Part shown: positions 1 to 64,000 of the stretch, piece by piece
Numbering within the stretch: the stretch's first letter is position 1
Layout of the letters: every line of letters starts with the position of its first letter
Source of the DNA: a phage
Sequence record: PZ445428.1
Length of the DNA: 64,000 nt
Direction: 5' to 3' (one strand)
Notes under the pieces: generated by a model
What the model was told of the DNA's origin: nothing
The model's input: the letters and a program-made list of their open reading frames with translations, nothing else
Databases searched by the model: none
Made by a program: the position numbers and the translations under genes

Positions 1-394
1 GGATATACTCTTTTCGATCTGGCAATTCCTTAATACGAACTTCTGGTAAATAACCATGAACGTGTAGAACTTCACTTTTTGGCACACCAGCCCTTTCCAG
101 TAGATCATCCACGTTAGTAGTGATGTTCAGTACAGTCTCTGGATATCGTTGGAACCACTCCCCAATGCGGAGATGCGCAATGTTAGGTTCAACAGTCTGC
201 AATTCCTGACGACGCTTGTTGTAGAACTCGTGGGTTTTCCAGTAGAACTGTCCACGGAAAGCATGAATATCACATACTTCTTCCAGATCGTATTCATCCC
301 ACATTGCCTTGCCACTAGCAGTATCTGTACGGAATGCACGGATACCACTATCAACACTTAAACCTGCACCACTAACAATAATTAGTCTACGCAT
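1..394 (-). CDS. Sir2-family NAD-dependent deacetylase-like protein (N-terminal part; gene runs off window start)
   Basis: Hand translation of minus strand from ATG at 394: MRRLIIVSGAGLSVDSGIRAFR...TTNVDDLLERAG, matching Sir2 GAG.S..SGI..FR and QN.D.L motifs; not in ORF track because truncated. Confidence 0.55.
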   Translation of the reverse strand, partial: MRRLIIVSGAGLSVDSGIRAFRTDTASGKAMWDEYDLEEVCDIHAFRGQFYWKTHEFYNKRRQELQTVEPNIAHLRIGEWFQRYPETVLNITTNVDDLLERAGVPKSEVLHVHGYLPEVRIKELPDRKEYI

Positions 395-632
395 TTTTCA
401 CCTGCTCTCGGAAATTTTGACCAATACTATCTAATAGCTCAGCTAATTCTTTATTACCTTTTTCTACTAAGGTATTAGCAATAACTTCCAGCATAGTAGC
501 ACAAGATTCAACACCATCTTTGTAACCAGTTTCCCAGTGTTTCATTAAAACACCCTGAAACTCTTCATTGAGCTTGTTTAGGTCAATGAGGCTAACATTT
601 TCACTTGGTAGCTTCTGACTCGAGAATGCCAT
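387..632 (-). CDS. hypothetical protein (81 aa)
   Basis: ORF track 387..764; start moved to internal ATG (MAFSSQ...) that overlaps stop of upstream ORF. Confidence 0.4.
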   Translation of the reverse strand: MAFSSQKLPSENVSLIDLNKLNEEFQGVLMKHWETGYKDGVESCATMLEVIANTLVEKGNKELAELLDSIGQNFREQVKNA

Positions 633-804
633 ACAGTTTGTCCTCCAGTTCCATAATACGATTTTCATAGGAAGCACGCAGCTTCTCGATGGATAAAGCA
701 CGAACCGTAACCTCATCTGAGTTAATCGCCAGTTGAGCGAGGTCTTCCGTTTCCATGCGGCCATTGTAAATTAAGCGATATTTAAGATGTTTTACGTTTT
801 TCAT
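601..804 (-). CDS. hypothetical protein (67 aa)
   Basis: ORF track; AAGGAAG RBS upstream of ATG. Confidence 0.45.
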   Translation of the reverse strand: MKNVKHLKYRLIYNGRMETEDLAQLAINSDEVTVRALSIEKLRASYENRIMELEDKLYGILESEATK

Positions 805-813
805 TCTTCTTCC

Positions 814-1095
814 TTAGTTCTGTACTGTAAATGCGTTTTTATCGGCATGAGCATTATAAGGATCATTCATGCGATAGATTTTCACAGCTTTAGTAGACCC
901 TTTTGATTCTTCATAATCAATCCAGAGCCACTTGTCTTTGCCTACATAATGTACCCGAAATTTCTTAACTTTCTTATCGTTCCACGTTGCTACAACTCTA
1001 CGATAATCAAAGCCACCTAACCAATCAAGAGCCTTACGTTCTTCACTAGGCTCTCCCAAATGTGAAACGTCCACTTTAGGAAGCAATTCGCTCAT
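814..1095 (-). CDS. hypothetical protein (93 aa)
   Basis: ORF track; GAGAGGAG RBS upstream of ATG. Confidence 0.5.
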   Translation of the reverse strand: MSELLPKVDVSHLGEPSEERKALDWLGGFDYRRVVATWNDKKVKKFRVHYVGKDKWLWIDYEESKGSTKAVKIYRMNDPYNAHADKNAFTVQN

Positions 1096-1149
1096 AGCTT
1101 TCTCCTCTCAAATTTATAAATCTATTATACACAAATTTTTAGCTGAAAG

Positions 1150-1186
1150 CAAATAAAATAAAAGCCAGGTCGACTAGCAACCTGGC
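1150..1186 (-). terminator. rho-independent terminator downstream of nrdD
   Basis: Hairpin GCCAGGT...ACCTGGC preceded on plus strand by A-run (U-run on minus transcript). Confidence 0.6.
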
Positions 1187-1194
1187 TGATTCAC

Positions 1195-3069
1195 TTATTT
1201 AGCGCGAACGTCTCTATGTTTCACTCGACCCATAACCTCATGTTGTTTACCAGGGTTAAAAGGACGTGCTCCTGGGTTCCCAAGATAACCACAAACTCGA
1301 CGAGTTACCTCTAAAGTTTCAGGATCATGGTTTCCACAGATAGGACATTTGAATCCATCCTCAGAAGCGATAGTCTCACCCAAGAATCCACACTCACCAC
1401 AGGAATCTACGGGGGTATTAATACCGAAGTAATGAACCTTACTTGCAGCATAATTAATAACCCATTCCAATGCATCAGGGAATTTCTTCATATCAGGTAA
1501 TTCCACATAGGAAATGCACCCACCAGAAGCAATTGGGGTAAAGTTAGACTCATAATCAAACTTCACGTTTGGAGCAACCTTACGTTCCACATCAAGGTGA
1601 TGTGAGTTAGTATAGTATCCTTTACCAAGAATATCTTCATGCTCTGGGAAATATTCACGGTCTAGACGACAGAAGCGATCACATAGGGATTCAGAAGGCG
1701 TTGCATACAAACTGTACCCTAACTGAGTTTCTTCCTTCTTCTGATCTGCACGATCACGCATATATTGTAAAACACGCTGTACAAACTTAATGCAGGTGTC
1801 AGACATTGTATCTACATCCTTACCAAACATAAACTGTAACATTTCATGGCAGCCAATGTACCCTAGTGATACAGAAGCACGCTTGTAGAAATGATCAAAC
1901 ACATATTCATCGGGCCCCAGACGTAATCCAAAGGCTCCTGACATATAGAGGATGGGCGCAGCTTTAGCTTGAATGTATTTTAAGCGATCAACCCTCCACT
2001 CCAATGCTTTAAGTGCAGTATCAACACGCAGCTCAAGCAGATCGAAAAACAGATCAATATCTCCATCGGCTTCGATAGCGATTCGAGGAAGGTTTACAGA
2101 AACGACACCTAAGTTATTACGACCTGATGTTTCTCCATCTTCCGCAGCAGCTAAGAATGAGCGGCAGCCCATAGAAACTTTGTAGTCTCCAGTAACTTCA
2201 ACTACCTTATCATAGCTGATATAGTCAGGATACATACGTTCGGCAGTACACTTCATAGCTAACTTCTTGATATCGTAGTTTACATCACCAGGTTTCATAT
2301 TAACGCCATCACGAAGTACAAATACCAGTTTAGGGAAGATTGCAGTACGTTTATTGATACCCAGACCATCCATACGTACTTCTAGGATTGCTTTCTGTAC
2401 AAGACGAGCTTCCCAAGAAGTTCCTAAACCAAAGCCAAAGGTGATAAAAGGACTCTGACCATTAGAGTTGAACATCGTATTGATCTCATACTCTAGACCC
2501 TGACAGGCGTCGTAAACTTCTTTCTCAGTCATTTCCGTAGCCATTACAGATGCTTTGGCTTCGTCCTTAGTCCAACGCTTAGCGAACGCATGGTTCTTAT
2601 CATAAGATTTACGAACGTAAGGGGCTAATACTTCATCAAGACGGTCAACAGAAGTACCGCCATATTGATGGGAGCTAACCTGAGTAATAATCTGAGCTGT
2701 AATAGCAGCCGCAGTAGTGATAGAATTTGGCGTACTGATTTCAGCATTACCAACCTTCATACCATTCTTCAACATATCTTCCAAAGCAACGAGGCAACAG
2801 TTAGTCATACCTAAAGCTGCATAGTCAGCATCGTGGAAGTGAATATCACCAATCATATGAGCATTTCGAATCTGAATCGGCATTTCTTCTAGAATCAGAT
2901 ACTTACTCAACTCACCTGCTAGCATATCCCTTTGAGTAGGGAAGCGTTCTGAAGGTTTATTGGCGTTATTAAACAGCAGCTCTTCATCTGCTGAACCTTC
3001 GATAATTTCCTTGCAGTTTGTAATTAAAGACTGCATTCTTTTAATCTTCATCTGATCATTGTGATTCAT
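1195..3069 (-). CDS. nrdD: anaerobic ribonucleoside-triphosphate reductase (class III RNR)
   Basis: 624-aa ORF; C-terminal glycyl-radical motif RVCGYLG and CxxC zinc site (CGECGF...CPICG); AGGAGAAT RBS. Confidence 0.9.
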   Translation of the reverse strand: MNHNDQMKIKRMQSLITNCKEIIEGSADEELLFNNANKPSERFPTQRDMLAGELSKYLILEEMPIQIRNAHMIGDIHFHDADYAALGMTNCCLVALEDMLKNGMKVGNAEISTPNSITTAAAITAQIITQVSSHQYGGTSVDRLDEVLAPYVRKSYDKNHAFAKRWTKDEAKASVMATEMTEKEVYDACQGLEYEINTMFNSNGQSPFITFGFGLGTSWEARLVQKAILEVRMDGLGINKRTAIFPKLVFVLRDGVNMKPGDVNYDIKKLAMKCTAERMYPDYISYDKVVEVTGDYKVSMGCRSFLAAAEDGETSGRNNLGVVSVNLPRIAIEADGDIDLFFDLLELRVDTALKALEWRVDRLKYIQAKAAPILYMSGAFGLRLGPDEYVFDHFYKRASVSLGYIGCHEMLQFMFGKDVDTMSDTCIKFVQRVLQYMRDRADQKKEETQLGYSLYATPSESLCDRFCRLDREYFPEHEDILGKGYYTNSHHLDVERKVAPNVKFDYESNFTPIASGGCISYVELPDMKKFPDALEWVINYAASKVHYFGINTPVDSCGECGFLGETIASEDGFKCPICGNHDPETLEVTRRVCGYLGNPGARPFNPGKQHEVMGRVKHRDVRAK

Positions 3070-3327
3070 TATATTCTCCTTCTCTAACTAAGACTACTAT
3101 TATAGCTCATTTGAAGGCGTATGTCAATATAAATTTTCTAAAGAGCTAAGTAACTTGATCTGGCTCAATTTTTGGAAAATTGTTGTTGACACCTTACCCT
3201 ATTTTATACTATAATCCCGCGCCCATGTACGCGATATAAAATGATTATCTAGTATCATACATCTCCCTCTATAAGCAAGCAAATTTTTTATTTAACTGCA
3301 ATGTCATAGGCTTATTTAAAATTGTAG

Positions 3328-3356
3328 TTGCTTTTTACTGTAGATATTGGTATAAT
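3328..3356 (+). promoter_or_regulatory. sigma70-type promoter (-35 TTGCTT, 17-bp spacer, -10 TATAAT)
   Basis: Hexamers read directly upstream of phoH. Confidence 0.55.
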
Positions 3357-3429
3357 ATATTTGTAAGTTGATAAACAAGATCTTTTTGTTGATCCTCTGT
3401 TAGCGAAGTACACTATAGGAGTGTTATTT

Positions 3430-4179
3430 ATGGGAAAACTGCGTCAGAAAAGAGAAACCCGTAACGGGTCAAGAAAGCGTAACAGCAACTACGAAGATAA
3501 CATTATTCAGGGAAACTTCTCTGATTTTGCTATTCCCGTTGCTAAGTCCCTAGAAGGTAAAAACAAAGAGCAAAAATCATATATCAATATGATCAAGAAC
3601 AACACCATTACCGTTGGTATTGGTGAACCAGGTACGGGTAAGACTTTTATCCCTTCCGTTCTTGCTGCTCAGGAACTTACTAATCCTCGCTCTAATATTG
3701 AGCAAGTGATTTTAGTGCGTCCTAACGAACCTCTAGGCAAATCTCTTGGGATGCTACCGGGTGACCTGGCTGAGAAGCTAGAACCTTGGCTGGAACCGAT
3801 TGCAGATGGCATGAAATGGGCTATAGGTGATCAGGCATATAAAGGGTATGTAGAACGTCAGAAAGTTAAATTCCTGGCTATCGAGCATGCTCGTGGACGA
3901 ACTTTCAACAACTCCTATGTGATTGTCGATGAAGCTCAGAATATCTCAGTCGAAGCAATGATCTGTCTCCTAACTCGTGTAGGACAAGATTGTCGCTTAG
4001 TCATTTGCGGAGATATCGCTCAGAAAGACATTAAGGGTGACTCAGGCTTAGCACTTCTAATGGAAGTGTATAAGAGGTATGATTACTCTCCATTCTCAAT
4101 GATTGAACTTATTGAGAACGTACGTTCCCGAGAATCTAAAGCATTCTATGACATCTTTAAAGAGATGGGGCTGGTGTAA
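3430..4179 (+). CDS. phoH: PhoH-like ATPase
   Basis: ORF track 3421..4179, start moved to ATG 3430 after TAGGAG RBS; Walker A GEPGTGKT and VIVDEAQN motifs. Confidence 0.85.
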   Translation: MGKLRQKRETRNGSRKRNSNYEDNIIQGNFSDFAIPVAKSLEGKNKEQKSYINMIKNNTITVGIGEPGTGKTFIPSVLAAQELTNPRSNIEQVILVRPNEPLGKSLGMLPGDLAEKLEPWLEPIADGMKWAIGDQAYKGYVERQKVKFLAIEHARGRTFNNSYVIVDEAQNISVEAMICLLTRVGQDCRLVICGDIAQKDIKGDSGLALLMEVYKRYDYSPFSMIELIENVRSRESKAFYDIFKEMGLV

Positions 4180-4180
4180 T

Positions 4181-4423
4181 ATGGGAAATGTCGTACATCT
4201 ACATCGCAAAACTAAAATTCACCGCACTTCGCTGAGTGCTGCAAACATGATTACCCGTAAAGAGGGTGAAGAAAGTCCTAAGACTTCTCTAGCATGGAAA
4301 ATTGTAGCCTCTAATCCAAATCGACCGTTCAACTATAATGAATTGAATACTTCCGTAGATATTTTAATGGCTAAGGAAATACGAGAGAAATTAAGAGATA
4401 TGGCCGATAAAATTAAACGGTAA
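4181..4423 (+). CDS. hypothetical protein (80 aa)
   Basis: ORF track 4103..4423; start moved to ATG overlapping phoH stop (TAATATG). Confidence 0.45.
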   Translation: MGNVVHLHRKTKIHRTSLSAANMITRKEGEESPKTSLAWKIVASNPNRPFNYNELNTSVDILMAKEIREKLRDMADKIKR

Positions 4424-4430
4424 GACAGAT

Positions 4431-4465
4431 GAGCCTGGGTATGAAAATATCCGGGCTCTTTTTAT
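4431..4465 (+). terminator. rho-independent terminator
   Basis: Hairpin GAGCCTGG...CCGGGCTC followed by TTTTTAT. Confidence 0.6.
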
Positions 4466-4546
4466 CTGTAAAATTGTACTTGCATAATGACTCAAAACAA
4501 AGTAGAATATTTCCTAAATCCTGAGAACTACAAAAAGGAAACTGCA

Positions 4547-6880
4547 ATGGACTTTCGAATCACAAAAGTAATTAAACGCGACGGTACGATCCAGGACTTT
4601 GCTCCTGAAAAACTCAACGACTGGGCTGCGTGGGCATGTAAGAATGCTAACGTTAGCTGGTCTGCCGTAGTTATGGCTGCACTGAAAAATCTACCTAAAG
4701 GGGTTGTAGATTCCGATACACTTCAAGATGTATTAATCAAAGCAGCAGAAGGTTTGATCAAAGATAACCCTGCGTATGATGAAGTAGCGAAGGAATTACG
4801 TCTTGCACAGATGCGTAAACGCCTGTATGATTCCTATGAACCACCTTCTTTACGTTTCTTCCATGACCACATGGTTAAAGTTGGGGCTTGGGAAGATATG
4901 AGTGCATGGATTTCCGATGAACAGTTTGACGCTTTGAATGGTGTTATTGATCATGAACGTGATCGTCTCTTCACTAGCGGTGGTCTGAAACAGTTCTTCG
5001 ATAAGTATTCCCGTCGTAATATCGCAACTGGCGAAATTTACGAAACCCCGCAATTTGCCTACATGGGTATGGCAATGGCGATGTTATCTCAACCTAACTG
5101 GACAATTCTGGATGCAATCGACCTCTACAATGCAATGTCGCTCCATAAAATCAACGTTCCTACTCCGCCACTGGTTGGTCTGCGCTCTAGTGACCGTGGA
5201 TTTGCTAGTTGCTGCCTCGTGGATTCCACGGACACGCTGGATTCAATCGACACAGCCGAGCACATCGTTTTCAAAATGGTCGCAGCCAGAGCGGGAATCG
5301 GGTATCATCTTGAAAGCCGATCAATTGCTGATCCGGTGCGAAATGGGGCGTTCCCGCATTCCGGAAAACTGCCATATTATAGACACATCGACCGTTCAGT
5401 AAAAGCGAACACTCAGCAAACCCGTGGTGGTTCTGCTACTGTATCTTATCCGTACTTCGATCCTGAAATCATTCAGTTGATGCAGGTTAAACAGCAACGT
5501 GCTACAGACGAGAACAAAATCGATAAGATGGACTACTCTCTGAGCTTTAACAACCTTCTATTGAAACGTTATCTGAAAAACGAAGATATTACGCTCATGT
5601 CTTACTTCTATGCACCAGAAGTCCACGAAGCGTTTTATGGGGAAGATGAGGCTAAGTTTGAAGAAATCTATGTGGCAGCGGAGAAACGTGTGGCATCTCT
5701 TACAAAGATCGACCACGAAGGAAAAACAATTCCAGCAGCTCCTAAAATCCCTGCAAAAGAAATCCTAGATACTTGGTTACGTATCCGTATGGAAACAGGT
5801 CGTATGTACGCTCATCACATTGGGGAATCTAACCGTCATGGTAACTTCCTTGACCCGATTCGTATGACCAACCTTTGTGTAGAGATTACCCAGCCAACTC
5901 GTCCATTCCAGCACATTACGGAACTGTACAAAACTCCAGATCAACTGGATGATATGCGTCCAGAAGATATTGGTGAAGTATCTCTGTGTAACCTGGGTGG
6001 TGTTGTTCTAGGCCGTATGAGTTCTCTGGCAGAATGGGAGAAAACTTGCTACATCCTTCTGAAATTCGTTGATACTATCATTGAAATTCAGGACTATCCG
6101 TTCCCAACTATGGAATACACGGCTAAGAAGCGTCGTAACGTAGGTATTGGTCTGATGAATGCAGCAGGTGCAATGGCAGCAGAAGGTCTGGCTTACGAAG
6201 GTGAAGAAGCTCGTAACTGGATTCACCGTGAAGCTGAGAAGCTCTCTTACTTCCTGCATAAAGCCTCTGTACGTCTGGCAAAAGAACAAGGTGCATGTGA
6301 TTGGTTTAACCGTACCAAACCTTCTCAAGGAACTCTGGTAATCGACACCTATAAGAAAACTGTTGATGAACTGGTATCCGTAGGTCTAGAAATGGATTGG
6401 GAATCTCTGCGTGCAGATATCCTGAAATACGGTATGCGTAACTCTGTTCTGACAGCTCAGATGCCTGGTGAAAGTTCTTCTGTACTGTTAGGTGTTACCA
6501 ACTCAATTGAGCCACCTCGTAAGATTGTATCTATCAAGGGTAGTGCAGTGAACAAAGTAATTGCAATTGCTCCAGGTGCAACTGATTGGGATACTCTCAT
6601 GAGCTATAAACTAGCCTATGATGTAGATCGCATTGAGTGGATCAAGTGGGTAGCAACTATGCAGAAATTCTTCAGCCAGTCTATTAGTACGAACATGTAC
6701 TATGACTACACCAAGTTTGAGAATGAAATCATTCCTGGCCCAGTAGTAGTTCGTGATTTCATGACTGCTGTTAAGTACGGATGGAAGACTTGGTACTACG
6801 CTAACTTCAACACTGAAAACGGTGGTGGAGCAGGTGAAGAAGCCGCAGCTGGTTGTGCATCAGGTGGTTGCCAACTTTAA
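4547..6880 (+). CDS. nrdA: ribonucleoside-diphosphate reductase large subunit (class Ia)
   Basis: ORF track 4487..6880; start moved to ATG 4547 after AAGGAAA RBS (4487 possible); NLCVEI active-site region and C-terminal CASGGC tail. Confidence 0.9.
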   Translation: MDFRITKVIKRDGTIQDFAPEKLNDWAAWACKNANVSWSAVVMAALKNLPKGVVDSDTLQDVLIKAAEGLIKDNPAYDEVAKELRLAQMRKRLYDSYEPPSLRFFHDHMVKVGAWEDMSAWISDEQFDALNGVIDHERDRLFTSGGLKQFFDKYSRRNIATGEIYETPQFAYMGMAMAMLSQPNWTILDAIDLYNAMSLHKINVPTPPLVGLRSSDRGFASCCLVDSTDTLDSIDTAEHIVFKMVAARAGIGYHLESRSIADPVRNGAFPHSGKLPYYRHIDRSVKANTQQTRGGSATVSYPYFDPEIIQLMQVKQQRATDENKIDKMDYSLSFNNLLLKRYLKNEDITLMSYFYAPEVHEAFYGEDEAKFEEIYVAAEKRVASLTKIDHEGKTIPAAPKIPAKEILDTWLRIRMETGRMYAHHIGESNRHGNFLDPIRMTNLCVEITQPTRPFQHITELYKTPDQLDDMRPEDIGEVSLCNLGGVVLGRMSSLAEWEKTCYILLKFVDTIIEIQDYPFPTMEYTAKKRRNVGIGLMNAAGAMAAEGLAYEGEEARNWIHREAEKLSYFLHKASVRLAKEQGACDWFNRTKPSQGTLVIDTYKKTVDELVSVGLEMDWESLRADILKYGMRNSVLTAQMPGESSSVLLGVTNSIEPPRKIVSIKGSAVNKVIAIAPGATDWDTLMSYKLAYDVDRIEWIKWVATMQKFFSQSISTNMYYDYTKFENEIIPGPVVVRDFMTAVKYGWKTWYYANFNTENGGGAGEEAAAGCASGGCQL

Positions 6881-6889
6881 TAAAACTAA

Positions 6890-6916
6890 GGAGATCTTCG
6901 GGTCTCCTTTTTCTTT
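6890..6916 (+). terminator. rho-independent terminator after nrdA
   Basis: Hairpin GGAGATC-ttcg-GGTCTCC followed by TTTTTCTTT. Confidence 0.6.
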
Positions 6917-6926
6917 GAAATTTTAC

Positions 6927-6955
6927 TTGCTAATCGCGACCTGATTTGCTATAAT
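6927..6955 (+). promoter_or_regulatory. early promoter cassette (-35 TTGCTA, -10 TATAAT)
   Basis: Consensus hexamers with 17-bp spacer upstream of HNH/nrdB. Confidence 0.6.
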
Positions 6956-6979
6956 ATCTCTATATTAAGGAGATATACT

Positions 6980-7498
6980 GTGAAACCTCAATTAACAAAA
7001 GAATTTCTAGAGAAATACCTAGAACTCAGAGAAGATACACTCTATTGGAAGCCAAGAGAAACTAACAAGGGTGGATTTAACACTAGATTTGCTGGAAAAC
7101 CTGTAGGAGCCGTCAATGGAAATGGCTACCTATGCTTCCGACTTAATGTGGAAGGTTATAGATGGGAGTTAAGAAATCATGTAGTAATCTTCTGTCTCTA
7201 TTATGGATATTACCCTACTAAGACAGTAGATCATAAAGATACAAATAAACTTAATAACCACCCTTTAAGTCTAAGGGAATCAACCGATGCTGGTAACGCC
7301 CAAAATAGAGGAGCTGGTAAAAACAATACTCATGGGCATAAAAACCTAGAGCCTCTTAGTTCAGGAAACTGGAGGGTTAGGATAACACACAACGGTACTG
7401 TTTATAGATCTTCCGCAATGCCTTTAGAAAAAGCTCTAGAACATAGAGATATTAAACTTAAAGAATTTCATGGTGAATACGCTAATAATGGAGAATAA
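6980..7498 (+). CDS. HNH homing endonuclease (free-standing, between nrdA and nrdB)
   Basis: GTG start after AAGGAG RBS; HNH core VDHKDTNKLNNHPLSLRE; stop 3 nt before nrdB ATG. Confidence 0.7.
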   Translation: MKPQLTKEFLEKYLELREDTLYWKPRETNKGGFNTRFAGKPVGAVNGNGYLCFRLNVEGYRWELRNHVVIFCLYYGYYPTKTVDHKDTNKLNNHPLSLRESTDAGNAQNRGAGKNNTHGHKNLEPLSSGNWRVRITHNGTVYRSSAMPLEKALEHRDIKLKEFHGEYANNGE

Positions 7499-7501
7499 TT
7501 A

Positions 7502-8647
7502 ATGACAACCTTACTAAATCTGAACTGGAATCCTGATTCTGAAGAGCTATTTCTGGGTGATGCTTTGGGAGTAGCAGACTATGTTCGTGTTGCTCATCCA
7601 GAGCTAGAACGACTTGCACTATTGCAGAGGAGCCAGTTTTGGACTGAAACAGAAATCAGTCTAGAAAGTGACAAAAAGCAATGGCCTAATCTCCCAAGAG
7701 AAATACAAGAAATCACTCTGCTGAATTTAGCTTGGCAGGTTCAAACAGATTCATTTATTAGTAGAGCACCAGAAGCCGCAGTACTTCCTTTGGTTAGTCG
7801 CCCTGAGTTAGAGGGAATGCTAAAGCAGTGGAGCTACTTCGAAGATCTGCACAGCCGTGCTTATAGCAACATTATCCGTAACGTTCTGACTGATCCAGCA
7901 GAATTTATCGATTCTGTTACAAAAAACCAAGAAGCATTCGCACGTATCGCTGATTCCGTAGAACTGTTCGATGAACTGTATCAATTAGGTCAGTATTTCA
8001 TCGCAGTACGTGACCATCGTGGTGACAATACTTATCCAGAAACCGAGTTTCCTGAAGTTAAACGTGAAACTCAGGCTAAACTGTTAGATGCCTATTTTGC
8101 AATCTATGGTCTGGAAGCAATGCAGTTCTACGCATCTTTTGCTTGTACCTTTGCTCTAGCAGAAAACGATATTCTGCAAGGTATTGCTAAGAACCTGCAA
8201 TTGATTGCTAAAGATGAAGCTCTGCATACTCAAATGTCCAAAGCAGTTATCCAGATCATGTTCCAGCAGTTCGACCAAGATCTGATTGATGAAGCTCTGG
8301 CTAAAGCACCAGCGCAGCTTTTGAAAACTCTGCAAACTGAAATCAACTGGGGCCACTTTATCTTTAAAGGCCGTAGTCTGATTGGTCTGAACGCAGAACT
8401 TCTGGAAGAATACCTTTACTTTGTAGGACGTAACGCATTTATGCATATTGGCGTAGAATGGCCGAGCAATCTGCCAGTAATTACTAAGAACCCAATTCCG
8501 TGGATCATGAACTGGCTGGATACTACCTCTTTACAACCTGCTCCACAGGAAATCCAGATTGGTGCAGCTTATCGTGTAGGTCAGGTAACTGAGACTTCAA
8601 CTGATACCTTGAAAGACCTGGGTAATGAATTTGAGGGCATGTTCTAA
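7502..8647 (+). CDS. nrdB: ribonucleoside-diphosphate reductase small subunit (class Ia)
   Basis: 381-aa ORF directly after nrdA/HNH; di-iron/tyrosyl-radical subunit-like sequence. Confidence 0.85.
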   Translation: MTTLLNLNWNPDSEELFLGDALGVADYVRVAHPELERLALLQRSQFWTETEISLESDKKQWPNLPREIQEITLLNLAWQVQTDSFISRAPEAAVLPLVSRPELEGMLKQWSYFEDLHSRAYSNIIRNVLTDPAEFIDSVTKNQEAFARIADSVELFDELYQLGQYFIAVRDHRGDNTYPETEFPEVKRETQAKLLDAYFAIYGLEAMQFYASFACTFALAENDILQGIAKNLQLIAKDEALHTQMSKAVIQIMFQQFDQDLIDEALAKAPAQLLKTLQTEINWGHFIFKGRSLIGLNAELLEEYLYFVGRNAFMHIGVEWPSNLPVITKNPIPWIMNWLDTTSLQPAPQEIQIGAAYRVGQVTETSTDTLKDLGNEFEGMF

Positions 8648-9183
8648 TGATAGCAGCAATCTATGCAACTGGGCCGAAAGGGGAGTTCGGCCTCAATGGT
8701 AGACTCCCTTGGGGTTCCTTCAAAGAGGAACTAGATATATTTTATGCCACACTAGATTCTCTAGCACCTGATAACATCATCATTGGTGCAGGTACGTGGT
8801 TGGGCTTTCCTGAAACGCTTCAAAAGCGGATTTTAGGGGATTCTGATCTGTTTATTTATGCCAATGCCCACAAGCCTTTACCAGAAACTATTGGGTGCCC
8901 TACTCGAATTACTAGCATTGGGTATACTTTGCCTGAATTCTTTAAGGAAGAAGTAACAGTAGTATTGGGCGGAGCAGCTTTGCTCCTAGAGATGTATGCT
9001 AAAAATCACTTAGACATGGCATATGTTTCGACAATCGCATCAGCAACACCATTATCAGCTGATGTACACTTGCATCCACATATTACTATGACTAACTCGA
9101 TGGCAACCAGAATGGAGTATGCATCAGGGGAGAATGCGGATAAAACCCTTTCCTTCCTACAGGAGCTGGTAACGTTTAAATGA
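8647..9183 (+). CDS. frd: dihydrofolate reductase
   Basis: 178-aa ORF between nrdB and thyA; N-terminus IAAIYA..G..G.LPW DHFR-like; start overlaps nrdB stop. Confidence 0.65.
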
Positions 9184-10034
9184 AACAATATATTGAAACA
9201 GGAAAACGTATTCTCGAAGAAGGTCAGTGGGTAACTAATCCTAGAACAGGTGTACGTTGCCTCACTATTATTGATGCAGATTTCACTTTTAATGTGGGGG
9301 CTAATGAATTTCCTCTTATTACTACTCGTAAGGCATTTGCAAAACAAGCAATAATGGAAATGATTGGCTATCTACGTGGTTATGACTCCGCAGCACAATT
9401 CCGCGATATCGGGGTTAATACGTGGAACGCTAATGCAAATGAAAACCTTGCATGGTTGGATAATCCATATCGTAAAGGCGAGGATGATATGGGACGGGTC
9501 TATGGTGTTCAAGGACGTCATTGGACAAACTCTGATGGTCTTATGTTTGACCAATTATCCAAGATCTATCGTAACCTGAAAAGAGGGATTGATGATCGTG
9601 GGGAAATTCTAACTTTCTGGAATCCGGGGGAGTTCTCAAAGGGCTGCTTGCGTCCTTGTATGCACACCCATCAGTTCTCTATTCTAGGTGATACCTTATA
9701 TCTGAATTCATTTCAGAGGTCTAATGACTTCCTGCTAGGCCAGGTATTTAACATGGTTCAATGCTACGCTTTGCTTGCAATCATGGCTCAAATCACTGGA
9801 TATAAACCTGGGATCGCTCGCCAAAAGATCGTGAATCTTCACATCTATGAGAATCAGTATGAAGTTCTAATGGAACACAAACAGTTTGATCGTGAACCTT
9901 TTGAGCCGCCTCATCTGATTATTAATCCAGATATTCGAACTTTGGATGATGTATTAACTTGGGTAAGTAAGGATGATTTTACTGTTCGTGGCTATGAACA
10001 TCATCCTGCTATTGCATATCCATTTACGGTGTAA
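9180..10034 (+). CDS. thyA: thymidylate synthase
   Basis: 284-aa ORF; [10 protein letters not shown] catalytic-Cys region and QRSNDFLLG motif typical of ThyA. Confidence 0.85.
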
Positions 10035-10037
10035 CAT

Positions 10038-10391
10038 ATGTTAATTATACTATTATTTGTAATATTCTTTCTAAAACATTTTATGGCCGATTATCCTCTC
10101 CAAACACCATATATGCTAAGAAAGACTCATAAAATAGGGTGGAAACTTCCATTATTAACCCATTCTCTAGTACATGCTGTATTAACATTTGCAATTCTAA
10201 TTCTATTCACATCACTAGGGATGGCTATAGCTTTAGCTATTATGGAATTAATTTTACACTTTATTATAGATTATTGGAAAGCACAACGCTGTAAGTACGC
10301 TATAAGCGATGCTAAGTTTTGGATAGCTTTAGGATTTGATCAGTTACTGCACTATCTGACATACGCCTTAATAATCTTGATTATAATCTAA
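10038..10391 (+). CDS. small hydrophobic membrane protein
   Basis: ORF track; multiple predicted TM stretches. Confidence 0.5.
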   Translation: MLIILLFVIFFLKHFMADYPLQTPYMLRKTHKIGWKLPLLTHSLVHAVLTFAILILFTSLGMAIALAIMELILHFIIDYWKAQRCKYAISDAKFWIALGFDQLLHYLTYALIILIII

Positions 10392-10395
10392 CTCA

Positions 10396-10421
10396 AATAG
10401 CCCTTCGGGGCTATTATATTT
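10396..10421 (+). terminator. hairpin terminator
   Basis: AATAGCCC-ttcg-GGGCTATT hairpin then AT-rich run. Confidence 0.5.
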
Positions 10422-10430
10422 AAATTTCAT

Positions 10431-10459
10431 TTGCTTACTGAGTGAAATTCAAATATAAT
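10431..10459 (+). promoter_or_regulatory. early promoter cassette (-35 TTGCTT, -10 TATAAT)
   Basis: Hexamers with 17-bp spacer. Confidence 0.55.
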
Positions 10460-10483
10460 ATATTTTATAAATTGGAGACACCT

Positions 10484-10738
10484 ATGGGACTCTTTAAAAA
10501 GAAAGTTTATTTAACACAAAGTCAAGAACGCAGGTTCTTAACTCTGTCTCAGTATTATCACTTACCTTTCGATCATTTCGTAGAACGGGCGATAGAACAA
10601 TTCCTAGAAAAGGAACTAAGGGCAATAAGACCCGAACCGCCAAGAGTACCCAATGATGCACAGAGAGGCCACCCACGTATTCCTCCTATGCCGCCAATTC
10701 CTCAGGCGACTAGGGTCATTGTAGAGGGCGAAAAATAA
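10484..10738 (+). CDS. hypothetical protein (Pro-rich C-terminus)
   Basis: ORF track 10442..10738; start moved to ATG after GGAGACACC. Confidence 0.5.
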   Translation: MGLFKKKVYLTQSQERRFLTLSQYYHLPFDHFVERAIEQFLEKELRAIRPEPPRVPNDAQRGHPRIPPMPPIPQATRVIVEGEK

Positions 10739-11007
10739 TGTCTATTCTTTTATCTGCTTTAGAAGCAAAACAAAATACTATTGCTGTTATTAAACAGGAA
10801 GTAATTGACCTAGAATCACTTATTGCCGTAGAGATTGATAAAGCAATCAAAGAAAAAGAATTTAACTGCCATATTCAGGGATTAACTGAATATTCAGAAA
10901 ACGCCAGAAACAGCGTTATGCAACGACTTACTAAACTAGGCTATATCGTAGAGGCTAAGTATGAGCAGCGTGAAGGTTTTTGGCTTGAAATTGACTGGAG
11001 CAAATAA
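10738..11007 (+). CDS. hypothetical protein (89 aa)
   Basis: ORF track; start overlaps upstream stop (TAATG). Confidence 0.5.
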   Translation: MSILLSALEAKQNTIAVIKQEVIDLESLIAVEIDKAIKEKEFNCHIQGLTEYSENARNSVMQRLTKLGYIVEAKYEQREGFWLEIDWSK

Positions 11008-11483
11008 TGTCGGTTTTCCACATATATACAGATGGTGCATGTAAAGGTAATCCTGGGTTAGGCGCTTGGGGTTTTGTAGTATATGATCCTACTGATGAAC
11101 GTTTAGGTTCTAAATCCGGTTTTAATCCAAAAACCACAAATAATGAGATGGAACTCACAGCTATTGTTGAAGTTCTACGTTGGGCTACTAAAAATGATAA
11201 GCGCCCAGCTATGATCTACACTGACTCTACATACTGTAAAAATGGCATGGAAAGCTGGGTTTTCTCCTGGCAGAAAAAAGGCTGGAAGAAAGCCGATGGA
11301 GAAGCCCCTCTTAACCTAGAGTTGTGGAAAGAAGCATTCTCATTACTACAAAAATACATAAACTTCCACGACACCACACCGACCTTCGTTAAAGTCAAGG
11401 GGCACTCAGGTGGTCCTAGAAATGACGAAGTAGACGCTCTATGTAATACAGTTATAACAGAGCAAGAGTTAGCTGAGATGTAA
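11007..11483 (+). CDS. rnh: ribonuclease H
   Basis: N-terminus IYTDGACKGNPG typical of RNase HI. Confidence 0.8.
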   Translation: MSVFHIYTDGACKGNPGLGAWGFVVYDPTDERLGSKSGFNPKTTNNEMELTAIVEVLRWATKNDKRPAMIYTDSTYCKNGMESWVFSWQKKGWKKADGEAPLNLELWKEAFSLLQKYINFHDTTPTFVKVKGHSGGPRNDEVDALCNTVITEQELAEM

Positions 11484-11503
11484 TAAATAAATTAAAAATT
11501 CAG

Positions 11504-11532
11504 TTGCTTAAAGCCCTCGATTTTAGTATAAT
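11504..11532 (+). promoter_or_regulatory. early promoter cassette (-35 TTGCTT, -10 TATAAT)
   Basis: AAAAATTCAGTTGCTT...TATAAT; conserved leader with GAGGAGG RBS. Confidence 0.65.
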
Positions 11533-11559
11533 ATTCATATTGAAAGTGAGGAGGGCTTT

Positions 11560-11838
11560 ATGCGAATTTATAACTCAAATTCATTAGGTTTCAAACCATT
11601 GAGAAAACGTGCACAATCTCCGCGTCAGATCAGAAAGGCTAATATCGGAGAACCAGAAACGCGTCTTCCGCCACCTCCTGAACAACGTTTAGTTTATCTA
11701 GACGAGGAATTGGCAGAACGTGAACGTAAAGCTCAAGAAGAAATTGAGCGTAAGAAGATGTGTACTGCTCCGGCATATAATAAAGGTGCATATCAATACG
11801 TTTCTGATGAAGAACAAGCTAAGATGGTCGGCAGATAA
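11560..11838 (+). CDS. hypothetical protein (92 aa)
   Basis: ORF track; cassette promoter and RBS. Confidence 0.5.
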   Translation: MRIYNSNSLGFKPLRKRAQSPRQIRKANIGEPETRLPPPPEQRLVYLDEELAERERKAQEEIERKKMCTAPAYNKGAYQYVSDEEQAKMVGR

Positions 11839-11854
11839 TTTTTAAAAAATTCAT

Positions 11855-11883
11855 TTGCTAAACGCTTCAAAATCTCGTATAAT
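11855..11883 (+). promoter_or_regulatory. early promoter cassette (-35 TTGCTA, -10 TATAAT)
   Basis: Hexamers with 17-bp spacer. Confidence 0.6.
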
Positions 11884-11921
11884 ATACTTCATAAATTGAT
11901 CAACAAAAAGGAAAATAAATA

Positions 11922-12437
11922 ATGGCTAAGCAGAAAAACGCAAAAACTCAGGCAGCTCCAGCAGTTAAGACTTTCCCGCAGACCGAAGCTAATCGTAAGG
12001 CTCGTCTGGAACGTCATCTGCGTAAGCATCCTGAAGATGTTCAGGCTGCACAAGCTCTGGGTCGTCCGGCTCCTGTTCGTCAGAAACCGAAGGCTAAAAA
12101 CTCAACCCGAGCTGTAGCTAAACAGGTTGTGTTCATCAAAGGTGAAGGCCACAAGTCTGTACCTGTAACCCTGGGCTTCAACGGTGGAGCTGAAATGTTC
12201 TCCCGTAAGGACATGTCCCCGAAAGAGTACGAAAAAGCAGTTAATCAGAAACGTAAGCCAATGGCCGACGTATTCCGTGAAACTCGCGGCCAGTTCGGCT
12301 CTGTTAAACCGAATATCTTCGGTGTAGAGTATAGCCGTGACAACGTTCGCGCTCTGTGCTACGGCATTGGCATCAAGTTCACTGGTGCTTCTGATCGTAA
12401 ATCCGCTAAACCGGCTCGTAAGCGTAAAGCGAAGTAA
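11922..12437 (+). CDS. hypothetical basic protein (171 aa)
   Basis: ORF track; Lys/Arg-rich termini. Confidence 0.55.
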   Translation: MAKQKNAKTQAAPAVKTFPQTEANRKARLERHLRKHPEDVQAAQALGRPAPVRQKPKAKNSTRAVAKQVVFIKGEGHKSVPVTLGFNGGAEMFSRKDMSPKEYEKAVNQKRKPMADVFRETRGQFGSVKPNIFGVEYSRDNVRALCYGIGIKFTGASDRKSAKPARKRKAK

Positions 12438-12443
12438 TGATTG

Positions 12444-12460
12444 ATGGGGCGAAAGCCCCA
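12444..12460 (+). terminator. GNRA-tetraloop hairpin (TGGGGC-GAAA-GCCCCA), putative terminator/processing site
   Basis: Perfect 6-bp stem with GAAA loop right after stop codon; weak U-run. Confidence 0.4.
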
Positions 12461-12495
12461 TATACTAACTCTCTTTCTAACTAAGGATATTTTTT

Positions 12496-12711
12496 ATGTT
12501 CTCTAAGAAACCACGTTCCGTTACTGAAATCGTTGCTTCCTTTACCACAATTACTGACGAACTTCAAGCTCGTATTGATGCTGATCAGAAAACCGCTGCT
12601 GAAATTCAGAAACAGCAGGAAGAACTTGCTCTGAAATTGGCTGAAACCAATAAGAGCGAAAAATCTGCTCAAACTATTAAGGAAAACATCCTTAAACTGC
12701 TGGGTAAGTAA
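12496..12711 (+). CDS. hypothetical protein (71 aa)
   Basis: ORF track. Confidence 0.45.
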   Translation: MFSKKPRSVTEIVASFTTITDELQARIDADQKTAAEIQKQQEELALKLAETNKSEKSAQTIKENILKLLGK

Positions 12712-12712
12712 T

Positions 12713-12973
12713 ATGAGACATAATAACTCACGTATTATGTCTGGTATGCTTCAACGACTATTTAACGATGGAGCGGTGAGGGCTTATCGGACAGACATTA
12801 CCAATATTTGGAAACTAGAGTTTAGGTTATCAGATGATTCCGAAGCCATAAACAACCGTACCTTTACTTGGTATGAATTTGAAGATGAAGTTCAGCAGTT
12901 TAGCGAGGGTTACTTTGTAACACCTGGAGAAGCTCAGGCTGCCCTAGAGCACTACTGTAGGACTTATCTCTGA
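12713..12973 (+). CDS. hypothetical protein (86 aa)
   Basis: ORF track; start overlaps upstream stop. Confidence 0.45.
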   Translation: MRHNNSRIMSGMLQRLFNDGAVRAYRTDITNIWKLEFRLSDDSEAINNRTFTWYEFEDEVQQFSEGYFVTPGEAQAALEHYCRTYL

Positions 12974-13012
12974 TATACTAGGGGGCGAAAGCCCCTCTCA
13001 TTTGGAGAAACT

Positions 13013-13228
13013 ATGCGTAACTTCGTTGCAAAGAATGATTTTAACCGTGCTAGCACTCATAAGTCTGCTAGAGATTATACTCGTCTTTCTAAACATGAGC
13101 TTCTAGAAGAAATCATGGAAGAAAACTGGGATGTTAATGAAAATGGAACAGACCTGTTTGAAGAAGAAGAAATTCCCTTGAAAGACCCCAAGCAGTGGGA
13201 GTCTAACAAAGAGACCACTCTTTGTTAG
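13013..13228 (+). CDS. hypothetical acidic protein (71 aa)
   Basis: ORF track. Confidence 0.45.
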   Translation: MRNFVAKNDFNRASTHKSARDYTRLSKHELLEEIMEENWDVNENGTDLFEEEEIPLKDPKQWESNKETTLC

Positions 13229-13252
13229 TTTTCTACACAATAAGGATAAGTT

Positions 13253-13954
13253 ATGAAAGTAAAACCATTTGGTATGCTGGACATTGAATCCCTAGGGACT
13301 CCAGATAACTGTGGAACAACCCATATCGCAATGCCGTCTTTCGCTTTCGTAGCCATGCACGGAATTGATACAGACCCTGACCTGATCTTCGTAACCCTAG
13401 ACGTTCAAGATCAACTTAATGCAGGTGCTAAAGTTACTGCATCTACATTTGCTTTCTGGATGGATCAGGCTAAAAATAGCCCATCTGCCCTCCACATTAT
13501 GGAAGCTTTACAAAGCAAAGGTGCAAAACTCATTGCATTCCGTGATGGTAAACACCAGTGCACTAATGAACTAGGTTCAAACTATGGAGCTTACCTCATG
13601 GCTAAGAACATGATGGAAATCTTCCTAGACGAAAATGCACTGTACTACGGCAATGGCCCAGAATTTGATATGACTATCTACTCTGCTAATACGTTCCATG
13701 CTGGAACTAATGAAGCAGTCGTTCCATGGAAATTCTGGAATCTGGGTAACGTTCGTTCTTTCCGTAATCTGTGGATGCAAGCAGGTTATAATTACAAAGA
13801 ACTGGAAGCCGAAGGTGCTAGCTGGGCTAAGGCTAAAATGGAGAAGATGGACACCATTCGTTATGGAATCTATCCAGTTAAGCATGATCCAGCATTCGAT
13901 GCATTAGTTGAAAGTTACTGCGTTGCGCGCATGATCGAAAAAATCAAAATTTGA
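13253..13954 (+). CDS. putative DEDD-family 3'-5' exonuclease
   Basis: N-terminal LDIESLG resembles Exo-I (D.E) motif; 233 aa. Confidence 0.4.
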   Translation: MKVKPFGMLDIESLGTPDNCGTTHIAMPSFAFVAMHGIDTDPDLIFVTLDVQDQLNAGAKVTASTFAFWMDQAKNSPSALHIMEALQSKGAKLIAFRDGKHQCTNELGSNYGAYLMAKNMMEIFLDENALYYGNGPEFDMTIYSANTFHAGTNEAVVPWKFWNLGNVRSFRNLWMQAGYNYKELEAEGASWAKAKMEKMDTIRYGIYPVKHDPAFDALVESYCVARMIEKIKI

Positions 13955-13955
13955 T

Positions 13956-13984
13956 TTGCTTTCAGCTCCAAAATTCTGTATAAT
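13956..13984 (+). promoter_or_regulatory. early promoter cassette (-35 TTGCTT, -10 TATAAT)
   Basis: Hexamers with 17-bp spacer. Confidence 0.6.
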
Positions 13985-14024
13985 ATATTCATAAATTTGA
14001 GAAAACAAACAAAAGGAAAACACA

Positions 14025-14207
14025 ATGCCAGTATCTAAAAACACTCGTAAAAATGGTAAGAAAGCTACTCGTAACCTGGGCCTGCGTCGTATGGCTGAAC
14101 GTCAGTCCGGCATCCAGAAAATCTTTAACGTGCTGAATCGCGCTAATCCAAACATTGATAACAGTTCTGATACTGTTCTGCGCACTCTGCTGGCAATCGG
14201 TCTGTAA
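14025..14207 (+). CDS. hypothetical protein (60 aa)
   Basis: ORF track. Confidence 0.45.
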   Translation: MPVSKNTRKNGKKATRNLGLRRMAERQSGIQKIFNVLNRANPNIDNSSDTVLRTLLAIGL

Positions 14208-14220
14208 TAGACCGCTTTTA
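14199..14220 (+). terminator. hairpin terminator overlapping stop codon
   Basis: GGTCT-gtaat-AGACC followed by GCTTTTAAAA. Confidence 0.45.
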
Positions 14221-14260
14221 AAACAAATTCAAATCTCAAACTTCATATAAGGAAGAAATA

Positions 14261-14899
14261 ATGACTACTCGTATGTCTAAAACTCGTGCTCTGGCAACCA
14301 TCAAGTCTCTGGAAGCTAAAATCCGTAAAGCCACTGAACAACAGCTTCTGGTTGCAGTTGGTGAAGGTAAAGACCACAACCAAGTTGTTGTTGGTGCTGC
14401 AATCGAAGTAGATGCTCTGTCTACTCGTATTGCGAATGACTTCCAGTCTCTGCTGGATATGATGTCTCAGCGCGATCGCATCAAAGCTGCCCTGATTCAG
14501 AGCAACGCAGAAACGATTGTTGAAATCGGTTCTCGCAAAATGACCGTAGCGGAAGCTATCGAAGCCAAGCGTTCTATGGAACTCAAGGCACAGCTGTTGG
14601 CTAACATGCGTAAGCAGTTCCATGCTGCAACTGTTAAGTTCAACACTCAGAAAGCTCAATTTGATGCTAAGTACGAACGTCTTCAGGATAATATGTCCAC
14701 CCGTGACAAGAAGACTTCCGAAGATGAAATCAAAATGCAGATCAACCTGCTGGAACTGAAGCACACTCCGTTCCTGATCGATCCTCTGGGTCTGGAAGCG
14801 TTGATCAAGCAGCATGACGAAGACTATCAGGACTTTGCAACTAACGTTGACTTTGTTCTGTCTGAGTCCAACGCCTCTACTTTCATCGAAGTAGAGTAA
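14261..14899 (+). CDS. hypothetical protein (212 aa)
   Basis: ORF track; AAGGAAG RBS. Confidence 0.55.
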   Translation: MTTRMSKTRALATIKSLEAKIRKATEQQLLVAVGEGKDHNQVVVGAAIEVDALSTRIANDFQSLLDMMSQRDRIKAALIQSNAETIVEIGSRKMTVAEAIEAKRSMELKAQLLANMRKQFHAATVKFNTQKAQFDAKYERLQDNMSTRDKKTSEDEIKMQINLLELKHTPFLIDPLGLEALIKQHDEDYQDFATNVDFVLSESNASTFIEVE

Positions 14900-15282
14900 T
14901 GAATTAAAAGTCTAGCAAATCGGTAGACGAAAGCCCAAGCATCTTACCTCGCAGCAGCGGTTGAAATACGAGGTTAAATAAGACCGCTGACCATACTATA
15001 AAGTATAATCTATTGGAGATTATGTTTATTACATCAGACTCTTAATCTGACACGTAAAAACAAAGGTCGTTGGTAGTACCAACACAACTTCAAAGATCAA
15101 CGCTCAAGTATGAAAGCTGAAAAGTTAAAAGCACTCAAACTTCTAACCTTCTAAAGCTAAAAGATGCAAAGTATTCGTTGATGATTCAAACCCTAGGTCA
15201 AAGGTACATGGCTCATAAGATATGGCCTGTGGCGCCTCTAGGCTGTTTATCGGTTTGCTAGTCTCTCAATCTAAAAATGTAT

Positions 15283-15311
15283 TTGCGAAAACACTTTCAC
15301 TTCTGTATAAT
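15283..15311 (+). promoter_or_regulatory. early promoter cassette (-35 TTGCGA, -10 TATAAT)
   Basis: Hexamers with 17-bp spacer. Confidence 0.55.
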
Positions 15312-15341
15312 ATATTTTTAAATTGATGAGACGAGGCTATT

Positions 15342-15659
15342 ATGACTTTCCATATTCTGATTGATGATGTTCGTAACTTAAATGGAATGGATATTATCAT
15401 TCGAACCCCCGAAGCCGCTGTTGAGTTTCTGAATACAACCGATACCACTGGTCATTTCGTTTATATGGACAACGATCTGGCTGTAGATGGTATGGAAGGT
15501 TATCAAATTCTTCGTTTACTCTTAGAATTTGGCCAGAGACCCAAGAAAGTGGTACTAGTAACCTCTAACCCGGTAGCTAAAGAGACCATGCGTAATGATC
15601 TCCTAGACGAAGGGTATCAAGAAAGCCCTAATCGTATTGAGTACGATTGGCCGGAGTAA
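15342..15659 (+). CDS. hypothetical protein (105 aa)
   Basis: ORF track. Confidence 0.5.
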   Translation: MTFHILIDDVRNLNGMDIIIRTPEAAVEFLNTTDTTGHFVYMDNDLAVDGMEGYQILRLLLEFGQRPKKVVLVTSNPVAKETMRNDLLDEGYQESPNRIEYDWPE

Positions 15660-15666
15660 ACAAAAG

Positions 15667-16116
15667 ATGAAGGCAGCACTGCTACTAACTGCTGCCCTAG
15701 CCTTTAGCTTTAATAGTCATGCCACACATGATGCAAAAGAAATAGAATGTATTGCTAAAAACATCTATTTTGAGAGCCGAGGTGAGGGCACGAAGGGAAT
15801 GCTCGCAGTTGCACAGGTTACTAAAAACCGTGTTAACTCTGGTAAGTTCCCTGATACTTACTGTAAAGTAGTATATCAGTCTAACCAGTTTTCTTGGGTA
15901 TCCAAGAACCCAAAAGTTGATAAAACCGATGAGGCTTGGCAAGTTGCTAAGAATTTAGCTAGAGTGATATACTACGTTGATTTACCACAAGATCCAACAC
16001 ATGGAGCGTTATACTTCCATAGTGGTAAAGACAAACCTTATTGGACTAAAGTATTTAAGAAAACAACTAAGATCAAAGGACACACGTTCTATAAACCTGT
16101 CTCCCAAGAAACTTAA
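15667..16116 (+). CDS. putative cell-wall hydrolase (SleB-like), signal peptide
   Basis: ORF track 15637..16116, start moved to ATG 15667; N-terminal signal MKAALLLTAALAFS; GMLAVAQVTKNRV resembles SleB-family hydrolases. Confidence 0.5.
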   Translation: MKAALLLTAALAFSFNSHATHDAKEIECIAKNIYFESRGEGTKGMLAVAQVTKNRVNSGKFPDTYCKVVYQSNQFSWVSKNPKVDKTDEAWQVAKNLARVIYYVDLPQDPTHGALYFHSGKDKPYWTKVFKKTTKIKGHTFYKPVSQET

Positions 16117-16124
16117 AAATTCGG

Positions 16125-16153
16125 TTGCTTAATGCTTTAAAAACCTGTATAAT
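16125..16153 (+). promoter_or_regulatory. early promoter cassette (-35 TTGCTT, -10 TATAAT)
   Basis: Hexamers with 17-bp spacer. Confidence 0.6.
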
Positions 16154-16184
16154 ACTTTCATAAATTAATGAGAGGAAGCGAAAC

Positions 16185-16355
16185 ATGAAATCAGTTGTAA
16201 TTATTGGTGTTAATACTCGTGGTATTCGTACTACTAAAACTGTTAAAACTGCTAAGATTTCTGATGTTACATCAAACCCTAGCAAGTTTGATTTCGCTAA
16301 AGTCTCGGCAGTTATGACTGAAAAATCTTTTAATCAAACACTGGAAGCAAAATAA
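16185..16355 (+). CDS. hypothetical protein (56 aa)
   Basis: Hand-translated ORF below track cutoff (MKSVVIIGVNTRGIR...); GAGAGGAAG RBS; stop overlaps next ATG. Confidence 0.4.
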   Translation: MKSVVIIGVNTRGIRTTKTVKTAKISDVTSNPSKFDFAKVSAVMTEKSFNQTLEAK

Positions 16356-16798
16356 TGGAAGAGAATATCCTAGACGTTCTGCGTAGAGCTTTACAAGCAT
16401 CTAAAGTAAATGGTTCTGATAAAGAAGTAGTGAAGAGCTACCAGACTATAATTGGCGATCTTCAGCGGGTAGATAAAGACTTTATCACTTCTGAACAATT
16501 TGTAAATTATCTGAAAGCTCAGTTAAAGAGCATTGAAGCAACTAAAGCAAAACTGCAGGGTGCTGATCTGCAAAACTATAGTCTGCAATCTGCTCAGTAT
16601 GAATATGTACTTAACAGTTATTTAGAGAAGTATCTGCCTCCGCAGATGTCCTCTACTGAAATACGCAATTACTTTGCAGAATTAGTTAAACTGAATCCAG
16701 GTATTACCAAAGGTACCCTGATGAAAGCGATTAAGGAAGAATTTTCTGGTCGTTATGATGGTAAACTTGCAGCTCAAGTTGCTGGCGAATTTAATTAA
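16355..16798 (+). CDS. hypothetical protein (147 aa)
   Basis: ORF track. Confidence 0.55.
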   Translation: MEENILDVLRRALQASKVNGSDKEVVKSYQTIIGDLQRVDKDFITSEQFVNYLKAQLKSIEATKAKLQGADLQNYSLQSAQYEYVLNSYLEKYLPPQMSSTEIRNYFAELVKLNPGITKGTLMKAIKEEFSGRYDGKLAAQVAGEFN

Positions 16799-16806
16799 AA
16801 ATTGAT

Positions 16807-16835
16807 TTGCTAAATGCTTCAAAAGTTGATATAAT
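16807..16835 (+). promoter_or_regulatory. early promoter cassette (-35 TTGCTA, -10 TATAAT) driving an ORF-free region
   Basis: Hexamers with 17-bp spacer; no start codon or ORF follows for about 1.1 kb. Confidence 0.6.
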
Positions 16836-17963
16836 AGTTACATAAATTAGAGAGAACAGCGAGCCGATTACGCTGAGTGCAGAATCCCAACCGGAGCGCA
16901 TTGAATAGAGTCGGTGAGTTGTACTAGGATTCCTGATTAGAGAGGTTCCAGGCACCGCAGGGTTTACTCTGTACCGCTTCCAGCTATCGATATCAGGAAT
17001 GAATAGTGCGCAAAACTCGGGAGCTGTCCCGAAACCTCGTAAACTCTTCTCTCTAATTTAATTAAACGATGGATCTCAGCACGAGCCAGTCACAGTGTGA
17101 AACATGGTGCGTGACCCAGGGGTAGAAGACTAGGAGTTGGCTTGAGAAACCCATGTAACTCCTAACGCTGACCCGTCTAGGTTGCAAATCGAGACATGTG
17201 TATATCACAATGAGGTAAGTGACCATCAAATAGTGGGTAGCGTAATTTTTAGGTGAATGATGGAGGTCTAACGACTGAGGGCATCATCTCGGGATTACCA
17301 GCCACGAAATAGTGGGGTGTCGAACTGACTTATGTAATAACACTGCCGTCCTAGTATAAACGGTAATATCAAGCCGTAACTGGTGGAAGATGTAGGTTCG
17401 AATCCTACGGTCGGTAAGAATTAGATAACTCGGGCTTATACCGGATAAGCATTCGCTGCGGAAGTACATACTATGACGGTTCAGGAGGTACGCCGCCTGA
17501 TCAGTATGAGGTTAGAATCGAAACCGCTAAACCACGAGGAAACCTGACGGCCTCAGCCAAACTCGGAAACTCAGGATCGCTGCTTAGTGCGTGCCCTGTT
17601 TTAACCTAGAGACTAAGCACTCCAGCTTCGCATCGAAAATCGGAGGTGCGATTCTACTAGACCGCGTAACTATGAGAGGGGGAAATGCTCACATGAAACA
17701 TGTGACTAATGGTGCACAATAGAACAGGTAAACGCGATAAGTCCTGTTGAGTAGCAGCAGAAGGCTGGGAGTCATGACCTGAGCCTAACCGAGTTCTCCA
17801 CATAGGGAGGACATAACCACGAAGTCACCTTGACTTAAACTGGAAGATATTGTCTGACGGCAGGGCTGAAGAGCTTAATCTGAGGGGGCTGACCCTACCT
17901 ACCGCCGGGTATCTTTAAGAGCTTTTGAGAGAGTTCTTAAAAATACCTAACAAAATCTATTTT
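16836..17963 (+). ncRNA. candidate large structured non-coding RNA / tRNA-like precursor region
   Basis: 1.1 kb with stops in all plus frames, higher GC than surroundings, promoter upstream, tRNA-like T-arm (GTAGG-TTCGAAT-CCTAC near 17392-17408), canonical tRNA-Arg directly at 3' end. Confidence 0.3.
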
Positions 17964-18038
17964 CGGGGTGTAGTCTAAGGGATAGGCAGGAGTCTTCTAA
18001 ATTCCTTTATGCAGGTTCGAATCCTGTCACCTCGGCCA
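17964..18038 (+). tRNA. tRNA-Arg (anticodon TCT)
   Basis: Cloverleaf read by eye: acceptor CGGGGTG/CACCTCG, anticodon loop CTTCTAA, T-arm GCAGG-TTCGAAT-CCTGT, CCA encoded. Confidence 0.7.
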
Positions 18039-18064
18039 ATTTTATTAACTAGTAGGAAAATAAA

Positions 18065-18265
18065 ATGAAAACACGATATATAGTAAAAGCAGTAGGTGAA
18101 CATTCTCAAGTAAATACCACTGATGTTACAGCACTAGCGTTTGAAGTAGTCTCCGGTATAGTTATATTTCATAATGGAGATATTAAAGCACCTGAATTTG
18201 CTGTGGATTCTGGCCTGTTTATTTCTGCCACTAAAGTAACTGTAGTATCTAACTCTTCTAAATAA
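18065..18265 (+). CDS. hypothetical protein (66 aa)
   Basis: ORF track. Confidence 0.45.
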   Translation: MKTRYIVKAVGEHSQVNTTDVTALAFEVVSGIVIFHNGDIKAPEFAVDSGLFISATKVTVVSNSSK

Positions 18266-18276
18266 TAAGGAAATAT

Positions 18277-19221
18277 ATGTTTACTAAAAACACTAAAGAA
18301 CTAACTTCTGAACAAAAAGTAATTCGTACTATTAAACGTTGGGGTGTTGGTGCTGTAGTTGGTCTTGGTGCTCTTATTCTGGCTCTCAATTCCTATACAG
18401 TTGTTCAGGACGGTACTGTAAAGACTCAGACATTCTTGGGTAAAGTTAACCCGAACCCTGTACTGCCAGGGTTTCACATTGTCAACCCATTCGCTTCTTT
18501 TGATACTTTTAGTACGAAAGATATTTCCATGAAACTGGATAAGCTTCAGGTTCCTAGCCAGGATAAGTTTAAGTCCACTGTTGATATTACTGTTATGTTG
18601 CAGTTCGATGGTGCTAAAGCTCCGATGAACCGTGTTAACGCAGGTACTCAGGATCAGGCGCTGAACAAGTATGTTGAAGAGAAGATGCTGTCTACTATCC
18701 GTGAATTTGGTAAGTCTGTACCGAAAGCACAGGATCTGTTCGACGCTAAGATTCAGGCACAGCTGCAAACTGCAATTCAGCAGGAAGTTGAAGAATATGC
18801 TCGTCCTTATGGTTACACCGTGAAGCAAGTATTCCTTCAGGATATTACACTTCCGCCAGTAATCATGGAACAGGTTCAGAACACAAAAGTTCGTGAAGAA
18901 CAAGTTAACGCCGCTAAAGCTGAACTAGCTCGTGTTGAACAAGAAGCACAGCAGAAAGTTAAGCAAGCTGAAGCAGATCGTTCTGCTCGTGAAAACATGG
19001 CAGTAGCTAACGAACGTGACGCAGATGCTAAACTGTACGCAGCTAAGAAAGAAGCTGAAGCTAACGCCGCACTGCAACGTACCATTACCCCTGAAATGAT
19101 TCGTTGGAAACAGCTGGAAGTTGAAATGCTTCGTGCTGAGAAATATCAGGGTGGTGTACCGCAGACTGTAGTTGGTACTGGTTATGATGGCCAGATGATC
19201 ATGGATATGCGTAACAAGTAA
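18277..19221 (+). CDS. putative SPFH/band-7 (prohibitin-like) membrane protein
   Basis: N-terminal TM helix, central SPFH-like region, long Ala/Glu/Gln coiled-coil tail. Confidence 0.5.
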   Translation: MFTKNTKELTSEQKVIRTIKRWGVGAVVGLGALILALNSYTVVQDGTVKTQTFLGKVNPNPVLPGFHIVNPFASFDTFSTKDISMKLDKLQVPSQDKFKSTVDITVMLQFDGAKAPMNRVNAGTQDQALNKYVEEKMLSTIREFGKSVPKAQDLFDAKIQAQLQTAIQQEVEEYARPYGYTVKQVFLQDITLPPVIMEQVQNTKVREEQVNAAKAELARVEQEAQQKVKQAEADRSARENMAVANERDADAKLYAAKKEAEANAALQRTITPEMIRWKQLEVEMLRAEKYQGGVPQTVVGTGYDGQMIMDMRNK

Positions 19222-19245
19222 TAGACATACGTAACATCTGAAGTA

Positions 19246-19330
19246 AGCCCGCGTTTCCTCCGAGAGCGCGGGCTTTTCTGTATTTAAGGCAAAAGAAAAG
19301 CCCCTTACCTTTCGGCAGGGGCTTTGTTTT
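19246..19330. terminator. bidirectional terminator region between convergent genes
   Basis: Two hairpins (AAGCCCGCG...CGCGGGCTT and GCCCCT...AGGGGC) flanked by T-runs on one side and A-runs on the other. Confidence 0.6.
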
Positions 19331-19539
19331 TGGTTTAGAACCATACTCTCTTGTTACAGCAACCACCCATACGGGAGACCAATCTTGACTGAAAATCTAC
19401 TCTAGGGGGCAGGATAAGAGTAGGCTTAAAGGCAAACGGATTGAACACCGGTATTTGCGTAAACATTGCTGGAGAGCAACAACGTGCTACAGGCATTGGG
19501 CAGCATGATGTAGGCTTTCTACAACACATTTAAACCTCC

Positions 19540-19968
19540 TTAGGAGTTATTCCCATTGTTTTGAGCTTTTGCAATCTGACTCTGGCAGTAGCTGTTAAAC
19601 TTCCCCATGTAAGAGACAAGAAGCTTTCCATCCTCTGTTTTAGCGAATTCTTCGAAAAGGGACAATACGGCCTGTCCCTCAGCAGAAACTTGCTGTTGTT
19701 GAGGTTGTTGAACCTGCTGCTGTTGAGGCATTTGCATCTGCTGCTGAGGCTGCATTTGTTGAGGCATTTGCGGCTGCCCGCTCATTTGCTGCATCATCTG
19801 CATAGGGTTTACACTTCCAGGATTCTGCTGGAATTGCTGTTGCATATTCTGAGCTTCTGCCAAACGCTGTTGCAACTGCTGTAGGTAAGGGTTATCCAGA
19901 CCCGGAACGGGCTGCTGGGAGCCCATTGGTTGATTAAATCCGTTGTTTACAAAACCATATTTACTCAT
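19540..19968 (-). CDS. Gln/Pro/Met-rich low-complexity protein (142 aa)
   Basis: ORF track; GGAGGAG RBS; poly-Q/QQMQ repeats. Confidence 0.5.
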   Translation of the reverse strand: MSKYGFVNNGFNQPMGSQQPVPGLDNPYLQQLQQRLAEAQNMQQQFQQNPGSVNPMQMMQQMSGQPQMPQQMQPQQQMQMPQQQQVQQPQQQQVSAEGQAVLSLFEEFAKTEDGKLLVSYMGKFNSYCQSQIAKAQNNGNNS

Positions 19969-19989
19969 AATGGGCTCCTCCCCTTAATA

Positions 19990-20976
19990 TTAAGCTGGCA
20001 GCTTAGCTTGTAGGCCAGCCAGCGTCTGAGTGATAGCACCTAGGCTAACAGCGATCTGGTTGATTACCTGACCGTTTGCACCACTACCCTGAGCGATTGC
20101 TTCGCGTAGACGACATTCGTTCAGTTCGTCCTGGATACGCGCAGTAGTTACACCAGCGATCGCAGACTGAAGTTCACAGCAGCACTCAGCAATCTGACGT
20201 TCCAGAGAGTTCTGGTTAGCACACATCTGAGCCTGAACAGCGGCGAACTGGTTGTTTGTCTGGATAGACTGAGCAAAAGAGATCTGTGCAGCATCAAACT
20301 TGTCCTGTGCACGAGCGATCTGGTTAGCAGCGAAAGCTTGATCCATCTGACGAGAAAGATCGAACTGACCCTGAATAACGTTACGAGTTTCCTGACAGAT
20401 CTGGTTGGACAGGTTAGCACCAGTACCATACACAGTAGTCAGAATCTGTTGAGTGCTAGAAGCTTGAGCAGCACCTACACCATTAACAGCGTTTAGAACA
20501 GCACCAGTACCTTGATTTGCTTCAGTACGAGTAGTGTTGATTGCAGCTAGAATACTTGCAGTATCCTGGTTGGAAAGGATAGCGTCCACAGCAGTTCCCT
20601 CAGTGGCAACACCAGCACCACGACCTAAACCACCGAAACCACCGAATCCGCCTGTTAATAGAGCACCAATCAGGATAGCTCCGAATAGACCCATACCTTC
20701 ACCACCGAAAGCACCCTGTGCAGCAGCTGGGTAACCACCCATCAGACCTGGGAAGCCGCTAGTGAATACGTTTACTGGTTCTTGCATTTTATGTTTCCTA
20801 TGTTTATGACAGCCCTCATGGTCGTCATCTTCTTCATCGTCATCATCGTGATCACGATGTTTCTTTTCGTAGGCTTTGACCTTCTCCCACTTATGTTTGT
20901 CTGATTCCTCATGACGTCTCAGTTCTGCTGCGACTTCACTTACGGTCTCAGGTTTCTTAGTTACTTCATCTGTCAT
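19990..20976 (-). CDS. hypothetical protein with His/Asp-rich N-terminal segment and Gly-rich hydrophobic core
   Basis: ORF track 19990..20985, start moved to ATG at 20976 after AGGAGG RBS. Confidence 0.55.
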   Translation of the reverse strand: MTDEVTKKPETVSEVAAELRRHEESDKHKWEKVKAYEKKHRDHDDDDEEDDDHEGCHKHRKHKMQEPVNVFTSGFPGLMGGYPAAAQGAFGGEGMGLFGAILIGALLTGGFGGFGGLGRGAGVATEGTAVDAILSNQDTASILAAINTTRTEANQGTGAVLNAVNGVGAAQASSTQQILTTVYGTGANLSNQICQETRNVIQGQFDLSRQMDQAFAANQIARAQDKFDAAQISFAQSIQTNNQFAAVQAQMCANQNSLERQIAECCCELQSAIAGVTTARIQDELNECRLREAIAQGSGANGQVINQIAVSLGAITQTLAGLQAKLPA

Positions 20977-21182
20977 TTTTGACACCTCCTAGTATATAGA
21001 AAATGTGTGTCTCTTTGATCACTCATCCATAACATATACTTTACACTACCCCAGCGAAAATGTCAAGGGGTCTTTAAAAATTGCCCCCGGATTTTTATTG
21101 GGGTAATAATTTTGGGGTCTGCCCACTCACCTGCTACCCTTAAGTGCCCTACTATTTTCCTACAAAAAGTTTAAAAATTCGA

Positions 21183-21211
21183 TTGCTTGAACGCTAAATT
21201 CTCTGTATAAT
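21183..21211 (+). promoter_or_regulatory. early promoter cassette (-35 TTGCTT, -10 TATAAT)
   Basis: Hexamers with 17-bp spacer. Confidence 0.6.
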
Positions 21212-21242
21212 ATATTTATAAATTAATGAGAAGGAAGTAAAT

Positions 21243-21707
21243 ATGAACAAGTTCAAAGGCATTCGAGTTATTCCTTGTCTTATTCCTAAAACCTTCAAAA
21301 GATTCGCTGAATGGCGTGGTGATGAAGAAGAACTTAGTCATTGCTTCCATAAATATAAAGAAATAGAGTGTGAACCACGTTTCAATCGTCCAGGTCTTTA
21401 CATGGATCGTATTAACAAAGAAGCATGGTACGAACTAGAAATGCTTGATGGTACTATTCGAGCTTTCAGCACAGAATATGAGCATCAAGAATGGGTCTGG
21501 AAGTATAAGTACTCTCACGGTGATCGTATTCTGAACAAAGGCGAATATGAAGAAATGCGCCGTATGTTCCAACTATATAACGTGCCTCTAGAGCAGCAGC
21601 CAGATGTATACAGAGCTAGCCGTGAATACTGGCATGATAAAGCAATAGGACGAGATATGGAGTTGTGTTTACTTCGTTCTTCTAAACGAAAAGCTGAGAA
21701 GGAATAA
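21243..21707 (+). CDS. hypothetical protein (154 aa)
   Basis: ORF track. Confidence 0.55.
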   Translation: MNKFKGIRVIPCLIPKTFKRFAEWRGDEEELSHCFHKYKEIECEPRFNRPGLYMDRINKEAWYELEMLDGTIRAFSTEYEHQEWVWKYKYSHGDRILNKGEYEEMRRMFQLYNVPLEQQPDVYRASREYWHDKAIGRDMELCLLRSSKRKAEKE

Positions 21708-21712
21708 AAATA

Positions 21713-22003
21713 ATGAAACACTACGCAGAACGTGAAATTGATGAATTAGACTTTGCTGGCGGGTTTTATTCCACCCATGTTAGTGCTATGACCGCAGAAG
21801 GACTTAATTCTAAGTCGGCTATTGCGGCAGAATTAGCATTTCGTGATTTTACTATTGCTGAAATGCAAGAGCATATTATGCGACTAGAGAATCAGGTGGA
21901 TGAACTCCTGAAGCACAATGAGGAACTAGGTGAAGATCTCCATGAACTCACAGAAGAACGTGATACTCTTTACATGAAGTTAGCCGGTCATGAATCTTTT
22001 TAA
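21713..22003 (+). CDS. hypothetical protein (96 aa)
   Basis: ORF track. Confidence 0.5.
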   Translation: MKHYAEREIDELDFAGGFYSTHVSAMTAEGLNSKSAIAAELAFRDFTIAEMQEHIMRLENQVDELLKHNEELGEDLHELTEERDTLYMKLAGHESF

Positions 22004-22009
22004 ATTTAT

Positions 22010-22038
22010 TTGCTAAATAACTTGAATTTCTATATAAT
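22010..22038 (+). promoter_or_regulatory. early promoter cassette (-35 TTGCTA, -10 TATAAT)
   Basis: Hexamers with 17-bp spacer. Confidence 0.6.
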
Positions 22039-22068
22039 ATACTTATAAATTTGAGAGAGGAAGCAAAT

Positions 22069-23133
22069 ATGATTAAGACTGGTCTAGTAATTGGTAAATT
22101 CGCACCATTAACTCGTGGTCATATCAACCTTATTAATACTGCGGCGACAATGTGTGAGCGCGTTATCGTTGTAGTTAGCCACGACAATCGTTGGCTGGAT
22201 AAGCAAAACTCTAGGGATCAAGAAGTCCTACAGTTGAAGAATCGTTTACGATGGCTTGAGCAGACTTATGCAGATATTGAGCATGTGGAAATCCACGATC
22301 TTATCGAAGATGATATTCCTGAGTACCCTAATGGATGGGAAGCATATACCAAGATACTCCAGGAGTGTTATGGTATGTATCCTGAAATCACTATCTTTTC
22401 TAGTGAAATTGGGTATGATGCGGAGTACAAAAAGTATCTGCCAAACTTCGGCCATTATATTGTAGACTCGGAACGCACTCGTGTACCAATCTCTGCTACT
22501 ATGATTCGTGAGAATCTGATGAAGTATTGGGAGTTCCTGCCTAGCATAGTTCGTAAAGACTATGTTCGCAAGGTAGTTGTTATCGGTACTGAAAGCTCTG
22601 GCAAGACAACTTTAACAAAGTATCTTGCGAAGTTATATAATACTTCATGGGTTGAAGAGTATGGTCGTACATACTGTGAAGTTGACTTAGTAGGCAACGA
22701 AAGCCTACTGACTAGCGACGACTACACGAAGATTGCATTTAGGCACAAAGAGCTAGAGTTTGAAGCAGAATGTACTGCAAATAAGATCATGTTTGTGGAT
22801 ACCAATGCTTTCATTACTGAGTTCTACCATAGACTCTACGAACATCGTAAGAATCCTGTGGTTACGGCTATTGCGAAAGAAGAACATTACGATTTAGTTA
22901 TTGTTCTAGCACCTACTGTGAAGTGGGTAGATGATGGTTTACGTATTAACTCAGATCGTTCTATTACTTCAGAACTATTCGAGCAGATGAAGGAGGAGTT
23001 CCCTAACCAATTCCCAGAGGGACGCACTGTTTATATCGACTCACCGGACTACAAAGTTCGTATGGACGAAGCTGTAAATGCTGTAGACTGGTTAATTCAT
23101 TATGTTGACGCGGGAGCTATCCAATATGACTAA
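22069..23133 (+). CDS. nadR: NadR-like bifunctional NMN adenylyltransferase / ribosylnicotinamide kinase
   Basis: ORF track 22051..23133, start moved to ATG 22069; N-terminal nucleotidyltransferase motif GKFAPLTRGH and C-terminal Walker A GTESSGKTT. Confidence 0.65.
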   Translation: MIKTGLVIGKFAPLTRGHINLINTAATMCERVIVVVSHDNRWLDKQNSRDQEVLQLKNRLRWLEQTYADIEHVEIHDLIEDDIPEYPNGWEAYTKILQECYGMYPEITIFSSEIGYDAEYKKYLPNFGHYIVDSERTRVPISATMIRENLMKYWEFLPSIVRKDYVRKVVVIGTESSGKTTLTKYLAKLYNTSWVEEYGRTYCEVDLVGNESLLTSDDYTKIAFRHKELEFEAECTANKIMFVDTNAFITEFYHRLYEHRKNPVVTAIAKEEHYDLVIVLAPTVKWVDDGLRINSDRSITSELFEQMKEEFPNQFPEGRTVYIDSPDYKVRMDEAVNAVDWLIHYVDAGAIQYD

Positions 23134-23803
23134 TTATCTTGTAAATGACTTTAAAAACTGGAAACCTCTGGAATATCTGTGGCTGTTCATTGCAGTGGCC
23201 TTCATTAGTTTGGCTAACTATAATGGTACAGCACTAGATTGGGCAACAGCAATCACCAACGTTGTTTGTGTTATTCTGGTTGCAAAGGGGCGTGTTTCTA
23301 ACTATGTCTGGGGTTTGGTAGGTGTTCTGACCTACGGAATTACAGCTCTAAATGCTGATCTTTATGGTAACGCAGCGCTAAACCTGTTGTACTACGTCCC
23401 TATGCAGTTCTACGGAATGTACTTGTGGCATAAAAATAAGCCAAGTAATCTGCCGGATGTTCCAACTAAAGTTCTGACAAAAGCTCAAGCTTTGCTGACT
23501 CTAGGGATTTTAGCAGTAGCAACATTAGGTTATGGTAGTTTCCTTGCTACTACGGCTGATCCATTCCCAATGTTAGACGCATTTACCGCGGTTGGCAGTG
23601 TGATTGCTATGTGGCTTATGGTTAAGCAGTATGCTGAACAGTGGCTGATCTGGATTGCCATTAACTTTGGTACTGTGTACATCTGGCTTGTAACTGCCCA
23701 ATCTACGGGTGCATCTTACGCAATCCTGGCAATGTGGCTGGTATTCTTAGGTAACTCTATTATGGGAGCCTATAAAGGCTACTTTGTAAGAGTTAACAAG
23801 TAA
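23126..23803 (+). CDS. putative PnuC-like nicotinamide riboside transporter
   Basis: Multi-TM 226-aa ORF overlapping nadR-like stop (ATGACTAA); PnuC is the usual NadR partner (inference). Confidence 0.45.
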   Translation: MTNYLVNDFKNWKPLEYLWLFIAVAFISLANYNGTALDWATAITNVVCVILVAKGRVSNYVWGLVGVLTYGITALNADLYGNAALNLLYYVPMQFYGMYLWHKNKPSNLPDVPTKVLTKAQALLTLGILAVATLGYGSFLATTADPFPMLDAFTAVGSVIAMWLMVKQYAEQWLIWIAINFGTVYIWLVTAQSTGASYAILAMWLVFLGNSIMGAYKGYFVRVNK

Positions 23804-23813
23804 TTGAATTTAT

Positions 23814-23838
23814 AGCCCTCTACCTGAGGGCTATTATA
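23814..23838 (+). terminator. hairpin terminator
   Basis: AGCCCTC-tacct-GAGGGCT after stop codon; weak U-run. Confidence 0.4.
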
Positions 23839-23851
23839 CAGAAAATTTCAC

Positions 23852-23880
23852 TTGCTAATTGCCGAAATTTTCTGTATAAT
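23852..23880 (+). promoter_or_regulatory. early promoter cassette upstream of tRNA genes (-35 TTGCTA, -10 TATAAT)
   Basis: Hexamers with 17-bp spacer; next feature is a tRNA. Confidence 0.6.
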
Positions 23881-23894
23881 ATATTCATAAATTC

Positions 23895-23988
23895 GGAAGA
23901 TTAACCCTAAAGGTAAGGGAGTTGTTTGCTAAACAACCAGTAGCTGTGGAGACACGGTGTATCAGTTCGAGTCTGGTATCTTCCTCCA
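23895..23988 (+). tRNA. tRNA-Ser (anticodon GCT)
   Basis: Acceptor GGAAGAT/ATCTTCC, anticodon loop TTGCTAA, long variable arm, T-loop TTCGAGT, CCA encoded. Confidence 0.75.
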
Positions 23989-23995
23989 AATTCAT

Positions 23996-24073
23996 GGTTC
24001 CTTAGCTCAATCAGGTTAGAGCATTCCCCTCATAAGGGACAGGTTCTCGGATCATACCCGAGAGGAGCCACCA
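23996..24073 (+). tRNA. tRNA with CAT anticodon (Met/fMet/Ile2 class)
   Basis: Acceptor GGTTCCT/AGGAGCC, anticodon loop CTCATAA, atypical T-loop ATCATAC, CCA encoded. Confidence 0.55.
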
Positions 24074-24090
24074 ATTAACTAGGAGACTTT

Positions 24091-24279
24091 ATGTCTAAAT
24101 TCCAAGAACTAATGAGAGAGTTGGGTGAGCATCGCTGCAAGGATTGTTATGGGTCTGGAGAGCAAAACGATGCAGAGCCTGGAGATACTCGATTCAATAA
24201 GTGGACTTGTCCTACCTGCGAAGGTACAGGTATCAACCCTCTTTACACTATTTCTATCTACGTGGGAATTGCTAAATAA
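24091..24279 (+). CDS. small zinc-ribbon protein (62 aa)
   Basis: ORF track; AGGAG RBS; CKDC...CPTCEGTG Cys pairs. Confidence 0.5.
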   Translation: MSKFQELMRELGEHRCKDCYGSGEQNDAEPGDTRFNKWTCPTCEGTGINPLYTISIYVGIAK

Positions 24280-24617
24280 TGGATATTTTTACTACTCCAG
24301 CAGTCAACCTTTTAGGTGTAGGTCTGTTCCAAGCTACCATCTATCGTACTGATGATTCTACTGATGTGGTAATGTTCATCGTACCTGAATTCTTCCTAGA
24401 AAAGTTCTTTGAAGAGTTTGAGCAGTTCCGTGAAGAACATAATGCTCACTCCGATATGGAAGATCTAGCAGCTATGTTCCCTGCAGTTTACGGCTATATC
24501 TTTGAAAGTAATGGTCTGGATCTTAATAAATCTGAGCTGGTCGAACTTAATTGGGGAATTAGTTTTGAAGTTGGCTCTCCATTCCCCCGATACTTCCAGG
24601 GTTTAGAGATCCGCTAA
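24279..24617 (+). CDS. hypothetical protein (112 aa)
   Basis: ORF track. Confidence 0.5.
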   Translation: MDIFTTPAVNLLGVGLFQATIYRTDDSTDVVMFIVPEFFLEKFFEEFEQFREEHNAHSDMEDLAAMFPAVYGYIFESNGLDLNKSELVELNWGISFEVGSPFPRYFQGLEIR

Positions 24618-24625
24618 GATTACAT

Positions 24626-24702
24626 GGGGGTGTAATCGAATTGGCATAGGTACTGGACTTAAAATTCAGGTTTTGTGGGTTCGAATCCCACCACCCCTAC
24701 CA
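24626..24702 (+). tRNA. tRNA with TAA anticodon (Leu-like D-loop, short variable loop)
   Basis: Acceptor GGGGGTG/CACCCCT, anticodon stem CTGGA/TTCAG loop CTTAAAA, T-arm GTGGG-TTCGAAT-CCCAC, CCA encoded; D-arm imperfect. Confidence 0.5.
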
Positions 24703-24719
24703 AATAAAAGGAAACTGAT

Positions 24720-24887
24720 ATGTATCAGAGACCGTCACCACCAGCTCGAAGATCAAGAGAAACTCTTTTGATGGAGTTGGCGAAAAACTTCAAGGCTAAA
24801 CTTGAAGACGATAATTTTACTACAGATGAAGATATTGACTTCATTTGCAAACTATTAAAAATGAAATTGGAGAAAAAACATGGCTAA
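24720..24887 (+). CDS. hypothetical protein (55 aa)
   Basis: Hand-translated ORF below track cutoff; stop overlaps next ATG. Confidence 0.3.
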   Translation: MYQRPSPPARRSRETLLMELAKNFKAKLEDDNFTTDEDIDFICKLLKMKLEKKHG

Positions 24888-25086
24888 TCCAGAAGTAGTT
24901 ACACAGCGTTTGCTGATTAAAGGTGTAGTAGCTGAAGCAGGTCTTACCGAAGCTGTTGCAGATTTTCAGGCACAGTTCACAGCTATTCTCACCCAAGCTA
25001 AAGAAACTGGTGCGGAGGAGTATGCTGCTGCAACTCTAGCGCTCACGTTAGCTGGACTTGATCTGGCAGAAGAAGCCGGAGTTTAA
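24880..25086 (+). CDS. hypothetical protein (68 aa)
   Basis: ORF track. Confidence 0.45.
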   Translation: MANPEVVTQRLLIKGVVAEAGLTEAVADFQAQFTAILTQAKETGAEEYAAATLALTLAGLDLAEEAGV

Positions 25087-25116
25087 CTCCTCCAAGCAGA
25101 AATTTTAAAAATGTAC

Positions 25117-25146
25117 TTGCTTTTTACTTAAGATTTCTGCTATAAT
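25117..25146 (+). promoter_or_regulatory. early promoter cassette (-35 TTGCTT, -10 TATAAT)
   Basis: Hexamers with 18-bp spacer. Confidence 0.55.
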
Positions 25147-25175
25147 AGTTATATAAATTGATGAGAGGAATCAGA

Positions 25176-25451
25176 ATGTCAAAACGTGTTACAGCAACTG
25201 GTATTGAAAGCTCAGTATGTAAATCCTGGGGTGGTTGGGAAGGTGAGATTGAATGGCTTTATTTCTACAATGTAGAACTTCTGCCTGAAATTAAAGCCCA
25301 CTGTATCGAAGCTGGTATGTCTCCTGATGCTAAAGCAGATATCGAAATTACTATGACTAAACTAGAAGGTCGTGTAATTACTGTTAGTGATGAAGGTGAA
25401 GAGGTCTTCGAACTTCCATTCACCTTGAAAGTCACTCCTTCGTTTGATTAA
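25176..25451 (+). CDS. hypothetical protein
   Basis: ORF track 25158..25451; start moved to ATG 25176 after GAGAGGAA. Confidence 0.5.
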   Translation: MSKRVTATGIESSVCKSWGGWEGEIEWLYFYNVELLPEIKAHCIEAGMSPDAKADIEITMTKLEGRVITVSDEGEEVFELPFTLKVTPSFD

Positions 25452-25460
25452 CTGATACAG

Positions 25461-25499
25461 CACTGAGCAAGTTCTTTAAAATTTGACTTGCTCAGTGCC
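25461..25499 (+). terminator. 13-bp inverted repeat hairpin overlapping the next promoter -35
   Basis: GCACTGAGCAAGT...ACTTGCTCAGTGC, perfect stem. Confidence 0.5.
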
Positions 25500-25516
25500 T
25501 TAAAACTTGATATAAT
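25488..25516 (+). promoter_or_regulatory. early promoter cassette upstream of tRNA cluster (-10 TATAAT)
   Basis: TTGCTC / TATAAT with 17-bp spacer; -35 lies in the 3' arm of the upstream hairpin. Confidence 0.5.
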
Positions 25517-25641
25517 AGTTATCTAATTTGGAAAACATATCTGAATGAGAAGTAACTAAGCGAGTTGCTTTGAGGGGTAAGGTCAGGATAGCCTGAAATA
25601 TTCCACCTTGAGTTTAACCGACTTACTTTTCATTCAAATAT

Positions 25642-25732
25642 GTTGGATTAGTATCGTAGAGGTAGCGAAGCAGACTGTAAATCTGCCGACTCGGAAGGGT
25701 CTCGGGTGGTTCGACTCCATCATCCAACACCA
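25642..25732 (+). tRNA. tRNA-Tyr (anticodon GTA)
   Basis: Acceptor GTTGGAT/ATCCAAC, anticodon loop CTGTAAA, long variable arm, T-loop TTCGACT, CCA. Confidence 0.75.
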
Positions 25733-25740
25733 AATTTAAT

Positions 25741-25815
25741 GCACCTATCGTCTATCGGTTAGGACATCAGGTTTTCAACCTGAGAAGCTCGGTTCGATTC
25801 CGTGTGGGTGTACCA
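25741..25815 (+). tRNA. tRNA-Glu (anticodon TTC)
   Basis: Acceptor GCACCTA/TGGGTGT, anticodon stem TCAGG/CCTGA loop TTTTCAA, T-loop TTCGATT, CCA. Confidence 0.6.
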
Positions 25816-25822
25816 AATTAAT

Positions 25823-25899
25823 GTTCTGCTAGACAAACAGGTAAAGTCCCTACCCTTTCAAGGTAGGGTTTGCGGGTTCGATCCCCGCACAGAACGCCA
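25823..25899 (+). tRNA. tRNA with TTC anticodon (second Glu-type)
   Basis: Acceptor GTTCTGC/ACAGAAC (one mismatch), anticodon stem CTACC/GGTAG loop CTTTCAA, T-arm GCGGG-TTCGATC-CCCGC, CCA. Confidence 0.55.
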
Positions 25900-25907
25900 T
25901 ATTCTGC

Positions 25908-25984
25908 ATTCCTAGAGTGTTACTGGACAGCATGTCGGTCTCCAAAACCGTACGGTCTAGGTTCGAGTCCTAGTAGGTTTGCCA
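25908..25984 (+). tRNA. tRNA-Trp candidate (anticodon CCA)
   Basis: Anticodon loop CTCCAAA, T-arm CTAGG-TTCGAGT-CCTAG, CCA encoded; acceptor stem has two T-T mismatches. Confidence 0.4.
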
Positions 25985-25990
25985 ATATTT

Positions 25991-26065
25991 GCACCTTTAG
26001 CTGAGATGGATTAGCGCTTGCCTGAAGAGCTTGAGAGGTTGGATCGTTACCAACGGGGTGCACCA
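25991..26065 (+). tRNA. tRNA candidate (anticodon GAA, Phe?)
   Basis: Perfect acceptor GCACCTT/GGGGTGC and D-arm; anticodon stem imperfect, loop CTGAAGA; atypical T-loop ATCGTTA; CCA. Confidence 0.45.
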
Positions 26066-26082
26066 ATTTGAAGGAGATGCTG

Positions 26083-26355
26083 ATGCATCCTGAAAACTTC
26101 TTTATATACTGTACTAGTCCTTTGCTTAAACGCCGGATTAATAAAGTATATCACTACAGAGCTAGTCAACAGCCTTATATTTATGATTCTAGTGGAGATC
26201 ACATTCCACTTGAGCAACTAGGGACTGATTATATGGTTTTGAAGCACTTTAATGAGGCAAAGATCTCAAGCGTTCATAACCGACAAAACTCTAAAACGTG
26301 GTGGTATAAGAAGCGTAAGAAAGGCATCAAATTTCTGAAAAATGTAGTTGCTTAA
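26083..26355 (+). CDS. hypothetical basic protein
   Basis: ORF track 26068..26355; start moved to ATG about 6 nt after AAGGAG. Confidence 0.45.
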   Translation: MHPENFFIYCTSPLLKRRINKVYHYRASQQPYIYDSSGDHIPLEQLGTDYMVLKHFNEAKISSVHNRQNSKTWWYKKRKKGIKFLKNVVA

Positions 26356-26376
26356 ATCCTTAAAGTTCTGTATAAT
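26348..26376 (+). promoter_or_regulatory. early promoter cassette (-35 TTGCTT, -10 TATAAT)
   Basis: Hexamers with 17-bp spacer; -35 overlaps upstream stop codon. Confidence 0.55.
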
Positions 26377-26404
26377 TATTACATAAATTGAACTGGAGAA
26401 CTAG

Positions 26405-26593
26405 ATGAAAGCACCTAAACCGAAATTAGTTAAGTTCGACTGCTGTGACACTGAAATCTTATTTACTAAGTTTGGTGAATTTAAGATGTGTGAATGTGGA
26501 ACATGTGGTTACGATCATGGTGATGGATATTATTGCAGAACCCTCGGGCCTTCTGAACTAATCCACTTCTCATGGCCGGAAAGTAAAGAATAA
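26405..26593 (+). CDS. small Cys-rich protein (62 aa)
   Basis: ORF track; CCDT...CECGTCGYDHGDGYYC. Confidence 0.45.
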   Translation: MKAPKPKLVKFDCCDTEILFTKFGEFKMCECGTCGYDHGDGYYCRTLGPSELIHFSWPESKE

Positions 26594-26595
26594 TA

Positions 26596-26671
26596 CGACC
26601 GTTGGCTGAATGGCTTAGGCGGGGGCCTGCAAAACCTCCTTATGTGAGTTCGAATCTCATGCGGTCGTCCA
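26596..26671 (+). tRNA. tRNA-Cys (anticodon GCA)
   Basis: Acceptor CGACCGT/GCGGTCG, anticodon loop CTGCAAA, T-loop TTCGAAT, CCA. Confidence 0.6.
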
Positions 26672-26678
26672 AATTTAT

Positions 26679-26761
26679 GGGTCGTTAGCCAAGCGGTTTG
26701 GCGGTGGACTGTTAATCCATGTCGAAAGACAACGTAGGTTCGAATCCTGCACGGCCCGCCA
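26679..26761 (+). tRNA. tRNA with GTT (Asn) anticodon and 13-nt variable arm
   Basis: Acceptor GGGTCGT/ACGGCCC, D-stem GCCA/TGGC, anticodon stem GTGGA/TCCAT loop CTGTTAA, variable hairpin GTC-GAAA-GAC, T-loop TTCGAAT, CCA. Confidence 0.55.
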
Positions 26762-26789
26762 TTTTTCACTAAAAACTGAGGAAATAGAT

Positions 26790-26975
26790 ATGACAACTCA
26801 TGCAATTGCTCGACTAGAAGCTGATCGCGATAGTATTAAGAACAATATTAAAGTTCGTGATCAAATCATTAAGGTTTTAAAGGCAGAACTGCTTGAAGAA
26901 CTTCAACATCAAGTAGATCGTCGTGAGTCTTTAAAAGAAGTCGAGGAAGCTCTGTCTAAACTCAAAGCTGAATAA
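26790..26975 (+). CDS. hypothetical coiled-coil protein (61 aa)
   Basis: ORF track. Confidence 0.45.
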   Translation: MTTHAIARLEADRDSIKNNIKVRDQIIKVLKAELLEELQHQVDRRESLKEVEEALSKLKAE

Positions 26976-26984
26976 ACAAATTAT

Positions 26985-27061
26985 GCGATCGGGGCTGGCT
27001 TGGTAATGGTACTCCCCTGTCACGGGAGAGAATGTGGGTTCGAATCCCATCGGTCGCGCCA
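26985..27061 (+). tRNA. tRNA-Asp (anticodon GTC)
   Basis: Acceptor GCGATCG/CGGTCGC, anticodon stem CTCCC/GGGAG loop CTGTCAC, T-loop TTCGAAT, CCA. Confidence 0.7.
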
Positions 27062-27067
27062 AATTAT

Positions 27068-27143
27068 ACATCCATAGCTCAATGGTTAGAGCTACCGCCT
27101 CTTAAGCGGAGGGTTCTAGGTTCAAGTCCTAGTGGGTGTACCA
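27068..27143 (+). tRNA. tRNA-Lys (anticodon CTT)
   Basis: Acceptor ACATCCA/TGGGTGT, D-arm GCTC..GAGC, anticodon loop CTCTTAA, T-loop TTCAAGT, CCA. Confidence 0.65.
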
Positions 27144-27149
27144 AATACT

Positions 27150-27237
27150 GGGGTCTTAGCTAATCGGTTAAGCGTCATGGATAGCGGTGAATTCCGGCCT
27201 ATGAAGGGAGTAACACGTAGTCTCCCAGACTCCACCA
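27150..27237 (+). ncRNA. tRNA-like element (88 nt) with canonical acceptor and D-arm but no canonical T-loop
   Basis: GGGGTCT...AGACTCC-A-CCA acceptor pairing; D-arm GCT-AATCGGTTA-AGC; remainder does not fold as standard cloverleaf. Confidence 0.3.
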
Positions 27238-27487
27238 AATTTCAGTGCAGAACACGGAGCTAGCAATTCGGAAGTGCTGACGCGCGATAAGCTGCCTATG
27301 TACTTGCAAAGCGGACGTGTCCTAGACTCGGACTCTTGCACTGAAACCAATTAAACATTCTAGCGTGGTGGAGAGGGGACACCAGCTTGCCGAGGGTAGA
27401 AGCTCGTTCGATTCGAGTGAAAGAATGGTTCTCGTAAATCCGCACAAGTGATAGTAGGTTCAAGTCCTGCCTAGATTGACTTATTAT

Positions 27488-27561
27488 GCGTCCATAGTTA
27501 AAAGGTATAATTTCTGGTTGCCAACCAGATGTTGAGAGTTCGATTCTCTCTGGCCGCACCA
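27488..27561 (+). tRNA. tRNA-Gly (anticodon GCC)
   Basis: Acceptor GCGTCCA/TGGCCGC (one mismatch), anticodon stem TCTGG/CCAGA loop TTGCCAA, T-arm GAGAG-TTCGATT-CTCTC, CCA. Confidence 0.65.
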
Positions 27562-27808
27562 AATTTAGGTTTATGCTTCCTAGAGAACGTACTCCTAAAT
27601 AAACAAGGCGATGAGTTTCCGGCCGGTTCTAGTCGCTGAAAATCCTCCCGACCAGGTAGGTGTAGGTAAACGAAAGTTTACTTATTAAGTAAGTCCGACA
27701 CATCGGCGGGTGTGTTCTAGTATTTAAAGAAGGTCTCGCAAACTTTCTCGCTAGCATGAGTTCATAGCTCGGTGACTTACCTAATAAGTAAATTTATTAA
27801 AAATGTAA

Positions 27809-27837
27809 TTGCTATTTAGCTTAATTCTCTGTATAAT
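27809..27837 (+). promoter_or_regulatory. early promoter cassette (-35 TTGCTA, -10 TATAAT)
   Basis: Hexamers with 17-bp spacer. Confidence 0.6.
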
Positions 27838-27869
27838 ATATTTTATAAAGTGATGAGAAGGAAAGCAAA

Positions 27870-28028
27870 GTGAAATTAAAAATTGCAGATGTACTTATGT
27901 GTACTTGGGTAATTCCAATCATAATTGTTGGTTTTAACGCAGATATACTTTCCACAGCGTGGAAGATTGTAGGGCTAAGTACAGGGTTCACAATGCTAGG
28001 GTTAAGCATGTTGTGGACGAAAAACTAA
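27870..28028 (+). CDS. small hydrophobic protein (52 aa), GTG start
   Basis: Hand-translated ORF after cassette RBS GAAGGAAAG; below track cutoff. Confidence 0.3.
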   Translation: MKLKIADVLMCTWVIPIIIVGFNADILSTAWKIVGLSTGFTMLGLSMLWTKN

Positions 28029-28032
28029 TATT

Positions 28033-28109
28033 CTCCGATTAGCTCAATTGGCTAGAGTACACCGTTTGGGGTGGTGGGGTTGAAGGTTCGAGTCCTTCAT
28101 TGGAGACCA
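28033..28109 (+). tRNA. tRNA-Pro (anticodon TGG)
   Basis: Acceptor CTCCGAT/ATTGGAG, anticodon stem CACCG/TGGTG loop TTTGGGG, T-arm GAAGG-TTCGAGT-CCTTC, CCA. Confidence 0.6.
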
Positions 28110-28124
28110 AATAAGAGGTTAATA

Positions 28125-28277
28125 ATGCGTCATTTAAATAGGCAAAAAACAAAAGCACCTAAAAGGTTTAAGACTTGGTGCGGTTGTGATAGAGAACTCG
28201 TTTCTCTAGGAGAGAAATGTTCTGTTTGTGGTGTACGCTTTGTTAAGTTCAAACAAAGATTTAAATTTGCGAGTTAG
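28125..28277 (+). CDS. small zinc-ribbon protein (50 aa)
   Basis: ORF track 28071..28277 trimmed to ATG after AAGAGG (track 5' part overlaps tRNA-Pro); CGCD...CSVCG. Confidence 0.4.
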   Translation: MRHLNRQKTKAPKRFKTWCGCDRELVSLGEKCSVCGVRFVKFKQRFKFAS

Positions 28278-28345
28278 ATCTCTGGTAGAGATCACTAGTC
28301 TCATAAGCTAGTAAGAGGTCGGTTCGATTCCGACACTCGCATCCA
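28268..28345 (+). tRNA. tRNA with CAT anticodon (Met/fMet/Ile2 class)
   Basis: Acceptor TGCGAGT/ACTCGCA, D-stem GATC/GATC, anticodon stem CTAGT/GCTAG loop CTCATAA, T-loop TTCGATT, CCA. Confidence 0.65.
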
Positions 28346-28356
28346 AAAAGTATTAA

Positions 28357-28434
28357 GGGTTGCTAGCTCAACTGGTTTAGAGCACTGGTCTTTTAAACCA
28401 TAGGTTACAGGTTCGAGTCCTGTGCAACCCACCA
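28357..28434 (+). tRNA. tRNA-Lys (anticodon TTT)
   Basis: Acceptor GGGTTGC/GCAACCC, anticodon loop CTTTTAA, T-arm ACAGG-TTCGAGT-CCTGT, CCA. Confidence 0.7.
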
Positions 28435-28438
28435 AATT

Positions 28439-28512
28439 GCTCGGTTAGTTTAATGGGAGAACCCCGTCTTTACACGGCGGTTGCGATAGTTCGATTCTAT
28501 CACCGAGTACCA
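28439..28512 (+). tRNA. tRNA-Val (anticodon TAC)
   Basis: Acceptor GCTCGGT/ACCGAGT, anticodon stem CCGTC/GGCGG loop TTTACAC, T-arm GATAG-TTCGATT-CTATC, CCA. Confidence 0.65.
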
Positions 28513-28536
28513 CTTAACTAAAATAAGGAATTGCAA

Positions 28537-28896
28537 ATGCAATTATCATCTAAAGTTCAAGGTTTCTTCACACATGCAACAGCAGAATTTGCTATTAGCA
28601 AGGGTTGGGACTTTGAGCAAGAACTTTCTGAGTTCTATAAAGATATAGATATGAATACACCATACATGGCCTTAGCTTCTGGACAAGAGTTCTCAGAAGG
28701 TGATCTTTTCAAGGCAAGTCAAGGCGAGGTAACGCCTGGTTTTGCCGCTTTTTGGAGTGGCTTCACAATTAAAGAAGAAGCTCCAGATGATGATGTATTT
28801 ATGCAAAGCATGCACTCTGGGAGTTCTGATATGTTATTCGTTAAAGATGTACGACATATCCAAGAAGTGGTAAAAACGTATTTGCAAAATGCTTAA
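28537..28896 (+). CDS. hypothetical protein (119 aa)
   Basis: ORF track 28531..28896; start moved to ATG after TAAGGAA. Confidence 0.55.
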   Translation: MQLSSKVQGFFTHATAEFAISKGWDFEQELSEFYKDIDMNTPYMALASGQEFSEGDLFKASQGEVTPGFAAFWSGFTIKEEAPDDDVFMQSMHSGSSDMLFVKDVRHIQEVVKTYLQNA

Positions 28897-28910
28897 TTTC
28901 TTGTTATAAT
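28882..28910 (+). promoter_or_regulatory. early promoter cassette (-35 TTGCAA, -10 TATAAT) driving ORF-free leader plus tRNAs
   Basis: Hexamers with 17-bp spacer; -35 overlaps upstream stop. Confidence 0.55.
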
Positions 28911-29150
28911 ATTTATATAAATTGATGGGGAGAAATCCTCATCAAAGTTCACTAAGGTATTAGCTCGACCTAGGACTGGCTGCCACCAAGCACGATCCCT
29001 ACGACTCGGGAGAAGTTCTAGATTAGTCCACTAGATTCAGCGGCAACTGAATAGTGTATCGGGTTTGTGAAGAGCGGGTATCCAAGCCTGGCTAATGGCA
29101 CTGGGTATTACGCACACCGAGCTAATAGCCTTAGTAAACTTGAAGAATTT

Positions 29151-29225
29151 GGGCGAATAGTGTCAGCGGGAGCACACCAGACTTGCAATCTGGTAGGGAG
29201 GGTTCGAGTCCCTCTTTGTCCACCA
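29151..29225 (+). tRNA. tRNA-Ala (anticodon TGC)
   Basis: Acceptor GGGCGAA/TTTGTCC, anticodon stem CCAGA/TCTGG loop CTTGCAA, T-arm GAGGG-TTCGAGT-CCCTC, CCA. Confidence 0.65.
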
Positions 29226-29231
29226 AATTTT

Positions 29232-29307
29232 GGGGTCATAGGTTATTTGGTTAAACTTACTGCCTTGCAAGCAGTAGAACTCAGTTCAATTCTGAGTGAC
29301 TCCACCA
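29232..29307 (+). tRNA. tRNA with TGC anticodon (second Ala-type)
   Basis: Acceptor GGGGTCA/TGACTCC, anticodon stem ACTGC/GCAGT loop CTTGCAA, T-arm CTCAG-TTCAATT-CTGAG, CCA. Confidence 0.6.
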
Positions 29308-29326
29308 AACAAATTAAGGAAATAAT

Positions 29327-29545
29327 ATGGTATTCTTAGCAGCCTCTGTAGTTCTTGCATCTTTAGCGTTAGCTATCTATTTTAGAACTGCTAAAGATTT
29401 ATCTAAAGAAAAGAAAACTTTCTTTACTGATTACTCTTGGGGTGCTCCATACGCTATCAATTCTATCAGTCTAGAAGCTATGTTGATAATGGTATTCAGT
29501 GGTATAGGTTCTATCGTTGCTGGATTACTTTTTATTTCTAACTAA
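29327..29545 (+). CDS. small membrane protein (72 aa)
   Basis: ORF track; two hydrophobic helices. Confidence 0.45.
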   Translation: MVFLAASVVLASLALAIYFRTAKDLSKEKKTFFTDYSWGAPYAINSISLEAMLIMVFSGIGSIVAGLLFISN

Positions 29546-29552
29546 ACAAAAT

Positions 29553-29633
29553 GGGGATGTGGCGAAATTGGCAGACGCGCTAGATTTAGGTTCTAGTCTT
29601 CGGGTGTGGGTTCGAGTCCCTCCATCCCTACCA
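29553..29633 (+). tRNA. tRNA-Leu (anticodon TAG)
   Basis: Acceptor GGGGATG/CATCCCT, Leu-type D-loop GAAATTGGCAGAC, anticodon stem CTAGA/TCTAG loop TTTAGGT, extended variable region, T-loop TTCGAGT, CCA. Confidence 0.65.
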
Positions 29634-29653
29634 TTTTAAAATAGGATTAATTA

Positions 29654-29818
29654 ATGTTAAAGATGCCAGTAAAACATATTTGGTTAGCTAGAAATAGGGC
29701 TACTAATGAATTTGTCTTTATTGATACAGGAATGACATATGATCAACGAATATATGATCTTCTGTATTCCGTGTCTGCTGAAGAAGTACACAAATTAATT
29801 CTAAAAGATGCAACATAA
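29654..29818 (+). CDS. hypothetical protein (54 aa)
   Basis: Hand-translated ORF between two tRNAs; weak RBS; below track cutoff. Confidence 0.3.
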   Translation: MLKMPVKHIWLARNRATNEFVFIDTGMTYDQRIYDLLYSVSAEEVHKLILKDAT

Positions 29819-29820
29819 TT

Positions 29821-29913
29821 GGAAGAGCAAATCGACTTGGTGACGAAAACCGCTTGGAAAGTGGCTGACTTGTGAAAGCAGGCTTGAGAGTTCGAATCTC
29901 TCTTCTTCCGCCA
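29821..29913 (+). tRNA. tRNA-Ser (anticodon GGA)
   Basis: Acceptor GGAAGAG/TTCTTCC, 3-bp D-stem, anticodon loop TTGGAAA, long variable arm, T-arm GAGAG-TTCGAAT-CTCTC, CCA. Confidence 0.65.
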
Positions 29914-29920
29914 AACAATT

Positions 29921-30010
29921 GGAAGTACGGGCGTAGTGGTATGCAACTAGTCTTGAAAACTAGCCCGCTGTAGCGATATGGTGATGGTTCGACTCCATGT
30001 GCTTCCGCCA
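29921..30010 (+). tRNA. tRNA-Ser (anticodon TGA)
   Basis: Acceptor GGAAGTA/TGCTTCC, anticodon stem CTAGT/ACTAG loop CTTGAAA, long variable arm, T-loop TTCGACT, CCA. Confidence 0.7.
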
Positions 30011-30016
30011 AATCTT

Positions 30017-30145
30017 GGAATATGCCGGAATTGGTAGACGGGACTGCCGAATAGGTTTACTAGGAACATCCACTCCTAGAAATATACCTTAAAAGCGGTT
30101 GAGTTAAATGGTCTAACTCGTGAAGGTTCAAGTCCTTCTATTCCT
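30017..30145 (+). tRNA. oversized tRNA-Leu(TAA)-like gene (~129 nt) with ~40-nt insertion in anticodon arm; possible intron-containing or disrupted tRNA
   Basis: Acceptor GGAATA/TATTCC, Leu-type D-arm CCG-GAATTGGTAGA-CGG, T-arm GAAGG-TTCAAGT-CCTTC, variable hairpin GAGTTA...TAACTC, anticodon stem ACTGC/GCGGT enclosing CTTAAAA loop plus inserted hairpin CTAGGA...TCCTAG; no CCA. Confidence 0.35.
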
Positions 30146-30395
30146 TGATACATCAATGGCTCAAAGAGTAACGGTGCACCTTTCTAGAGAATTTCCTGGG
30201 CGAGAATCCAGGTGTAATCAACTAGTCGTTAGTGTGATGAGTTTCGGAGAGCCGCCACAATTGAAGATCATTGTCTGTTTGAGTCTACCATTTAGGGTCG
30301 TTACTTGTAGCGCCTATCTGCTAGGTCTAATCACTAGGTAAAGGCATGCAAGCTTCTAGTGTAGAGAGTTCGCTACTCCTCGATGGTTTTCAATT

Positions 30396-30472
30396 GTGGC
30401 TATATCATAATTGGTTAATGATCCTGATTGTGAATCAGGCCTATGTGGATTCGAGTTCCACTAGCCACCCCA
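30396..30472 (+). tRNA. tRNA-His (anticodon GTG)
   Basis: Acceptor GTGGCTA/TAGCCAC, anticodon stem CCTGA/TCAGG loop TTGTGAA, T-arm GTGGA-TTCGAGT-TCCAC, CCA. Confidence 0.75.
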
Positions 30473-30478
30473 AATATT

Positions 30479-30553
30479 GCGTCCTTATTTCAACGGAAAG
30501 AATGTAAAGCTACGAACTTTACGATCGGGGTTCGATTCCCTGAGGATGCACCA
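30479..30553 (+). tRNA. tRNA-Arg (anticodon ACG)
   Basis: Acceptor GCGTCCT/AGGATGC, anticodon stem TAAAG/CTTTA loop CTACGAA, T-loop TTCGATT, CCA. Confidence 0.7.
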
Positions 30554-30577
30554 ATTAACTTAAACAGGAAAATAATA

Positions 30578-30778
30578 ATGGCTGATTTCTGTAAAGAATG
30601 CTCTATCGATATGTGGGGCAAAGATACACAAGATCTTTCTGGTCTTATCACTGAAGCTGAAGTTAAAGAAGGCTATGGTGCTGTAGTAATCTGCGAAGGT
30701 TGTGGTATTATCCGTGTTGATCATGAAGGCAAACGCCTTGAAGAACCTGAGCCAATCGCAACGGTTCCTGTAGAGTAA
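30578..30778 (+). CDS. small zinc-ribbon protein (66 aa)
   Basis: ORF track 30443..30778 trimmed to ATG after AGGAAAATAATA (5' part of track ORF overlaps two tRNAs); CKEC...CEGCG. Confidence 0.5.
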   Translation: MADFCKECSIDMWGKDTQDLSGLITEAEVKEGYGAVVICEGCGIIRVDHEGKRLEEPEPIATVPVE

Positions 30779-30786
30779 CAAATTAT

Positions 30787-30862
30787 TGGGATGTAGATCA
30801 ATTGGCAGATCGTCGGCCTCTGACTCCGAAGGTTCCTGGTTCGATCCCAGGCATCCCAGCCA
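30787..30862 (+). tRNA. tRNA-Gln (anticodon CTG)
   Basis: T1-A72 acceptor TGGGATG/CATCCCA (Gln-like), anticodon loop CTCTGAC, T-arm CCTGG-TTCGATC-CCAGG, CCA. Confidence 0.65.
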
Positions 30863-30868
30863 AACAAT

Positions 30869-30944
30869 TGGAGAATAGTGTAGTGGTTCGCACAACGGCC
30901 TTTGACTCCGTTAGTGGTAGGTTCAATTCCTCCTTCTCCTGCCA
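30869..30944 (+). tRNA. tRNA-Gln (anticodon TTG)
   Basis: Acceptor (T)GGAGAA/TTCTCC(T), anticodon loop CTTTGAC, T-loop TTCAATT, CCA. Confidence 0.6.
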
Positions 30945-30950
30945 ATTTAT

Positions 30951-31025
30951 GCGTGATTAGTTCAGTGGCTAGAATAACTGGCTTCCAACCAGTAGACACG
31001 AGTTCGACTCTCGTATCCCGCACCA
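30951..31025 (+). tRNA. tRNA-Gly (anticodon TCC)
   Basis: Acceptor GCGTGAT/ATCCCGC, anticodon stem ACTGG/CCAGT loop CTTCCAA, T-arm ACGAG-TTCGACT-CTCGT, CCA. Confidence 0.7.
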
Positions 31026-31039
31026 AATAAGGAAACGTT

Positions 31040-31261
31040 ATGCACGTTTTTGAGTTTCGTAATAAAAGCCCCAATAGACGCGTTTTGATTATTGGTGAAA
31101 CATATCGAGCTTACGAGCAAGAAGATGGTTCAGTTTTACTAAACGATGAAAAGCAAGGTTATAGCTTTCATCCAGAAGAAACGTATGAAGAGTTTCGTAC
31201 TAAGTTTCTTTTACCAGACTGGCTAGCAGTAGCCGAGCAACGAGAATCCGAAGATGGCTGA
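31040..31261 (+). CDS. hypothetical protein (73 aa)
   Basis: ORF track; AAGGAAA RBS. Confidence 0.5.
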   Translation: MHVFEFRNKSPNRRVLIIGETYRAYEQEDGSVLLNDEKQGYSFHPEETYEEFRTKFLLPDWLAVAEQRESEDG

Positions 31262-31427
31262 TAACCTGAAACTAAAGGTTGACAAACAGAAGAAACGTGT
31301 AGAGATTGAGCTTGGTGACGAACGCCTAGCACTATCCTTCGAGTTTCTTCAGCAGTTGGCGATGACAGTAATGTCTGATAAGTCTCCTGTATTTGAAAAA
31401 GAAATCCCGTTGAAATGACGGGTTTAT

Positions 31428-31502
31428 TGCTCCTAAAGCATTGCTGGCGATGCAGTTGCCTTGTAAGCATCTGAACCGGGTTCGATTCCTGGTGGGAGCA
31501 CC
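31428..31502 (+). tRNA. tRNA-Thr (anticodon TGT)
   Basis: Acceptor GCTCCTA/TGGGAGC, D-stem GCAT/ATGC, anticodon loop CTTGTAA, T-arm CCGGG-TTCGATT-CCTGG, CCA. Confidence 0.65.
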
Positions 31503-31517
31503 AAATTTAAAAATTCA

Positions 31518-31546
31518 TTTGCCTTCTCTCTTATTTCTTGTTATAA
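31518..31546 (+). promoter_or_regulatory. early promoter cassette (-35 TTGCCT, -10 TATAAT)
   Basis: Hexamers with 17-bp spacer. Confidence 0.55.
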
Positions 31547-31577
31547 TATTTATATAAATTAATGAGAGGGAAACCAA

Positions 31578-31871
31578 ATGAAACGTTATCTTTCTGTCGT
31601 GTTCCAAACTGGTGGTCAGCGTTATACCTACGAATTTCCAGAGTCTTGGAAAATCAAAGAAGGTGATCAGGTTGTTGTACTGACACCGCGTGAAGGCTTC
31701 AAAGTGGTTACGGTTAAACAAGTATTTCCTAAAGATCACGAACCATCTAAATCTATTAATTATAAGATGATTCATGGTCTGGTACGAAAAGTACCACGGA
31801 CGGAAGTTGAAGTAGATAAAGATGGTGAAGCTAAATACCAGTATACTTCTTACCTAGACGAGATGCGATAA
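31578..31871 (+). CDS. hypothetical protein (97 aa)
   Basis: ORF track; cassette RBS GAGAGGGAA. Confidence 0.55.
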   Translation: MKRYLSVVFQTGGQRYTYEFPESWKIKEGDQVVVLTPREGFKVVTVKQVFPKDHEPSKSINYKMIHGLVRKVPRTEVEVDKDGEAKYQYTSYLDEMR

Positions 31872-32095
31872 TGAGAATTACCTTTACTGAGAAGATAATA
31901 TGTAATGGGATTATGATCATTACAGCGTGGGAAGGTAAACAATGGTGCAGTATAACGGGTCTTAAAGCAGAAGATCAAACACCAGAAAACATTCTCAAAA
32001 TAAAACAAAACATGGCAAAACATGCTAAACGTCCTGGTGCTCCTAGGAATGGCATACGTTTTGCAGCAAAATGCTCCGATAGTTCAAACGGTTAG
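31871..32095 (+). CDS. hypothetical protein (74 aa)
   Basis: ORF track; 3' end overlaps tRNA-Ile by about 20 nt, so the call is uncertain. Confidence 0.35.
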   Translation: MRITFTEKIICNGIMIITAWEGKQWCSITGLKAEDQTPENILKIKQNMAKHAKRPGAPRNGIRFAAKCSDSSNG

Positions 32096-32148
32096 AACAG
32101 GCGACCGATAATCGTCAAATCTTGGTTCGATCCCAAGTTGGAGTACCA
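32073..32148 (+). tRNA. tRNA-Ile (anticodon GAT)
   Basis: Acceptor GCTCCGA/TTGGAGT, anticodon stem GGCGA/TCGTC loop CCGATAA, T-arm CTTGG-TTCGATC-CCAAG, CCA. Confidence 0.65.
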
Positions 32149-32192
32149 AAACAACGGAGAGTCACTACCGTAAGTGTGAAGTTGAAAAATAT

Positions 32193-32268
32193 AGTTAGTT
32201 GGCAGATCGGTTATGCACCTCCTTCATACGGAGCGATCAGAGTGGTTCGATTCCACTACTAACTACCA
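32193..32268 (+). tRNA. tRNA with CAT anticodon (Met/fMet/Ile2 class)
   Basis: Acceptor AGTTAGT/ACTAACT, anticodon loop TTCATAC, T-arm AGTGG-TTCGATT-CCACT, CCA. Confidence 0.6.
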
Positions 32269-32637
32269 AACAGAAGATCAGGCCATAGTGCCAGATCCTG
32301 CTGAGAAGAGAGTCCACATTCTATAAATGGACGGGCGTGACAGCAGGAAGTAGACTGCAACTCGATGCTATCTAAGAGTATAAATGTAGAAGCTAAGACT
32401 TTAGATAGTCATTGTCTTAGCGTGAGTAATCACGTAGTTGCAACAGACCAGGAAGATCGCAACGTTAAAATCAAAGCTCCTGTGCTTTTCTTCTTAATCG
32501 AGACCATCAATCTCACCGGAATGCTAGCACCCCAACAGTAGCTAGTGATTAAGAGAAAAGCAAACCTGCCTTCCAGTTTTTATCTTGCTTCTGGGTTATC
32601 AAAAAGCTGAGCCAATTTCTAACATCAGGGAGATCTA

Positions 32638-33006
32638 ATGAAAGCATATCAAAGTCTTAAATCCGGCGTAATTAACCTTGTTCATGACAATCAGATCATT
32701 CAGCTATACTCTAAAGACGGCGAACTTAAACAGAAAGTTCTAGTTGAAGATCTAGAAGGTATCACACCTCACTTTGATCCTGAAGCCTTCCGCATCGTGG
32801 ATGTTAAAGTAGTTCCTCAAGTCGAGGGTGGTCAACACCTAAATGTCAACGTATTAAGTCGTGATCAGCTTTTGGATGCTCAGAAACATCCTGAAAAATA
32901 TCCTCAGTTGACCATTCGTGTCTCTGGTTATGCTGTTCGATTTAATGCACTGACGCGTGAACAACAGAACGACGTTATTAGTCGTACATTTACTCAGGCG
33001 ATCTAA
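32638..33006 (+). CDS. grcA: autonomous glycyl-radical cofactor (GrcA/YfiD-like)
   Basis: 122-aa ORF ending [11 protein letters not shown]...[36 protein letters not shown], nearly collinear with E. coli YfiD glycyl-radical domain (RVSGY motif). Confidence 0.8.
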
Positions 33007-33087
33007 TGGGGTTTGGATACGATTTCTCCCAGCTACGCAAGGTAGTCGAGCAAACTCCATTTATCTCCGAAGTTTTAGGAGAACTTA

Positions 33088-33387
33088 GTGGACAGAGCAT
33101 TAAGACGTCACCACCGTCAACGTGTCAAGAACAATCGCAAGAAGTATTGGACAGTCTTCCCTCATGAAGAAAGTCCTAAACGGTTAGGTATTATTACTAC
33201 CACTCCTTGTATTTGCTCTTGCTGGATGTGTGGCAACCCACGCAAATACTATAAAAATAGTAAAGCAGCAATGAAAATCTCGGAGATTAAAAAGATGGAT
33301 TCAGGATATAATGAAATCACGTTTACAGGTGGTATCTCTGATGAGTTCGATGGTTTTGTATCACAAGACGTTATCGAAATTATCTAA
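33088..33387 (+). CDS. hypothetical basic Cys-rich protein (99 aa), GTG start
   Basis: ORF track; AGGAG RBS. Confidence 0.45.
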   Translation: MDRALRRHHRQRVKNNRKKYWTVFPHEESPKRLGIITTTPCICSCWMCGNPRKYYKNSKAAMKISEIKKMDSGYNEITFTGGISDEFDGFVSQDVIEII

Positions 33388-33396
33388 TTAAATAAC

Positions 33397-33432
33397 AAAC
33401 CCCGGCTATTGAATAAGTAGTTGGGGTTTTCT
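33397..33432 (+). terminator. rho-independent terminator
   Basis: AAACCCCGGCTA...TAGTTGGGGTTT hairpin followed by TTCTTAT. Confidence 0.5.
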
Positions 33433-33453
33433 TATATACACAGGATTTTCAAA

Positions 33454-33639
33454 ATGAAAATTTTTAAAGTGAACTACCGTGGACTATGGTTAGGTGGTAC
33501 AGCTATTGTTGTTGCGGAAACTGCGGAAAAAGCAATCGAACTGGCTAGAAACCATAGATCTTCTATAGAGTTTGAAGGTGTGACAGTAGAAGAACTCCCT
33601 AGCAGTGGGGTAGTATACAACGATAACGGGAATTACTGA
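33454..33639 (+). CDS. hypothetical protein (61 aa)
   Basis: ORF track 33421..33639 trimmed to ATG downstream of terminator. Confidence 0.45.
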   Translation: MKIFKVNYRGLWLGGTAIVVAETAEKAIELARNHRSSIEFEGVTVEELPSSGVVYNDNGNY

Positions 33640-33696
33640 TGTTATATTTTAAAGTTCGACCACATTAAGTTAATTCACAGACTTAATGGAGAAAAT

Positions 33697-34092
33697 ATGA
33701 GCCGTACTTATCGCAAACAATCTGGAAATCATTACTGGCGTGACAAACATCGTTGCACTTATAACTTCCACAGCACTAATGTGCGTATTCCCTATGTTTA
33801 CACAGATCGTGAAGGTAAACAGTGGAAATACTACAAAGTTCGCTCTAATGAAGCATGGGCTATGTCTTGGGATGAAGTTGATGCAGAAATTCAGGAAGGC
33901 ATCCTGAATAACGAAAAGAAAGATGGTCACTGGTGGGATTCTATCAACCAGAGTGTTAAATGGCACTCTAACAAAATGGTTCGACAGGGAAATCGCCGTG
34001 AGTTACATCGTGTAATGAAAGATCCAGAAAATTACGACTACAATCGAGATCACGACCTTCGTAAGAAAGGCATCTGGTGGATCTACGACTAA
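33697..34092 (+). CDS. hypothetical Trp/His-rich protein (131 aa)
   Basis: ORF track. Confidence 0.55.
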   Translation: MSRTYRKQSGNHYWRDKHRCTYNFHSTNVRIPYVYTDREGKQWKYYKVRSNEAWAMSWDEVDAEIQEGILNNEKKDGHWWDSINQSVKWHSNKMVRQGNRRELHRVMKDPENYDYNRDHDLRKKGIWWIYD

Positions 34093-34109
34093 TTTCGTAA
34101 ATAATTCAT

Positions 34110-34138
34110 TTGCTAAAACCCTCTCCTTTTGATATAAT
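34110..34138 (+). promoter_or_regulatory. early promoter cassette (-35 TTGCTA, -10 TATAAT)
   Basis: Hexamers with 17-bp spacer. Confidence 0.6.
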
Positions 34139-34168
34139 ATTTATATAAATTGATGAGAGGGCTTTGAA

Positions 34169-34441
34169 ATGAAAGAAGCAGAAATTAATGAAATGGCTAG
34201 GGTTTTCGTAGTTTCCTATATGCAAGGTAGCTGCAATAGTCTTTTCGATTCAGCAGTAGTATTTCAGGAAGAATTAGCTGAGAAAGGTATACATATGGAA
34301 GATACTGAAATTGAGGATCTTCTGATGGAAGCTGCAAGTAGTGCAGAAGTATTCTTGTGTGATAATTGTGGTTGGTGGTGTCCTGAGCATGACCGTTCTG
34401 AAGAAGGCTCTTACTGTTCTGACTGTGAGGGAGAAGAATAA
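34169..34441 (+). CDS. hypothetical acidic Cys-cluster protein (90 aa)
   Basis: ORF track; CDNCGWWCPEH...CSDCEG. Confidence 0.5.
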   Translation: MKEAEINEMARVFVVSYMQGSCNSLFDSAVVFQEELAEKGIHMEDTEIEDLLMEAASSAEVFLCDNCGWWCPEHDRSEEGSYCSDCEGEE

Positions 34442-34737
34442 TGAATAAGTTTACTATTGCACTGATGATTTCCGCAGTTAGTTTCAGTTCTCTGGCATCC
34501 ACCAAAGTTTCTATGAAAAATGGTAATGTTAAAGTTCAGCAGAACGGCATTACCACTGAGTATGGTAAAGTCAGATTAGTAAAGGAGCGTAATGGTAATA
34601 TAGAAATTATGACCAATAAAAACTTCTCTACTCCAGCTATTACCATTCAGCGTAACGGTAATATTACTACCCAACGTTCCAACAATTCTGACTCGTTTAC
34701 TTGTCGTTATGATTGTGGTGTGGAAGTAGAAGAATGA
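34441..34737 (+). CDS. secreted small protein (signal peptide)
   Basis: ORF track; N-terminal MNKFTIALMISAVSFSSLAS. Confidence 0.5.
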   Translation: MNKFTIALMISAVSFSSLASTKVSMKNGNVKVQQNGITTEYGKVRLVKERNGNIEIMTNKNFSTPAITIQRNGNITTQRSNNSDSFTCRYDCGVEVEE

Positions 34738-35261
34738 TTACTCAAGAAAGGTTAAAAGAACTGCTAGAGTATAATCCTGAGACAGGACAATTTACTAATA
34801 AAATCCTAAGAGGTAGACTAAAGGTAGGTGCATTTGCAGGCACGTTAAGGTCTGATGGGTATATCCAAATAAGGCTTGATAAAAAAGCATATTATGCACA
34901 ACAACTAGCTTTCCTATATATGACAGGTATACTTCCAGAGGAAGTTGATCACATTAATAGGATTAGGTCGGATAACAGATGGGTTAATCTTAGAGAATCT
35001 AACAGACAAGAAAATAGTAGAAATCGTAAATCCACTAGTAACTCTGGATACTTAGGTGTGTCTTGGAATACAAAGGCACAGAAATGGCAAGTAATGGTGC
35101 GAAATTCCACGGGAAATAATATATTTGGTGGTTATTTTAACTATGAAGATTTAGATTATGCCGTTGCTAAAGCTAATGGATTACGACTAGAATTGCATGG
35201 AACTCTAGCAGTTATCGAAGAGTTTAGCGGTTTTCCACAAGAAAGAGAGAGAAGAACGTGA
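34734..35261 (+). CDS. HNH homing endonuclease (second copy)
   Basis: ORF track 34713..35261, start moved to ATG 34734; HNH core EVDHINRIRSDNRWVNLR plus AP2-like GYLGVSWNTKAQKWQ. Confidence 0.7.
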   Translation: MITQERLKELLEYNPETGQFTNKILRGRLKVGAFAGTLRSDGYIQIRLDKKAYYAQQLAFLYMTGILPEEVDHINRIRSDNRWVNLRESNRQENSRNRKSTSNSGYLGVSWNTKAQKWQVMVRNSTGNNIFGGYFNYEDLDYAVAKANGLRLELHGTLAVIEEFSGFPQERERRT

Positions 35262-35551
35262 AAGAAATAAACTTAAACAGTTACGCGAGGATTCTAGCGA
35301 CGGAACCAGTTCTGGAGTTCCTTCGTAAAGAACATACTGAATTCTGGCAAGAGTACAGCTTTGAGCATGGTTCAGAAGCAGCCGCAGCCTTTGCTAGAAA
35401 AAGAATTGACGAGTATGTTGACCCAGTAATTACTGATGGATTTATCAAGATGCCCCTTTGGGATCTGATGCAAAAATTCGGTGACACAATGGTAATGGGA
35501 CGAGTTCCTTACTTCACTGAAATCTACTTTGACGAAAAGGATATTAAATGA
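35258..35551 (+). CDS. hypothetical protein (97 aa), GTG start
   Basis: ORF track. Confidence 0.45.
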   Translation: MKEINLNSYARILATEPVLEFLRKEHTEFWQEYSFEHGSEAAAAFARKRIDEYVDPVITDGFIKMPLWDLMQKFGDTMVMGRVPYFTEIYFDEKDIK

Positions 35552-35832
35552 TTGTTTCTCCGTTTGCTCTTTGGTTTATTATTGGTGCAGTCGTTGCGAT
35601 TTACAGCTGTGTTGACGATGTGTTCTTCTCGAAAAACAAGGCTGTATTGTTAGAGCATATGCGGCGAACTTCCTCAGATATCTTAACCTTCTTTGGTGAG
35701 GAAAAGGCATACAAGATCGCTCTAGCAATATTTATTATATTTGACACATTATTCGGGCCGGTAGCTCTCTACGGATTCTATCGTAAAACCCGCAAGATGA
35801 AACAACTCAAAGCTGAATACTTTGGGAAGTAA
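35548..35832 (+). CDS. small membrane protein (94 aa)
   Basis: ORF track. Confidence 0.5.
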   Translation: MIVSPFALWFIIGAVVAIYSCVDDVFFSKNKAVLLEHMRRTSSDILTFFGEEKAYKIALAIFIIFDTLFGPVALYGFYRKTRKMKQLKAEYFGK

Positions 35833-35949
35833 AGAACTCGCGTAGGACCGAGTTAGTGTCACCTACTAACGTTACGGAGGGGAGTCGTGCCCCCGACAGG
35901 CAAAAGTGGTGAGTTGGTCGCTGACCTCAATTTTAACTTAGGAGCTAAC

Positions 35950-36294
35950 ATGACTTTTCTTTTAATTATTCTTGTTGCATGGCTGTTGATCGGAGCTGGT
36001 TATGCAATTGCACTTACTCGTCATCTTGATGAATACTCCGCTGAGTGGTTTGTAAAGTATCTACGACTAGACGATAAAGCTGAATCTTTTTCTAGTGAAG
36101 ATGAACGAAAAGCTGTTATGGAAATGACCCCGAAGCAATGTTTACGTTACATGCGTGTTGTTGGCTTCTTTGGTCTATTATTCCTTGGGCCGATTGGTAC
36201 TACAATCGCCCCGTACAAAGAAACAGTTGCCGACATCAAACTATGGAGAACTGCTGGATCGCTACGTCGTGCTAGAGAATTGAGTACCAAATAA
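35950..36294 (+). CDS. membrane protein (114 aa)
   Basis: ORF track 35887..36294, start moved to ATG after AGGAG. Confidence 0.5.
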   Translation: MTFLLIILVAWLLIGAGYAIALTRHLDEYSAEWFVKYLRLDDKAESFSSEDERKAVMEMTPKQCLRYMRVVGFFGLLFLGPIGTTIAPYKETVADIKLWRTAGSLRRARELSTK

Positions 36295-36335
36295 GATTGA
36301 TCTCAAATCAACTTACTAGCAAAACAATAATGACA

Positions 36336-36370
36336 AAGCCCAGCCTGCACTTTTGCGACTGGGCTATTTT
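36336..36370 (+). terminator. rho-independent terminator
   Basis: AGCCCAG...CTGGGCT hairpin followed by TTTTT. Confidence 0.6.
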
Positions 36371-36386
36371 TGTAATAAAATTTCAG

Positions 36387-36415
36387 TTGCGTAGATGCCC
36401 AAAGTCTTGTATAAT
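36387..36415 (+). promoter_or_regulatory. early promoter cassette (-35 TTGCGT, -10 TATAAT)
   Basis: Hexamers with 17-bp spacer. Confidence 0.55.
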
Positions 36416-36446
36416 ATGTTTATAGATTGAGGCAAAAGGATAATTT

Positions 36447-37145
36447 ATGAGAATCATTTCAAAGTTTAATGATGTTTATGATTTACAGAACAGTTTATTT
36501 GACCCCGACCGTGTTTGGGAACGTAAATCAGACGAGATTCTGGTAAAAGTAACTGAAGATGTAGAAAAGAACATCGTTCATGATCGCCAAGTATTTCAAG
36601 AAGGCTCTATGTCCTTCCGCGGTGACTTCGAGTATCATGTAAATCCACTATTCGTTGCAGGTGAAGTGTACTGGTTACATGGGTTATACTGCTGGCATCC
36701 AAAATTCAGCTTCAAAACGTTTAATCTCGATGCAGTGTTCGACAAAATGGAAGAAATGGGATTACACGCTCGCTCTTACTTACTAGACAAAAGTCGTGGT
36801 GATGTTCGAGAATCCATGCGAGATATGCTGATTGAGGCAAAACCAAAAGCAGAACGTATCTTATCTGAGCTGAGAGTACCGATTGCGTATGTGAAGGGTA
36901 TTAAGAAGAACGACAACGATGATATTCGTAACTTCGTTATTCAGACCAACATTCGTTTCCATCAGTCAGGTATTCCGTGGCAGGAAATTGAAAGTAACTT
37001 ATATCGTTTACACCAAGTTCTCGAACAGTATATCTTCGGAGTGCTAGGAACTGGTGAGCCTGATATGATCACCGTATCAGATAAAGACAGGTTAGCAGCT
37101 CATGGTTTCGATACAAAAACTTCTTTCAGGAATATGGCAAGGTAA
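36447..37145 (+). CDS. hypothetical protein (232 aa)
   Basis: ORF track. Confidence 0.55.
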   Translation: MRIISKFNDVYDLQNSLFDPDRVWERKSDEILVKVTEDVEKNIVHDRQVFQEGSMSFRGDFEYHVNPLFVAGEVYWLHGLYCWHPKFSFKTFNLDAVFDKMEEMGLHARSYLLDKSRGDVRESMRDMLIEAKPKAERILSELRVPIAYVKGIKKNDNDDIRNFVIQTNIRFHQSGIPWQEIESNLYRLHQVLEQYIFGVLGTGEPDMITVSDKDRLAAHGFDTKTSFRNMAR

Positions 37146-37551
37146 GTGGTATATTCTGGGAGCTGGACTAGCGATAGGCATCGGATTTGGTGCTTATCAT
37201 CTAGTAAATAAGGTAGAGACTTTAGCAGGAGATCTAGCGGTAGCTACTAAAAAGATCTCAACTCTAGAAACTTCCTTAAACAAGGTGAAAGCAGAGAGTG
37301 AACAGCGTGAAACACGCATGAATCAATACTTCACTTTCCACAACATTTCACAACAAGATCTTGATAAAAAGATCGCCCAGCTTGATAAAGCTCTTAGTCG
37401 TCAAGACATTATAGCTGCAAAGCCTGGACTGGTAACATTAATAGCTAAAAAGCAGAGTAAAGAGTTCGAGGAAAGATTAGCATGTTTAACTGGAAACTTG
37501 GAATACTGCTCGCAGCCGCAATCACCGTCACAGGCTGCGCAGAAACGGTAG
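37102..37551 (+). CDS. membrane-anchored coiled-coil protein (i-spanin-like?)
   Basis: ORF track; N-terminal TM then coiled-coil; overlaps downstream lipoprotein gene. Confidence 0.3.
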   Translation: MVSIQKLLSGIWQGKWYILGAGLAIGIGFGAYHLVNKVETLAGDLAVATKKISTLETSLNKVKAESEQRETRMNQYFTFHNISQQDLDKKIAQLDKALSRQDIIAAKPGLVTLIAKKQSKEFEERLACLTGNLEYCSQPQSPSQAAQKR

Positions 37552-37835
37552 TACCAGAGCCGTCACATGAGTTAAAGCAAGCCCATGTGGATTGGCCTAA
37601 AGGACTTCAGCCTTGTAGCTTTGATTTCAAATTCGAAAAGAAACTAGCTACAAATGGTGAAGATGGCGTAGTAGTTGTTGTACCGTATAAAGATTGGAAT
37701 ATGTTAGCGAAATGTCGTGAGGCAGAATTTTCGTATATTTCAAGACTGACTAGTATGGTTTGCTTCTACCGCCAAGATTTACAAGAACAACGTTGCTTAG
37801 TTTACTATCCACCCATTACAAATAGGAAAGATTAA
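37482..37835 (+). CDS. lipoprotein (o-spanin-like?)
   Basis: ORF track; lipobox ...AITVTGC; embedded in 3' end of preceding ORF in another frame. Confidence 0.4.
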   Translation: MFNWKLGILLAAAITVTGCAETVVPEPSHELKQAHVDWPKGLQPCSFDFKFEKKLATNGEDGVVVVVPYKDWNMLAKCREAEFSYISRLTSMVCFYRQDLQEQRCLVYYPPITNRKD

Positions 37836-38581
37836 TGTCAGTATTAGTCGGTTTACATGGTGAGGCTGGTGCGGGGAAAGATACCGTAGCAAAATTGATG
37901 TTAGAATGGTGCAATGATACGTTCCCAACGTATTTAGCCCGCCAATACAGTTTTGCTAAACCCGTTTACGAACTTGCATCCGTAATCCTCGGGGTAACTC
38001 CAGAGTTTCTGGGAGAGCGCAGGGGAAAAGAGGTTAGTCAATGGTTTAATGTGACTCAATCTCAATTGGAGCGAGCTAGGGATGTGTGGTTTAAATACGG
38101 AATCGACAAATATGAAGACTTCTCGTACGTTTGGCCGATTTTTGAAGGAAAATACCTTGATCCTCAGCAGCTTATCAGTCAGGAGGAAGCACTATATAGT
38201 GTATTTATCTCCCCAAGAAAGATGCTACAGCTTGTAGGTACTGAGTTAGGAAGGCAGCTGGTGCATGAACGCATTTGGCTCATAATTCTGGAGCAATCCA
38301 TCGCTAAAGACGACCCAGACGTCGCCGTAGTAACAGATGTGAGATTCCCTAATGAAGGAGAGTTGATCAGAGAAACAAATCGTCTAGATATGGATTCTCT
38401 GTTAGTAAATGTCGTACCCGCGGAACGTGAATATACTATAAAGACAAACCATCCGTCAGAAAATGGTATTCCCGTTAAATACATTACTCACGAATTTGTT
38501 AATACATTCGAGGGTATGCACAACCTTAAACTAGAAGTAAATAACTTCTGTGACTTAGAGCTAGAACCACTAGTTGGATAA
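37835..38581 (+). CDS. dnk: deoxynucleoside monophosphate kinase
   Basis: N-terminal P-loop GLHGEAGAGKDT resembles phage dNMP kinases. Confidence 0.6.
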   Translation: MSVLVGLHGEAGAGKDTVAKLMLEWCNDTFPTYLARQYSFAKPVYELASVILGVTPEFLGERRGKEVSQWFNVTQSQLERARDVWFKYGIDKYEDFSYVWPIFEGKYLDPQQLISQEEALYSVFISPRKMLQLVGTELGRQLVHERIWLIILEQSIAKDDPDVAVVTDVRFPNEGELIRETNRLDMDSLLVNVVPAEREYTIKTNHPSENGIPVKYITHEFVNTFEGMHNLKLEVNNFCDLELEPLVG

Positions 38582-38594
38582 TTAAAGGATCACT

Positions 38595-39194
38595 ATGACT
38601 AATAAGAAAGAAGAGAAGACTAACCTGTTTCACACTGTTCGCCAATCTAACGAATATACCTTTTTCTTTGACGAAGAATTAGGTTCACCAGATGAGTATC
38701 GTGATCTTTCAATGATACTGATGCAGGCTGGTGAAGAAGATGAAATTAATCTGATGATTAATGGGCCTGGTGGTTATGTTGATACTGCTGCACAGCTATC
38801 TAACCTGATTGCCAACTGTCGTGGAACGGTTATTGGACACCTGCTCGGTCCTAGTGCCTCTGCTTACTGCACAATCTTCCTGTCTTGCCACGGTTGGGTT
38901 GTACATCCACATGCTACGCTTATGGGACATACGTTCTCTGGCGGATTCTGTGAGAAAGGTCAAGAAATCAAGAAAGCCTATGAATCTTACAACCAGTTCG
39001 TAGAAGATATGATGCTCGATGTTTACTTCCCGTTCTTCTCCATCGATGAAATCGAGGATATGGTAAAAGAGAATAAAAATATCTATCTCGACAGCAAAGA
39101 AATCAATAAGCGTATTGAAGTATTGGCGAACTATCGCAAAGAGCAGTACAGTAAAGCTCAATGCCCTCATCCAGAAGAACATGGAGAAGTGTAA
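38595..39194 (+). CDS. ClpP-like serine peptidase (putative)
   Basis: INGPGGYVDTAAQLSNLI resembles ClpP INSPGG... segment. Confidence 0.4.
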   Translation: MTNKKEEKTNLFHTVRQSNEYTFFFDEELGSPDEYRDLSMILMQAGEEDEINLMINGPGGYVDTAAQLSNLIANCRGTVIGHLLGPSASAYCTIFLSCHGWVVHPHATLMGHTFSGGFCEKGQEIKKAYESYNQFVEDMMLDVYFPFFSIDEIEDMVKENKNIYLDSKEINKRIEVLANYRKEQYSKAQCPHPEEHGEV

Positions 39195-39203
39195 GTAATT
39201 TTA

Positions 39204-39235
39204 AGCCAGAGTTTAACGACTCTGGCTTTTCTTTT
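39204..39235 (+). terminator. rho-independent terminator
   Basis: AAGCCAGAGT-ttaacg-ACTCTGGCTT followed by TTCTTTT. Confidence 0.6.
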
Positions 39236-39297
39236 GCCTAAAATTCTTCTTGACAACGATAAAAAATTGTGCTCCAGAAGTGAACTTTAAAAACACG

Positions 39298-39326
39298 TTG
39301 TAATTTTCCTCTAGACTTAGTATAAT
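39298..39326 (+). promoter_or_regulatory. promoter (-35 TTGTAA, -10 TATAAT) for lysis genes
   Basis: Hexamers with 17-bp spacer; additional TTGACA at about 39250. Confidence 0.45.
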
Positions 39327-39350
39327 GGTAATGGTTAGAGGAGGTTACAA

Positions 39351-40007
39351 GTGGAAAAGTTTCTACAACTATTAACGGTACTGCTCCAAGAAGCGAAAGA
39401 TCCAGCTTCGCTTCTAAAACGTCTGCTAACTATCTTAGTTGCTGTCATTATTTTCTTATTTGTTAGTAATACTAGCGAGGTGATGTCATTTTTAAAGACT
39501 TTCTCCACGTCTGCGGTTTTACAGGATGTTCAAACCCAAAGGATCGATAACTTTCCTAATATAGCTCGAGAAAAGAGTATGGTGCTTTTCTCGCAAACGG
39601 GTGCGGATGCTGTTTTTGTAGTCAAGTATAAACCCGATGCTATTAATGATTATTCCAACATTATCGCATGGGAGAGCAATGCGCAATTAGATAGGGCTGA
39701 CTTGGCCGATAAAGCAGTAAATAAGACGTCTGAAATGTATAGACGTCACCTGGAAGGCTTTAACTACGCTTCGGACTTAACTGTAAAGATTAATAAATAT
39801 ATGGGGGCAAATATCCCTACGTTTAAGAACGTTACATTTAATTATATTTACACGTGTCCGTATTTCAACCTGAATAATATCTACGCTGGATATGTAGGTA
39901 TTGCATGGAAGGATAAACCCGTAGATACAGCTGACTCGGAACAATTTAACGAGTACTTAACAAAGCTTTGCTCACCGCAGCAAAGATCATTAGGTAGATC
40001 TATATGA
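39351..40007 (+). CDS. putative holin / membrane protein
   Basis: GTG start after AGAGGAGG; N-terminal TM segment; immediately upstream of, and overlapping, the endolysin gene. Confidence 0.45.
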   Translation: MEKFLQLLTVLLQEAKDPASLLKRLLTILVAVIIFLFVSNTSEVMSFLKTFSTSAVLQDVQTQRIDNFPNIAREKSMVLFSQTGADAVFVVKYKPDAINDYSNIIAWESNAQLDRADLADKAVNKTSEMYRRHLEGFNYASDLTVKINKYMGANIPTFKNVTFNYIYTCPYFNLNNIYAGYVGIAWKDKPVDTADSEQFNEYLTKLCSPQQRSLGRSI

Positions 40008-40417
40008 GTTTTAAATTTGGTAAAAATAGCGAAAAACAACTTGCTACTGTAAAACCCGAGCTACAAAAGGTAGCTCGGAGAGCATTAGAACTGTCTCCTT
40101 ACGATTTTACTATCGTTCAAGGGATTCGTACTGTTGCTCAAAGTGCCCAAAACATTGCTAATGGCACATCATTCCTCAAAGATCCTAGTAAGAGTAAACA
40201 CGTTACTGGAGATGCAATCGATTTTGCACCATATATTAATGGTAAGATTGATTGGAACGATCTTGAGGCATTTTGGGCTGTTAAGAAGGCTTTCGAACAA
40301 GCTGGAAAAGAATTGGGCGTGAAACTTCGTTTCGGGGCTGACTGGAATGCATCTAACGATTATCGTGATGAAATTCAACGTGGTACCTACGACGGTGGTC
40401 ATGTAGAATTGGTTTAA
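40004..40417 (+). CDS. lys: endolysin, L-alanyl-D-glutamate peptidase (M15-like)
   Basis: 137-aa ORF; sequence and length as expected for T5-type endolysin; Zn-ligand-like H/D residues. Confidence 0.7.
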   Translation: MSFKFGKNSEKQLATVKPELQKVARRALELSPYDFTIVQGIRTVAQSAQNIANGTSFLKDPSKSKHVTGDAIDFAPYINGKIDWNDLEAFWAVKKAFEQAGKELGVKLRFGADWNASNDYRDEIQRGTYDGGHVELV

Positions 40418-40428
40418 ATAGTAAGGTA

Positions 40429-40452
40429 AGGCGGGGTTCTCCCGCCTTTTAA
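40429..40452 (+). terminator. rho-independent terminator after endolysin
   Basis: AGGCGGGG-ttct-CCCGCCTT followed by TTTT. Confidence 0.6.
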
Positions 40453-40492
40453 AGCAAAGGGGGCTTTAATAACTTAATGATAGGAGAAAGCC

Positions 40493-40909
40493 ATGTTTGC
40501 AGAACTATTCACAATGACGCTATTAGGTATCTGGAAAATAAGTCTGATAGTGTTCGTCTTAATGATAATTTTAACTATAGTCGCACTAGTCACCCAAAAT
40601 GACCTACTAAAAAGAGTCATCCAAGGGCTAGAGTATATAATTATGGGCACATTCGGTGTTTGCAAATGTAAATGCCAGAGGAATACGAAATATTGTTGGT
40701 TATGGATGGAATTAGAAAGCTGTCTATCTGTCGCCTTGGCTGTCTCATTCGGTATGATTCTTATGGCCCTTACTCTAGCACTGATACCATTAATGCTGGC
40801 TGGGGGAGTCACGGCTTATTTCACTCTTTTCTCCCCTATACTTATGTATTCAATCTACCCAATCACTATGTTCTTAGTGAGGAAGAGATTCCCGCATATT
40901 GCACATTAA
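40493..40909 (+). CDS. membrane protein (138 aa)
   Basis: ORF track; TAGGAGAAAG RBS; four hydrophobic segments. Confidence 0.5.
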   Translation: MFAELFTMTLLGIWKISLIVFVLMIILTIVALVTQNDLLKRVIQGLEYIIMGTFGVCKCKCQRNTKYCWLWMELESCLSVALAVSFGMILMALTLALIPLMLAGGVTAYFTLFSPILMYSIYPITMFLVRKRFPHIAH

Positions 40910-40922
40910 GATAAAAAAGTAA

Positions 40923-40951
40923 TTGACTTCCTGCTTAAATTTTTATATAAT
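40923..40951 (+). promoter_or_regulatory. early promoter cassette (-35 TTGACT, -10 TATAAT)
   Basis: Hexamers with 17-bp spacer. Confidence 0.6.
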
Positions 40952-40982
40952 ATATGTATAAATTGAATCAGAGGAGTTCACT

Positions 40983-41393
40983 ATGTCAGATCGTTTCTAT
41001 ACTCAGATGGCCAACCATTACAATATGGCTCCGTATGAATTGAACATCGCATTACGTGACCTCGATTCACCAGAGCGTCAGAAACTTGAGAAAAAGGCGG
41101 GAATTCGTATGTCTAGCAAGGGCAAAAAACTTACTCGTATTGACTTAAATACTATGCTAATGGAAGAGCTTGGCAGAAACATTGAAGGTCAAAAACTGCC
41201 TCTCAATGTGTTAGAATTGATGCTGGATAAAGTCAAGAAGAAAACTTATAAGAAAGTAGAAGTACCAGAAGGCAGGCTAAAAGCCCCTTATCAGGCTGCT
41301 GTATCCGAGTGCTTGGGAGCTACTTTAGATATGAGCACTGCGACTGTTAAAGTAATGAAGGCATTTTTGGAGGCCATTAATAAACATGAGTAA
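40983..41393 (+). CDS. hypothetical protein (136 aa)
   Basis: ORF track. Confidence 0.55.
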   Translation: MSDRFYTQMANHYNMAPYELNIALRDLDSPERQKLEKKAGIRMSSKGKKLTRIDLNTMLMEELGRNIEGQKLPLNVLELMLDKVKKKTYKKVEVPEGRLKAPYQAAVSECLGATLDMSTATVKVMKAFLEAINKHE

Positions 41394-41676
41394 ATTAGTA
41401 TATCTGTTAAAGGGATCTACCTGCAATCCGTGCAAACTTTTCGAGCCTGTGTTCGATAAAGTAGTGGATGAATACAGTTTGGAAGTCCATAAGGAAACTG
41501 ATAATACTGAGCTAATGCAGAAGTTTGGTGTACGCCAAGTTCCTGTTGTGGTTCTAGCAGATCGTCTCCCGAACGGTCGTATTGAGGCTAATCATATTAT
41601 GGTTGGTCGTCAGCTTCGTAAAGAAACTATGCACGAGGCTATCAAAACATTCCTGGAAGATAATCCAGAAGATTAA
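41386..41676 (+). CDS. thioredoxin-like protein
   Basis: CNPC active-site-like CxxC and VRQVPVVVL cis-Pro region. Confidence 0.5.
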   Translation: MSKLVYLLKGSTCNPCKLFEPVFDKVVDEYSLEVHKETDNTELMQKFGVRQVPVVVLADRLPNGRIEANHIMVGRQLRKETMHEAIKTFLEDNPED

Positions 41677-41683
41677 TAATTCA

Positions 41684-41713
41684 ACCCAGATCTTAGCTGA
41701 TCTGGGTTTTTTA
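41684..41713 (+). terminator. rho-independent terminator
   Basis: ACCCAGATC-ttagct-GATCTGGGT followed by TTTTTTATT. Confidence 0.65.
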
Positions 41714-41717
41714 TTAG

Positions 41718-41746
41718 TTGCTAAACGCTAAAATTTTTGATATAAT
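41718..41746 (+). promoter_or_regulatory. early promoter cassette (-35 TTGCTA, -10 TATAAT)
   Basis: Hexamers with 17-bp spacer. Confidence 0.6.
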
Positions 41747-41780
41747 ATACATATAAATTGATGAGAGGAGTATCAAATAA

Positions 41781-42161
41781 ATGAATTACGCTTACTTAAT
41801 AATCCATAATAACGTAGTTTGTGGTACTCGCGCTGTCGAAATGGGTATCACAGAAGAAAAGTATAACTCTTTGTCTGAATCGGAGCAAGAATACTATGTC
41901 GAACAAGCTGCTTGGGAATATGCTGAAGCTTATCCCGAAGAACGTGAAGGCCGCGTTACTATTGTTGTGTCTTTGGGCTTGGTTGGCTGTGATACCGAAG
42001 TTGATACAGATTTAGAAACGCTTGAAGAATGGGAAGAGCTAGATATTGGCGAACAAAACGCTATTATCAAAACATCTTTCTGGGAAGCAGTAGACTGCCA
42101 TGTAGTCTTTGAGCCTAACGATAACGAAGCTGAAAAGCACACTAATTGGATGACTCGATAA
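41781..42161 (+). CDS. hypothetical acidic protein (126 aa)
   Basis: ORF track. Confidence 0.5.
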   Translation: MNYAYLIIHNNVVCGTRAVEMGITEEKYNSLSESEQEYYVEQAAWEYAEAYPEEREGRVTIVVSLGLVGCDTEVDTDLETLEEWEELDIGEQNAIIKTSFWEAVDCHVVFEPNDNEAEKHTNWMTR

Positions 42162-43024
42162 TGAAAAAAGAATTTAATGTACATGAAACGCTGGTAGTTC
42201 CTGATACCGCTAACCTGTTCTTCGTAGGTGATATTCATGGTTGCCATGATATGCTGGAAGATGCACTCAAACTAGCAGGATACAAGGATCGTCGTGACTA
42301 TGTTGTTTGCGTTGGTGATCTAATCGACCGTGGTAAGCAGAATTTACAGGTTCTAGCGAAGTTCCTTTACAACCCACGTTTCCGCAGCGTTCGTGGCAAT
42401 CATGATCAGTTTATGATTGGTGGCGACTATGCCAACTGGATGTACAACGGTGGTAGTTGGGCAATGAATGATATGGATACTGATACCATTAAGGGTATTG
42501 CAGCAGATATGGCTGAAAAACTTCCAGTATTCATGACTATTCTGCATCGTGGCAAGAAGTATGGCGTAGTTCATGGTGGTGTCCCATTCCAATATAAGGA
42601 TAATGGGAATGATGTACATAAACCTAACTGGGATACTATCATTCAGACTATCGAAGCCAGCAAACTCGATAAGAATGATCATCCAGCATATTACATCGAG
42701 CCTTATCTGTGGGATCGTGATGTAATTCAGGAAATTGGGTTCAATCTGGCACGTCAAGGTGCTACAGATGAGTATTTCCAGCGGTACGCTAGCTTTAAGG
42801 CAGAATTAGTAATGGAAGTACCTCCGGTGGATGGTGTGGATTTCGTATTCCATGGTCATACTGGTGTTCCATATCCAATTCTGTACCAGAACCGTGTTTA
42901 CCTCGATACTGGCGGTGTTTTCAACGGCAAGTTGACGGTTGCGCAAGTTAGTGATGATGCTAACAAAATTATAACGTTTACCACAGATCGTGATGATAGC
43001 TGTGGTGTGCAGAGGGTTCTCTAA
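42161..43024 (+). CDS. Ser/Thr protein phosphatase (calcineurin-like metallophosphoesterase)
   Basis: ORF track 42146..43024, start moved to ATG overlapping upstream stop; GDIHGCHD, GDLIDRG, GNHD motifs. Confidence 0.7.
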   Translation: MKKEFNVHETLVVPDTANLFFVGDIHGCHDMLEDALKLAGYKDRRDYVVCVGDLIDRGKQNLQVLAKFLYNPRFRSVRGNHDQFMIGGDYANWMYNGGSWAMNDMDTDTIKGIAADMAEKLPVFMTILHRGKKYGVVHGGVPFQYKDNGNDVHKPNWDTIIQTIEASKLDKNDHPAYYIEPYLWDRDVIQEIGFNLARQGATDEYFQRYASFKAELVMEVPPVDGVDFVFHGHTGVPYPILYQNRVYLDTGGVFNGKLTVAQVSDDANKIITFTTDRDDSCGVQRVL

Positions 43025-43398
43025 TGGAACGCGAAGAACGTTACATAGTTATAAAGCTAGCCGATATTGAGAAAGCCCTAGAATTAGGGCATATCAATCA
43101 AAGCAACATTACTACGCTAGAGCATATCGTTACTAAGATATGGTATAGTCGTAATCAGCGTGGTAAAGAGGATCTCAAAACTGTCGTGGTAGAACAAGAT
43201 TGGCCTGAATATGAAAAAGTTTGGGAAATGCTTGAAGAACGGGATGAAAAAGAAGACTATGCCAACTCTGAGTATAATAGTGGGTGGGATAATGCATTAA
43301 TGCATATAGGTAGTGGCGAGAAACCTTACCTAATAAGAGGTATTAGCCCTTACGCTACAGGTTGGAATACTTATATGAAATCCTTGAGGAATGAATAA
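43024..43398 (+). CDS. hypothetical protein (124 aa)
   Basis: ORF track. Confidence 0.5.
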   Translation: MEREERYIVIKLADIEKALELGHINQSNITTLEHIVTKIWYSRNQRGKEDLKTVVVEQDWPEYEKVWEMLEERDEKEDYANSEYNSGWDNALMHIGSGEKPYLIRGISPYATGWNTYMKSLRNE

Positions 43399-44021
43399 TG
43401 AAAGTTAAATTCTGGTCGGATTTGCACTTAGACCACCCAGGGACATTACGTTTCCGTCCATGGTTTAAGAACATGAAAGAGCACGATGAATATATTCTGG
43501 ATACCCTATCCAAGCACATCGGCAAGCGTACTAAGCTCGTCCTGCTAGGAGACATTGCAGTAGGTCGTGAAGGTCTGGCAAAATTAAAATCGGTTATCTA
43601 CAACGTGCCGAACCAACTTATCCTGGGCAACCATGATGCTGAACGTCAGGGTCTGCGTATTAAAGATCTTGTAGACGTTTACGATGATATTCAGGCTCTA
43701 GGTAAGCAGACTGGTGGTGGCAAGAAGTTCTGGCTGTCACACTGCCCATTGCACGAAGCTGAACTTCGGGGTAAGGTAAACATCCACGGACACGTTCACA
43801 CCAATTCTGTACGTGACCAACGTTATATCAACGTTTCATTTGAAATGAGCAAGACACCGATTACTCTAGAAGATATCGTGTCTGGTAAGTATCAGACGTG
43901 GAACAAGATTGTTGACCCAATTACTGGTGTTGTATCTGAAATTAGCCAAGATATGGTTGATATCCTTAGTAAGGGGTTTACTTTCGCTGATGGACACCCT
44001 GTGAGGACTAACAATGTTTGA
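43398..44021 (+). CDS. metallophosphoesterase
   Basis: DLHLDHP...LGDIAVG...GNHD...GHVH motifs. Confidence 0.6.
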   Translation: MKVKFWSDLHLDHPGTLRFRPWFKNMKEHDEYILDTLSKHIGKRTKLVLLGDIAVGREGLAKLKSVIYNVPNQLILGNHDAERQGLRIKDLVDVYDDIQALGKQTGGGKKFWLSHCPLHEAELRGKVNIHGHVHTNSVRDQRYINVSFEMSKTPITLEDIVSGKYQTWNKIVDPITGVVSEISQDMVDILSKGFTFADGHPVRTNNV

Positions 44022-44123
44022 TTTTGATGGAATGGCTCGTGAAATATTTATTGCGATAGCAATAGTAGTTCTTATTTCTTTCTTCACTGGCCTAGGAATA
44101 GGCCTTTTATTTTAAAACTTCAG

Positions 44124-44152
44124 TTGCTAAAATGCTTTAATTTCTGTATAAT
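44124..44152 (+). promoter_or_regulatory. early promoter cassette (-35 TTGCTA, -10 TATAAT)
   Basis: Hexamers with 17-bp spacer. Confidence 0.6.
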
Positions 44153-44182
44153 TACTTTATAAATTGATGAGAAGGAATCAAA

Positions 44183-44614
44183 ATGCAAAAGGTTGATAAA
44201 GCACTCTTAATCGCAGCAGCAGATAAGTTTGAACAAGTTAAAGCTACTTTTAGAGCAGTCTTCCAGACCTATGTTCAAGACAAATCAAACCCTATTTCTG
44301 AACGTTTGATGATGTGGGAATGTTTTGCTTGTAATGCTCTGCTAATTTCCGATTATAAGGGAGAAGTATCTGAGGAGTTACACGAGATCTTTATTAATGA
44401 AGATACTCCACGCTATCAGTTAGTGAACTTCCAAGATCTGGCTGAGCAAGTTATTCCTGATGATCTTTGGGACAAGTATTACGGTGATCCTGAAGAAGAT
44501 GGTATGGAACCTGAGAAGTGCATCGAACTGATCTGTAAAGATCATCCGCATATTGCGGAAAAGTTTGAAGCGGTATTTGCTTCTGAGTTCTCCGGTTTTG
44601 TGAATGACTGGTAA
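44183..44614 (+). CDS. hypothetical protein (143 aa)
   Basis: ORF track. Confidence 0.55.
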   Translation: MQKVDKALLIAAADKFEQVKATFRAVFQTYVQDKSNPISERLMMWECFACNALLISDYKGEVSEELHEIFINEDTPRYQLVNFQDLAEQVIPDDLWDKYYGDPEEDGMEPEKCIELICKDHPHIAEKFEAVFASEFSGFVNDW

Positions 44615-44631
44615 TTAATTTAAAAATTCAC

Positions 44632-44660
44632 TTGCTTGATGCTTCAAAATGCTGTATAAT
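44632..44660 (+). promoter_or_regulatory. early promoter cassette (-35 TTGCTT, -10 TATAAT)
   Basis: Hexamers with 17-bp spacer. Confidence 0.6.
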
Positions 44661-44692
44661 AGCTTCATAAATTAATGAGAGAGGATTCAAAC

Positions 44693-44944
44693 ATGGAAAA
44701 CATGACTAAAAACGAAATGGCAAACGTATTGGCTATCCTGCTGGATATGCAGGGTCTGGAAGGTCAGCTGATGAAGATGTCCATTCCGGCAATGAAGAAG
44801 ATGTATGATTCTCTGAACAAGAACGCTATGGCATTCAACCTCGCTAAACAAGAAGCACGTTTTGCGAAAGAGCATCAGGCAACTGCCGAACGTCGTGCAG
44901 CTTCCTTTGAGCGTGAAGTTAAACAACTGAAAGGTAAGAAATAA
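44693..44944 (+). CDS. hypothetical protein (83 aa)
   Basis: ORF track 44675..44944 trimmed to ATG after cassette RBS. Confidence 0.5.
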   Translation: MENMTKNEMANVLAILLDMQGLEGQLMKMSIPAMKKMYDSLNKNAMAFNLAKQEARFAKEHQATAERRAASFEREVKQLKGKK

Positions 44945-45342
44945 TGACTAATGGAAAATTCTTACTTGTACTAGGGCTGAATGCTCTAGTTTCTATAGCT
45001 ATCACACTCGGTGTTACTGATTTTATGCTCAACCAACATGAGAAGAAGGAAGCACTTGAGCAAGTATATATTAGCCCTGAAATTAAAGCACAGGCAGAAC
45101 GTAATAAAATGCTCGCAGAAGCAAACCTTGTGCTTAATCAAGCAGAGTTTGATAAAGCTCTCTCGATATATTCAGGTGCTAAAATAAAAGATGCGCATGT
45201 GCTAAAGGATTTAGAAGAAATAAAGCATCAAATTGAAGAGGCCAAAAGATTTTGTAAATCAATTGACCAATCTTTAGAAAAAATCACGTTCTATAGAACT
45301 ATAAGCCCATATATTGAGTGTGGTCATGGAGTAGTTAAATGA
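44944..45342 (+). CDS. hypothetical membrane-anchored protein
   Basis: ORF track. Confidence 0.5.
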   Translation: MTNGKFLLVLGLNALVSIAITLGVTDFMLNQHEKKEALEQVYISPEIKAQAERNKMLAEANLVLNQAEFDKALSIYSGAKIKDAHVLKDLEEIKHQIEEAKRFCKSIDQSLEKITFYRTISPYIECGHGVVK

Positions 45343-45620
45343 TAACAGAAATTCTAATTGGATTGCTAGTAATTACAACGATAGCAGCAATCGGTGGTAT
45401 AATTGGCATCATTAATGCCAGTAAAAATATGGAAGCTATGAAGCTTACTAATGAAGGGTTACACAAACGTCTGGTCGAACAAGAAGAAGCTATTGAAATG
45501 GCTCAGCGAAGATCAGATATTCTTAAAGATAAACTAACAACTGTCGAGTCTCTGGCCGGAAACGTTAAACTGCCTGTTAAAATATTACGTGCACAGATTA
45601 TTACGGAGATTAAGAAATGA
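45339..45620 (+). CDS. hypothetical protein (93 aa)
   Basis: ORF track; overlapping start/stop. Confidence 0.5.
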   Translation: MITEILIGLLVITTIAAIGGIIGIINASKNMEAMKLTNEGLHKRLVEQEEAIEMAQRRSDILKDKLTTVESLAGNVKLPVKILRAQIITEIKK

Positions 45621-45862
45621 TTATGTTCCTCCTAGCGATGTATCTTGTTGTTATTGCGGTTCTGGTTCAAAAGTACCACACCTGGACTATTAAGAACGTT
45701 GCAAAAGTAGCACTGTTTATTATTCCAGTTCCGGTTCTTATCGTTGCCTTAGTTCTCACGATGATTGCGGGTAAGATCACCAAGACTAACGTTAAACGTA
45801 TTATCGACGAAATACAGCAATCTTCTGACCTAATCGAGGATATCCTGAAAGATGAAGCTTAA
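45617..45862 (+). CDS. small membrane protein (81 aa)
   Basis: ORF track. Confidence 0.5.
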   Translation: MIMFLLAMYLVVIAVLVQKYHTWTIKNVAKVALFIIPVPVLIVALVLTMIAGKITKTNVKRIIDEIQQSSDLIEDILKDEA

Positions 45863-46181
45863 TCACTTAGAAGCAACTTTACTGCACGAGTTCCTGGGTT
45901 TTGTTACTGATGGTTTCATCCAGACAGATGCCCAAACTACCGAAGTTCTCGGGCGGATTCGTGGGAAGCTAGAAGGTACGTTGGAAGATTTCTGGCGTCC
46001 ACTGTCTGAATTACCGCCACTTCAACTAAAGGTAATTGTTAAAGATATCGAGACTGGTGAAGAACGTGAAATGATCCGTAAAGAGTACGCGGATAGCTAT
46101 TCTCCAGCTTCTCTGATTATGCACCACGACGATGAACCAGAAACCCTCTGGACAGCCCATTACAAATGGCGTCTCCCGTGA
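45852..46181 (+). CDS. hypothetical protein (109 aa)
   Basis: ORF track. Confidence 0.5.
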   Translation: MKLNHLEATLLHEFLGFVTDGFIQTDAQTTEVLGRIRGKLEGTLEDFWRPLSELPPLQLKVIVKDIETGEEREMIRKEYADSYSPASLIMHHDDEPETLWTAHYKWRLP

Positions 46182-46281
46182 TTGAACTATCAACTGTTAC
46201 GGCAATCCTAGTCTTCGGTTTAGTGTTTGCCGTTTTCATTATTGTGGAGCAGGCCAAAGTAATAAGGAGACTTAAAAACAG

Positions 46282-46482
46282 ATGATCAATTTTTATAACC
46301 CTCGATTGCAAAAAGCAACATGGGATTACTTCATAATCCTGCCAGCCTTCATGCTAAGCTGCGCAATCATCAATATTATGTATCAAGAAGCTGGTTGGAC
46401 AGTTCAAGACTTCCATGTTTCGCAAGTTTTACCTTTTATGTATGAAGGCTTTATCGCAGCAATAAATGGAGTTCGCAAATGA
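46282..46482 (+). CDS. hypothetical protein (66 aa)
   Basis: ORF track. Confidence 0.4.
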   Translation: MINFYNPRLQKATWDYFIILPAFMLSCAIINIMYQEAGWTVQDFHVSQVLPFMYEGFIAAINGVRK

Positions 46483-46946
46483 CAGCACTACAGAGATTAC
46501 AAAACTACTGGTTTGATGGCCAATTTAACGATCTGTTTGTCCAGTTATTTGTCGAAACGAATGGACGCTTTAACTACCGCTTCTTCAACACATTCCACGA
46601 ATCTAAATACTCTCATACAGAAATTAACGCAGCGATTCAAGACCTCACAGGTTCTAAGGTAATTCCTTATCGTGATGTAGATTTCGCTCCTGATTGTTTC
46701 GGTTTTGAACTGTTTAAGAAAGCGTATAAATTCGGTAAGTTCGAGGATGCACGTCAATGGGTTCATGACTTTTGGTACAATACCGATATCGTTCCTAGTC
46801 GTGTTCTGATCCTCAACTGGATTGCAAAACAACATCCACCTAAGCAGCAAAGTTCGTTCCTCCCAACTGATACAAGGAATCTATACCATGACTCAAAAGA
46901 AAAATCCAGTTCTAGAGCAGATGAAGCAGTTGGAGAAGCGGATTGA
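46479..46946 (+). CDS. hypothetical protein (155 aa)
   Basis: ORF track. Confidence 0.5.
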   Translation: MTALQRLQNYWFDGQFNDLFVQLFVETNGRFNYRFFNTFHESKYSHTEINAAIQDLTGSKVIPYRDVDFAPDCFGFELFKKAYKFGKFEDARQWVHDFWYNTDIVPSRVLILNWIAKQHPPKQQSSFLPTDTRNLYHDSKEKSSSRADEAVGEAD

Positions 46947-47271
46947 GGAAGGCACTCTAGAAGGTCGAGATATTGTTAATCATGCCTTTGATCTTACTAC
47001 AGACCATGCTGACCCAATCGTTGCAGGTGAAACAGCAGATCTTATTGGTCTTTTAATGGCGGTTGGCCAGTTAATGGACATTACTCAGGAAGAGATTGAT
47101 AATGGTGAAGAAGTCACTGTTCAAGATGTTCTTGGTGCTATAGATCTAGTTGTTAATGCCTATGCTTATAAGCGTCGTCACGCAATTAACGAGTATTCAG
47201 TATCTCGTGAAATGACTGAATCATTACTTGAAACTGCTGACTTAGCTCTGCAAGGCAAGAAACTCCACTAA
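46888..47271 (+). CDS. hypothetical protein (127 aa)
   Basis: ORF track 46822..47271 trimmed to first ATG; still overlaps upstream ORF by 59 nt. Confidence 0.45.
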   Translation: MTQKKNPVLEQMKQLEKRIEEGTLEGRDIVNHAFDLTTDHADPIVAGETADLIGLLMAVGQLMDITQEEIDNGEEVTVQDVLGAIDLVVNAYAYKRRHAINEYSVSREMTESLLETADLALQGKKLH

Positions 47272-47277
47272 TCCTAG

Positions 47278-47307
47278 AGGCCAGGACTTAATTGTTCTGG
47301 CCTTTTG
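47278..47307 (+). terminator. rho-independent terminator
   Basis: AGGCCAGGA...TTCTGGCCT hairpin followed by TTTTGTGT. Confidence 0.6.
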
Positions 47308-47315
47308 TGTATACT

Positions 47316-47834
47316 ATGCGTGATAAAATAAATGATTTACTTTATGAGGAAGCTCTAGCTTTCCCATATAATAAGTTCACAAAGTCTGACGGTTCTATTA
47401 ATAGAACGAAGATTAGACAGTTACACCCTGACTTCCAACAAGAAGCACTAAACCTTATATTCGTTAGAAGAGCTATTAAAGCTCATGGTAAGTTCTTTGG
47501 GTATGAGAGAGTTAAGTATAGAACTATGCAACAGCAGGTTGAGATTTATTGTCCGGATCATGATGGATATTACTTGCAGACTGCACGTTCTCACTTAGAA
47601 GGTCATGGTTGCCGATTATGTGCGCACAAAGTTGTGACACGCCTTACAGAATATGGTGTGTATACCGTACCAGCATCTCTCCACAAATTTGTAGTTGACG
47701 GTGAGCACATAATTTGGTATAATAAAGATCAAAAGTTAAAACAGGAGTTAAAGAAAGATGGAGTACGTAGTTTGGTCAAACCCCTTAGCTCTCCTGTCCC
47801 ACAAACTGTTCAAGACGACGTGGGGAAGGAATGA
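47316..47834 (+). CDS. hypothetical protein (172 aa)
   Basis: ORF track 47292..47834 trimmed to ATG (MRDKIND...). Confidence 0.5.
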   Translation: MRDKINDLLYEEALAFPYNKFTKSDGSINRTKIRQLHPDFQQEALNLIFVRRAIKAHGKFFGYERVKYRTMQQQVEIYCPDHDGYYLQTARSHLEGHGCRLCAHKVVTRLTEYGVYTVPASLHKFVVDGEHIIWYNKDQKLKQELKKDGVRSLVKPLSSPVPQTVQDDVGKE

Positions 47835-48045
47835 GGTTGATATAAGTCTAACACCTTACCCAAATAATCATCCTCTAGTTCCTACCTTGTTTAAGGTAAG
47901 GATTAATGATAAAGAATACTTACTAGATTCTTTTGGACATGAATTTGTATTGGAAGCTATAGAGGACAATAGTATCTCTATGGGCGAATTAATTAATAGA
48001 GCAGCCACGTTCGACAAGAGCTGGATGCTAATCTGGAGTAACTAA
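47758..48045 (+). CDS. hypothetical protein (95 aa)
   Basis: ORF track; overlaps upstream ORF by 77 nt. Confidence 0.4.
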   Translation: MEYVVWSNPLALLSHKLFKTTWGRNEVDISLTPYPNNHPLVPTLFKVRINDKEYLLDSFGHEFVLEAIEDNSISMGELINRAATFDKSWMLIWSN

Positions 48046-48230
48046 TGGAAACCTTATTACTAGTAATACTTGGCGGCTCACTCTTAACCATCCTAGGCTT
48101 GATACTTGTATGCAGTCGCCTAAATGTTAAGAATCTAGAACTAAATAGTGAGAACGAAATTCTTAACCGAGAAATTAAACAACATAATATCGCAGCTTGT
48201 AAGCTATTAGATAAACTGGAGAATAAATAA
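48045..48230 (+). CDS. small membrane protein (61 aa)
   Basis: ORF track. Confidence 0.45.
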   Translation: METLLLVILGGSLLTILGLILVCSRLNVKNLELNSENEILNREIKQHNIAACKLLDKLENK

Positions 48231-48862
48231 TGTTTACACAACAATCTATCCAAGTAGTAGCAGACCATGAATTAGATACATGGGACTATAGTTTTAAAGA
48301 TCTAACTGCAACGGTTCAGTTCAAATCTATGAAGATGTCGTTTTTGCACACTGATCTGCAAGGTTGCAAGGATTTCGAAAGCAAACTCATGAGTGCTCGG
48401 GCTATCTTTGGCACGGCTCGCATCCCGGCTGATAACCTCATTAATGCACTGATCGATGCTGGATACAAACTCGTGAAGACTGAGGTGAATCGTCCTAGTA
48501 ATAACAGTATGCAGCTACCATCTTTAGGTTCTGGGTACATCACAGCTATGACAAATTCTGATAAAAGATTAATGTCGGATATGCACAATGTTAAACTTGG
48601 GGGTACTATTGAAGCCTCTACACCTTACCGAATTGGGGAAGCTGGTGGCACTGGAGCTACGGAGGTATTCAGAGAAGTAGCCCAGAAACAGTTCGAGGAC
48701 TCCGGAGCTTCTAGGAACCGTGTAATACCTTTGGATGCTAAAGCTTCTGGGAAGCAGATCTATACTGTGCATCTGAGTACACCATCTAGCAGAAATGAGA
48801 GCTTTGCTGATGCAGTTATGGAAGCTCTTGTAGATCTTACCAATGACAGTGGTTTTAAGTAA
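48230..48862 (+). CDS. hypothetical protein (210 aa)
   Basis: ORF track. Confidence 0.55.
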   Translation: MFTQQSIQVVADHELDTWDYSFKDLTATVQFKSMKMSFLHTDLQGCKDFESKLMSARAIFGTARIPADNLINALIDAGYKLVKTEVNRPSNNSMQLPSLGSGYITAMTNSDKRLMSDMHNVKLGGTIEASTPYRIGEAGGTGATEVFREVAQKQFEDSGASRNRVIPLDAKASGKQIYTVHLSTPSSRNESFADAVMEALVDLTNDSGFK

Positions 48863-48931
48863 GTAACACACAAGCCTCTACGGAGGCTTTAAAATAAAAA
48901 GCAGGTCATCTGACCTTAAAAAGGAAATACA

Positions 48932-49819
48932 ATGAGTACATATAATTTCAAAGACAAACTGAGACAAAATGCCGGTAAAGGGAAAACTAAGGAAACAAAT
49001 AACATTCCAAATGCTAAGATCCTACCATTCCCTGAACTAACCCAAGAAGAAAAAGATAAACTAGCATTTATGTTTGACACCTTGCTAGGGTTGAATGGGC
49101 GTTTATATTCTACGTTATCTTTAAATGAGAAACGTTTAGTGGAGTTCTTCGGAAAACGTTATCAAGTTACATCTAAGGGTAATGCTCTTAAAGAAGGAGA
49201 GAAACCCTACACAGTTATTAAGATTAGTGCATATGCACATCGTTTTTTAATTCGTGCGCTAGAGACAGAATACTTCACGTTACCCTCATTTAGTGCATTC
49301 CATATCTTCGAAGATGAACGAATGAATATTGATGATTTATATGGAGATCGTTATCAATATTCTGGAAGTCCTTTTCATGATGCATTGAGAAGCTACCCAA
49401 ATTGTTATCTACCAATCAGAGCATCACAAGGTAAAGCAAGTGTCTTTGCAGTGTATTCAGGATCTAAAGCATCTGATATAGAAACTTATATTTATAAAGA
49501 ACGCAGATCTGCTATTCCTGAAGAAGCACGTTATGAAAATCCAATCCTACCAACTAAAGAAGTCAAGGAAACCAAAACTTCTACTACTCAAACAGAATCT
49601 CCTTATCTGAAATTTGAGAAACAAACTGGATGGGTTCTAGAAATGGGTATAGCTTCACCGCTTGCTGCAGCATTCATCAATAGATATCTAGAAATTCCTG
49701 ACGAGTTCCACTCACGTTATAACACGAATATTCAGATCACTGATGAATTAATTGCAATTGCAAAAGATACACCTACAGATACCGAGGCGTATCAAAAAGC
49801 GTACCAAGAACTACTGTAA
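48932..49819 (+). CDS. hypothetical protein (295 aa)
   Basis: ORF track; AAAAGGAAA RBS. Confidence 0.55.
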   Translation: MSTYNFKDKLRQNAGKGKTKETNNIPNAKILPFPELTQEEKDKLAFMFDTLLGLNGRLYSTLSLNEKRLVEFFGKRYQVTSKGNALKEGEKPYTVIKISAYAHRFLIRALETEYFTLPSFSAFHIFEDERMNIDDLYGDRYQYSGSPFHDALRSYPNCYLPIRASQGKASVFAVYSGSKASDIETYIYKERRSAIPEEARYENPILPTKEVKETKTSTTQTESPYLKFEKQTGWVLEMGIASPLAAAFINRYLEIPDEFHSRYNTNIQITDELIAIAKDTPTDTEAYQKAYQELL

Positions 49820-49829
49820 ATATCTGCAT

Positions 49830-49858
49830 GTCTCGGTACACAATACCTGTACCGAGAC
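49830..49858. repeat. perfect 11-bp inverted repeat hairpin (GTCTCGGTACA...TGTACCGAGAC) at end of early gene array
   Basis: Read directly; no U-run follows. Confidence 0.6.
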
Positions 49859-50189
49859 AACAATACAAACTCTCGTTGACAGATAGATTAATGTATGTTA
49901 TCATAACTCTATGAGTTAATAAAATTAACCATTTAGAGTTGCCACACAGAAGGTGTGGTGGTTCAGGAATCTTAAATTACTGACTTGTAGCGTAGGATAC
50001 GGAGCGACAGGACAAGTCAACAGGTAATTTAATAAAGATTACTAGAAACATCACGAGACCTTCTGGCGGGGGCAAAGCTCTATATGAGAACCCTGGGGGA
50101 TCTTATACTTATATAAAAACTGATACTGTCAAATAGGTAAATTAACGTTCAAGATGATACACCGGTTGCCGCTCATCTGCTAGGATGGC

Positions 50190-50470
50190 TCAACACTTTC
50201 TTCTAGACTCCTAAGTTTCTAGGAAAACTCTCGATATCCAGGGCAGTTTTCATTATTCCTAGAAACTCTAGCAATAGGCGGTTAATACAGTAAACTGTCA
50301 TTTCAGTCGCTACCCTCCTTCAATGACAGGGCGGTTATAGGGAGGGCGGTTATTTCTAGGAGACATTTTTTGAAAACACATTTCTGGAAATTCTCATCGG
50401 ATTTGCACATTACATTTCTAGAAATTTATGGTCGGATTTGCACATTGATAGAAGACTCCAGAATTTCTAT
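50190..50470. repeat. cluster of TTTCTAGRAA-type palindromic motifs (about 6 copies)
   Basis: AGTTTCTAGGAAAACT, TTCCTAGAAACT, CATTTCTAGGAGA, TACATTTCTAGAAATTTATG, CCAGAATTTCTATG read in sequence. Confidence 0.5.
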
Positions 50471-50996
50471 GAACATTGAAAATAGCAGCATTATTTCGGG
50501 CCGAAGGCCCATGTTTGCCTGAGTTTTTAGAGCCACAGGAATTTTCACTTGTCAAGCAATTTTGCCCCCTTTAACTAATAAAATTTCACATAATCTCCAC
50601 CTATCTCAAATCTCCCCAAAACATCCCACATTATCCCCAAAAACGCAGCAAATAAGGCGTTTCACGCCATTTCCGCTGCCCCTTCCGTTTCTCCTCTTAT
50701 TTTCTCTCACTGCGTCAACTCTCACACAAACTCACACAATCACACACTCTCTCATCGAACTCACAAAAACTTCATCGGATTCGCACATCTTAACCCTAGA
50801 AAAATCATGTCGTATTTGCACATATGCGGCTGGATTTGTGCGCAGCACGAGTCTGCCCGAGTTTTTAGGAAAATTCATTGTCGGATTTGCACAATATAAA
50901 ATATTTTCGGGTCGGATTTGCACACTACCAAAAATTGTCGGATTCGCACATACACGCCCACGCGTAATTCATGGCGGCAAATGTCGGATTTGCACA
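50394..50996 (+). repeat. array of about 9 direct copies of 14-bp motif GTCGGATT(T/C)GCACA with irregular spacing
   Basis: Copies near 50397, 50431, 50775, 50809, 50830 (degenerate), 50880, 50911, 50937, 50983, all same orientation. Confidence 0.8.
50570..50760 (+). repeat. CA/CT-rich low-complexity tract (CTCACACAA repeats)
   Basis: Strand-biased pyrimidine+A composition; generates spurious Pro/Ser/Thr/His ORFs. Confidence 0.6.
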
Positions 50997-51039
50997 AAAG
51001 CGCAGGGCAAAATGAAAATGCCCTGCTGGCCGAAATGCG

Positions 51040-51175
51040 AATGATAATGAGAACGATTCGCATTTGAGAAGTTGAATGCGAATGAGAATGAGTCGCGTTT
51101 GGAAAGTGGAATGAGAATGGTTATTATTTACAGAGTTGAATGCGAATGAGTCGCATAATGAGAATGATTTGCATT
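51040..51175 (+). repeat. tandem GAATGCGAATGAGAATGA-family repeats
   Basis: GTTGAATGCGAATGAG twice plus several GAATGAGAATG units. Confidence 0.7.
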
Positions 51176-51204
51176 TAGGGAGGGAAGTGAGAAACACTGC
51201 TATT

Positions 51205-51305
51205 TAAGTTATCCACAGGTTTATCAACAGCACGATTTGACTTGACAAAACCCTAGCGATTTTGAGGCGTTTTCAACAGACTTATCAACAGGTTATCCTA
51301 CTGGA
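51205..51305. promoter_or_regulatory. cluster of DnaA-box-like 9-mers (one perfect TTATCCACA, plus TTATCAACA x2 and TTATCCTAC)
   Basis: Consensus TTATCCACA at about 51209-51217; related boxes at about 51221, 51282, 51293. Confidence 0.5.
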
Positions 51306-51345
51306 TAAATATACAGTATTCCTGCGTAGGGAATAACTCTAATAT

Positions 51346-51385
51346 AGCGTTTAAACGCTCTCAAACGCATTCTAAGCGGTTTAAT
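51346..51385 (+). repeat. copy A of ~30-bp repeat AAACGCTCT..AA.GC.ATTCTAAGCG.TTT
   Basis: Near-identical to copy at 54931-54968; inverted related copy at 54393-54430. Confidence 0.55.
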
Positions 51386-51691
51386 TTTGGAGGAGGTATT
51401 TTAATAAGGGGAAATTTGTTTGCAGGCAGAAAAGGCGGGGCCGATAGTTGCGCCCCGTTATTATTAGAGGAGTGGGCAATTATCCCGCTTTGCCATTTCG
51501 CGCCACTCCTCCCACTGTTTCACCTTGCGGCGATGTTCCAAAAACTTTTTAAACCACTGTTTCATAATGCCATCGCACCTAGAATGAGAATGATTATTAT
51601 TAACATTGCAAAGCCGTTCCCAAATCGTAAACGCTGGGAATGTTTCCCAGCGGTATTATTAGATTTATGGGATTGCGTTTTACGCCACCAG

Positions 51692-51877
51692 CTATTCACG
51701 GTAGACACGCCAGCCGTCATTAAACATTTCACGGCTGTAAAATTCATGATTGAATTTGTAACCGTCCTCAGTGGTGATCACTTCATATTTCATGAATAAA
51801 TATTCATGGATAGAAAAATAACGATGGGTTACTTTTTCACCTTCTAGCATAGCCTTTACAGCTTCATTTCTAGTCAT
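51692..51877 (-). CDS. hypothetical protein (61 aa)
   Basis: ORF track; start overlaps stop of upstream gene (ATGA); AAGGTGG RBS. Confidence 0.45.
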   Translation of the reverse strand: MTRNEAVKAMLEGEKVTHRYFSIHEYLFMKYEVITTEDGYKFNHEFYSREMFNDGWRVYRE

Positions 51878-52218
51878 TGCGCCACCTTTCGAAACGCTGT
51901 TTCAATACTTTCAGCGGTTGATTGAATATACGCGCCTTTCATAATCAGGCGCTCTGTACATACTTTGCGGAAAATATCAATAAATTCATCTTCATTTTCT
52001 GCAATCAAAGGCTCACCCATAACCTGAATATCGCATGAGTTAAAAGTAAGAAACTGAAAGGCAAGCTCGCGAGCGACAACGGCATTAATCTTATAATGTG
52101 CTTTTCCTTCATAGATGTTAACCACGCCTTTATAAACTGGTGAAAGCTGATTTAAATAGTTTGCTAACAATGCCGGACGGCAATTAGTTACAAAGCGGTT
52201 GCCTTCATAAATAACCAT
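51874..52218 (-). CDS. hypothetical protein (114 aa)
   Basis: ORF track 51874..52317 trimmed to ATG after AGGAG RBS. Confidence 0.5.
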   Translation of the reverse strand: MVIYEGNRFVTNCRPALLANYLNQLSPVYKGVVNIYEGKAHYKINAVVARELAFQFLTFNSCDIQVMGEPLIAENEDEFIDIFRKVCTERLIMKGAYIQSTAESIETAFRKVAQ

Positions 52219-52354
52219 TAGAAATATACTCCTGTTACCAGATTGTAGCACAAACGGACGGTAGCAGATATTGACAGCGCCACGGCACAAACGCCCCCAA
52301 ACGCCGCCACTATACAAACAACGGTTTCACAAGTTTTTTCAAAATCGCTTTTCA

Positions 52355-52567
52355 TTATAATACCCCACGAAAAGCAGCGTAAAAAGTAGCAAAGTGTTTA
52401 ACCGTTTCCGCTATCAAATTGCCGCGCTTATCAAATTTCTTTTCTGTAACACGGAAAGCGTTTTTGTTGCGCGGTACATATTCAATTTTGCAGTCGTCAC
52501 GCTCAAACGTGTTAACATCCACCAGCTTAAAACCTTTAGAACGGGCAAGGGATACATTTTTCAACAT
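52355..52567 (-). CDS. hypothetical protein (70 aa)
   Basis: ORF track; strong AGGAGG RBS. Confidence 0.5.
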   Translation of the reverse strand: MLKNVSLARSKGFKLVDVNTFERDDCKIEYVPRNKNAFRVTEKKFDKRGNLIAETVKHFATFYAAFRGVL

Positions 52568-52624
52568 TTTACTTCCTCCTAGTAAGGGAATTTTTTACTC
52601 CACCATTTCGGTGTAAAGGCATTA

Positions 52625-52657
52625 TAACAAAAAAGGCCGCCGATTAGGGCGACCTTT
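52625..52657 (-). terminator. hairpin terminator (minus strand)
   Basis: AAGGCCGC...GCGACCTT hairpin with A-run on plus strand to the left. Confidence 0.45.
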
Positions 52658-52670
52658 ACAAAACTTTACA

Positions 52671-53144
52671 TTACGCTATTTCTGTGACTTCAATACTGTA
52701 TAACTCTCTTAAAGCCTGAATGAGAACGTTGTACTCTTCCCATTCTTTCCCCTCGGGAATATATACAAGTTGCTTTAATCGGTTGGCGTATAATAACGCC
52801 TTGTTATCATTAATAGCTACGCCGCCGTGTTTAACAATCCATCGTGTAACAGTTCCAATCGGATCACCGCCATTAACATAAATACCTGATTGCGTCAACT
52901 GATATTTATAGAGGCTGCCTTCAATACTATTATCTTCAATGCCGCTTTCGAAATCCTCATCATTTTCGAAACGAGAAGCATTATCATATGCTAGTTCTTG
53001 GGCGAAAGCGTCCAGATCACAGCCAGCAGGAATAAAATGTTCCTCCGTCCAGTTCTCTCCGCAATAGCCCGTATTGCAATCTGATATAACGATCATATCG
53101 TGGTTAGCTTTCCCGCTAACAGGTAAACCGTATTTCTCTGACAT
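52671..53144 (-). CDS. hypothetical protein (157 aa)
   Basis: ORF track; AGGAGA RBS; CG-rich codon usage unlike the early region. Confidence 0.6.
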   Translation of the reverse strand: MSEKYGLPVSGKANHDMIVISDCNTGYCGENWTEEHFIPAGCDLDAFAQELAYDNASRFENDEDFESGIEDNSIEGSLYKYQLTQSGIYVNGGDPIGTVTRWIVKHGGVAINDNKALLYANRLKQLVYIPEGKEWEEYNVLIQALRELYSIEVTEIA

Positions 53145-53160
53145 TAATTAGTCTCCTAAC

Positions 53161-53193
53161 TAAAAGGGAAAAGGCGGGGCAAACTACCCCGCC
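53161..53193 (-). terminator. rho-independent terminator (minus strand)
   Basis: GGCGGGG-caaacta-CCCCGCC hairpin with A-run on plus strand to the left. Confidence 0.55.
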
Positions 53194-53202
53194 CGATTAT
53201 TA

Positions 53203-54210
53203 TTACTCGCTTTCGGCGTTTTGGGTAAAGGTGGAAATGTCAATGCCTTTTACCATTTCGTCGATCATTTCAGCGATGTTAAAAGATTGTACCATTTCTA
53301 ACATTGCCGCTTCCATTGCCGCGCCTGCTACTGCTTTAGCTTTTGCGTTAGTCGGGGCGTACTGGTCAACCGCTACGCTTAACAGGTTAGCGATCACTAC
53401 GCGGCCAATCGGCGTATCAATATAACCTTTAATCATAAACGGTGCTTTTTTCGCCGCTACTTTTGTGATTTGAGTCAAAGCAATTTTACCCGCTTCCAGT
53501 TTAGCAGCGTTTACAACGGCGGATTTATTAGCGGCGATGATAGAAGTTACTTTAGACATAGTGTTATTTCCTTTATTTTCAGTAGTTTGCGCAATTGCGC
53601 TTGAAGTTTGAGTGTTAGAGCTTACAGCTTGTTTAGCTACGTTGTCAACTGGTTTTAATGTAAATCCAGATTTTGCGACATTCATCACATTATCCTCATC
53701 CTCAAAATAACTTTGAGGAAACAACATGTTACCTGTCGAACGTTCAAAACACAATACGCCGGTAGTAGAAATTGAATCATCTTTCGCGCGGCTAATATGT
53801 GTACCACACTCGCCCCAAATGCTAGACAATAAATCTTCTACACTGCTAGAGTTAATATTAGATACCCGAACGCCGAAAACTTGATCTTTATCCTGTACAT
53901 TATAACCACGGGCAAGATAACCGCGATCGTCATGACCTACAATGATAAAATCAATATTGTTTTCACGGCGATTATTAAAGATGAAATAATCACGGTTATA
54001 TAATACTAAAATCCGCGTAGGATCAAGTAATTGTGTGAAATCATCAATTGAATAATCCACCTCACAATCATCTAAAATCATGCTGTGGATTTGTTCAACC
54101 TTTGCCGCCGTATGGTGAACGCTTGCCGCGCTACTACCATCTAGCAGATTGCGCAAACTACCTTTTAAAATAGTTGCGTTTTCTGGTACTGCAATTCTGG
54201 TCAAAGACAT
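53203..54210 (-). CDS. hypothetical protein (335 aa)
   Basis: ORF track; GAGGGAG RBS; Ala/Lys-rich C-terminal half. Confidence 0.6.
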   Translation of the reverse strand: MSLTRIAVPENATILKGSLRNLLDGSSAASVHHTAAKVEQIHSMILDDCEVDYSIDDFTQLLDPTRILVLYNRDYFIFNNRRENNIDFIIVGHDDRGYLARGYNVQDKDQVFGVRVSNINSSSVEDLLSSIWGECGTHISRAKDDSISTTGVLCFERSTGNMLFPQSYFEDEDNVMNVAKSGFTLKPVDNVAKQAVSSNTQTSSAIAQTTENKGNNTMSKVTSIIAANKSAVVNAAKLEAGKIALTQITKVAAKKAPFMIKGYIDTPIGRVVIANLLSVAVDQYAPTNAKAKAVAGAAMEAAMLEMVQSFNIAEMIDEMVKGIDISTFTQNAESE

Positions 54211-54392
54211 TTCTTTGTCTCCCTCGTTAATCGGTGAGTGAATGATATAGATATTTGTTCACTATGGGCAACGTTTATTTTACCTTTTTATTTTTCTTGC
54301 TCAAATCGAAAAAGTATGCTAACCGCGCGTTTTCTATTTCTAGCTCTCTGTAAGCGTACACAAGGCTTTATTATAATAAGGGTAACAGTGAG

Positions 54393-54430
54393 AAAACCGC
54401 TTAGAATCGATTCTAGACCGCTTAAAATTG
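54393..54430 (-). repeat. inverted copy of TTCTAAGCGG-family repeat
   Basis: AAACCGCTTAGAATCGATTCTAGACCGCTTAAAA. Confidence 0.45.
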
Positions 54431-54930
54431 ATTGCGGTTGTTAGTGCTACCTATTTACCCTGTATATTTATACAGTAGGATAACCTGTTTATAAGTCTGT
54501 AGATAAGTCCTCTTATCTCTGCCTATTGCGTCAAGTTATTTTGTGCTGTGTATAACTTTGGGGATAAGTTAAATGATAGTGGTTCTCACTTAGCCCGATA
54601 GTTTCTCATAGTTATTATTTCTCATTAATTTATATGTATATTATATATTATGGAATAGTTAGTTGGCTAATAGGATTTTCCGTGATTAATAGTCTGCTAA
54701 TGATAACGCATGTTACAATCCACCAGCGCGATTACCATCCTAGCGACTGTTAGCGTGCTAATGATCCATAACGTTACCAATTCTTAAATGATACTCATTC
54801 TCATTGTAGGAAAGTTACGAAATGCTGTTATAAAGCAACATGTCAATAGCAAAGCGGGTAAGGCATAAAAATAAATTTTGTCAATACCCGAAAGTTATTA
54901 AATGTGGTGTGAATAAGTTATCAACAGGGT

Positions 54931-54968
54931 CTAAAACGCTCTGTAAGCGATTCTAAGCGCTTTTGATG
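54931..54968 (+). repeat. copy B of ~30-bp repeat, preceded by DnaA-box-like TTATCAACA
   Basis: CTAAAACGCTCTGTAAGCGATTCTAAGCGCTTTTGATG; TTATCAACA at about 54918. Confidence 0.55.
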
Positions 54969-55377
54969 AAAAGCTATCCCATCATAAGGGGACTATACCG
55001 AACGCCTCACCACGAGGATTTTAGATTTTGTCAAGTACCCTAGAGCAGATATAAATGAAAAAATTACTTGCTTAAATGGTTGTTTTCGTGTTATTCGCGC
55101 GCCCGTTTCATTAAATTTAGTGCCTTGCTGGACGTTTGCGGAGACTGGTTTTCTTTACGTTTCTTTACAAAAATAAGGTTGCGCCATTTTCGGGAATAAC
55201 CTATTATTTATCTCGTAGGACGGCAAGACGGAAACGAAAGGCCAGAATACACGGTAAGGATAACAGCGATTGACAGTCTGTATGACCTTTCAAAACCTTA
55301 CCACGCTCTTTAAAAATCAGGTACAAGATACATATTAAAGCCTATCGGCTTACTCCACTAAACAAGGATAAGACGAT

Positions 55378-55569
55378 ATGAGAGAAAAACTGTATGATGC
55401 GACTATTTCAAATGAAATCAGGACGCTAGATAAAATTACAGTAGAACAAGCCGAAAATGTGATTAAATTTGTTGAAAAATATGATGGTGAATGTTTCTTT
55501 ATAAGAGACGATATCTACGCATGTTGTTACAAATCACATAATTTTTCAGTTACTCATAAAGGTTTATAA
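55378..55569 (+). CDS. hypothetical protein (63 aa)
   Basis: ORF track. Confidence 0.45.
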   Translation: MREKLYDATISNEIRTLDKITVEQAENVIKFVEKYDGECFFIRDDIYACCYKSHNFSVTHKGL

Positions 55570-55570
55570 T

Positions 55571-55780
55571 ATGAAACAATCTCTTTTGCTAACGGGTAAA
55601 CCTGCTAGCCCATTAAACAGCAGAACAAAAAAGCTCTTGACAGTAGCGCAACAATCCGTAAAATACAGATTCAAGCAATACAAGAAAGGCAAGCAACAAG
55701 GTTTAGAAATGGTGTGGCGTAATATAATGATTGATTTATATAACTCACATCAAATCGAAAAAAGTTTAAAAAACGCTTGA
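55571..55780 (+). CDS. hypothetical basic protein (69 aa)
   Basis: ORF track. Confidence 0.45.
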   Translation: MKQSLLLTGKPASPLNSRTKKLLTVAQQSVKYRFKQYKKGKQQGLEMVWRNIMIDLYNSHQIEKSLKNA

Positions 55781-55962
55781 CGCTCCAGCCGATAGGCTCT
55801 AATATGTATCTCGTACCACGGCGAATGACAAAACGCCCTGCTCTTTAAAAATTTGGATAACGGTAATGTTTAGGCTAACTCCTAGCGGATTATAATCTAA
55901 TACCGATTTAAAACATCAAATCGGTATTGTGGAATAATCCCCAATAAACCGGAGTATTAAAA

Positions 55963-56214
55963 ATGCAAAACGTTATTACCGCGCCGAAAGTTGGTCAATC
56001 TGTATTCATTCCTTTTGTTACTAAAACGGATGAATTAACCGGAAAAGCCGAACGTATTAAAGGTGCGGCGCTTGATCCTTTCGATAAAATCGAAGCGGTC
56101 TATGCGGAAACGGAACGCAGTAACCACGGCAAGCCGATTTATAACGTCCGTGTTAAATCAGGCGACGTTGTAAAGATCATTCAAAAAGATGATAAATGGC
56201 AAGCTATCGCATAA
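55963..56214 (+). CDS. hypothetical protein (83 aa)
   Basis: ORF track; GGAGTATTAAAA before ATG. Confidence 0.5.
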   Translation: MQNVITAPKVGQSVFIPFVTKTDELTGKAERIKGAALDPFDKIEAVYAETERSNHGKPIYNVRVKSGDVVKIIQKDDKWQAIA

Positions 56215-56470
56215 TAAGCGGTAACGATTTTAAATTAAAATATCATGCTTAGAGCGGCAATTATGAGCTAACTCGAAGTAATAGCGAGAAATTACCATAC
56301 CAGTGAAAGTGATAAAAGCTATCGGTTATAACCTTTAGCGCCTTAATTGGCTTTAAATTGAAAACTATAATCTAGAGTTTTCGTTATATATTTCGTGACT
56401 ATATACCGGAATATATAGCGGCTAATTCTAGCCATAATCCCTTAATTAAAAATTGAATGGAGTATTAAAT

Positions 56471-56887
56471 ATGTCTAACGTTAAAACCGAAAAAACCGCA
56501 AAATTCTCTTGGAACGAAGAAAACACCGAAAAAGCGGTATCAATGTATAATACTTTCGTAAAAGATAGCGGCATTGAATTTGCTAACACTGACGGCTTAA
56601 AAGAAATTGCCGCCGCCGTTGGCGCTGCAAGTCCTGTTTCTGTACGTTCTAAATTGACAAGCGCGAAAGCGTATCAGAAAAGCGATAAACCGCGTAAAGT
56701 TGGCGGCGGGTCTAGTGTCCGTAAAGCTCACTATGTACGCGTCATTGCTAAACACGCCATTGATTCAGGTATCGTAAAAGATGCTGACGATCTGGCATCG
56801 CTGGAAAGTGCAAAATTGGAAACGCTGGACGCGGTAGCGCAATTGCTCGGCGTAGCGGAGGAAGTAAAACAGGCCGCAGGTGAATAA
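56471..56887 (+). CDS. hypothetical protein (138 aa); possible A2-like pre-early protein
   Basis: ORF track 56453..56887 trimmed to ATG after AATGGAGT; size and position relative to A1-like gene fit T5 A2 (inference only). Confidence 0.4.
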   Translation: MSNVKTEKTAKFSWNEENTEKAVSMYNTFVKDSGIEFANTDGLKEIAAAVGAASPVSVRSKLTSAKAYQKSDKPRKVGGGSSVRKAHYVRVIAKHAIDSGIVKDADDLASLESAKLETLDAVAQLLGVAEEVKQAAGE

Positions 56888-56936
56888 ATTTTAATTAGCG
56901 GGGAATATTCCCCGCTATCCCTGAAAGGAGAATAAA

Positions 56937-57164
56937 TTGATTTTCTATCCTAGCGAGTCGCTAATATTAGGTTTATTCCTGATAGCGGTTATATTTATCT
57001 TTAATTACGGTAAATATATAATTGCAATAATCGGTATTAATTCAGTATATGCCGCCGATAAATTTAAACGATCGGCAAATGTGCAAAAGTATTTAGCCAT
57101 TATCTTTTTAACGCTGGCTATAGCTTGCGGTTTTAGTTCTAGTCTAGTGCCTATATTAGAATAA
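56937..57164 (+). CDS. small membrane protein (75 aa), TTG start
   Basis: ORF track; AAAGGAGA RBS. Confidence 0.35.
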   Translation: MIFYPSESLILGLFLIAVIFIFNYGKYIIAIIGINSVYAADKFKRSANVQKYLAIIFLTLAIACGFSSSLVPILE

Positions 57165-57270
57165 TATTGCAAATTATAACGCCTTTAAAAGTCCCCACTT
57201 CGGGTAAGGCGTTATATTTGGCAATATTGCCAGTATTAATAATTATCCCTTTAATGGAGTTGAATTAGTT

Positions 57271-58935
57271 ATGAATATTTCCGCTGAAAAACAAGCTCAA
57301 ATCGTTAAACTTGCTGCTGATTTTAATTTCTACGGTAAACGTTTACGCGCTACTAAGCTGGAAGTGTGCGACGATATTTCAAAAGCTGTTTACGATACAA
57401 CGAAACATTCAACCGCAATCTGTGACTGGCTGGAAGCAAACAAGCCAGCAAAACCAAAAGCGGCAAAAGCTGAAAAGGCGATTAAAAATGATGATCGCCC
57501 CGAAGCGGCAGGGATTGTTTCTAGTACCGTTGAACAATGGGAAGTTAAATCCGGTCGCCGTTTTATTCTAACGTCGATTCAAAATAACACTTTCCCGCAT
57601 AAAAACTTTTTAGCAAGTCTGGAAAAATTCGCTGATTATATCGGCGCTGAATTGCTGATTAGTAAATTCATTTACAATAAAAACGGCTTCCAGAATGGTG
57701 AAGGTAGCGACGGCATTAAATACGATCCCGCATTTAATAAATATATTTGCGAGAAAAACGTATTTTTGAATAATCGCCGCTTTGCTTTCATGGCTGAAAT
57801 TAACGTATTACCAACGGCAGATTATCCGCTTTCAGGATTCGCAGAAACCGCCACGGCTTTAAATATTGAAGGTTTGGCAATCGGTCACGCTAAAATCACC
57901 GCTGAAAGTGTGCCAGCGTTAAAAGGTGAAATTGTGCGCCGTATGTATTCAACCGGAACGGCTACGCTTAAAAACTACATCCAGCAGAAAGCAGGTCAAA
58001 AAGCTGAAGCGTTACATAATTTCGGCGCTTTGCTGGTGGAGTTCGACGACGACGGCGAATTTTTTGTTCGCCAGCTTGAAACAATGGATGAAAGCGGAAT
58101 GTTCTATGATTTGAATATTTGCGCCACTCCTAGCGGTTGCAAAGAAATTACAGGACACGTTTTAGGCTTGCAATATGGCGATATTCATGCCGAAAAATTA
58201 GATGATGAATGTGCCGTTGCGTCATGGGCTAGTGAAAATTCATTGCTGGATATTCTTAAACCGAAATATCAGTTTATTCATGATGTGCATGATTTTACAT
58301 CCCGCAATCACCATAACCGCGCAAGTGGTGTATTCCTTGCTAAACAGTACGCCGCAGGACGTGACAAAGTTCTGGATGATCTAATTGATACGGGTCGCGT
58401 ATTGGAATCAATGGAGCGTGATTTTAGTCAGACAATCATTGTTGAATCTAACCATGATTTAGCGCTTTCACGCTGGCTTGATGATCGCAACGCTAACATT
58501 AAGGACGATCCCGCAAACGCCGAACTATATCACCGCCTGAATGCAGCCATTTACGCCGCAATCGGTGAACGTGATGAAACGTTTAACGTGTTAGATTACG
58601 CGCTTAGAAACGTTGCTGGCTGCGAATTTAACGCCATATTCCTGACTACTGACCAGTCGTTTAAAATCGCTGGCATTGAATGCGGCGTACATGGTCACAA
58701 CGGCATTAACGGCAGTCGTGGCAATCCTAAGCAGTTTAAGAAACTTGGACGCCTTAACACTGGTCACACTCACACGGCTAGTATTTACGGCGGCGTTTAT
58801 ACCGCTGGCGTTGCTGGTAATCTTGATATGGGCTACAACGTCGGCGCTAGTAGCTGGACGCAAACGCATTTAATTACCTATGCAAACGGTCAAAGAACAT
58901 TGATTGACTTTAAGAATGGTAAATTCTTTGCATAA
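57271..58935 (+). CDS. A1: A1-like pre-early protein (metallophosphoesterase-type nuclease domain)
   Basis: 554-aa ORF with GDIHAE and HD..H metallophosphatase-like motifs; size close to T5 A1 and adjacent to dmp-like gene. Confidence 0.6.
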   Translation: MNISAEKQAQIVKLAADFNFYGKRLRATKLEVCDDISKAVYDTTKHSTAICDWLEANKPAKPKAAKAEKAIKNDDRPEAAGIVSSTVEQWEVKSGRRFILTSIQNNTFPHKNFLASLEKFADYIGAELLISKFIYNKNGFQNGEGSDGIKYDPAFNKYICEKNVFLNNRRFAFMAEINVLPTADYPLSGFAETATALNIEGLAIGHAKITAESVPALKGEIVRRMYSTGTATLKNYIQQKAGQKAEALHNFGALLVEFDDDGEFFVRQLETMDESGMFYDLNICATPSGCKEITGHVLGLQYGDIHAEKLDDECAVASWASENSLLDILKPKYQFIHDVHDFTSRNHHNRASGVFLAKQYAAGRDKVLDDLIDTGRVLESMERDFSQTIIVESNHDLALSRWLDDRNANIKDDPANAELYHRLNAAIYAAIGERDETFNVLDYALRNVAGCEFNAIFLTTDQSFKIAGIECGVHGHNGINGSRGNPKQFKKLGRLNTGHTHTASIYGGVYTAGVAGNLDMGYNVGASSWTQTHLITYANGQRTLIDFKNGKFFA

Positions 58936-58987
58936 TTAAATTTAATCGGCGGTTGAAATATACCGCCATTAATAAAAGGATAATTAA

Positions 58988-59260
58988 ATGTCTATTAAAA
59001 TTAATATTCCATCTAGTAAAAACGTGTCAGATGTTTACGATATTAGCCAGATAAGGCAGGGCACTGTATATCAAAATATTAAAGATGGTGAATGTTATAT
59101 TTACCAGAATGAATTAAACGGTCATTCATATATTATTGAATCACACGATTTTTATTCTTTTGAAACTGACCACGAGGCAAGGGAATTTATTTCTGATAAT
59201 GATTTGCCTGACGCATGGAAAGAAACAAATCTAAACTTTGTTGTAAGTTTAGAAAAATAA
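58988..59260 (+). CDS. hypothetical protein (90 aa)
   Basis: ORF track. Confidence 0.45.
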   Translation: MSIKINIPSSKNVSDVYDISQIRQGTVYQNIKDGECYIYQNELNGHSYIIESHDFYSFETDHEAREFISDNDLPDAWKETNLNFVVSLEK

Positions 59261-59296
59261 ATTAATCCCGTAATTAAATAATCTGGAGTTATAAAC

Positions 59297-59689
59297 ATGA
59301 AACAATCAAACATTCCTTTTGATCGCGCCGCTTCTTCAATCGTTCTGGTTTATTCTAATGGTGAACGCTATCACGTTGAATCAGGTCATGTTATCGACGA
59401 TTTGCTAAACTATAACGAAGCGTTACAGGTTACAACGTTTGCATATATGACAGGGAAAGCGGCAAGCCATATTAAAGCAAAAGGCGTTTATGTCGATACA
59501 ATCAAACAAGAAACGATTATTATCGATGCTGTTAAATCCGGTCTAGCGTTTGCAGTTGTCGCGCCGTGTCTCGGTTGCCTTGATGATCAAATGGTATCGG
59601 CAAAGGTCTACACTTGCGCGGGGATTCGTTCTAGCGTATCCGGTGAAGATGTTAGCTTTATTGCTGATGCTCTCGCTTTTGGTCTGTAA
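59297..59689 (+). CDS. hypothetical protein (130 aa)
   Basis: ORF track. Confidence 0.5.
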   Translation: MKQSNIPFDRAASSIVLVYSNGERYHVESGHVIDDLLNYNEALQVTTFAYMTGKAASHIKAKGVYVDTIKQETIIIDAVKSGLAFAVVAPCLGCLDDQMVSAKVYTCAGIRSSVSGEDVSFIADALAFGL

Positions 59690-59778
59690 TAGTTAATTGA
59701 ACATTGCCAGCTAATCTAATATAATTAGCTGGCAAGATTGAATTAATAACCCAGTCCCTTAAATGGAGAAAGTAACAA

Positions 59779-60513
59779 ATGAATCAAGTTAACATGAATA
59801 TTACCCGCACTTTCCCGCATATTTCCCGCGTTATGATTTGGGATTTAGACGGAACGGTTATAAATAGTTTTCATCGTGTAGCGCCTTGCTTTGATGATAA
59901 CGGGAATTTAGATTTAGTTAAGTATTCCCGCGAAGCCTGCAAACATGATTTAATTATGCAGGATTCTTTATTGCCATTGGTTGAATATATGCGCCAATGT
60001 ATGAATGATGCTAATACATTAAACATCATTTGCACCGCTCGCTTAATGTCTAAAAGCGATTATTTCTACTTACGTAAACAAGGTCTAAGAGGGCGCGGAA
60101 ATAGTAACATTCGCGTGTTTTCCCGAGATACATTACATAAATACTTTGAAGCGGAAAAGGTTAGCGATATATATCACAGCAAAGACGCTGTATATAAATC
60201 TTATTACTTTGAACTGTTTAAACAGCTATATCCGAACGCTGATTTTACGATGATTGATGATCATAAAGGCGTATTATCAGCAGCAGCAAACGCAGGATTT
60301 AAAACACTGGACGCTCAAGCCGTTAACGATATCCTATCAATCGGGGTAACATTGATCGGTGAAACCTTTATTGATGAATCGCTTGATGATGATAACGATT
60401 ATCAATTCCTAGCCGAACGTTTAAAAATGTGTTGGGAAGGTATGACCGAAGAAGAACGCAGCGAATATAGTACCACGCCGCAACAGTTCATTGATAAATT
60501 AAAAGTTGCCTAA
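59779..60513 (+). CDS. dmp: 5'-deoxyribonucleotidase-like HAD-family hydrolase
   Basis: 244-aa ORF; HAD motif I IWDLDGTVI near N-terminus; size matches T5 dmp. Confidence 0.6.
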   Translation: MNQVNMNITRTFPHISRVMIWDLDGTVINSFHRVAPCFDDNGNLDLVKYSREACKHDLIMQDSLLPLVEYMRQCMNDANTLNIICTARLMSKSDYFYLRKQGLRGRGNSNIRVFSRDTLHKYFEAEKVSDIYHSKDAVYKSYYFELFKQLYPNADFTMIDDHKGVLSAAANAGFKTLDAQAVNDILSIGVTLIGETFIDESLDDDNDYQFLAERLKMCWEGMTEEERSEYSTTPQQFIDKLKVA

Positions 60514-60677
60514 CAATTAAAAATAAAATAGTCACGGTGTGTAATGATAACATGCCGTGACTATTAGCTTGCTAAGTACCGGGGCGGTAATGAGACTCAT
60601 TCTCATCTGGGGAACCACTGGGCCCACCTCCATGTGTAATCTTATGAAATTTGGCAAAAAGGTAATTAGCGCTAAAC

Positions 60678-60923
60678 TTAGGAGGAACGCCTATCTACTG
60701 GCTTATCTCCCGATTCTGACATACGAAATCTCCTCCGAGAACTTCTTGAGCCATCGCTCCACTCCCGCTCGAACTCCTCCCGTTTCTCCGCAAACCTCCT
60801 CTCTCTTTCCGAAAGCTCCCGCATCAGCCCCGAGACATATTCACGATGCCTGTTGATTGCCGCAGCCGTCCCGAAAATACCTGCAAGCACCCCGATAATA
60901 AATATGATTACTAAAGTTGACAT
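60678..60923 (-). CDS. small membrane protein (81 aa)
   Basis: ORF track 60678..60959 trimmed to internal ATG (MSTLVIIFIIG...). Confidence 0.35.
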   Translation of the reverse strand: MSTLVIIFIIGVLAGIFGTAAAINRHREYVSGLMRELSERERRFAEKREEFEREWSDGSRSSRRRFRMSESGDKPVDRRSS

Positions 60924-61031
60924 TATCCCACACACCCCGCCATTGCCGCAATAAACCAAACTACGAAAATTAGAAATAGTACAGTCCCGAATCCGAAACT
61001 ATTTATCCAACTCTCGTACACTTCCCCTCTT

Positions 61032-61310
61032 TTATTTCTTCTGTTGTCGTTTGACATCTCTTTGCTTCTCCTGTAAGCCTGGTATTTGGAAGATCCTAGA
61101 TATTGCACGAACCATTACGACTGTCCCGATAAGATCCATTACTTCATCGAAGCCGGATTCTTCTAGTAAGAAGGATGTTCCCATAACATCTTCCATTGTA
61201 TCTTGTATGACGTCTTGAATAATTTCGTTTATTGCATCATGTATTGCCTTTGTCTTGGGATCTAACTCTAGAGGTAGAGGTTCCTGAAAAGGCTTATCAT
61301 TTTCTTGCAT
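61032..61310 (-). CDS. hypothetical acidic protein (92 aa)
   Basis: ORF track. Confidence 0.4.
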   Translation of the reverse strand: MQENDKPFQEPLPLELDPKTKAIHDAINEIIQDVIQDTMEDVMGTSFLLEESGFDEVMDLIGTVVMVRAISRIFQIPGLQEKQRDVKRQQKK

Positions 61311-61384
61311 TGTGTTTGCTACCTGTACCTCATCCCAAAAATAAAAATTTTTGTTTACTTCGAGATCTTTTTAATTTATACTAA

Positions 61385-61651
61385 TTACAAGTATCCAGAT
61401 TGTTCGAGATTAAATTTACAATCACCGTATTTTAAATCGAATTGTGATAAGTCCCACCAACCAAATTTAGTACGCATCTGTACTTTAGGGAAACGATATC
61501 CTACTTCACGAACATCTCGGATTGTTAAGCTATAGTGACCCGACCCTGCTGCCCACGAAGTTTTCACATATGAAGTACAGAATGGTTTCGGTTGTGGTGC
61601 ACAGCCAGATAATAGTGTTATAGTAGCTAAAGCGATTAGTAACTTTTTCAT
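61385..61651 (-). CDS. llp: lipoprotein, Llp-like (putative lytic-conversion / receptor-blocking lipoprotein)
   Basis: ORF track 61385..61669 trimmed to ATG (MKKLLIALATITLLSGC...); lipobox LLSGC; divergent from adjacent receptor-binding protein gene as in T5 llp-oad. Confidence 0.5.
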   Translation of the reverse strand: MKKLLIALATITLLSGCAPQPKPFCTSYVKTSWAAGSGHYSLTIRDVREVGYRFPKVQMRTKFGWWDLSQFDLKYGDCKFNLEQSGYL

Positions 61652-61734
61652 TTTAGTTCTCCAGTTCAATTTATAAATATATTATAACAAAATAATAGGA
61701 ACAGAGCAACTACATTTTTAATTTAGGAGATTGT

Positions 61735-63507
61735 ATGGGTTTTTTCGCAGGAAAGTTTAGTGATGGTAAAACAGTATTATCACTAACAAACAATAATGGT
61801 GGAGACACCAATGAACATTACAGTCCTGGTGGTAATACAATATTTCACTCTGATATGCCCTTCGTTCTAGTAGACGGGACATATGAGGCTGCTCTAGGTA
61901 ACGCCGGTAATGGGTATTTTGTTTGTGCGATGCCTTCTGATATCATTAATATGAAGTCTAATGATCCTGGTAGAGTAATCCTTACTGCTATTGAGATTAA
62001 TGGTACGCATAGGGGGTTCCTCAATGGTACACAATCGCAAGTAGGTCAGTATCTTACTTTTGCAGAAGAGCCATCACGCGCATTTGCTGCTGTTGGATTA
62101 AGTTCAGCTTTTGCTATTGGGGATAGTTTGGCTAGTGGTACATATATATACAATAGTTTAATAGGTCATGAAGAATCTATAGCGCGTCAAGGTACTGGTG
62201 GTACACTAATTCAGGGTTCTGATTTTGGTATAGTAAGGCCAGGTGGATTTGTACCTGCAGGTGAAGCTATTGCAGGGGCTTATGATTTACTAGGCTTCCC
62301 CAAAGGGTCTAGTACTGTACCTTTGGATGGTGGAAATGCTAAATACTGGGATCCGAACTGGTATAACCCTATTGGGTCTGCTGGTAGGGGGCATAATCAT
62401 TTTTATGTGTGTAGCTCTAACATTCGTAGCTACATCGGAAAGAAAAGAGAAGTTCCTGCGAATACTAACGTATTCTATAACCCTAGTACTCTAGTTTACG
62501 CATGTAGGGGATCCGCTAGTAACATGGCTAGTCAGTCTGTTAACACCGTTTATGTTCAGGATTGGTATAATATTACTCCGACCAAAGTTATTTGGTATGT
62601 ACTGAATCTACGTTATTCAAATGGTAATATGGGAGTTTCTGGAACTCCCTTTACTGGTTCTGATATACTTATTTCCCCCTCTAATTTTACTATTAAAGGT
62701 GTTAGTCTCCCTAACACAGGATATAAGTTCATTAACCAGAATGCTTTTGGGAACTTGGGTTATCGTCCTGACATGGAGTACGTGGGTAATAATGCTGCGT
62801 ATACTGGAGTTTTTGGCGATACAACCGCTAGATGTGAGTTCATTGGCTCTAATAATGGTAGTCTATGGTCCCCTGTAAACTACGGAGGTGCTGCCTCCCA
62901 GATTAGTATATACAAGTTTAATGCGGGTAAACAGTGGTACGTAGATACTAATACTAACTCTATTGGCAACGAACATGGGGCTGTGTGGAGTCCAAGTACA
63001 GTTCCTCTCAGATTATTTCCAAATAACGTGGCTAGTACGTATGTTGGGGATGATATTACTCCTTCGTACCCAGGTACTGGAGATTACTATCTTCCTCTAT
63101 CAACTGTTTGGTTGGGGCTACCTAATGCCCATTCTACTATCATCCTAACTACTGAAGTTATTATGGGTAATATTAATACTGCCGGACAACCAATACGTAC
63201 GTATGGTGGTAGTGCTTGGCAGGTACAGGGTAGGCGTCAACAGAGCTATACTGCGGGTGATGGAGTATTCCACCAAATATTGACTTTGCCACCTGGTTAC
63301 TTAGTACCTTATCATGGAACTTCTTCTTATAGCTATTGGCAATTATGGGGTAGTAGACCAGATATGGAATTCCGTAGAAACGGATATATCTACACAGTAA
63401 AGAACCTGGGTAATGGTAATGTCGAGTTCGGTGTAATTATACATGCTGGATCTCAGGCTGCTATATTCCTACCAAGACTACGTGTAACTGCACAGCGCCT
63501 GACCTAA
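61735..63507 (+). CDS. receptor-binding tail protein (pb5/Oad/Hrs-like)
   Basis: 590-aa Gly/Asn/Ser/Thr/Tyr-rich ORF next to llp-like gene; GGAGATTGT RBS. Confidence 0.55.
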
Positions 63508-63518
63508 AGGAGGTAATT

Positions 63519-64000
63519 ATGGCAAATGATGTTTTAGTACCTGATCTCATGTCTCCTGAAGGCATGGACGTAATTGAGGCTTATCTACAATGTGGTAGTG
63601 ATGTACGAATGGCCTCACGTACTCTTGGAATGTCGGAAATTGCATTCCGCGATATTATGAATCGTGGTGAGGTAAAGAATTATCTCAACGACATATTTAT
63701 GGAGAGTGGCTTCCGCAATCGTGACAAGTTATTTGGTGTACTCGATGAAGTCATCAAGCGCAAGTTGGAAGAACTCGAAGAAACTGGTATGGGATCTGAC
63801 CAGGATATCATGGATATTCTGTGGAAAGCCCATAAAATGAAGATGGAAGAAATGAAGATGATGGTAGAGCTGGAGAAAGCGAGAGCTGCTACACGTGCTC
63901 CTACTAATCAGACTAACATTCAGAACAACATTATTGCTGGCTCCGGTGATCAGAACTACATGGACTTAATTACTTCGCTAGCAACTGGAGGTAGAAAGTA
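63519..64000 (+). CDS. HTH DNA-binding protein, possibly terminase small subunit (3' end beyond window)
   Basis: AAGGAGG RBS; helix-turn-helix-like [16 protein letters not shown]; no stop before window end. Confidence 0.35.

What the first reader, a model, noticed from the sequence alone, without database searches (positions are those of the whole stretch)
51040..51175. Tandem GAATGCGAATGAGAATGA repeat block
A third distinct repeat family directly abutting the 14-mer array; units such as GTTGAATGCGAATGAG recur twice with GAATGAGAATG fillers. May form unusual DNA structure or bind a different factor than the 14-mer.
Basis: seen in the sequence. Interest (0 to 1): 0.45.

Follow-up and report, generated by a model that had tools for sequence, protein, structure and literature searches.

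The report
Fur-box-like repeats at phage injection stop
The repeat block is real and matches the known but unexplained "direct repeat C / palindrome" module at the point where T5-like phages pause DNA injection; its units read as host iron-repressor (Fur) binding sites, while related phages carry methionine-repressor (MetJ) sites in the same place, which gives a testable lead on an old question.

Summary
Window 51031-51182 holds four head-to-tail units of 41, 35, 29 and 47 bp. The window is a T5-like phage, 100% identical to Escherichia phage TrudiGerster. The block is the ortholog of T5's annotated "direct repeat C copies 1-4 / palindromes E-J", which lie in the non-coding Repeat Region 3 of the terminal repeat, the candidate injection stop signal. 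Its function is unknown in the literature I could read.

What I add:
- Units in 26 relatives are 23+6n bp long, and there are 3-10 per phage.
- They are arrays of GNNAAT / ATTNNC hexamers that match the Fur box as well as proven E. coli operators do.
- A matrix built only from phage units ranks footprinted Fur operators first in 144 kb of E. coli DNA, and the reverse test also works.
- The palindrome arms show no compensatory change, which argues against a hairpin role.
- In Providencia, Aeromonas and Vibrio relatives the same slot holds 8-16 tandem MetJ "metbox" 8-mers.

Best reading: a promoter-less array that loads a host repressor at the boundary between first-step and second-step DNA transfer. 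Binding and function are inferred, not shown.

The parts
51031..51071 (+). Unit 1 (41 bp = 23+18). It reads CGAAAT GCGAAT GATAAT GAGAAC g ATTCGC ATTTGA gaag and contains a perfect 10-bp inverted repeat.
   Evidence: Fur-type scores: 14/19 to the consensus at 51043 and 17.0 bits at 51049 with the E. coli-derived matrix.
51072..51106 (+). Unit 2 (35 bp = 23+12): TTGAATGCGAATGAGAATGAGTCGCGTTTGGAAAG.
   Evidence: 14.0 bits at 51084 and 21.3 with the phage matrix at 51081.
51107..51135 (+). Unit 3 (29 bp = 23+6): TGGAATGAGAATGGTTATTATTTACAGAG.
   Evidence: 14/19 at 51113 and 21.8 bits.
51136..51182 (+). Unit 4 (47 bp = 23+24): TTGAATGCGAATGAGTCGCATAATGAGAATGATTTGCATTTAGGGAG. It is the long unit next to the conserved anchor and is the unit type most conserved across genera.
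   Evidence: 14/19 at 51154 and 20.6 bits at 51160. The same unit type is seen in Aeromonas phage AhSzw-1.
51000..51026 (.). Left flank: a GCGC motif and the hairpin GCAGGGCA-9-TGCCCTGC. This is the counterpart of T5 palindrome J and 'major single-stranded nick 1, 7.9%'.
50397..50997 (+). Context: seven copies of the 14-mer TCGGATT[TC]GCACA (T5 'direct repeat D').
51184..51199 (+). Right flank: the conserved anchor GAAGTGAGAAACACTG, which I used to collect relatives.
51209..51298 (+). Context: DnaA-box pairs (TTATCCACA ggt TTATCAACA; TTATCAACA ... GGTTATCCT). This corresponds to T5 IRD'-spacer-IRC'.
51580..51605 (.). Solitary Fur-like unit TAGAATGAGAATGATTATTATTAAC, about 285 bp beyond the DnaA cluster on the pre-early side. 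Positional counterparts exist in Vibrio phages.
   Evidence: 16/19; 26.4; 22.5 bits.

Best explanation
What it is: the block is the Epseptimavirus version of T5's 'direct repeat C / palindromes E-J' module. That module lies in Repeat Region 3 of the terminal repeat, the non-coding region that contains the point where T5 pauses DNA transfer (first-step/second-step boundary, about 7.9% of the genome).

Anatomy: it is an array of protein-binding sites, not an RNA, a promoter or a selected hairpin. Each unit is a run of GNNAAT hexamers followed, after one base, by inverted ATTNNC hexamers (consensus AATGAGAAT-g-ATTCTCATT). Units are joined by a directional linker CATTTARRAAGYG. Units grow and shrink by whole hexamers.

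Likely reader: the motif is the Fur box, so the most likely reader is the host ferric uptake regulator, loaded with Fe2+. Several dimers would bind side by side, 6 bp apart, and coat about 150 bp of DNA as this segment enters the cell.

Likely role: no promoter lies under the array, so it does not work as a classical operator. I infer that the host-protein coat marks or holds the DNA at the pause point until the phage A1/A2 proteins resume transfer, or gates that step on the metabolic state of the host. The second copy of the terminal repeat puts the same array about 0.5-0.7 kb from the right genome end, where a role in packaging or end protection is also possible.

Shown: identity with the T5 module, hexamer phasing, Fur-box equivalence of the sequence, variable unit number, absence of arm covariation, and MetJ-operator arrays in the same slot in other genera.

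Inferred: that Fur (or MetJ) actually binds, and what that binding does.
For: Identity and position
- The window is 100% identical to phage TrudiGerster, and more than 500 T5-like records match.
- The block aligns with T5 9468-9666, annotated as DRC copies 1-4 and palindromes E-J. It sits between DnaA-box repeats and nick 1 / DRD.
- The estimated shear point, T5 9618, falls inside the block.

Phasing
- Simple units are 23 (42 cases), 29 (5) and 35 bp (29). The window units are 41, 35, 29 and 47 bp.

Fur equivalence
- Three sites in the block match the consensus at 14/19, and relatives reach 15-17/19. Operators in the E. coli loci I fetched score 12-16/19 on the same measure.
- A matrix built from 46 phage 19-mers was scanned over 144 kb of E. 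coli DNA. Its top four hits are fecA, fepD-entS, fhuA and fecI, and 9 of the top 16 fall in seven known Fur operator regions that make up 1% of the sequence.
- Six of the top 10 non-overlapping hits are in those regions, against a mean of 0.59 and a maximum of 4 for 300 column-shuffled matrices.
- All seven regions are footprinted or gel-shifted Fur sites in PMC2189734.
- Reverse test: with a matrix from seven E. coli operators, every window hit of at least 14 bits lies at or beyond 51049. Four are in the block. The background rate is 8 per 142,346 positions.
- Neighbouring hits are 6 bp apart in 68 cases, as described for Fur clusters.
- The invariant phage positions (G, AAT/ATT) fit the bases Fur reads directly. 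Those are one guanine and one or two thymines, plus an AT-rich minor groove (PMC4506495).

Other evidence
- The arms show no covariation.
- The array is conserved in Sugarlandvirus, Myunavirus, Hongcheonvirus and Novosibvirus.
- In Providencia PR1, Aeromonas AhSzw-1 and Vibrio VPT02 and D254 the same slot holds 8-16 in-register 8-mers, each matching the MetJ metbox at 5-8 of 8 (mostly 6-7).
- A PR1-derived matrix picks the metJ-metB and metF operators as its top two hits in 166 kb of E. coli DNA.
Against: - No binding experiment exists.
- The array lies between convergent genes, and promoter-like sites are not enriched (8 found against 5.4 +/- 2.1 expected). It therefore fails the usual functional context of a Fur operator.
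- The phage consensus hexamer is GAGAAT/GCGAAT rather than GATAAT. At positions -4/+4 of the 19-mer it has G 0.52 / T 0.30 and C 0.66 / A 0.20.
- The long unit AATGCGAATGATAATnATTCGCATT is conserved from E. coli phages to an Aeromonas phage. That is more than a degenerate reader such as Fur would seem to need, and it fits a more specific phage-encoded reader.
- The linker is directional and partly conserved, which a symmetric dimer site does not explain.
- It is not obvious how a cytoplasmic protein bound to DNA that has already entered could stop the DNA behind it.
- Vibrio phage D36 showed no array in the region I fetched.
- The older T5 papers (Heusterspreute 1987, Wang 2005, Davison 2015) could not be read, so prior mention of Fur cannot be excluded.
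Confidence: 0.5

Rival explanations
1. The units are binding sites for a phage-encoded protein. The obvious candidate is A2, the small DNA-binding protein that is needed together with A1 for second-step transfer. The small terminase subunit acting on the terminal repeat is another. On this reading the likeness to the Fur box is convergence on an AT-rich palindrome.
For: - The long unit is conserved far beyond what a degenerate reader needs. It is identical in type in E. coli phages and in Aeromonas phage AhSzw-1.
- The consensus is systematically offset from GATAAT.
- The linker is directional.
- A1 and A2 are conserved across the family.
- Sources name A2 homologs 'DNA binding protein'.
- The A2 model has two small helical domains with weak Myb/HTH-like matches.
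- The array stays with the 14-mer array when other DNA is inserted, and in T5 that array straddles the terminal-repeat boundary.
Against: - The reciprocal matrix tests single out genuine Fur operators.
- Other genera keep A1 and A2 but fill the slot with near-consensus MetJ metboxes. It is unlikely that phage proteins would mimic two different host operators by chance.
- The A2 fold matches are not significant (best E about 1), and A2 matched no family in the local Pfam scan and no solved structure by sequence.
Confidence: 0.25
2. The palindromes act as DNA structure. Either hairpins or cruciforms stall translocation through the tail channel, or they are the cleavage sites proposed by Davison, where A1/A2 cut to release the first-step DNA.
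For: - Each unit contains an inverted repeat.
- Both strands fold far better than shuffles (z -5.1 and -5.25).
- Davison's preprint names the palindromes of this region as candidate restriction-like sites.
Against: - Arm pairing is not maintained by compensatory change (63/99 against 63.9 expected, P = 0.66), and many units have one or two central mismatches.
- Stems are short and AT-rich.
- Unit number and unit type vary freely.
- In other genera the slot holds tandem direct 8-mers rather than long palindromes.
Confidence: 0.1
3. The arrays are decoys. After replication, thousands of copies soak up Fur (or MetJ) and derepress host iron-uptake or methionine/SAM genes for the benefit of the phage.
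For: - The array has no promoter, contains many sites, and is present in both terminal repeats.
- Metbox-like arrays also occur in unrelated jumbo phages (Escherichia phage A4 and XbC2).
Against: - T5 degrades host DNA within minutes of infection, so there would be little host transcription left to derepress.
- The fixed position at the injection-stop slot is not explained.
Confidence: 0.07
4. The block is a slippage-prone hexamer satellite with no function of its own, carried along in a conserved non-coding region.
For: Unit number varies from 3 to 10, and units change length by whole hexamers.
Against: The core motif and its position are kept across six genera, while neighbouring genes are not. 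Specific positions (G, AAT) are invariant while others drift.
Confidence: 0.05

Closest known systems
T5 'direct repeat C copies 1-4' and palindromes E-J in Repeat Region 3 of the terminal repeat (GenBank AY587007; Davison bioRxiv 10.1101/866236)
   Same: Homologous sequence with the same flanks: the DRD 14-mers and nick 1 / palindrome J on one side, and the DnaA-box inverted repeat on the other. It has the same place between convergent genes and the same position at the first-step/second-step boundary.
   Different: There are four units here (41/35/29/47 bp) against six in T5. GCGAAT/ATTCGC arms predominate here, where T5 has GAGAAT/ATTCTC. The papers I could read describe the module only as repeats and palindromes of unknown function.
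E. coli Fur-binding site clusters (fepB-entC, fepD-entS, fecI, fhuA, iucA; Chen et al. 2007, PMC2189734)
   Same: GATAAT-type hexamers in a forward-forward-x-reverse arrangement, overlapping sites 6 bp apart, and equal consensus scores. The two motifs also find each other in matrix scans.
   Different: There is no promoter underneath. Clusters are repeated as 23+6n units with a conserved directional linker. The third hexamer base is mostly G or C rather than T. The array sits on a virulent phage, at a DNA-entry pause site.
MetJ operators (tandem 8-bp metboxes AGACGTCT; PMC3228920)
   Same: Related phages carry 8-16 in-register metbox-like 8-mers in the same slot. They are recognised by the same test that finds the metJ-metB and metF operators.
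   Different: This window has none (best 15/24). The phage arrays are longer than either E. coli met operator seen here (two overlapping 24-bp windows, about four boxes each), and they lack a promoter.
DnaA-box model of the T5 injection stop (Davison 2020 preprint)
   Same: It also proposes that a host DNA-binding protein, recognising repeated sites in Repeat Region 3, holds the entering DNA.
   Different: It concerns the neighbouring DnaA boxes (window 51209-51298). It treats the palindromes of this block only as possible A1 cleavage sites. Fur, iron and MetJ are not mentioned.
Host-factor site in a phage packaging signal (IHF site I1 in lambda cosB; from my own knowledge)
   Same: A host DNA-binding protein site embedded among phage repeats near a genome end.
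   Different: That case has a single bending site with a shown packaging role. Here there is a multi-site array, and its role is untested.

Membership tests
T5 DRC/palindrome E-J module of Repeat Region 3 (injection-stop region) | Sequence homology to T5 9468-9666 | tested here: met
   The MAFFT alignment of window 50960-51320 with the T5 reverse complement has a mean column identity of 85% including flanks. Units align with indels of whole units.
T5 DRC/palindrome E-J module of Repeat Region 3 (injection-stop region) | Flanked by the DRD 14-mer array plus nick 1 / palindrome J on one side and by the DnaA-box inverted repeat on the other, in a long non-coding stretch between convergent genes of the terminal repeat | tested here: met
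T5 DRC/palindrome E-J module of Repeat Region 3 (injection-stop region) | Acts in cis to stop DNA transfer | not testable with these tools
   This needs infection experiments. Even for T5 the signal has not been mapped to these repeats.
Fur box / Fur-binding site cluster | Match to GATAATGATAATCATTATC at the level of proven operators | tested here: met
   The block scores 14/19 three times, and relatives reach 15-17/19. Operators in the fetched E. coli loci score 12-16/19.
Fur box / Fur-binding site cluster | At least three GATAAT-like hexamers, with overlapping sites 6 bp apart | tested here: met
   Units hold 3-7 hexamers. There are 68 neighbouring hits at a 6-bp offset. The criterion comes from PMC2189734.
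Fur box / Fur-binding site cluster | The motif is interchangeable with that of footprinted operators | tested here: met
   The phage matrix ranks fecA, fepD-entS, fhuA and fecI first in 144 kb. The shuffle control gives 0 of 300. The E. coli matrix ranks the block among the top hits in the window.
Fur box / Fur-binding site cluster | Overlaps a promoter that it represses | tested here: not met
   The array lies in a convergent intergenic region, and promoter-like sites are at the chance level. It should therefore not be filed as a classical Fur operator.
Fur box / Fur-binding site cluster | Bound by metal-loaded Fur in vitro or in vivo | not testable with these tools
   No experiment is available, and no paper in the searched library links T5-like phages and Fur.
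Structured DNA/RNA element (cruciform, hairpin, terminator, Rfam family) | Base pairing kept by compensatory changes | tested here: not met
   63/99 Watson-Crick pairs against a shuffle mean of 63.9, P = 0.66.
Structured DNA/RNA element (cruciform, hairpin, terminator, Rfam family) | Match to a curated RNA family, or a hairpin followed by a T-run | tested here: not met
   There is no Rfam match in the block. The only two weak matches in 49800-51900 lie outside it, with E of 0.36 or more and well below the gathering score. No terminator-like site lies in the block.
MetJ operator array | Two or more adjacent 8-bp metboxes | tested here: not met
   The best score in the window is 15/24 against (AGACGTCT)x3. 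This feature is met only in relatives of other genera.

The most novel reading that the evidence does not exclude
Phages of the T5 family place promoter-less tandem arrays of operators for small host repressors that sense a cofactor exactly at the injection-stop locus. Escherichia, Salmonella, Klebsiella, Pectobacterium and Proteus phages use Fur-Fe2+ sites. Vibrio phages use MetJ-SAM sites. Providencia and Aeromonas phages have both. Cooperative coating of the entering DNA by the cofactor-loaded repressor would then be part of the mechanism that holds the DNA at the 8% pause, or a checkpoint that ties second-step transfer to the iron and SAM status of the host.
Probability: 0.3. Interest if true: 0.9.

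Novelty: new variant of a known kind. Interest (0 to 1): 0.62.

Why it matters
How T5 stops after injecting 8% of its genome has been an open question for about 60 years. The stop region is still described in 2026 only as "rich in repeats and palindromes".

Reading its central repeat module as a Fur-site array, and its counterpart in other genera as a MetJ-site array, turns that description into a concrete hypothesis with named host proteins. It can be tested cheaply with fur and metJ mutants, iron or methionine limitation, gel shifts, and unit deletions or swaps.

It would also be a rare case of a virulent phage using operator sequences of host metabolic repressors for something other than transcription control.

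If Fur does not bind, the result still stands that the module is a hexamer-phased protein-site array rather than a structural palindrome.

Tried and rejected
- **Hairpin or cruciform selection.** Tested by arm covariation on 33 distinct long units and rejected.
- **RNA element.** No credible Rfam match.
- **Promoter, operator or terminator role.** Consensus scans are at the chance level and the flanking genes converge.
- **Base composition as the cause of the Fur-like hits.** GC is 0.39-0.42 across the whole window, and column-shuffled matrices do not reproduce the result.
- **ArgR, Zur and IHF motifs.** I compared these from memory. The spacings do not fit. They were not tested formally.
- **A2 as a recognisable DNA-binding fold.** The model has pLDDT 83 but only insignificant Myb/HTH-like matches. 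It matched no family in the local Pfam scan and no solved homolog by sequence.
- **A generic DnaA-box-pair pattern to collect distant relatives.** It returned mostly unrelated contigs and was abandoned.
- **Proteus phage PM135, record start.** This was the wrong region.
- **Vibrio phage D36.** The homologous slot was not located and no array was found.
- **Davison 2015 review.** It is not held, so I could not check whether it mentions Fur.

Full report
**1. The observation.** The repeat block exists. Tandem Repeats Finder reports a period-35 array at 51039-51119 (2.3 copies, score 106) and a GAATGA hexamer run at 51074-51092. GTTGAATGCGAATGAG occurs at 51071 and 51135, and GAATGAGAATG at 51080 and 51109. 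With one mismatch allowed, GAATGAGAATG has 11 hits in the window against 1.95 +/- 1.37 in shuffles. Six of these lie at 51039-51166, all on the + strand. The repeat finder places four copies in register, starting at 51046, 51081, 51110 and 51157, and finds perfect inverted repeats inside the units. I delimit four head-to-tail units: 51031-51071 (41 bp), 51072-51106 (35), 51107-51135 (29) and 51136-51182 (47). The block does not touch the 14-mer array. A GCGC motif and an 8-bp-stem hairpin (51002-51026) lie between them.

**2. Where it sits.** The window is a T5-like phage. Region 50300-51500 is 100% identical to Escherichia phage TrudiGerster (Demerecviridae, Epseptimavirus), and more than 500 phage records match. 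The window's + strand is the reverse complement of the standard T5 orientation. The block aligns with T5 AY587007 positions 9468-9666. That record annotates this stretch as "direct repeat C copies 1-4" and "palindromes E, F, G, H, I, J". "Major single-stranded nick 1, 7.9%" and the "direct repeat D" 14-mers follow it, and the inverted repeats that carry DnaA boxes precede it.

This is Repeat Region 3 of the terminal repeat, a non-coding stretch of about 1.2 kb between convergent genes. Davison's comparative preprint treats it as the location of the injection stop signal and puts the estimated shear point of first-step DNA at T5 9618, which is inside this block. He proposes that the DnaA boxes hold the DNA, and mentions the palindromes only as possible A1 cleavage sites. 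Fur and iron are not mentioned. [quoted passage not shown]

**3. Anatomy across relatives.** I used the conserved anchor GAAGTGAGAAACACTG (window 51184) to collect about 30 T5-like loci from IMG/VR, which gave 23 distinct versions.
- The stretch from the last 14-mer to the anchor is 166-345 bp long and contains 3-10 units.
- Simple units are 23 bp (42 cases), 29 bp (5) or 35 bp (29), and some reach 41 or 47 bp. All are 23+6n.
- Each unit starts with GRAATG and ends with CATTTARRAAGYG.
- The core is a run of GNNAAT hexamers, one base, then inverted ATTNNC hexamers. The consensus 19-mer is AATGAGAAT-G-ATTCTCATT.
- A, A, T next to the centre and the outer AA/T are nearly invariant. Hexamer positions 2-3 drift (GCG, GAG, GAT, GCA, ACG).

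The array is kept right next to the 14-mers in Klebsiella phage Uniso31 (3 units), Pectobacterium phages My1 (5) and DU_PP_V (6), and in a degenerate form in Proteus phage Stubb. In My1 and DU_PP_V several hundred bp separate it from the DnaA boxes, so it travels with the 14-mer array.

**4. Structure or protein site?** Both strands fold much better than shuffles as single-stranded DNA (z -5.1 and -5.25). This only restates that palindromes are present. Among 33 distinct long units, the three variable positions of the two arms form Watson-Crick pairs in 63 of 99 cases. Re-pairing the arms at random gives 63.9 (P = 0.66), and many units carry one or two central mismatches. The half-sites therefore vary independently. 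That is what a dimeric protein site does and what a selected hairpin does not. No Rfam family matches the block, no terminator-like site lies in it, and promoter-like sites are at the chance level.

**5. The motif is the Fur box.** GNNAAT hexamers in a forward-forward-x-reverse arrangement are the architecture of the Fur box GATAATGATAATCATTATC.
- **(a) Consensus score.** The block has three sites at 14/19, and a solitary unit at 51586 has 16/19. Relatives reach 15-17/19, for example CGGAATGATAATCATTATC and GCGAATGATAATCATTCTC. On the same measure the Fur operators in the fetched E. coli loci score 12-16/19.
- **(b) Phage matrix on E. coli.** I built a matrix only from 46 distinct phage 19-mers and scanned four E. 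coli K-12 regions (144 kb). The top four hits are upstream of fecA, in fepD-entS, upstream of fhuA and upstream of fecI. Nine of the top 16 fall in seven Fur operator regions that make up 1.0% of the sequence. All seven are footprinted or gel-shifted sites in Chen et al. 2007. Two further top hits (upstream of yeiT/preT, and at yeiL) coincide with Fur clusters predicted in that paper, once I allow for an offset of about 1,975 bp between genome versions. That offset is my own inference.
- **(c) Shuffle control.** Six of the top 10 non-overlapping hits are in known operator regions. For 300 column-shuffled matrices the mean is 0.59 and the maximum 4.
- **(d) E. coli matrix on the window.** I built a matrix from the best consensus match in each of the seven E. 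coli regions, without using any phage data. Every hit of at least 14 bits in the 64 kb window lies at or beyond 51049. Four are in the block (17.0, 14.0, 21.8 and 20.6 bits). The E. coli background rate is 8 per 142,346 positions. All 26 phage blocks have 4-10 such hits. GC content is flat (0.39-0.42) along the window.
- **(e) Spacing.** Neighbouring hits are 6 bp apart in 68 cases. This is the spacing reported for Fur clusters.
- **(f) Base contacts.** In the Fur-DNA crystal structures only one guanine (Arg57) and one or two thymines (Tyr56) are read directly, along with an AT-rich narrow minor groove. Other positions may vary. This fits the invariant G and AAT/ATT of the phage hexamers and their drifting positions 2-3.

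**6. What does not fit.**
- The array has no promoter to repress.
- The commonest hexamer is GAGAAT or GCGAAT, not GATAAT.
- The long unit AATGCGAATGATAATnATTCGCATT is conserved more strictly than Fur would need.
- The linker is directional.

These points keep a phage-encoded reader in play. A2 is the natural candidate. It is required with A1 for second-step transfer, and sources name its homologs "DNA binding protein". Its AlphaFold model (pLDDT 83) has two small helical domains, with only insignificant Myb/HTH-like matches. It matched no family in the local Pfam scan and no solved structure by sequence.

**7. The same slot in other genera.** This was the most informative result.
- Providencia phage PR1 has one Fur-like unit followed by nine in-register 8-mers (AGCCGTCT AAACGTCT GGACGTCT ...). 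Each matches the MetJ metbox AGACGTCT at 6-7 of 8.
- Aeromonas phage AhSzw-1 has 16 such 8-mers followed by one perfect long Fur-like unit, GAATGCGAATGATAATAATTCGCATTC.
- Vibrio phages VPT02 and D254 have 9 and 8.

In every case the array lies between the GCGC motif with 14-mer-type repeats and the DnaA-box / "CTGTATAnnTATACAG" cluster. A matrix from the PR1 8-mers, used as three tandem copies, gives the metJ-metB operator and the metF operator as its top two hits in 166 kb of E. coli DNA. Matches of at least 17/24 to (AGACGTCT)x3 occur in those E. coli loci only at these two operators and at one site in a pseudogene. None occurs in the window, T5, My1, DU_PP_V or Uniso31. One MetJ dimer binds per 8-bp metbox, repression needs adjacent boxes, and MetJ is present in Vibrio and Aeromonas.

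Two unrelated operator types, each for a small host repressor that senses a cofactor and binds in tandem, thus occupy one conserved slot. This is hard to explain by phage proteins that happen to mimic host operators. I found no paper that links T5-like phages to Fur or phages to metbox arrays. Several older T5 papers are not held.

**8. How it most likely works.** Three things are shown: the sequence is a phased array of Fur-type sites, its unit number is free, and its position is fixed at the pause point of DNA transfer. The rest is inferred. When this segment enters the cytoplasm, metal-loaded Fur dimers would bind side by side and coat about 150 bp. The coat would hold or mark the DNA at the first-step/second-step boundary until A1 and A2 act, or it would make that step depend on the state of the host.

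The weak point is mechanical. A protein bound to DNA that is already inside does not obviously stop the DNA behind it. A holding or anti-backsliding role, or a role of the second copy, is as plausible as a true stop. In T5 that second copy lies about 0.5-0.7 kb from the right genome end. A decoy role is unlikely for T5 itself, because host DNA is destroyed early.

**9. Verdict.** The block is real and is already annotated in T5 as repeats and palindromes of unknown function. As far as I could check, the hexamer phasing, the lack of arm covariation, the Fur-box equivalence and the MetJ-type arrays in the same slot of other genera are new. I rate it a new variant of a known kind (a Fur-site cluster without a promoter, in a phage terminal repeat).

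Noticed in passing
window 50397-50997: There are seven copies of the 14-mer TCGGATT[TC]GCACA (T5 'direct repeat D'). In T5 this array straddles the terminal-repeat boundary at 10139, with copies on both sides. That looks like a terminase or end-formation signal rather than part of the stop signal.
   Followed up: partly
window 51000-51026: A GCGC motif and the hairpin GCAGGGCA-9-TGCCCTGC. In T5 this corresponds to palindrome J and the major 7.9% single-strand nick, about 25 bp from the first repeat unit.
   Followed up: partly
window 51580-51605: A solitary, very good Fur-like unit (16/19; 22.5 bits). It lies just after the terminator hairpin 51632-51652 and overlaps a weak minus-strand promoter-like site (51623 to 51596) that points toward the repeat region. 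Units in the equivalent position occur in Vibrio phages D254 (L178 1200) and VPT02 (L179 358); Vibrio phage D36 also has a solitary unit (L054 7315), but its slot was not located.
   Followed up: partly
window 54455-54806: An inverted copy of the anchor plus DnaA boxes (T5 Repeat Region 2, IRC-spacer-IRD), with a degenerate unit next to it and a good solitary unit at 54784-54806 (19.1 bits). It lies in the 1.2 kb divergent non-coding region upstream of the pre-early genes.
   Followed up: partly
window 60385-60409 and 60586-60604: More Fur-like sites. One is in the 3' end of the dNMP-monophosphatase gene. The other is about 70 bp outside the outer terminal-repeat boundary, as annotated in phage saus132 (roughly window 60521), and so is close to the physical left end of the genome.
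   Followed up: partly
window, whole: With the E. coli-derived Fur matrix, every hit of at least 14 bits in the 64 kb window lies at or beyond 51049, in the terminal-repeat / pre-early part. There are none in the first 51 kb, although GC content is uniform.
   Followed up: partly
window 50721-50771: A CTCACACAA-type short tandem repeat inside the CA-rich part of the non-coding region. A similar CA-rich stretch is seen in other T5-like contigs (for example L122).
   Followed up: no
L181 354-505 (Escherichia phage A4) and L182 about 300-430 (phage XbC2): Unrelated jumbo phages (Asteriusvirus and Mimasvirus) carry about 16-19 tandem metbox-like 8-mers in a non-coding stretch within a few kb of the record start. 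Phage-borne MetJ-operator-like arrays may therefore be more widespread.
   Followed up: partly
window 56471-56887: The A2 protein matched no family in the local Pfam scan (the database lists PF26822 for its homologs). It models as two small helical domains (residues 16-64 and 85-135) joined by a disordered Gly/Ser-rich linker, with only weak Myb/HTH-like fold matches.
   Followed up: partly
window 63520-64000: By the coordinates of the 100% match, the window runs about 480 bases past the end of the TrudiGerster record. The source must therefore be a circularly joined or differently permuted version with a single copy of the terminal repeat.
   Followed up: no
L049 39582; L050 8862 and 31011 (E. 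coli K-12): The phage-derived matrix also hits the map-rpsB intergenic region, upstream of preT (yeiT), and at yeiL. The last two coincide with Fur clusters predicted by Chen et al. 2007.
   Followed up: partly

What the first reader, a model, noticed from the sequence alone, without database searches (positions are those of the whole stretch)
51205..51305. Cluster of DnaA-box-like sequences beside the repeat arrays
One perfect consensus DnaA box (TTATCCACA, about 51209) and three or four single-mismatch boxes within 100 bp, plus another TTATCAACA near 54918 next to a repeat copy. This is consistent with host DnaA recruitment (origin-like or transfer-pause function) at the pre-early/early boundary.
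Basis: partly seen in the sequence, partly recalled or inferred. Interest (0 to 1): 0.55.

Follow-up and report, generated by a model that had tools for sequence, protein, structure and literature searches.

The report
T5-type DnaA boxes at injection-stop region
The flagged DnaA-box cluster is real and strongly conserved, but it is the already described DnaA-box module of the phage T5 "injection stop" region (here in the T5 relative TrudiGerster); nobody has tested its function, and a near-perfect LexA (SOS) box that I found no paper mentioning sits beside it.

Summary
The window is Escherichia phage TrudiGerster, a T5-like phage. There is one perfect box (51209), two single-mismatch boxes (51221, 51282) and one further box (51270) that misses only the degenerate consensus TTWTNCACA at one position. 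They form two tandem pairs, each with a 3-bp gap.

The cluster is one arm of a roughly 200-bp inverted repeat. The other arm (54394-54591) carries four more boxes on the opposite strand. These four pairs are the only such pairs in 64 kb (expected 0.07).

The arm is homologous to T5 IRD'-spacer-IRC' (about 90% identity). DnaA boxes were noted there in 1987, and Davison (2020) compared them in 25 phages and proposed that membrane-bound DnaA arrests first-step DNA transfer. No experiment has tested this.

My additions are these. Across 59 unique arms the boxes vary at exactly the degenerate positions of the DnaA consensus. Clusters that include at least one perfect TTATCCACA persist in Proteus, Aeromonas and Vibrio relatives whose DNA is not alignable. 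A LexA-type box (CTGT-N8-ACAG) sits beside or close to most clusters.

An origin function is not supported. The box at 54918 is not conserved.

Verdict: already known, a member of a known element. The mechanism is still open.

The parts
51186..51198 (+). Conserved motif AGTGAGAAACACT at the outer edge of the distal arm. Its ligand is unknown.
   Evidence: It is near-invariant in both arm classes. It is also present in T5, Klebsiella and Proteus phages.
51209..51217 (+). DnaA box 1, TTATCCACA (perfect consensus).
   Evidence: It is perfect in 25 of 30 unique distal arms and 22 of 29 proximal arms.
51221..51229 (+). DnaA-like box 2, TTATCAACA, 3 bp after box 1.
   Evidence: Position 6 is A in distal arms and mostly C in proximal arms.
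51230..51269 (+). Spacer between the box pairs. It contains TTGAC(A) at 51242-51247, which is invariant.
   Evidence: TTGAC is identical in all 59 unique arms. No matching -10 hexamer was found.
51270..51278 (+). DnaA-like box 3, TTTTCAACA.
   Evidence: Position 3 alternates A/T and position 5 takes any base across relatives.
51282..51290 (+). DnaA-like box 4, TTATCAACA, 3 bp after box 3.
   Evidence: It reads TTATCCACA in 17 of 30 distal and 23 of 29 proximal arms of relatives.
51299..51318 (.). LexA (SOS)-box-like palindrome TACTGGATAAATATACAGTA, equivalent to 'palindrome D' of T5. It has 2 mismatches to TACTGTATATATATACAGTA.
   Evidence: 26 of 30 unique distal arms have CTGT-N8-ACAG, and the T5 copy has one mismatch.
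51350..51382 (.). Inner end of the distal inverted-repeat arm (IRB-type repeat AAACGC...TAAGCGGTTT).
   Evidence: I4, D3.
51400..54210 (-). Pre-early gene cassette of about 3 kb on the minus strand, enclosed by the two arms.
   Evidence: The distance between arms ranges from 1.85 to about 4.3 kb in relatives.
54394..54426 (.). Inner end of the proximal inverted-repeat arm, the partner of 51350-51382.
   Evidence: I4, I5.
54458..54477 (.). LexA-box-like palindrome CCCTGTATATTTATACAGTA. It is the only exact CTGT-N8-ACAG in the window.
54486..54506 (-). Proximal-arm box pair TTATCTACA-GAC-TTATAAACA.
54547..54567 (-). Proximal-arm box pair TTATCCCCA-AAG-TTATACACA.
54578..54590 (-). AGTGAGAACCACT, the outer edge motif of the proximal arm.
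54908..54926 (.). It is not conserved and is probably incidental.
51000..51007 (-). Homolog of the T5 major nick site CCCTGCGC (7.9%). It marks the approximate first-step/second-step boundary.
   Evidence: by homology only.
50397..50996 (+). Array of eight TCGGATTTGCACA repeats (DRD type) just beyond the boundary.

Best explanation
The cluster is the TrudiGerster copy of the T5 'IRD'-spacer-IRC'' element. This element is the distal arm of a pair of roughly 200-bp inverted repeats that bracket a variable 3-kb pre-early gene cassette in the non-coding control region of the terminal repeat. Each arm is a composite landing pad for proteins that already exist in the host: two tandem pairs of DnaA boxes, pointing toward the cassette, followed by a LexA-type palindrome. 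As first-step DNA enters, host DnaA most likely assembles on the eight boxes, nucleating on the consensus box of each pair and spreading cooperatively to the weaker neighbour. LexA probably binds as well. Binding may bridge the two arms. The resulting nucleoprotein complex sits about 175-290 bp inside the point where DNA transfer pauses. It takes part in controlling the two-step transfer or the pre-early programme, not in replication initiation. Shown here: homology, architecture, motif-specific purifying selection, and retention of the motifs across distant genera. Inferred: DnaA or LexA actually bind. Speculative: binding causes the injection stop.
For: The arm is 89.7% identical over 136 bp to T5 9328-9463, and the flanks are collinear. 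Every locus that extends across both sites carries both arms in inverted orientation. The element is found in 533 phage records, usually at 2 places per record, or 4 when both terminal repeats are present. The pooled matrix of 236 box instances is T T (A>T) T N (C>A) A C A, so variation falls exactly at DnaA-consensus positions 3 (A/T only) and 5 (any base). The arms have diverged as paralogs (74% identity between arm classes against 90% among distal arms). The consensus is still shared in 32 of 36 box columns, against 23 of 40 spacer columns and 41-47% of flank columns. Proteus, Aeromonas and three Vibrio relatives have non-alignable DNA and an A1 protein only 31-42% identical. They still carry two box clusters upstream of A2, each locus with 2-6 perfect TTATCCACA where 0.2-0.3 are expected. 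The two clusters point in opposite directions in pVp-1, Direpillow8 and Proteus phage 2; box orientations are mixed in Aeromonas AhSzq-1 and Vibrio D386. A2, the phage DNA-binding protein, is only 37-40% identical between these genera while the motif is unchanged. The literature describes the same boxes in T5 and 24 relatives.
Against: No DnaA or LexA binding, and no genetic test, exists for any T5-like phage. Half of the boxes carry A at position 6, which the strict consensus does not allow. The sequences compared are phylogenetically related, so the counts overstate independent support. My own physical reasoning also raises a difficulty: a protein complex on DNA that is already inside the cell does not obviously stop DNA that is still being pushed from a 92%-full capsid. 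T5-like phages are isolated on the recA1 strain DH5alpha, so RecA-driven LexA cleavage cannot be an essential step.
Confidence: 0.55

Rival explanations
1. The boxes are binding sites for a phage-encoded protein, such as the A2 DNA-binding dimer or the A1-A2 complex that releases the stop. On this view their resemblance to DnaA boxes is coincidental or a case of mimicry.
For: A1 and A2 are needed for second-step transfer, and A2 binds DNA. Other conserved motifs in the arms match no host-factor consensus that I recognise: AGTGAGAAACACT, TTGAC, and the conserved A at box position 6 in distal arms.
Against: The stop happens without phage protein synthesis, so pre-existing factors must act first. 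The motif stays TTATCCACA while A2 diverges to 37-40% identity. The variable positions mirror DnaA specificity. A second canonical host motif (LexA) sits beside or close to most clusters.
Confidence: 0.15
2. The arms are transcriptional boundary or roadblock elements. DnaA and LexA bound at both ends of the cassette would insulate the rightward pre-early operon and keep RNA polymerase from running into the DNA still in the tail channel, or would tune the divergent pre-early promoters.
For: The distal arm lies just downstream of the homolog of the terminator that T5 annotates at 9196-9212. The proximal arm lies between the homologs of the divergent promoters T5P3 and T5P4. The LexA-like boxes face the cassette in both arms.
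Against: No promoter-like hexamers overlap the boxes or the palindromes. The arms are kept even where the cassette genes are inverted, as in the Klebsiella and Pectobacterium phages.
Confidence: 0.15
3. This is an oriC-like replication origin, or an auxiliary origin, driven by host DnaA.
For: The boxes form clustered, oriented arrays. A moderately AT-rich tract (31-32% GC) adjoins the proximal arm at 54500-54800.
Against: No DUE 13-mers lie near either arm, and the flagged arm has an ordinary GC content of 38-42%. The literature places T5 origins mid-genome by electron microscopy, and the replication genes are not on first-step DNA. The element is duplicated in both terminal repeats.
Confidence: 0.06
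4. The inverted repeats exist mainly as recombination substrates for exchange or inversion of the pre-early cassette, and the boxes are passengers.
For: Cassette content, length and orientation differ between lineages while the arms persist.
Against: The arms have diverged to 74% identity, so they are poor recombination substrates, yet motif columns are selectively retained. Distant genera keep the motifs without keeping the arm sequence.
Confidence: 0.06

Closest known systems
Phage T5 injection-stop (iss) region: IRD'-spacer-IRC' (AY587007 9332-9462) and its partner IRC-spacer-IRD (6022-6152)
   Same: It is the homologous sequence (about 90% identity) in the same position between the early genes and A2-A1-dmp. 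It has the same four box pairs with 3-bp gaps, the same 61-bp pair-to-pair spacing, the same palindrome D and the same inverted partner about 3 kb away.
   Different: There are only point differences. TrudiGerster has TTATCAACA/TTTTCAACA where T5 has TTATCCCCA/TTATCAACA. Its distal palindrome has CTGG instead of CTGT. It keeps all eight boxes, whereas T5 has seven.
E. coli oriC DnaA-box arrays (from established knowledge of oriC)
   Same: There are consensus boxes flanked by weaker same-orientation boxes at helical-repeat spacing, and two arrays that face each other.
   Different: The gap is 3 bp rather than 2 bp. The arrays are about 3 kb apart rather than about 200 bp. There is no DUE, and no evidence of origin activity.
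Non-origin DnaA-box clusters (datA, DARS) and plasmid origins with DnaA boxes at both ends (P1 oriR), from established knowledge
   Same: These are clusters of a few DnaA boxes used for something other than, or in addition to, duplex opening. Some may involve looping between separated box sets.
   Different: There is no sequence relationship. The T5-type element is on a virulent phage, is duplicated in the terminal repeats, and is coupled to a LexA-type palindrome.
LexA operators (SOS boxes) of Gammaproteobacteria, CTG-N10-CAG
   Same: The 20-mers show 1-3 mismatches to TACTGTATATATATACAGTA in T5-like arms. CTGT/ACAG is kept while the centre varies in distant genera.
   Different: The palindromes do not overlap a recognisable promoter, and the phage is virulent. 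No LexA role is reported for T5 in any paper I could find.

Membership tests
T5-type iss inverted repeat (IRD'-spacer-IRC' / IRC-spacer-IRD) | Sequence homology to T5 9332-9462 | tested here: met
   89.7% identity over 136 bp; alignment.
T5-type iss inverted repeat (IRD'-spacer-IRC' / IRC-spacer-IRD) | Position in the non-coding region between the early genes and the pre-early A2-A1-dmp block, near the inner end of the terminal repeat | tested here: met
   Annotation of MZ501108 and of T5. T5 9090-11814 is collinear with window 51562-48864. The terminal-repeat end itself is inferred by homology, because the assembly collapses the repeat.
T5-type iss inverted repeat (IRD'-spacer-IRC' / IRC-spacer-IRD) | Inverted partner copy a few kb away | tested here: met
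   Arms 51185-51382 and 54394-54591 are 76-89% complementary.
T5-type iss inverted repeat (IRD'-spacer-IRC' / IRC-spacer-IRD) | Eight DnaA-type boxes in four pairs with 3-bp gaps | tested here: met
   One search lists exactly four such pairs, two per arm.
T5-type iss inverted repeat (IRD'-spacer-IRC' / IRC-spacer-IRD) | Two-step DNA transfer that stops near the element | not testable with these tools
   This has been shown only for T5 and BF23.
DnaA-binding site array | 9-mers matching TTWTNCACA | tested here: inconclusive
   One strict match per arm (51209 and 54547). The other six boxes miss by one position, mostly A at position 6.
DnaA-binding site array | Conservation pattern that follows DnaA specificity | tested here: met
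   Positions 1, 2, 4, 7, 8 and 9 are at least 93% invariant. Position 3 takes A or T only, and position 5 takes any base.
DnaA-binding site array | Binding by DnaA | not testable with these tools
   No published data exist.
oriC-type replication origin | AT-rich unwinding element or 13-mers next to the boxes | tested here: not met
   No 13-mer hit within 4 kb of the distal arm. The hits around 55624-56232 lie about 1 kb or more from the proximal arm, and hits window-wide are not above chance. GC is 38-42% at the flagged arm.
oriC-type replication origin | Origin activity | not testable with these tools
   The literature places T5 origins mid-genome.
LexA operator (SOS box) | CTG-N10-CAG palindrome with an AT-rich centre, close to the 20-bp consensus | tested here: met
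   The two arm copies have 2 and 3 mismatches, and they are the only LexA-like 20-mers in 64 kb.
LexA operator (SOS box) | Overlaps a promoter that it represses | tested here: not met
   No promoter-like site overlaps either palindrome. The consensus scan is weak evidence.
LexA operator (SOS box) | Binding by LexA | not testable with these tools
   -

The most novel reading that the evidence does not exclude
The injection-stop arms of all Demerecviridae may be composite landing pads for two pre-existing host proteins, DnaA and the SOS repressor LexA. A near-consensus LexA box sits within about 7-30 bp of a DnaA-type box at most clusters (a few copies lie 117-600 bp away), from E. coli to Vibrio and Aeromonas phages. 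No T5 paper I could search mentions it. If LexA really binds, a strictly virulent phage would be using the host SOS repressor together with the replication initiator to stage its own DNA entry or its pre-early programme.
Probability: 0.25. Interest if true: 0.65.

Novelty: already known. Interest (0 to 1): 0.3.

Why it matters
How T5 stops DNA transfer at 8% and then resumes has been open for more than 50 years. The DnaA boxes are the only concrete candidate for a host-factor handle on the stop signal. This window adds no new kind of element. The comparative results do sharpen the hypothesis into cheap experiments. The relevant results are box variation that follows DnaA specificity, persistence of the boxes in genera whose DNA cannot be aligned, and the adjacent LexA-type box. 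The experiments would be DnaA and LexA footprints, infection of dnaA or lexA mutant hosts, and box-scrambled phages.

Tried and rejected
1. Chance: rejected by shuffles.
2. Origin: I looked for DUE 13-mers, AT-richness and skew. Nothing lies beside the flagged arm.
3. Structured RNA or DNA: there are no Rfam hits of note (best E-value 0.25, far below the gathering scores). The arm folded as single-stranded DNA is no more stable than shuffles (z = -1.1).
4. Promoter within the arm: the invariant TTGACA has no partner -10, and only weak 9-of-12 matches occur.
5. The 54918 box as part of the system: it is not conserved in relatives.
6. An unbiased locus set from the flanking early protein gave only 10 loci, so I used A1 as the anchor, which gave 37 loci.
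7. The Klebsiella VAC35 locus was cut by the record end and was replaced by vB_Kpn24-P2.
8. Literature searches for T5 growth on dnaA mutants, or for LexA in T5, found nothing relevant. Two searches failed on term length.
9. LexA cleavage as the trigger that releases the stop: unlikely to be essential, because T5-like phages are isolated on recA1 DH5alpha, and A2 mutants degrade host DNA yet do not complete transfer.

Full report
IDENTITY OF THE WINDOW. Window 50000-53000 is 100% identical to Escherichia phage TrudiGerster (MZ501108, Demerecviridae, Epseptimavirus; window position = record position - 50661). [quoted passage not shown] Early genes lie on the + strand up to 49819. A non-coding repeat region follows, then a minus-strand gene cassette (51400-54210), then A2, A1 and dmp on the + strand.

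THE OBSERVATION.
- TTATCCACA at 51209, the only perfect box in 64 kb.
- TTATCAACA at 51221 and at 51282.
- TTTTCAACA at 51270.
- A three-mismatch half-box TTATCCTAC at 51293.

They form two tandem pairs, each with a 3-bp gap, and the pairs start 61 bp apart. In 1000 dinucleotide shuffles, three or more near-consensus boxes within 100 bp occurred in 1% of cases. Tandem 3-bp-gap pairs were expected 0.067 times; four were observed, and no shuffle reached four. The overall number of near-consensus boxes in the window is not unusual. What is unusual is the arrangement.

The cluster is one arm (51185-51382) of a large inverted repeat. The other arm (54394-54591) is 76-89% complementary and lies about 3.1-3.3 kb away. 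That arm carries the other two pairs on the minus strand: TTATCTACA-GAC-TTATAAACA and TTATCCCCA-AAG-TTATACACA. The eight boxes therefore converge on the enclosed cassette.

HOMOLOGY TO T5. The distal arm is 89.7% identical over 136 bp to T5 9328-9463, and the proximal arm matches T5 6022-6159. These are the annotated inverted repeats D'/C' and C/D of T5. T5 9090-11814 is collinear with window 51562-48864. By homology:
- The first-step shear point (T5 about 9618) falls near window 51030.
- The major nick site CCCTGCGC falls at 51000-51007.
- The end of the terminal repeat falls near 50500.

The flagged boxes thus sit about 175-290 bp inside the first-step DNA.

WHAT IS ALREADY KNOWN. Davison (bioRxiv 10.1101/866236) states that Heusterspreute et al. 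(1987) found one consensus and three variant DnaA boxes in exactly this T5 element. He adds that 25 T5-like phages almost all carry eight boxes in four pairs, each pair with a 3-bp gap. He proposes that membrane-bound DnaA binds them and arrests first-step transfer, and that A1/A2 later release the block. He argues against an origin role, because T5 origins map mid-genome and the replication genes are not on first-step DNA. Later papers repeat the description and say that experimental tests are lacking (2023) and that the mechanism remains poorly understood (2026). The finding is therefore a rediscovery, in a new relative, of a described element.

NEW COMPARATIVE EVIDENCE.

1. Breadth. The 171-bp element is present in 533 phage records, usually twice per record. 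Every one of 47 IMG/VR and GenBank loci that cover the region has both arms in inverted orientation, 1.85 to about 4.3 kb apart.

2. Specificity of the variation. I compared 30 unique distal and 29 unique proximal arms. The pooled matrix of the four boxes (236 instances) is T(235) T(236) A211/T25 T(230) C166/T39/A24/G7 C166/A65 A(219) C(228) A(227). Variation is concentrated at position 3 (A or T only) and position 5 (any base). These are the two degenerate positions of the DnaA consensus TT(A/T)TNCACA quoted. There is in addition a C/A alternation at position 6 that the strict consensus does not allow.

3. Selection on motifs, not on complementarity. The two arm classes are old paralogs: identity averages 74% between classes, 90% among distal arms and 85% among proximal arms. 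Their consensus is nevertheless identical in 32 of 36 box columns, 18 of 20 palindrome columns and 12 of 13 columns of an outer motif, AGTGAGAAACACT. The comparable figures are 23 of 40 spacer columns and 41-47% of flanking columns.

4. Persistence in distant genera. I anchored on the A1 protein and fetched loci from Pantoea, Klebsiella, Pectobacterium, Proteus, Aeromonas and three Vibrio phages. In the last five, A1 is only 31-42% identical and the DNA is not alignable, yet box clusters lie upstream of A2. There are 2-6 perfect TTATCCACA per 18-26-kb locus where 0.2-0.3 are expected. In pVp-1, Direpillow8 and Proteus phage 2 the two clusters point in opposite directions; box orientations are mixed in Aeromonas AhSzq-1 and Vibrio D386. 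A2, the known phage DNA-binding protein, is 37-40% identical between these genera. A motif that stays fixed at the universal DnaA consensus while the phage proteins diverge fits a host ligand better than a phage ligand.

AN UNREPORTED NEIGHBOUR. The palindrome next to the inner box pair ('palindrome D' of T5) is a LexA-type SOS box.
- T5 reads TACTGTATAAATATACAGTA, one mismatch from TACTGTATATATATACAGTA.
- The window has TACTGGATAAATATACAGTA (51299-51318) and CCCTGTATATTTATACAGTA (54458-54477).
- These two are the only LexA-like 20-mers in 64 kb.
- 26 of 30 unique distal arms keep CTGT-N8-ACAG.
- In Proteus, Aeromonas and Vibrio phages the centre of the palindrome changes (ATGGATAT, ATATCCAT, ATATAATT), but CTGT/ACAG stays. 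Most copies lie 7-30 bp from a DnaA-type box; a few lie about 117-600 bp away.
- The CTG-N10-CAG rule is quoted. The 20-bp consensus comes from my own knowledge.
- Davison's paper does not mention LexA or SOS, and four literature searches found no T5 paper that does.

This is a lead, not a demonstrated site. The palindromes overlap no recognisable promoter. T5-like phages grow on recA1 DH5alpha, so RecA-dependent LexA cleavage cannot be essential.

ALTERNATIVES TESTED.
- Origin: no DUE 13-mers lie within 4 kb of the flagged arm, and its GC content is ordinary (38-42%). Only the proximal arm adjoins a modestly AT-rich tract.
- Structured nucleic acid: there is no credible Rfam hit and no unusual single-strand fold.
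- Promoter: the spacer TTGAC(A) at 51242-51247 is invariant in all 59 arms but has no -10 partner. Its role is unexplained.
- The 54918 box: the divergent pair TGTGAATAAG-TTATCAACA is not retained in relatives. I regard it as incidental.

MECHANISM AND CONFIDENCE.
- About 0.7: these are selected host-factor sites, with DnaA the most probable ligand of the boxes.
- About 0.55: the fuller statement that they form a nucleoprotein module of the injection-stop or pre-early control region rather than an origin.
- About 0.25-0.3: DnaA binding is itself what arrests DNA transfer. There is no experiment, and a complex on DNA that has already entered does not obviously resist the push from a nearly full capsid (my inference).

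Rivals that remain open:
- The ligand is a phage protein.
- The arms are a transcriptional boundary or roadblock. The distal arm follows the homolog of a T5 terminator, and the proximal arm lies between divergent pre-early promoters.
- The arms are a recombination substrate.

VERDICT. Novelty: already known. The comparative sharpening and the LexA-type neighbour are the only additions.

Noticed in passing
window 51299-51318 and 54458-54477; T5 L002 9330-9349 and 6135-6154; L056 7730 and 10513; L052 6376 and 9914; L055 7164, 10262 and 10939; L054 3903 and 5257; L057 593: There is a near-consensus LexA (SOS) box, CTGT-N8-ACAG, with 1-3 mismatches to the 20-bp consensus in T5-like arms. It sits beside or close to most DnaA-box clusters across Demerecviridae genera. 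It is 'palindrome D' of T5. No T5 paper I could search mentions LexA.
   Followed up: partly
window 54486-54567 (- strand): A second, mirrored set of four DnaA-type boxes lies in the proximal inverted-repeat arm.
   Followed up: yes
window 50397-50996 (+ strand): There are eight copies of TCGGATTTGCACA (T5 'DRD' repeats) where 1.5 are expected in 64 kb. Their 9-mer ATTTGCACA is one mismatch, at position 1, from the degenerate DnaA consensus and points the same way as the distal boxes. I did not see the repeats in the box-cluster regions of the Vibrio and Aeromonas relatives that I read; I ran no dedicated search for them there.
   Followed up: no
window 51186-51198 (+) and 54578-54590 (-): The motif AGTGAGAAACACT is conserved at the outer edge of each arm. 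It is also present in T5, Klebsiella and Proteus phages. I recognise no host-factor consensus in it.
   Followed up: partly
window 51242-51247: TTGAC(A) in the spacer is identical in all 59 unique arms of both classes, but it has no matching -10 hexamer. Its purpose is unknown.
   Followed up: partly
window 50500-50800 and 51000-51200: There are extreme local strand asymmetries: GC skew -0.65 (CACA/CTC-rich repeats) and +0.45 (GAATG repeats), on either side of the inferred first-step/second-step boundary.
   Followed up: no
window 51000-51007 (- strand): This is the homolog of the T5 major single-strand nick site CCCTGCGC (7.9%). It lies 200 bp from box 1, next to a hairpin-forming palindrome (GCAGGGCAAAATGAAAATGCCCTGC).
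   Followed up: partly
loci L053 (Klebsiella phage) and L058 (Pectobacterium phage), between their arms: The cassette genes between the arms are on the opposite strand compared with T5 and TrudiGerster. The cassette length varies from 1.85 to about 4.3 kb among relatives. This suggests the arms delimit an exchangeable or invertible module.
   Followed up: no
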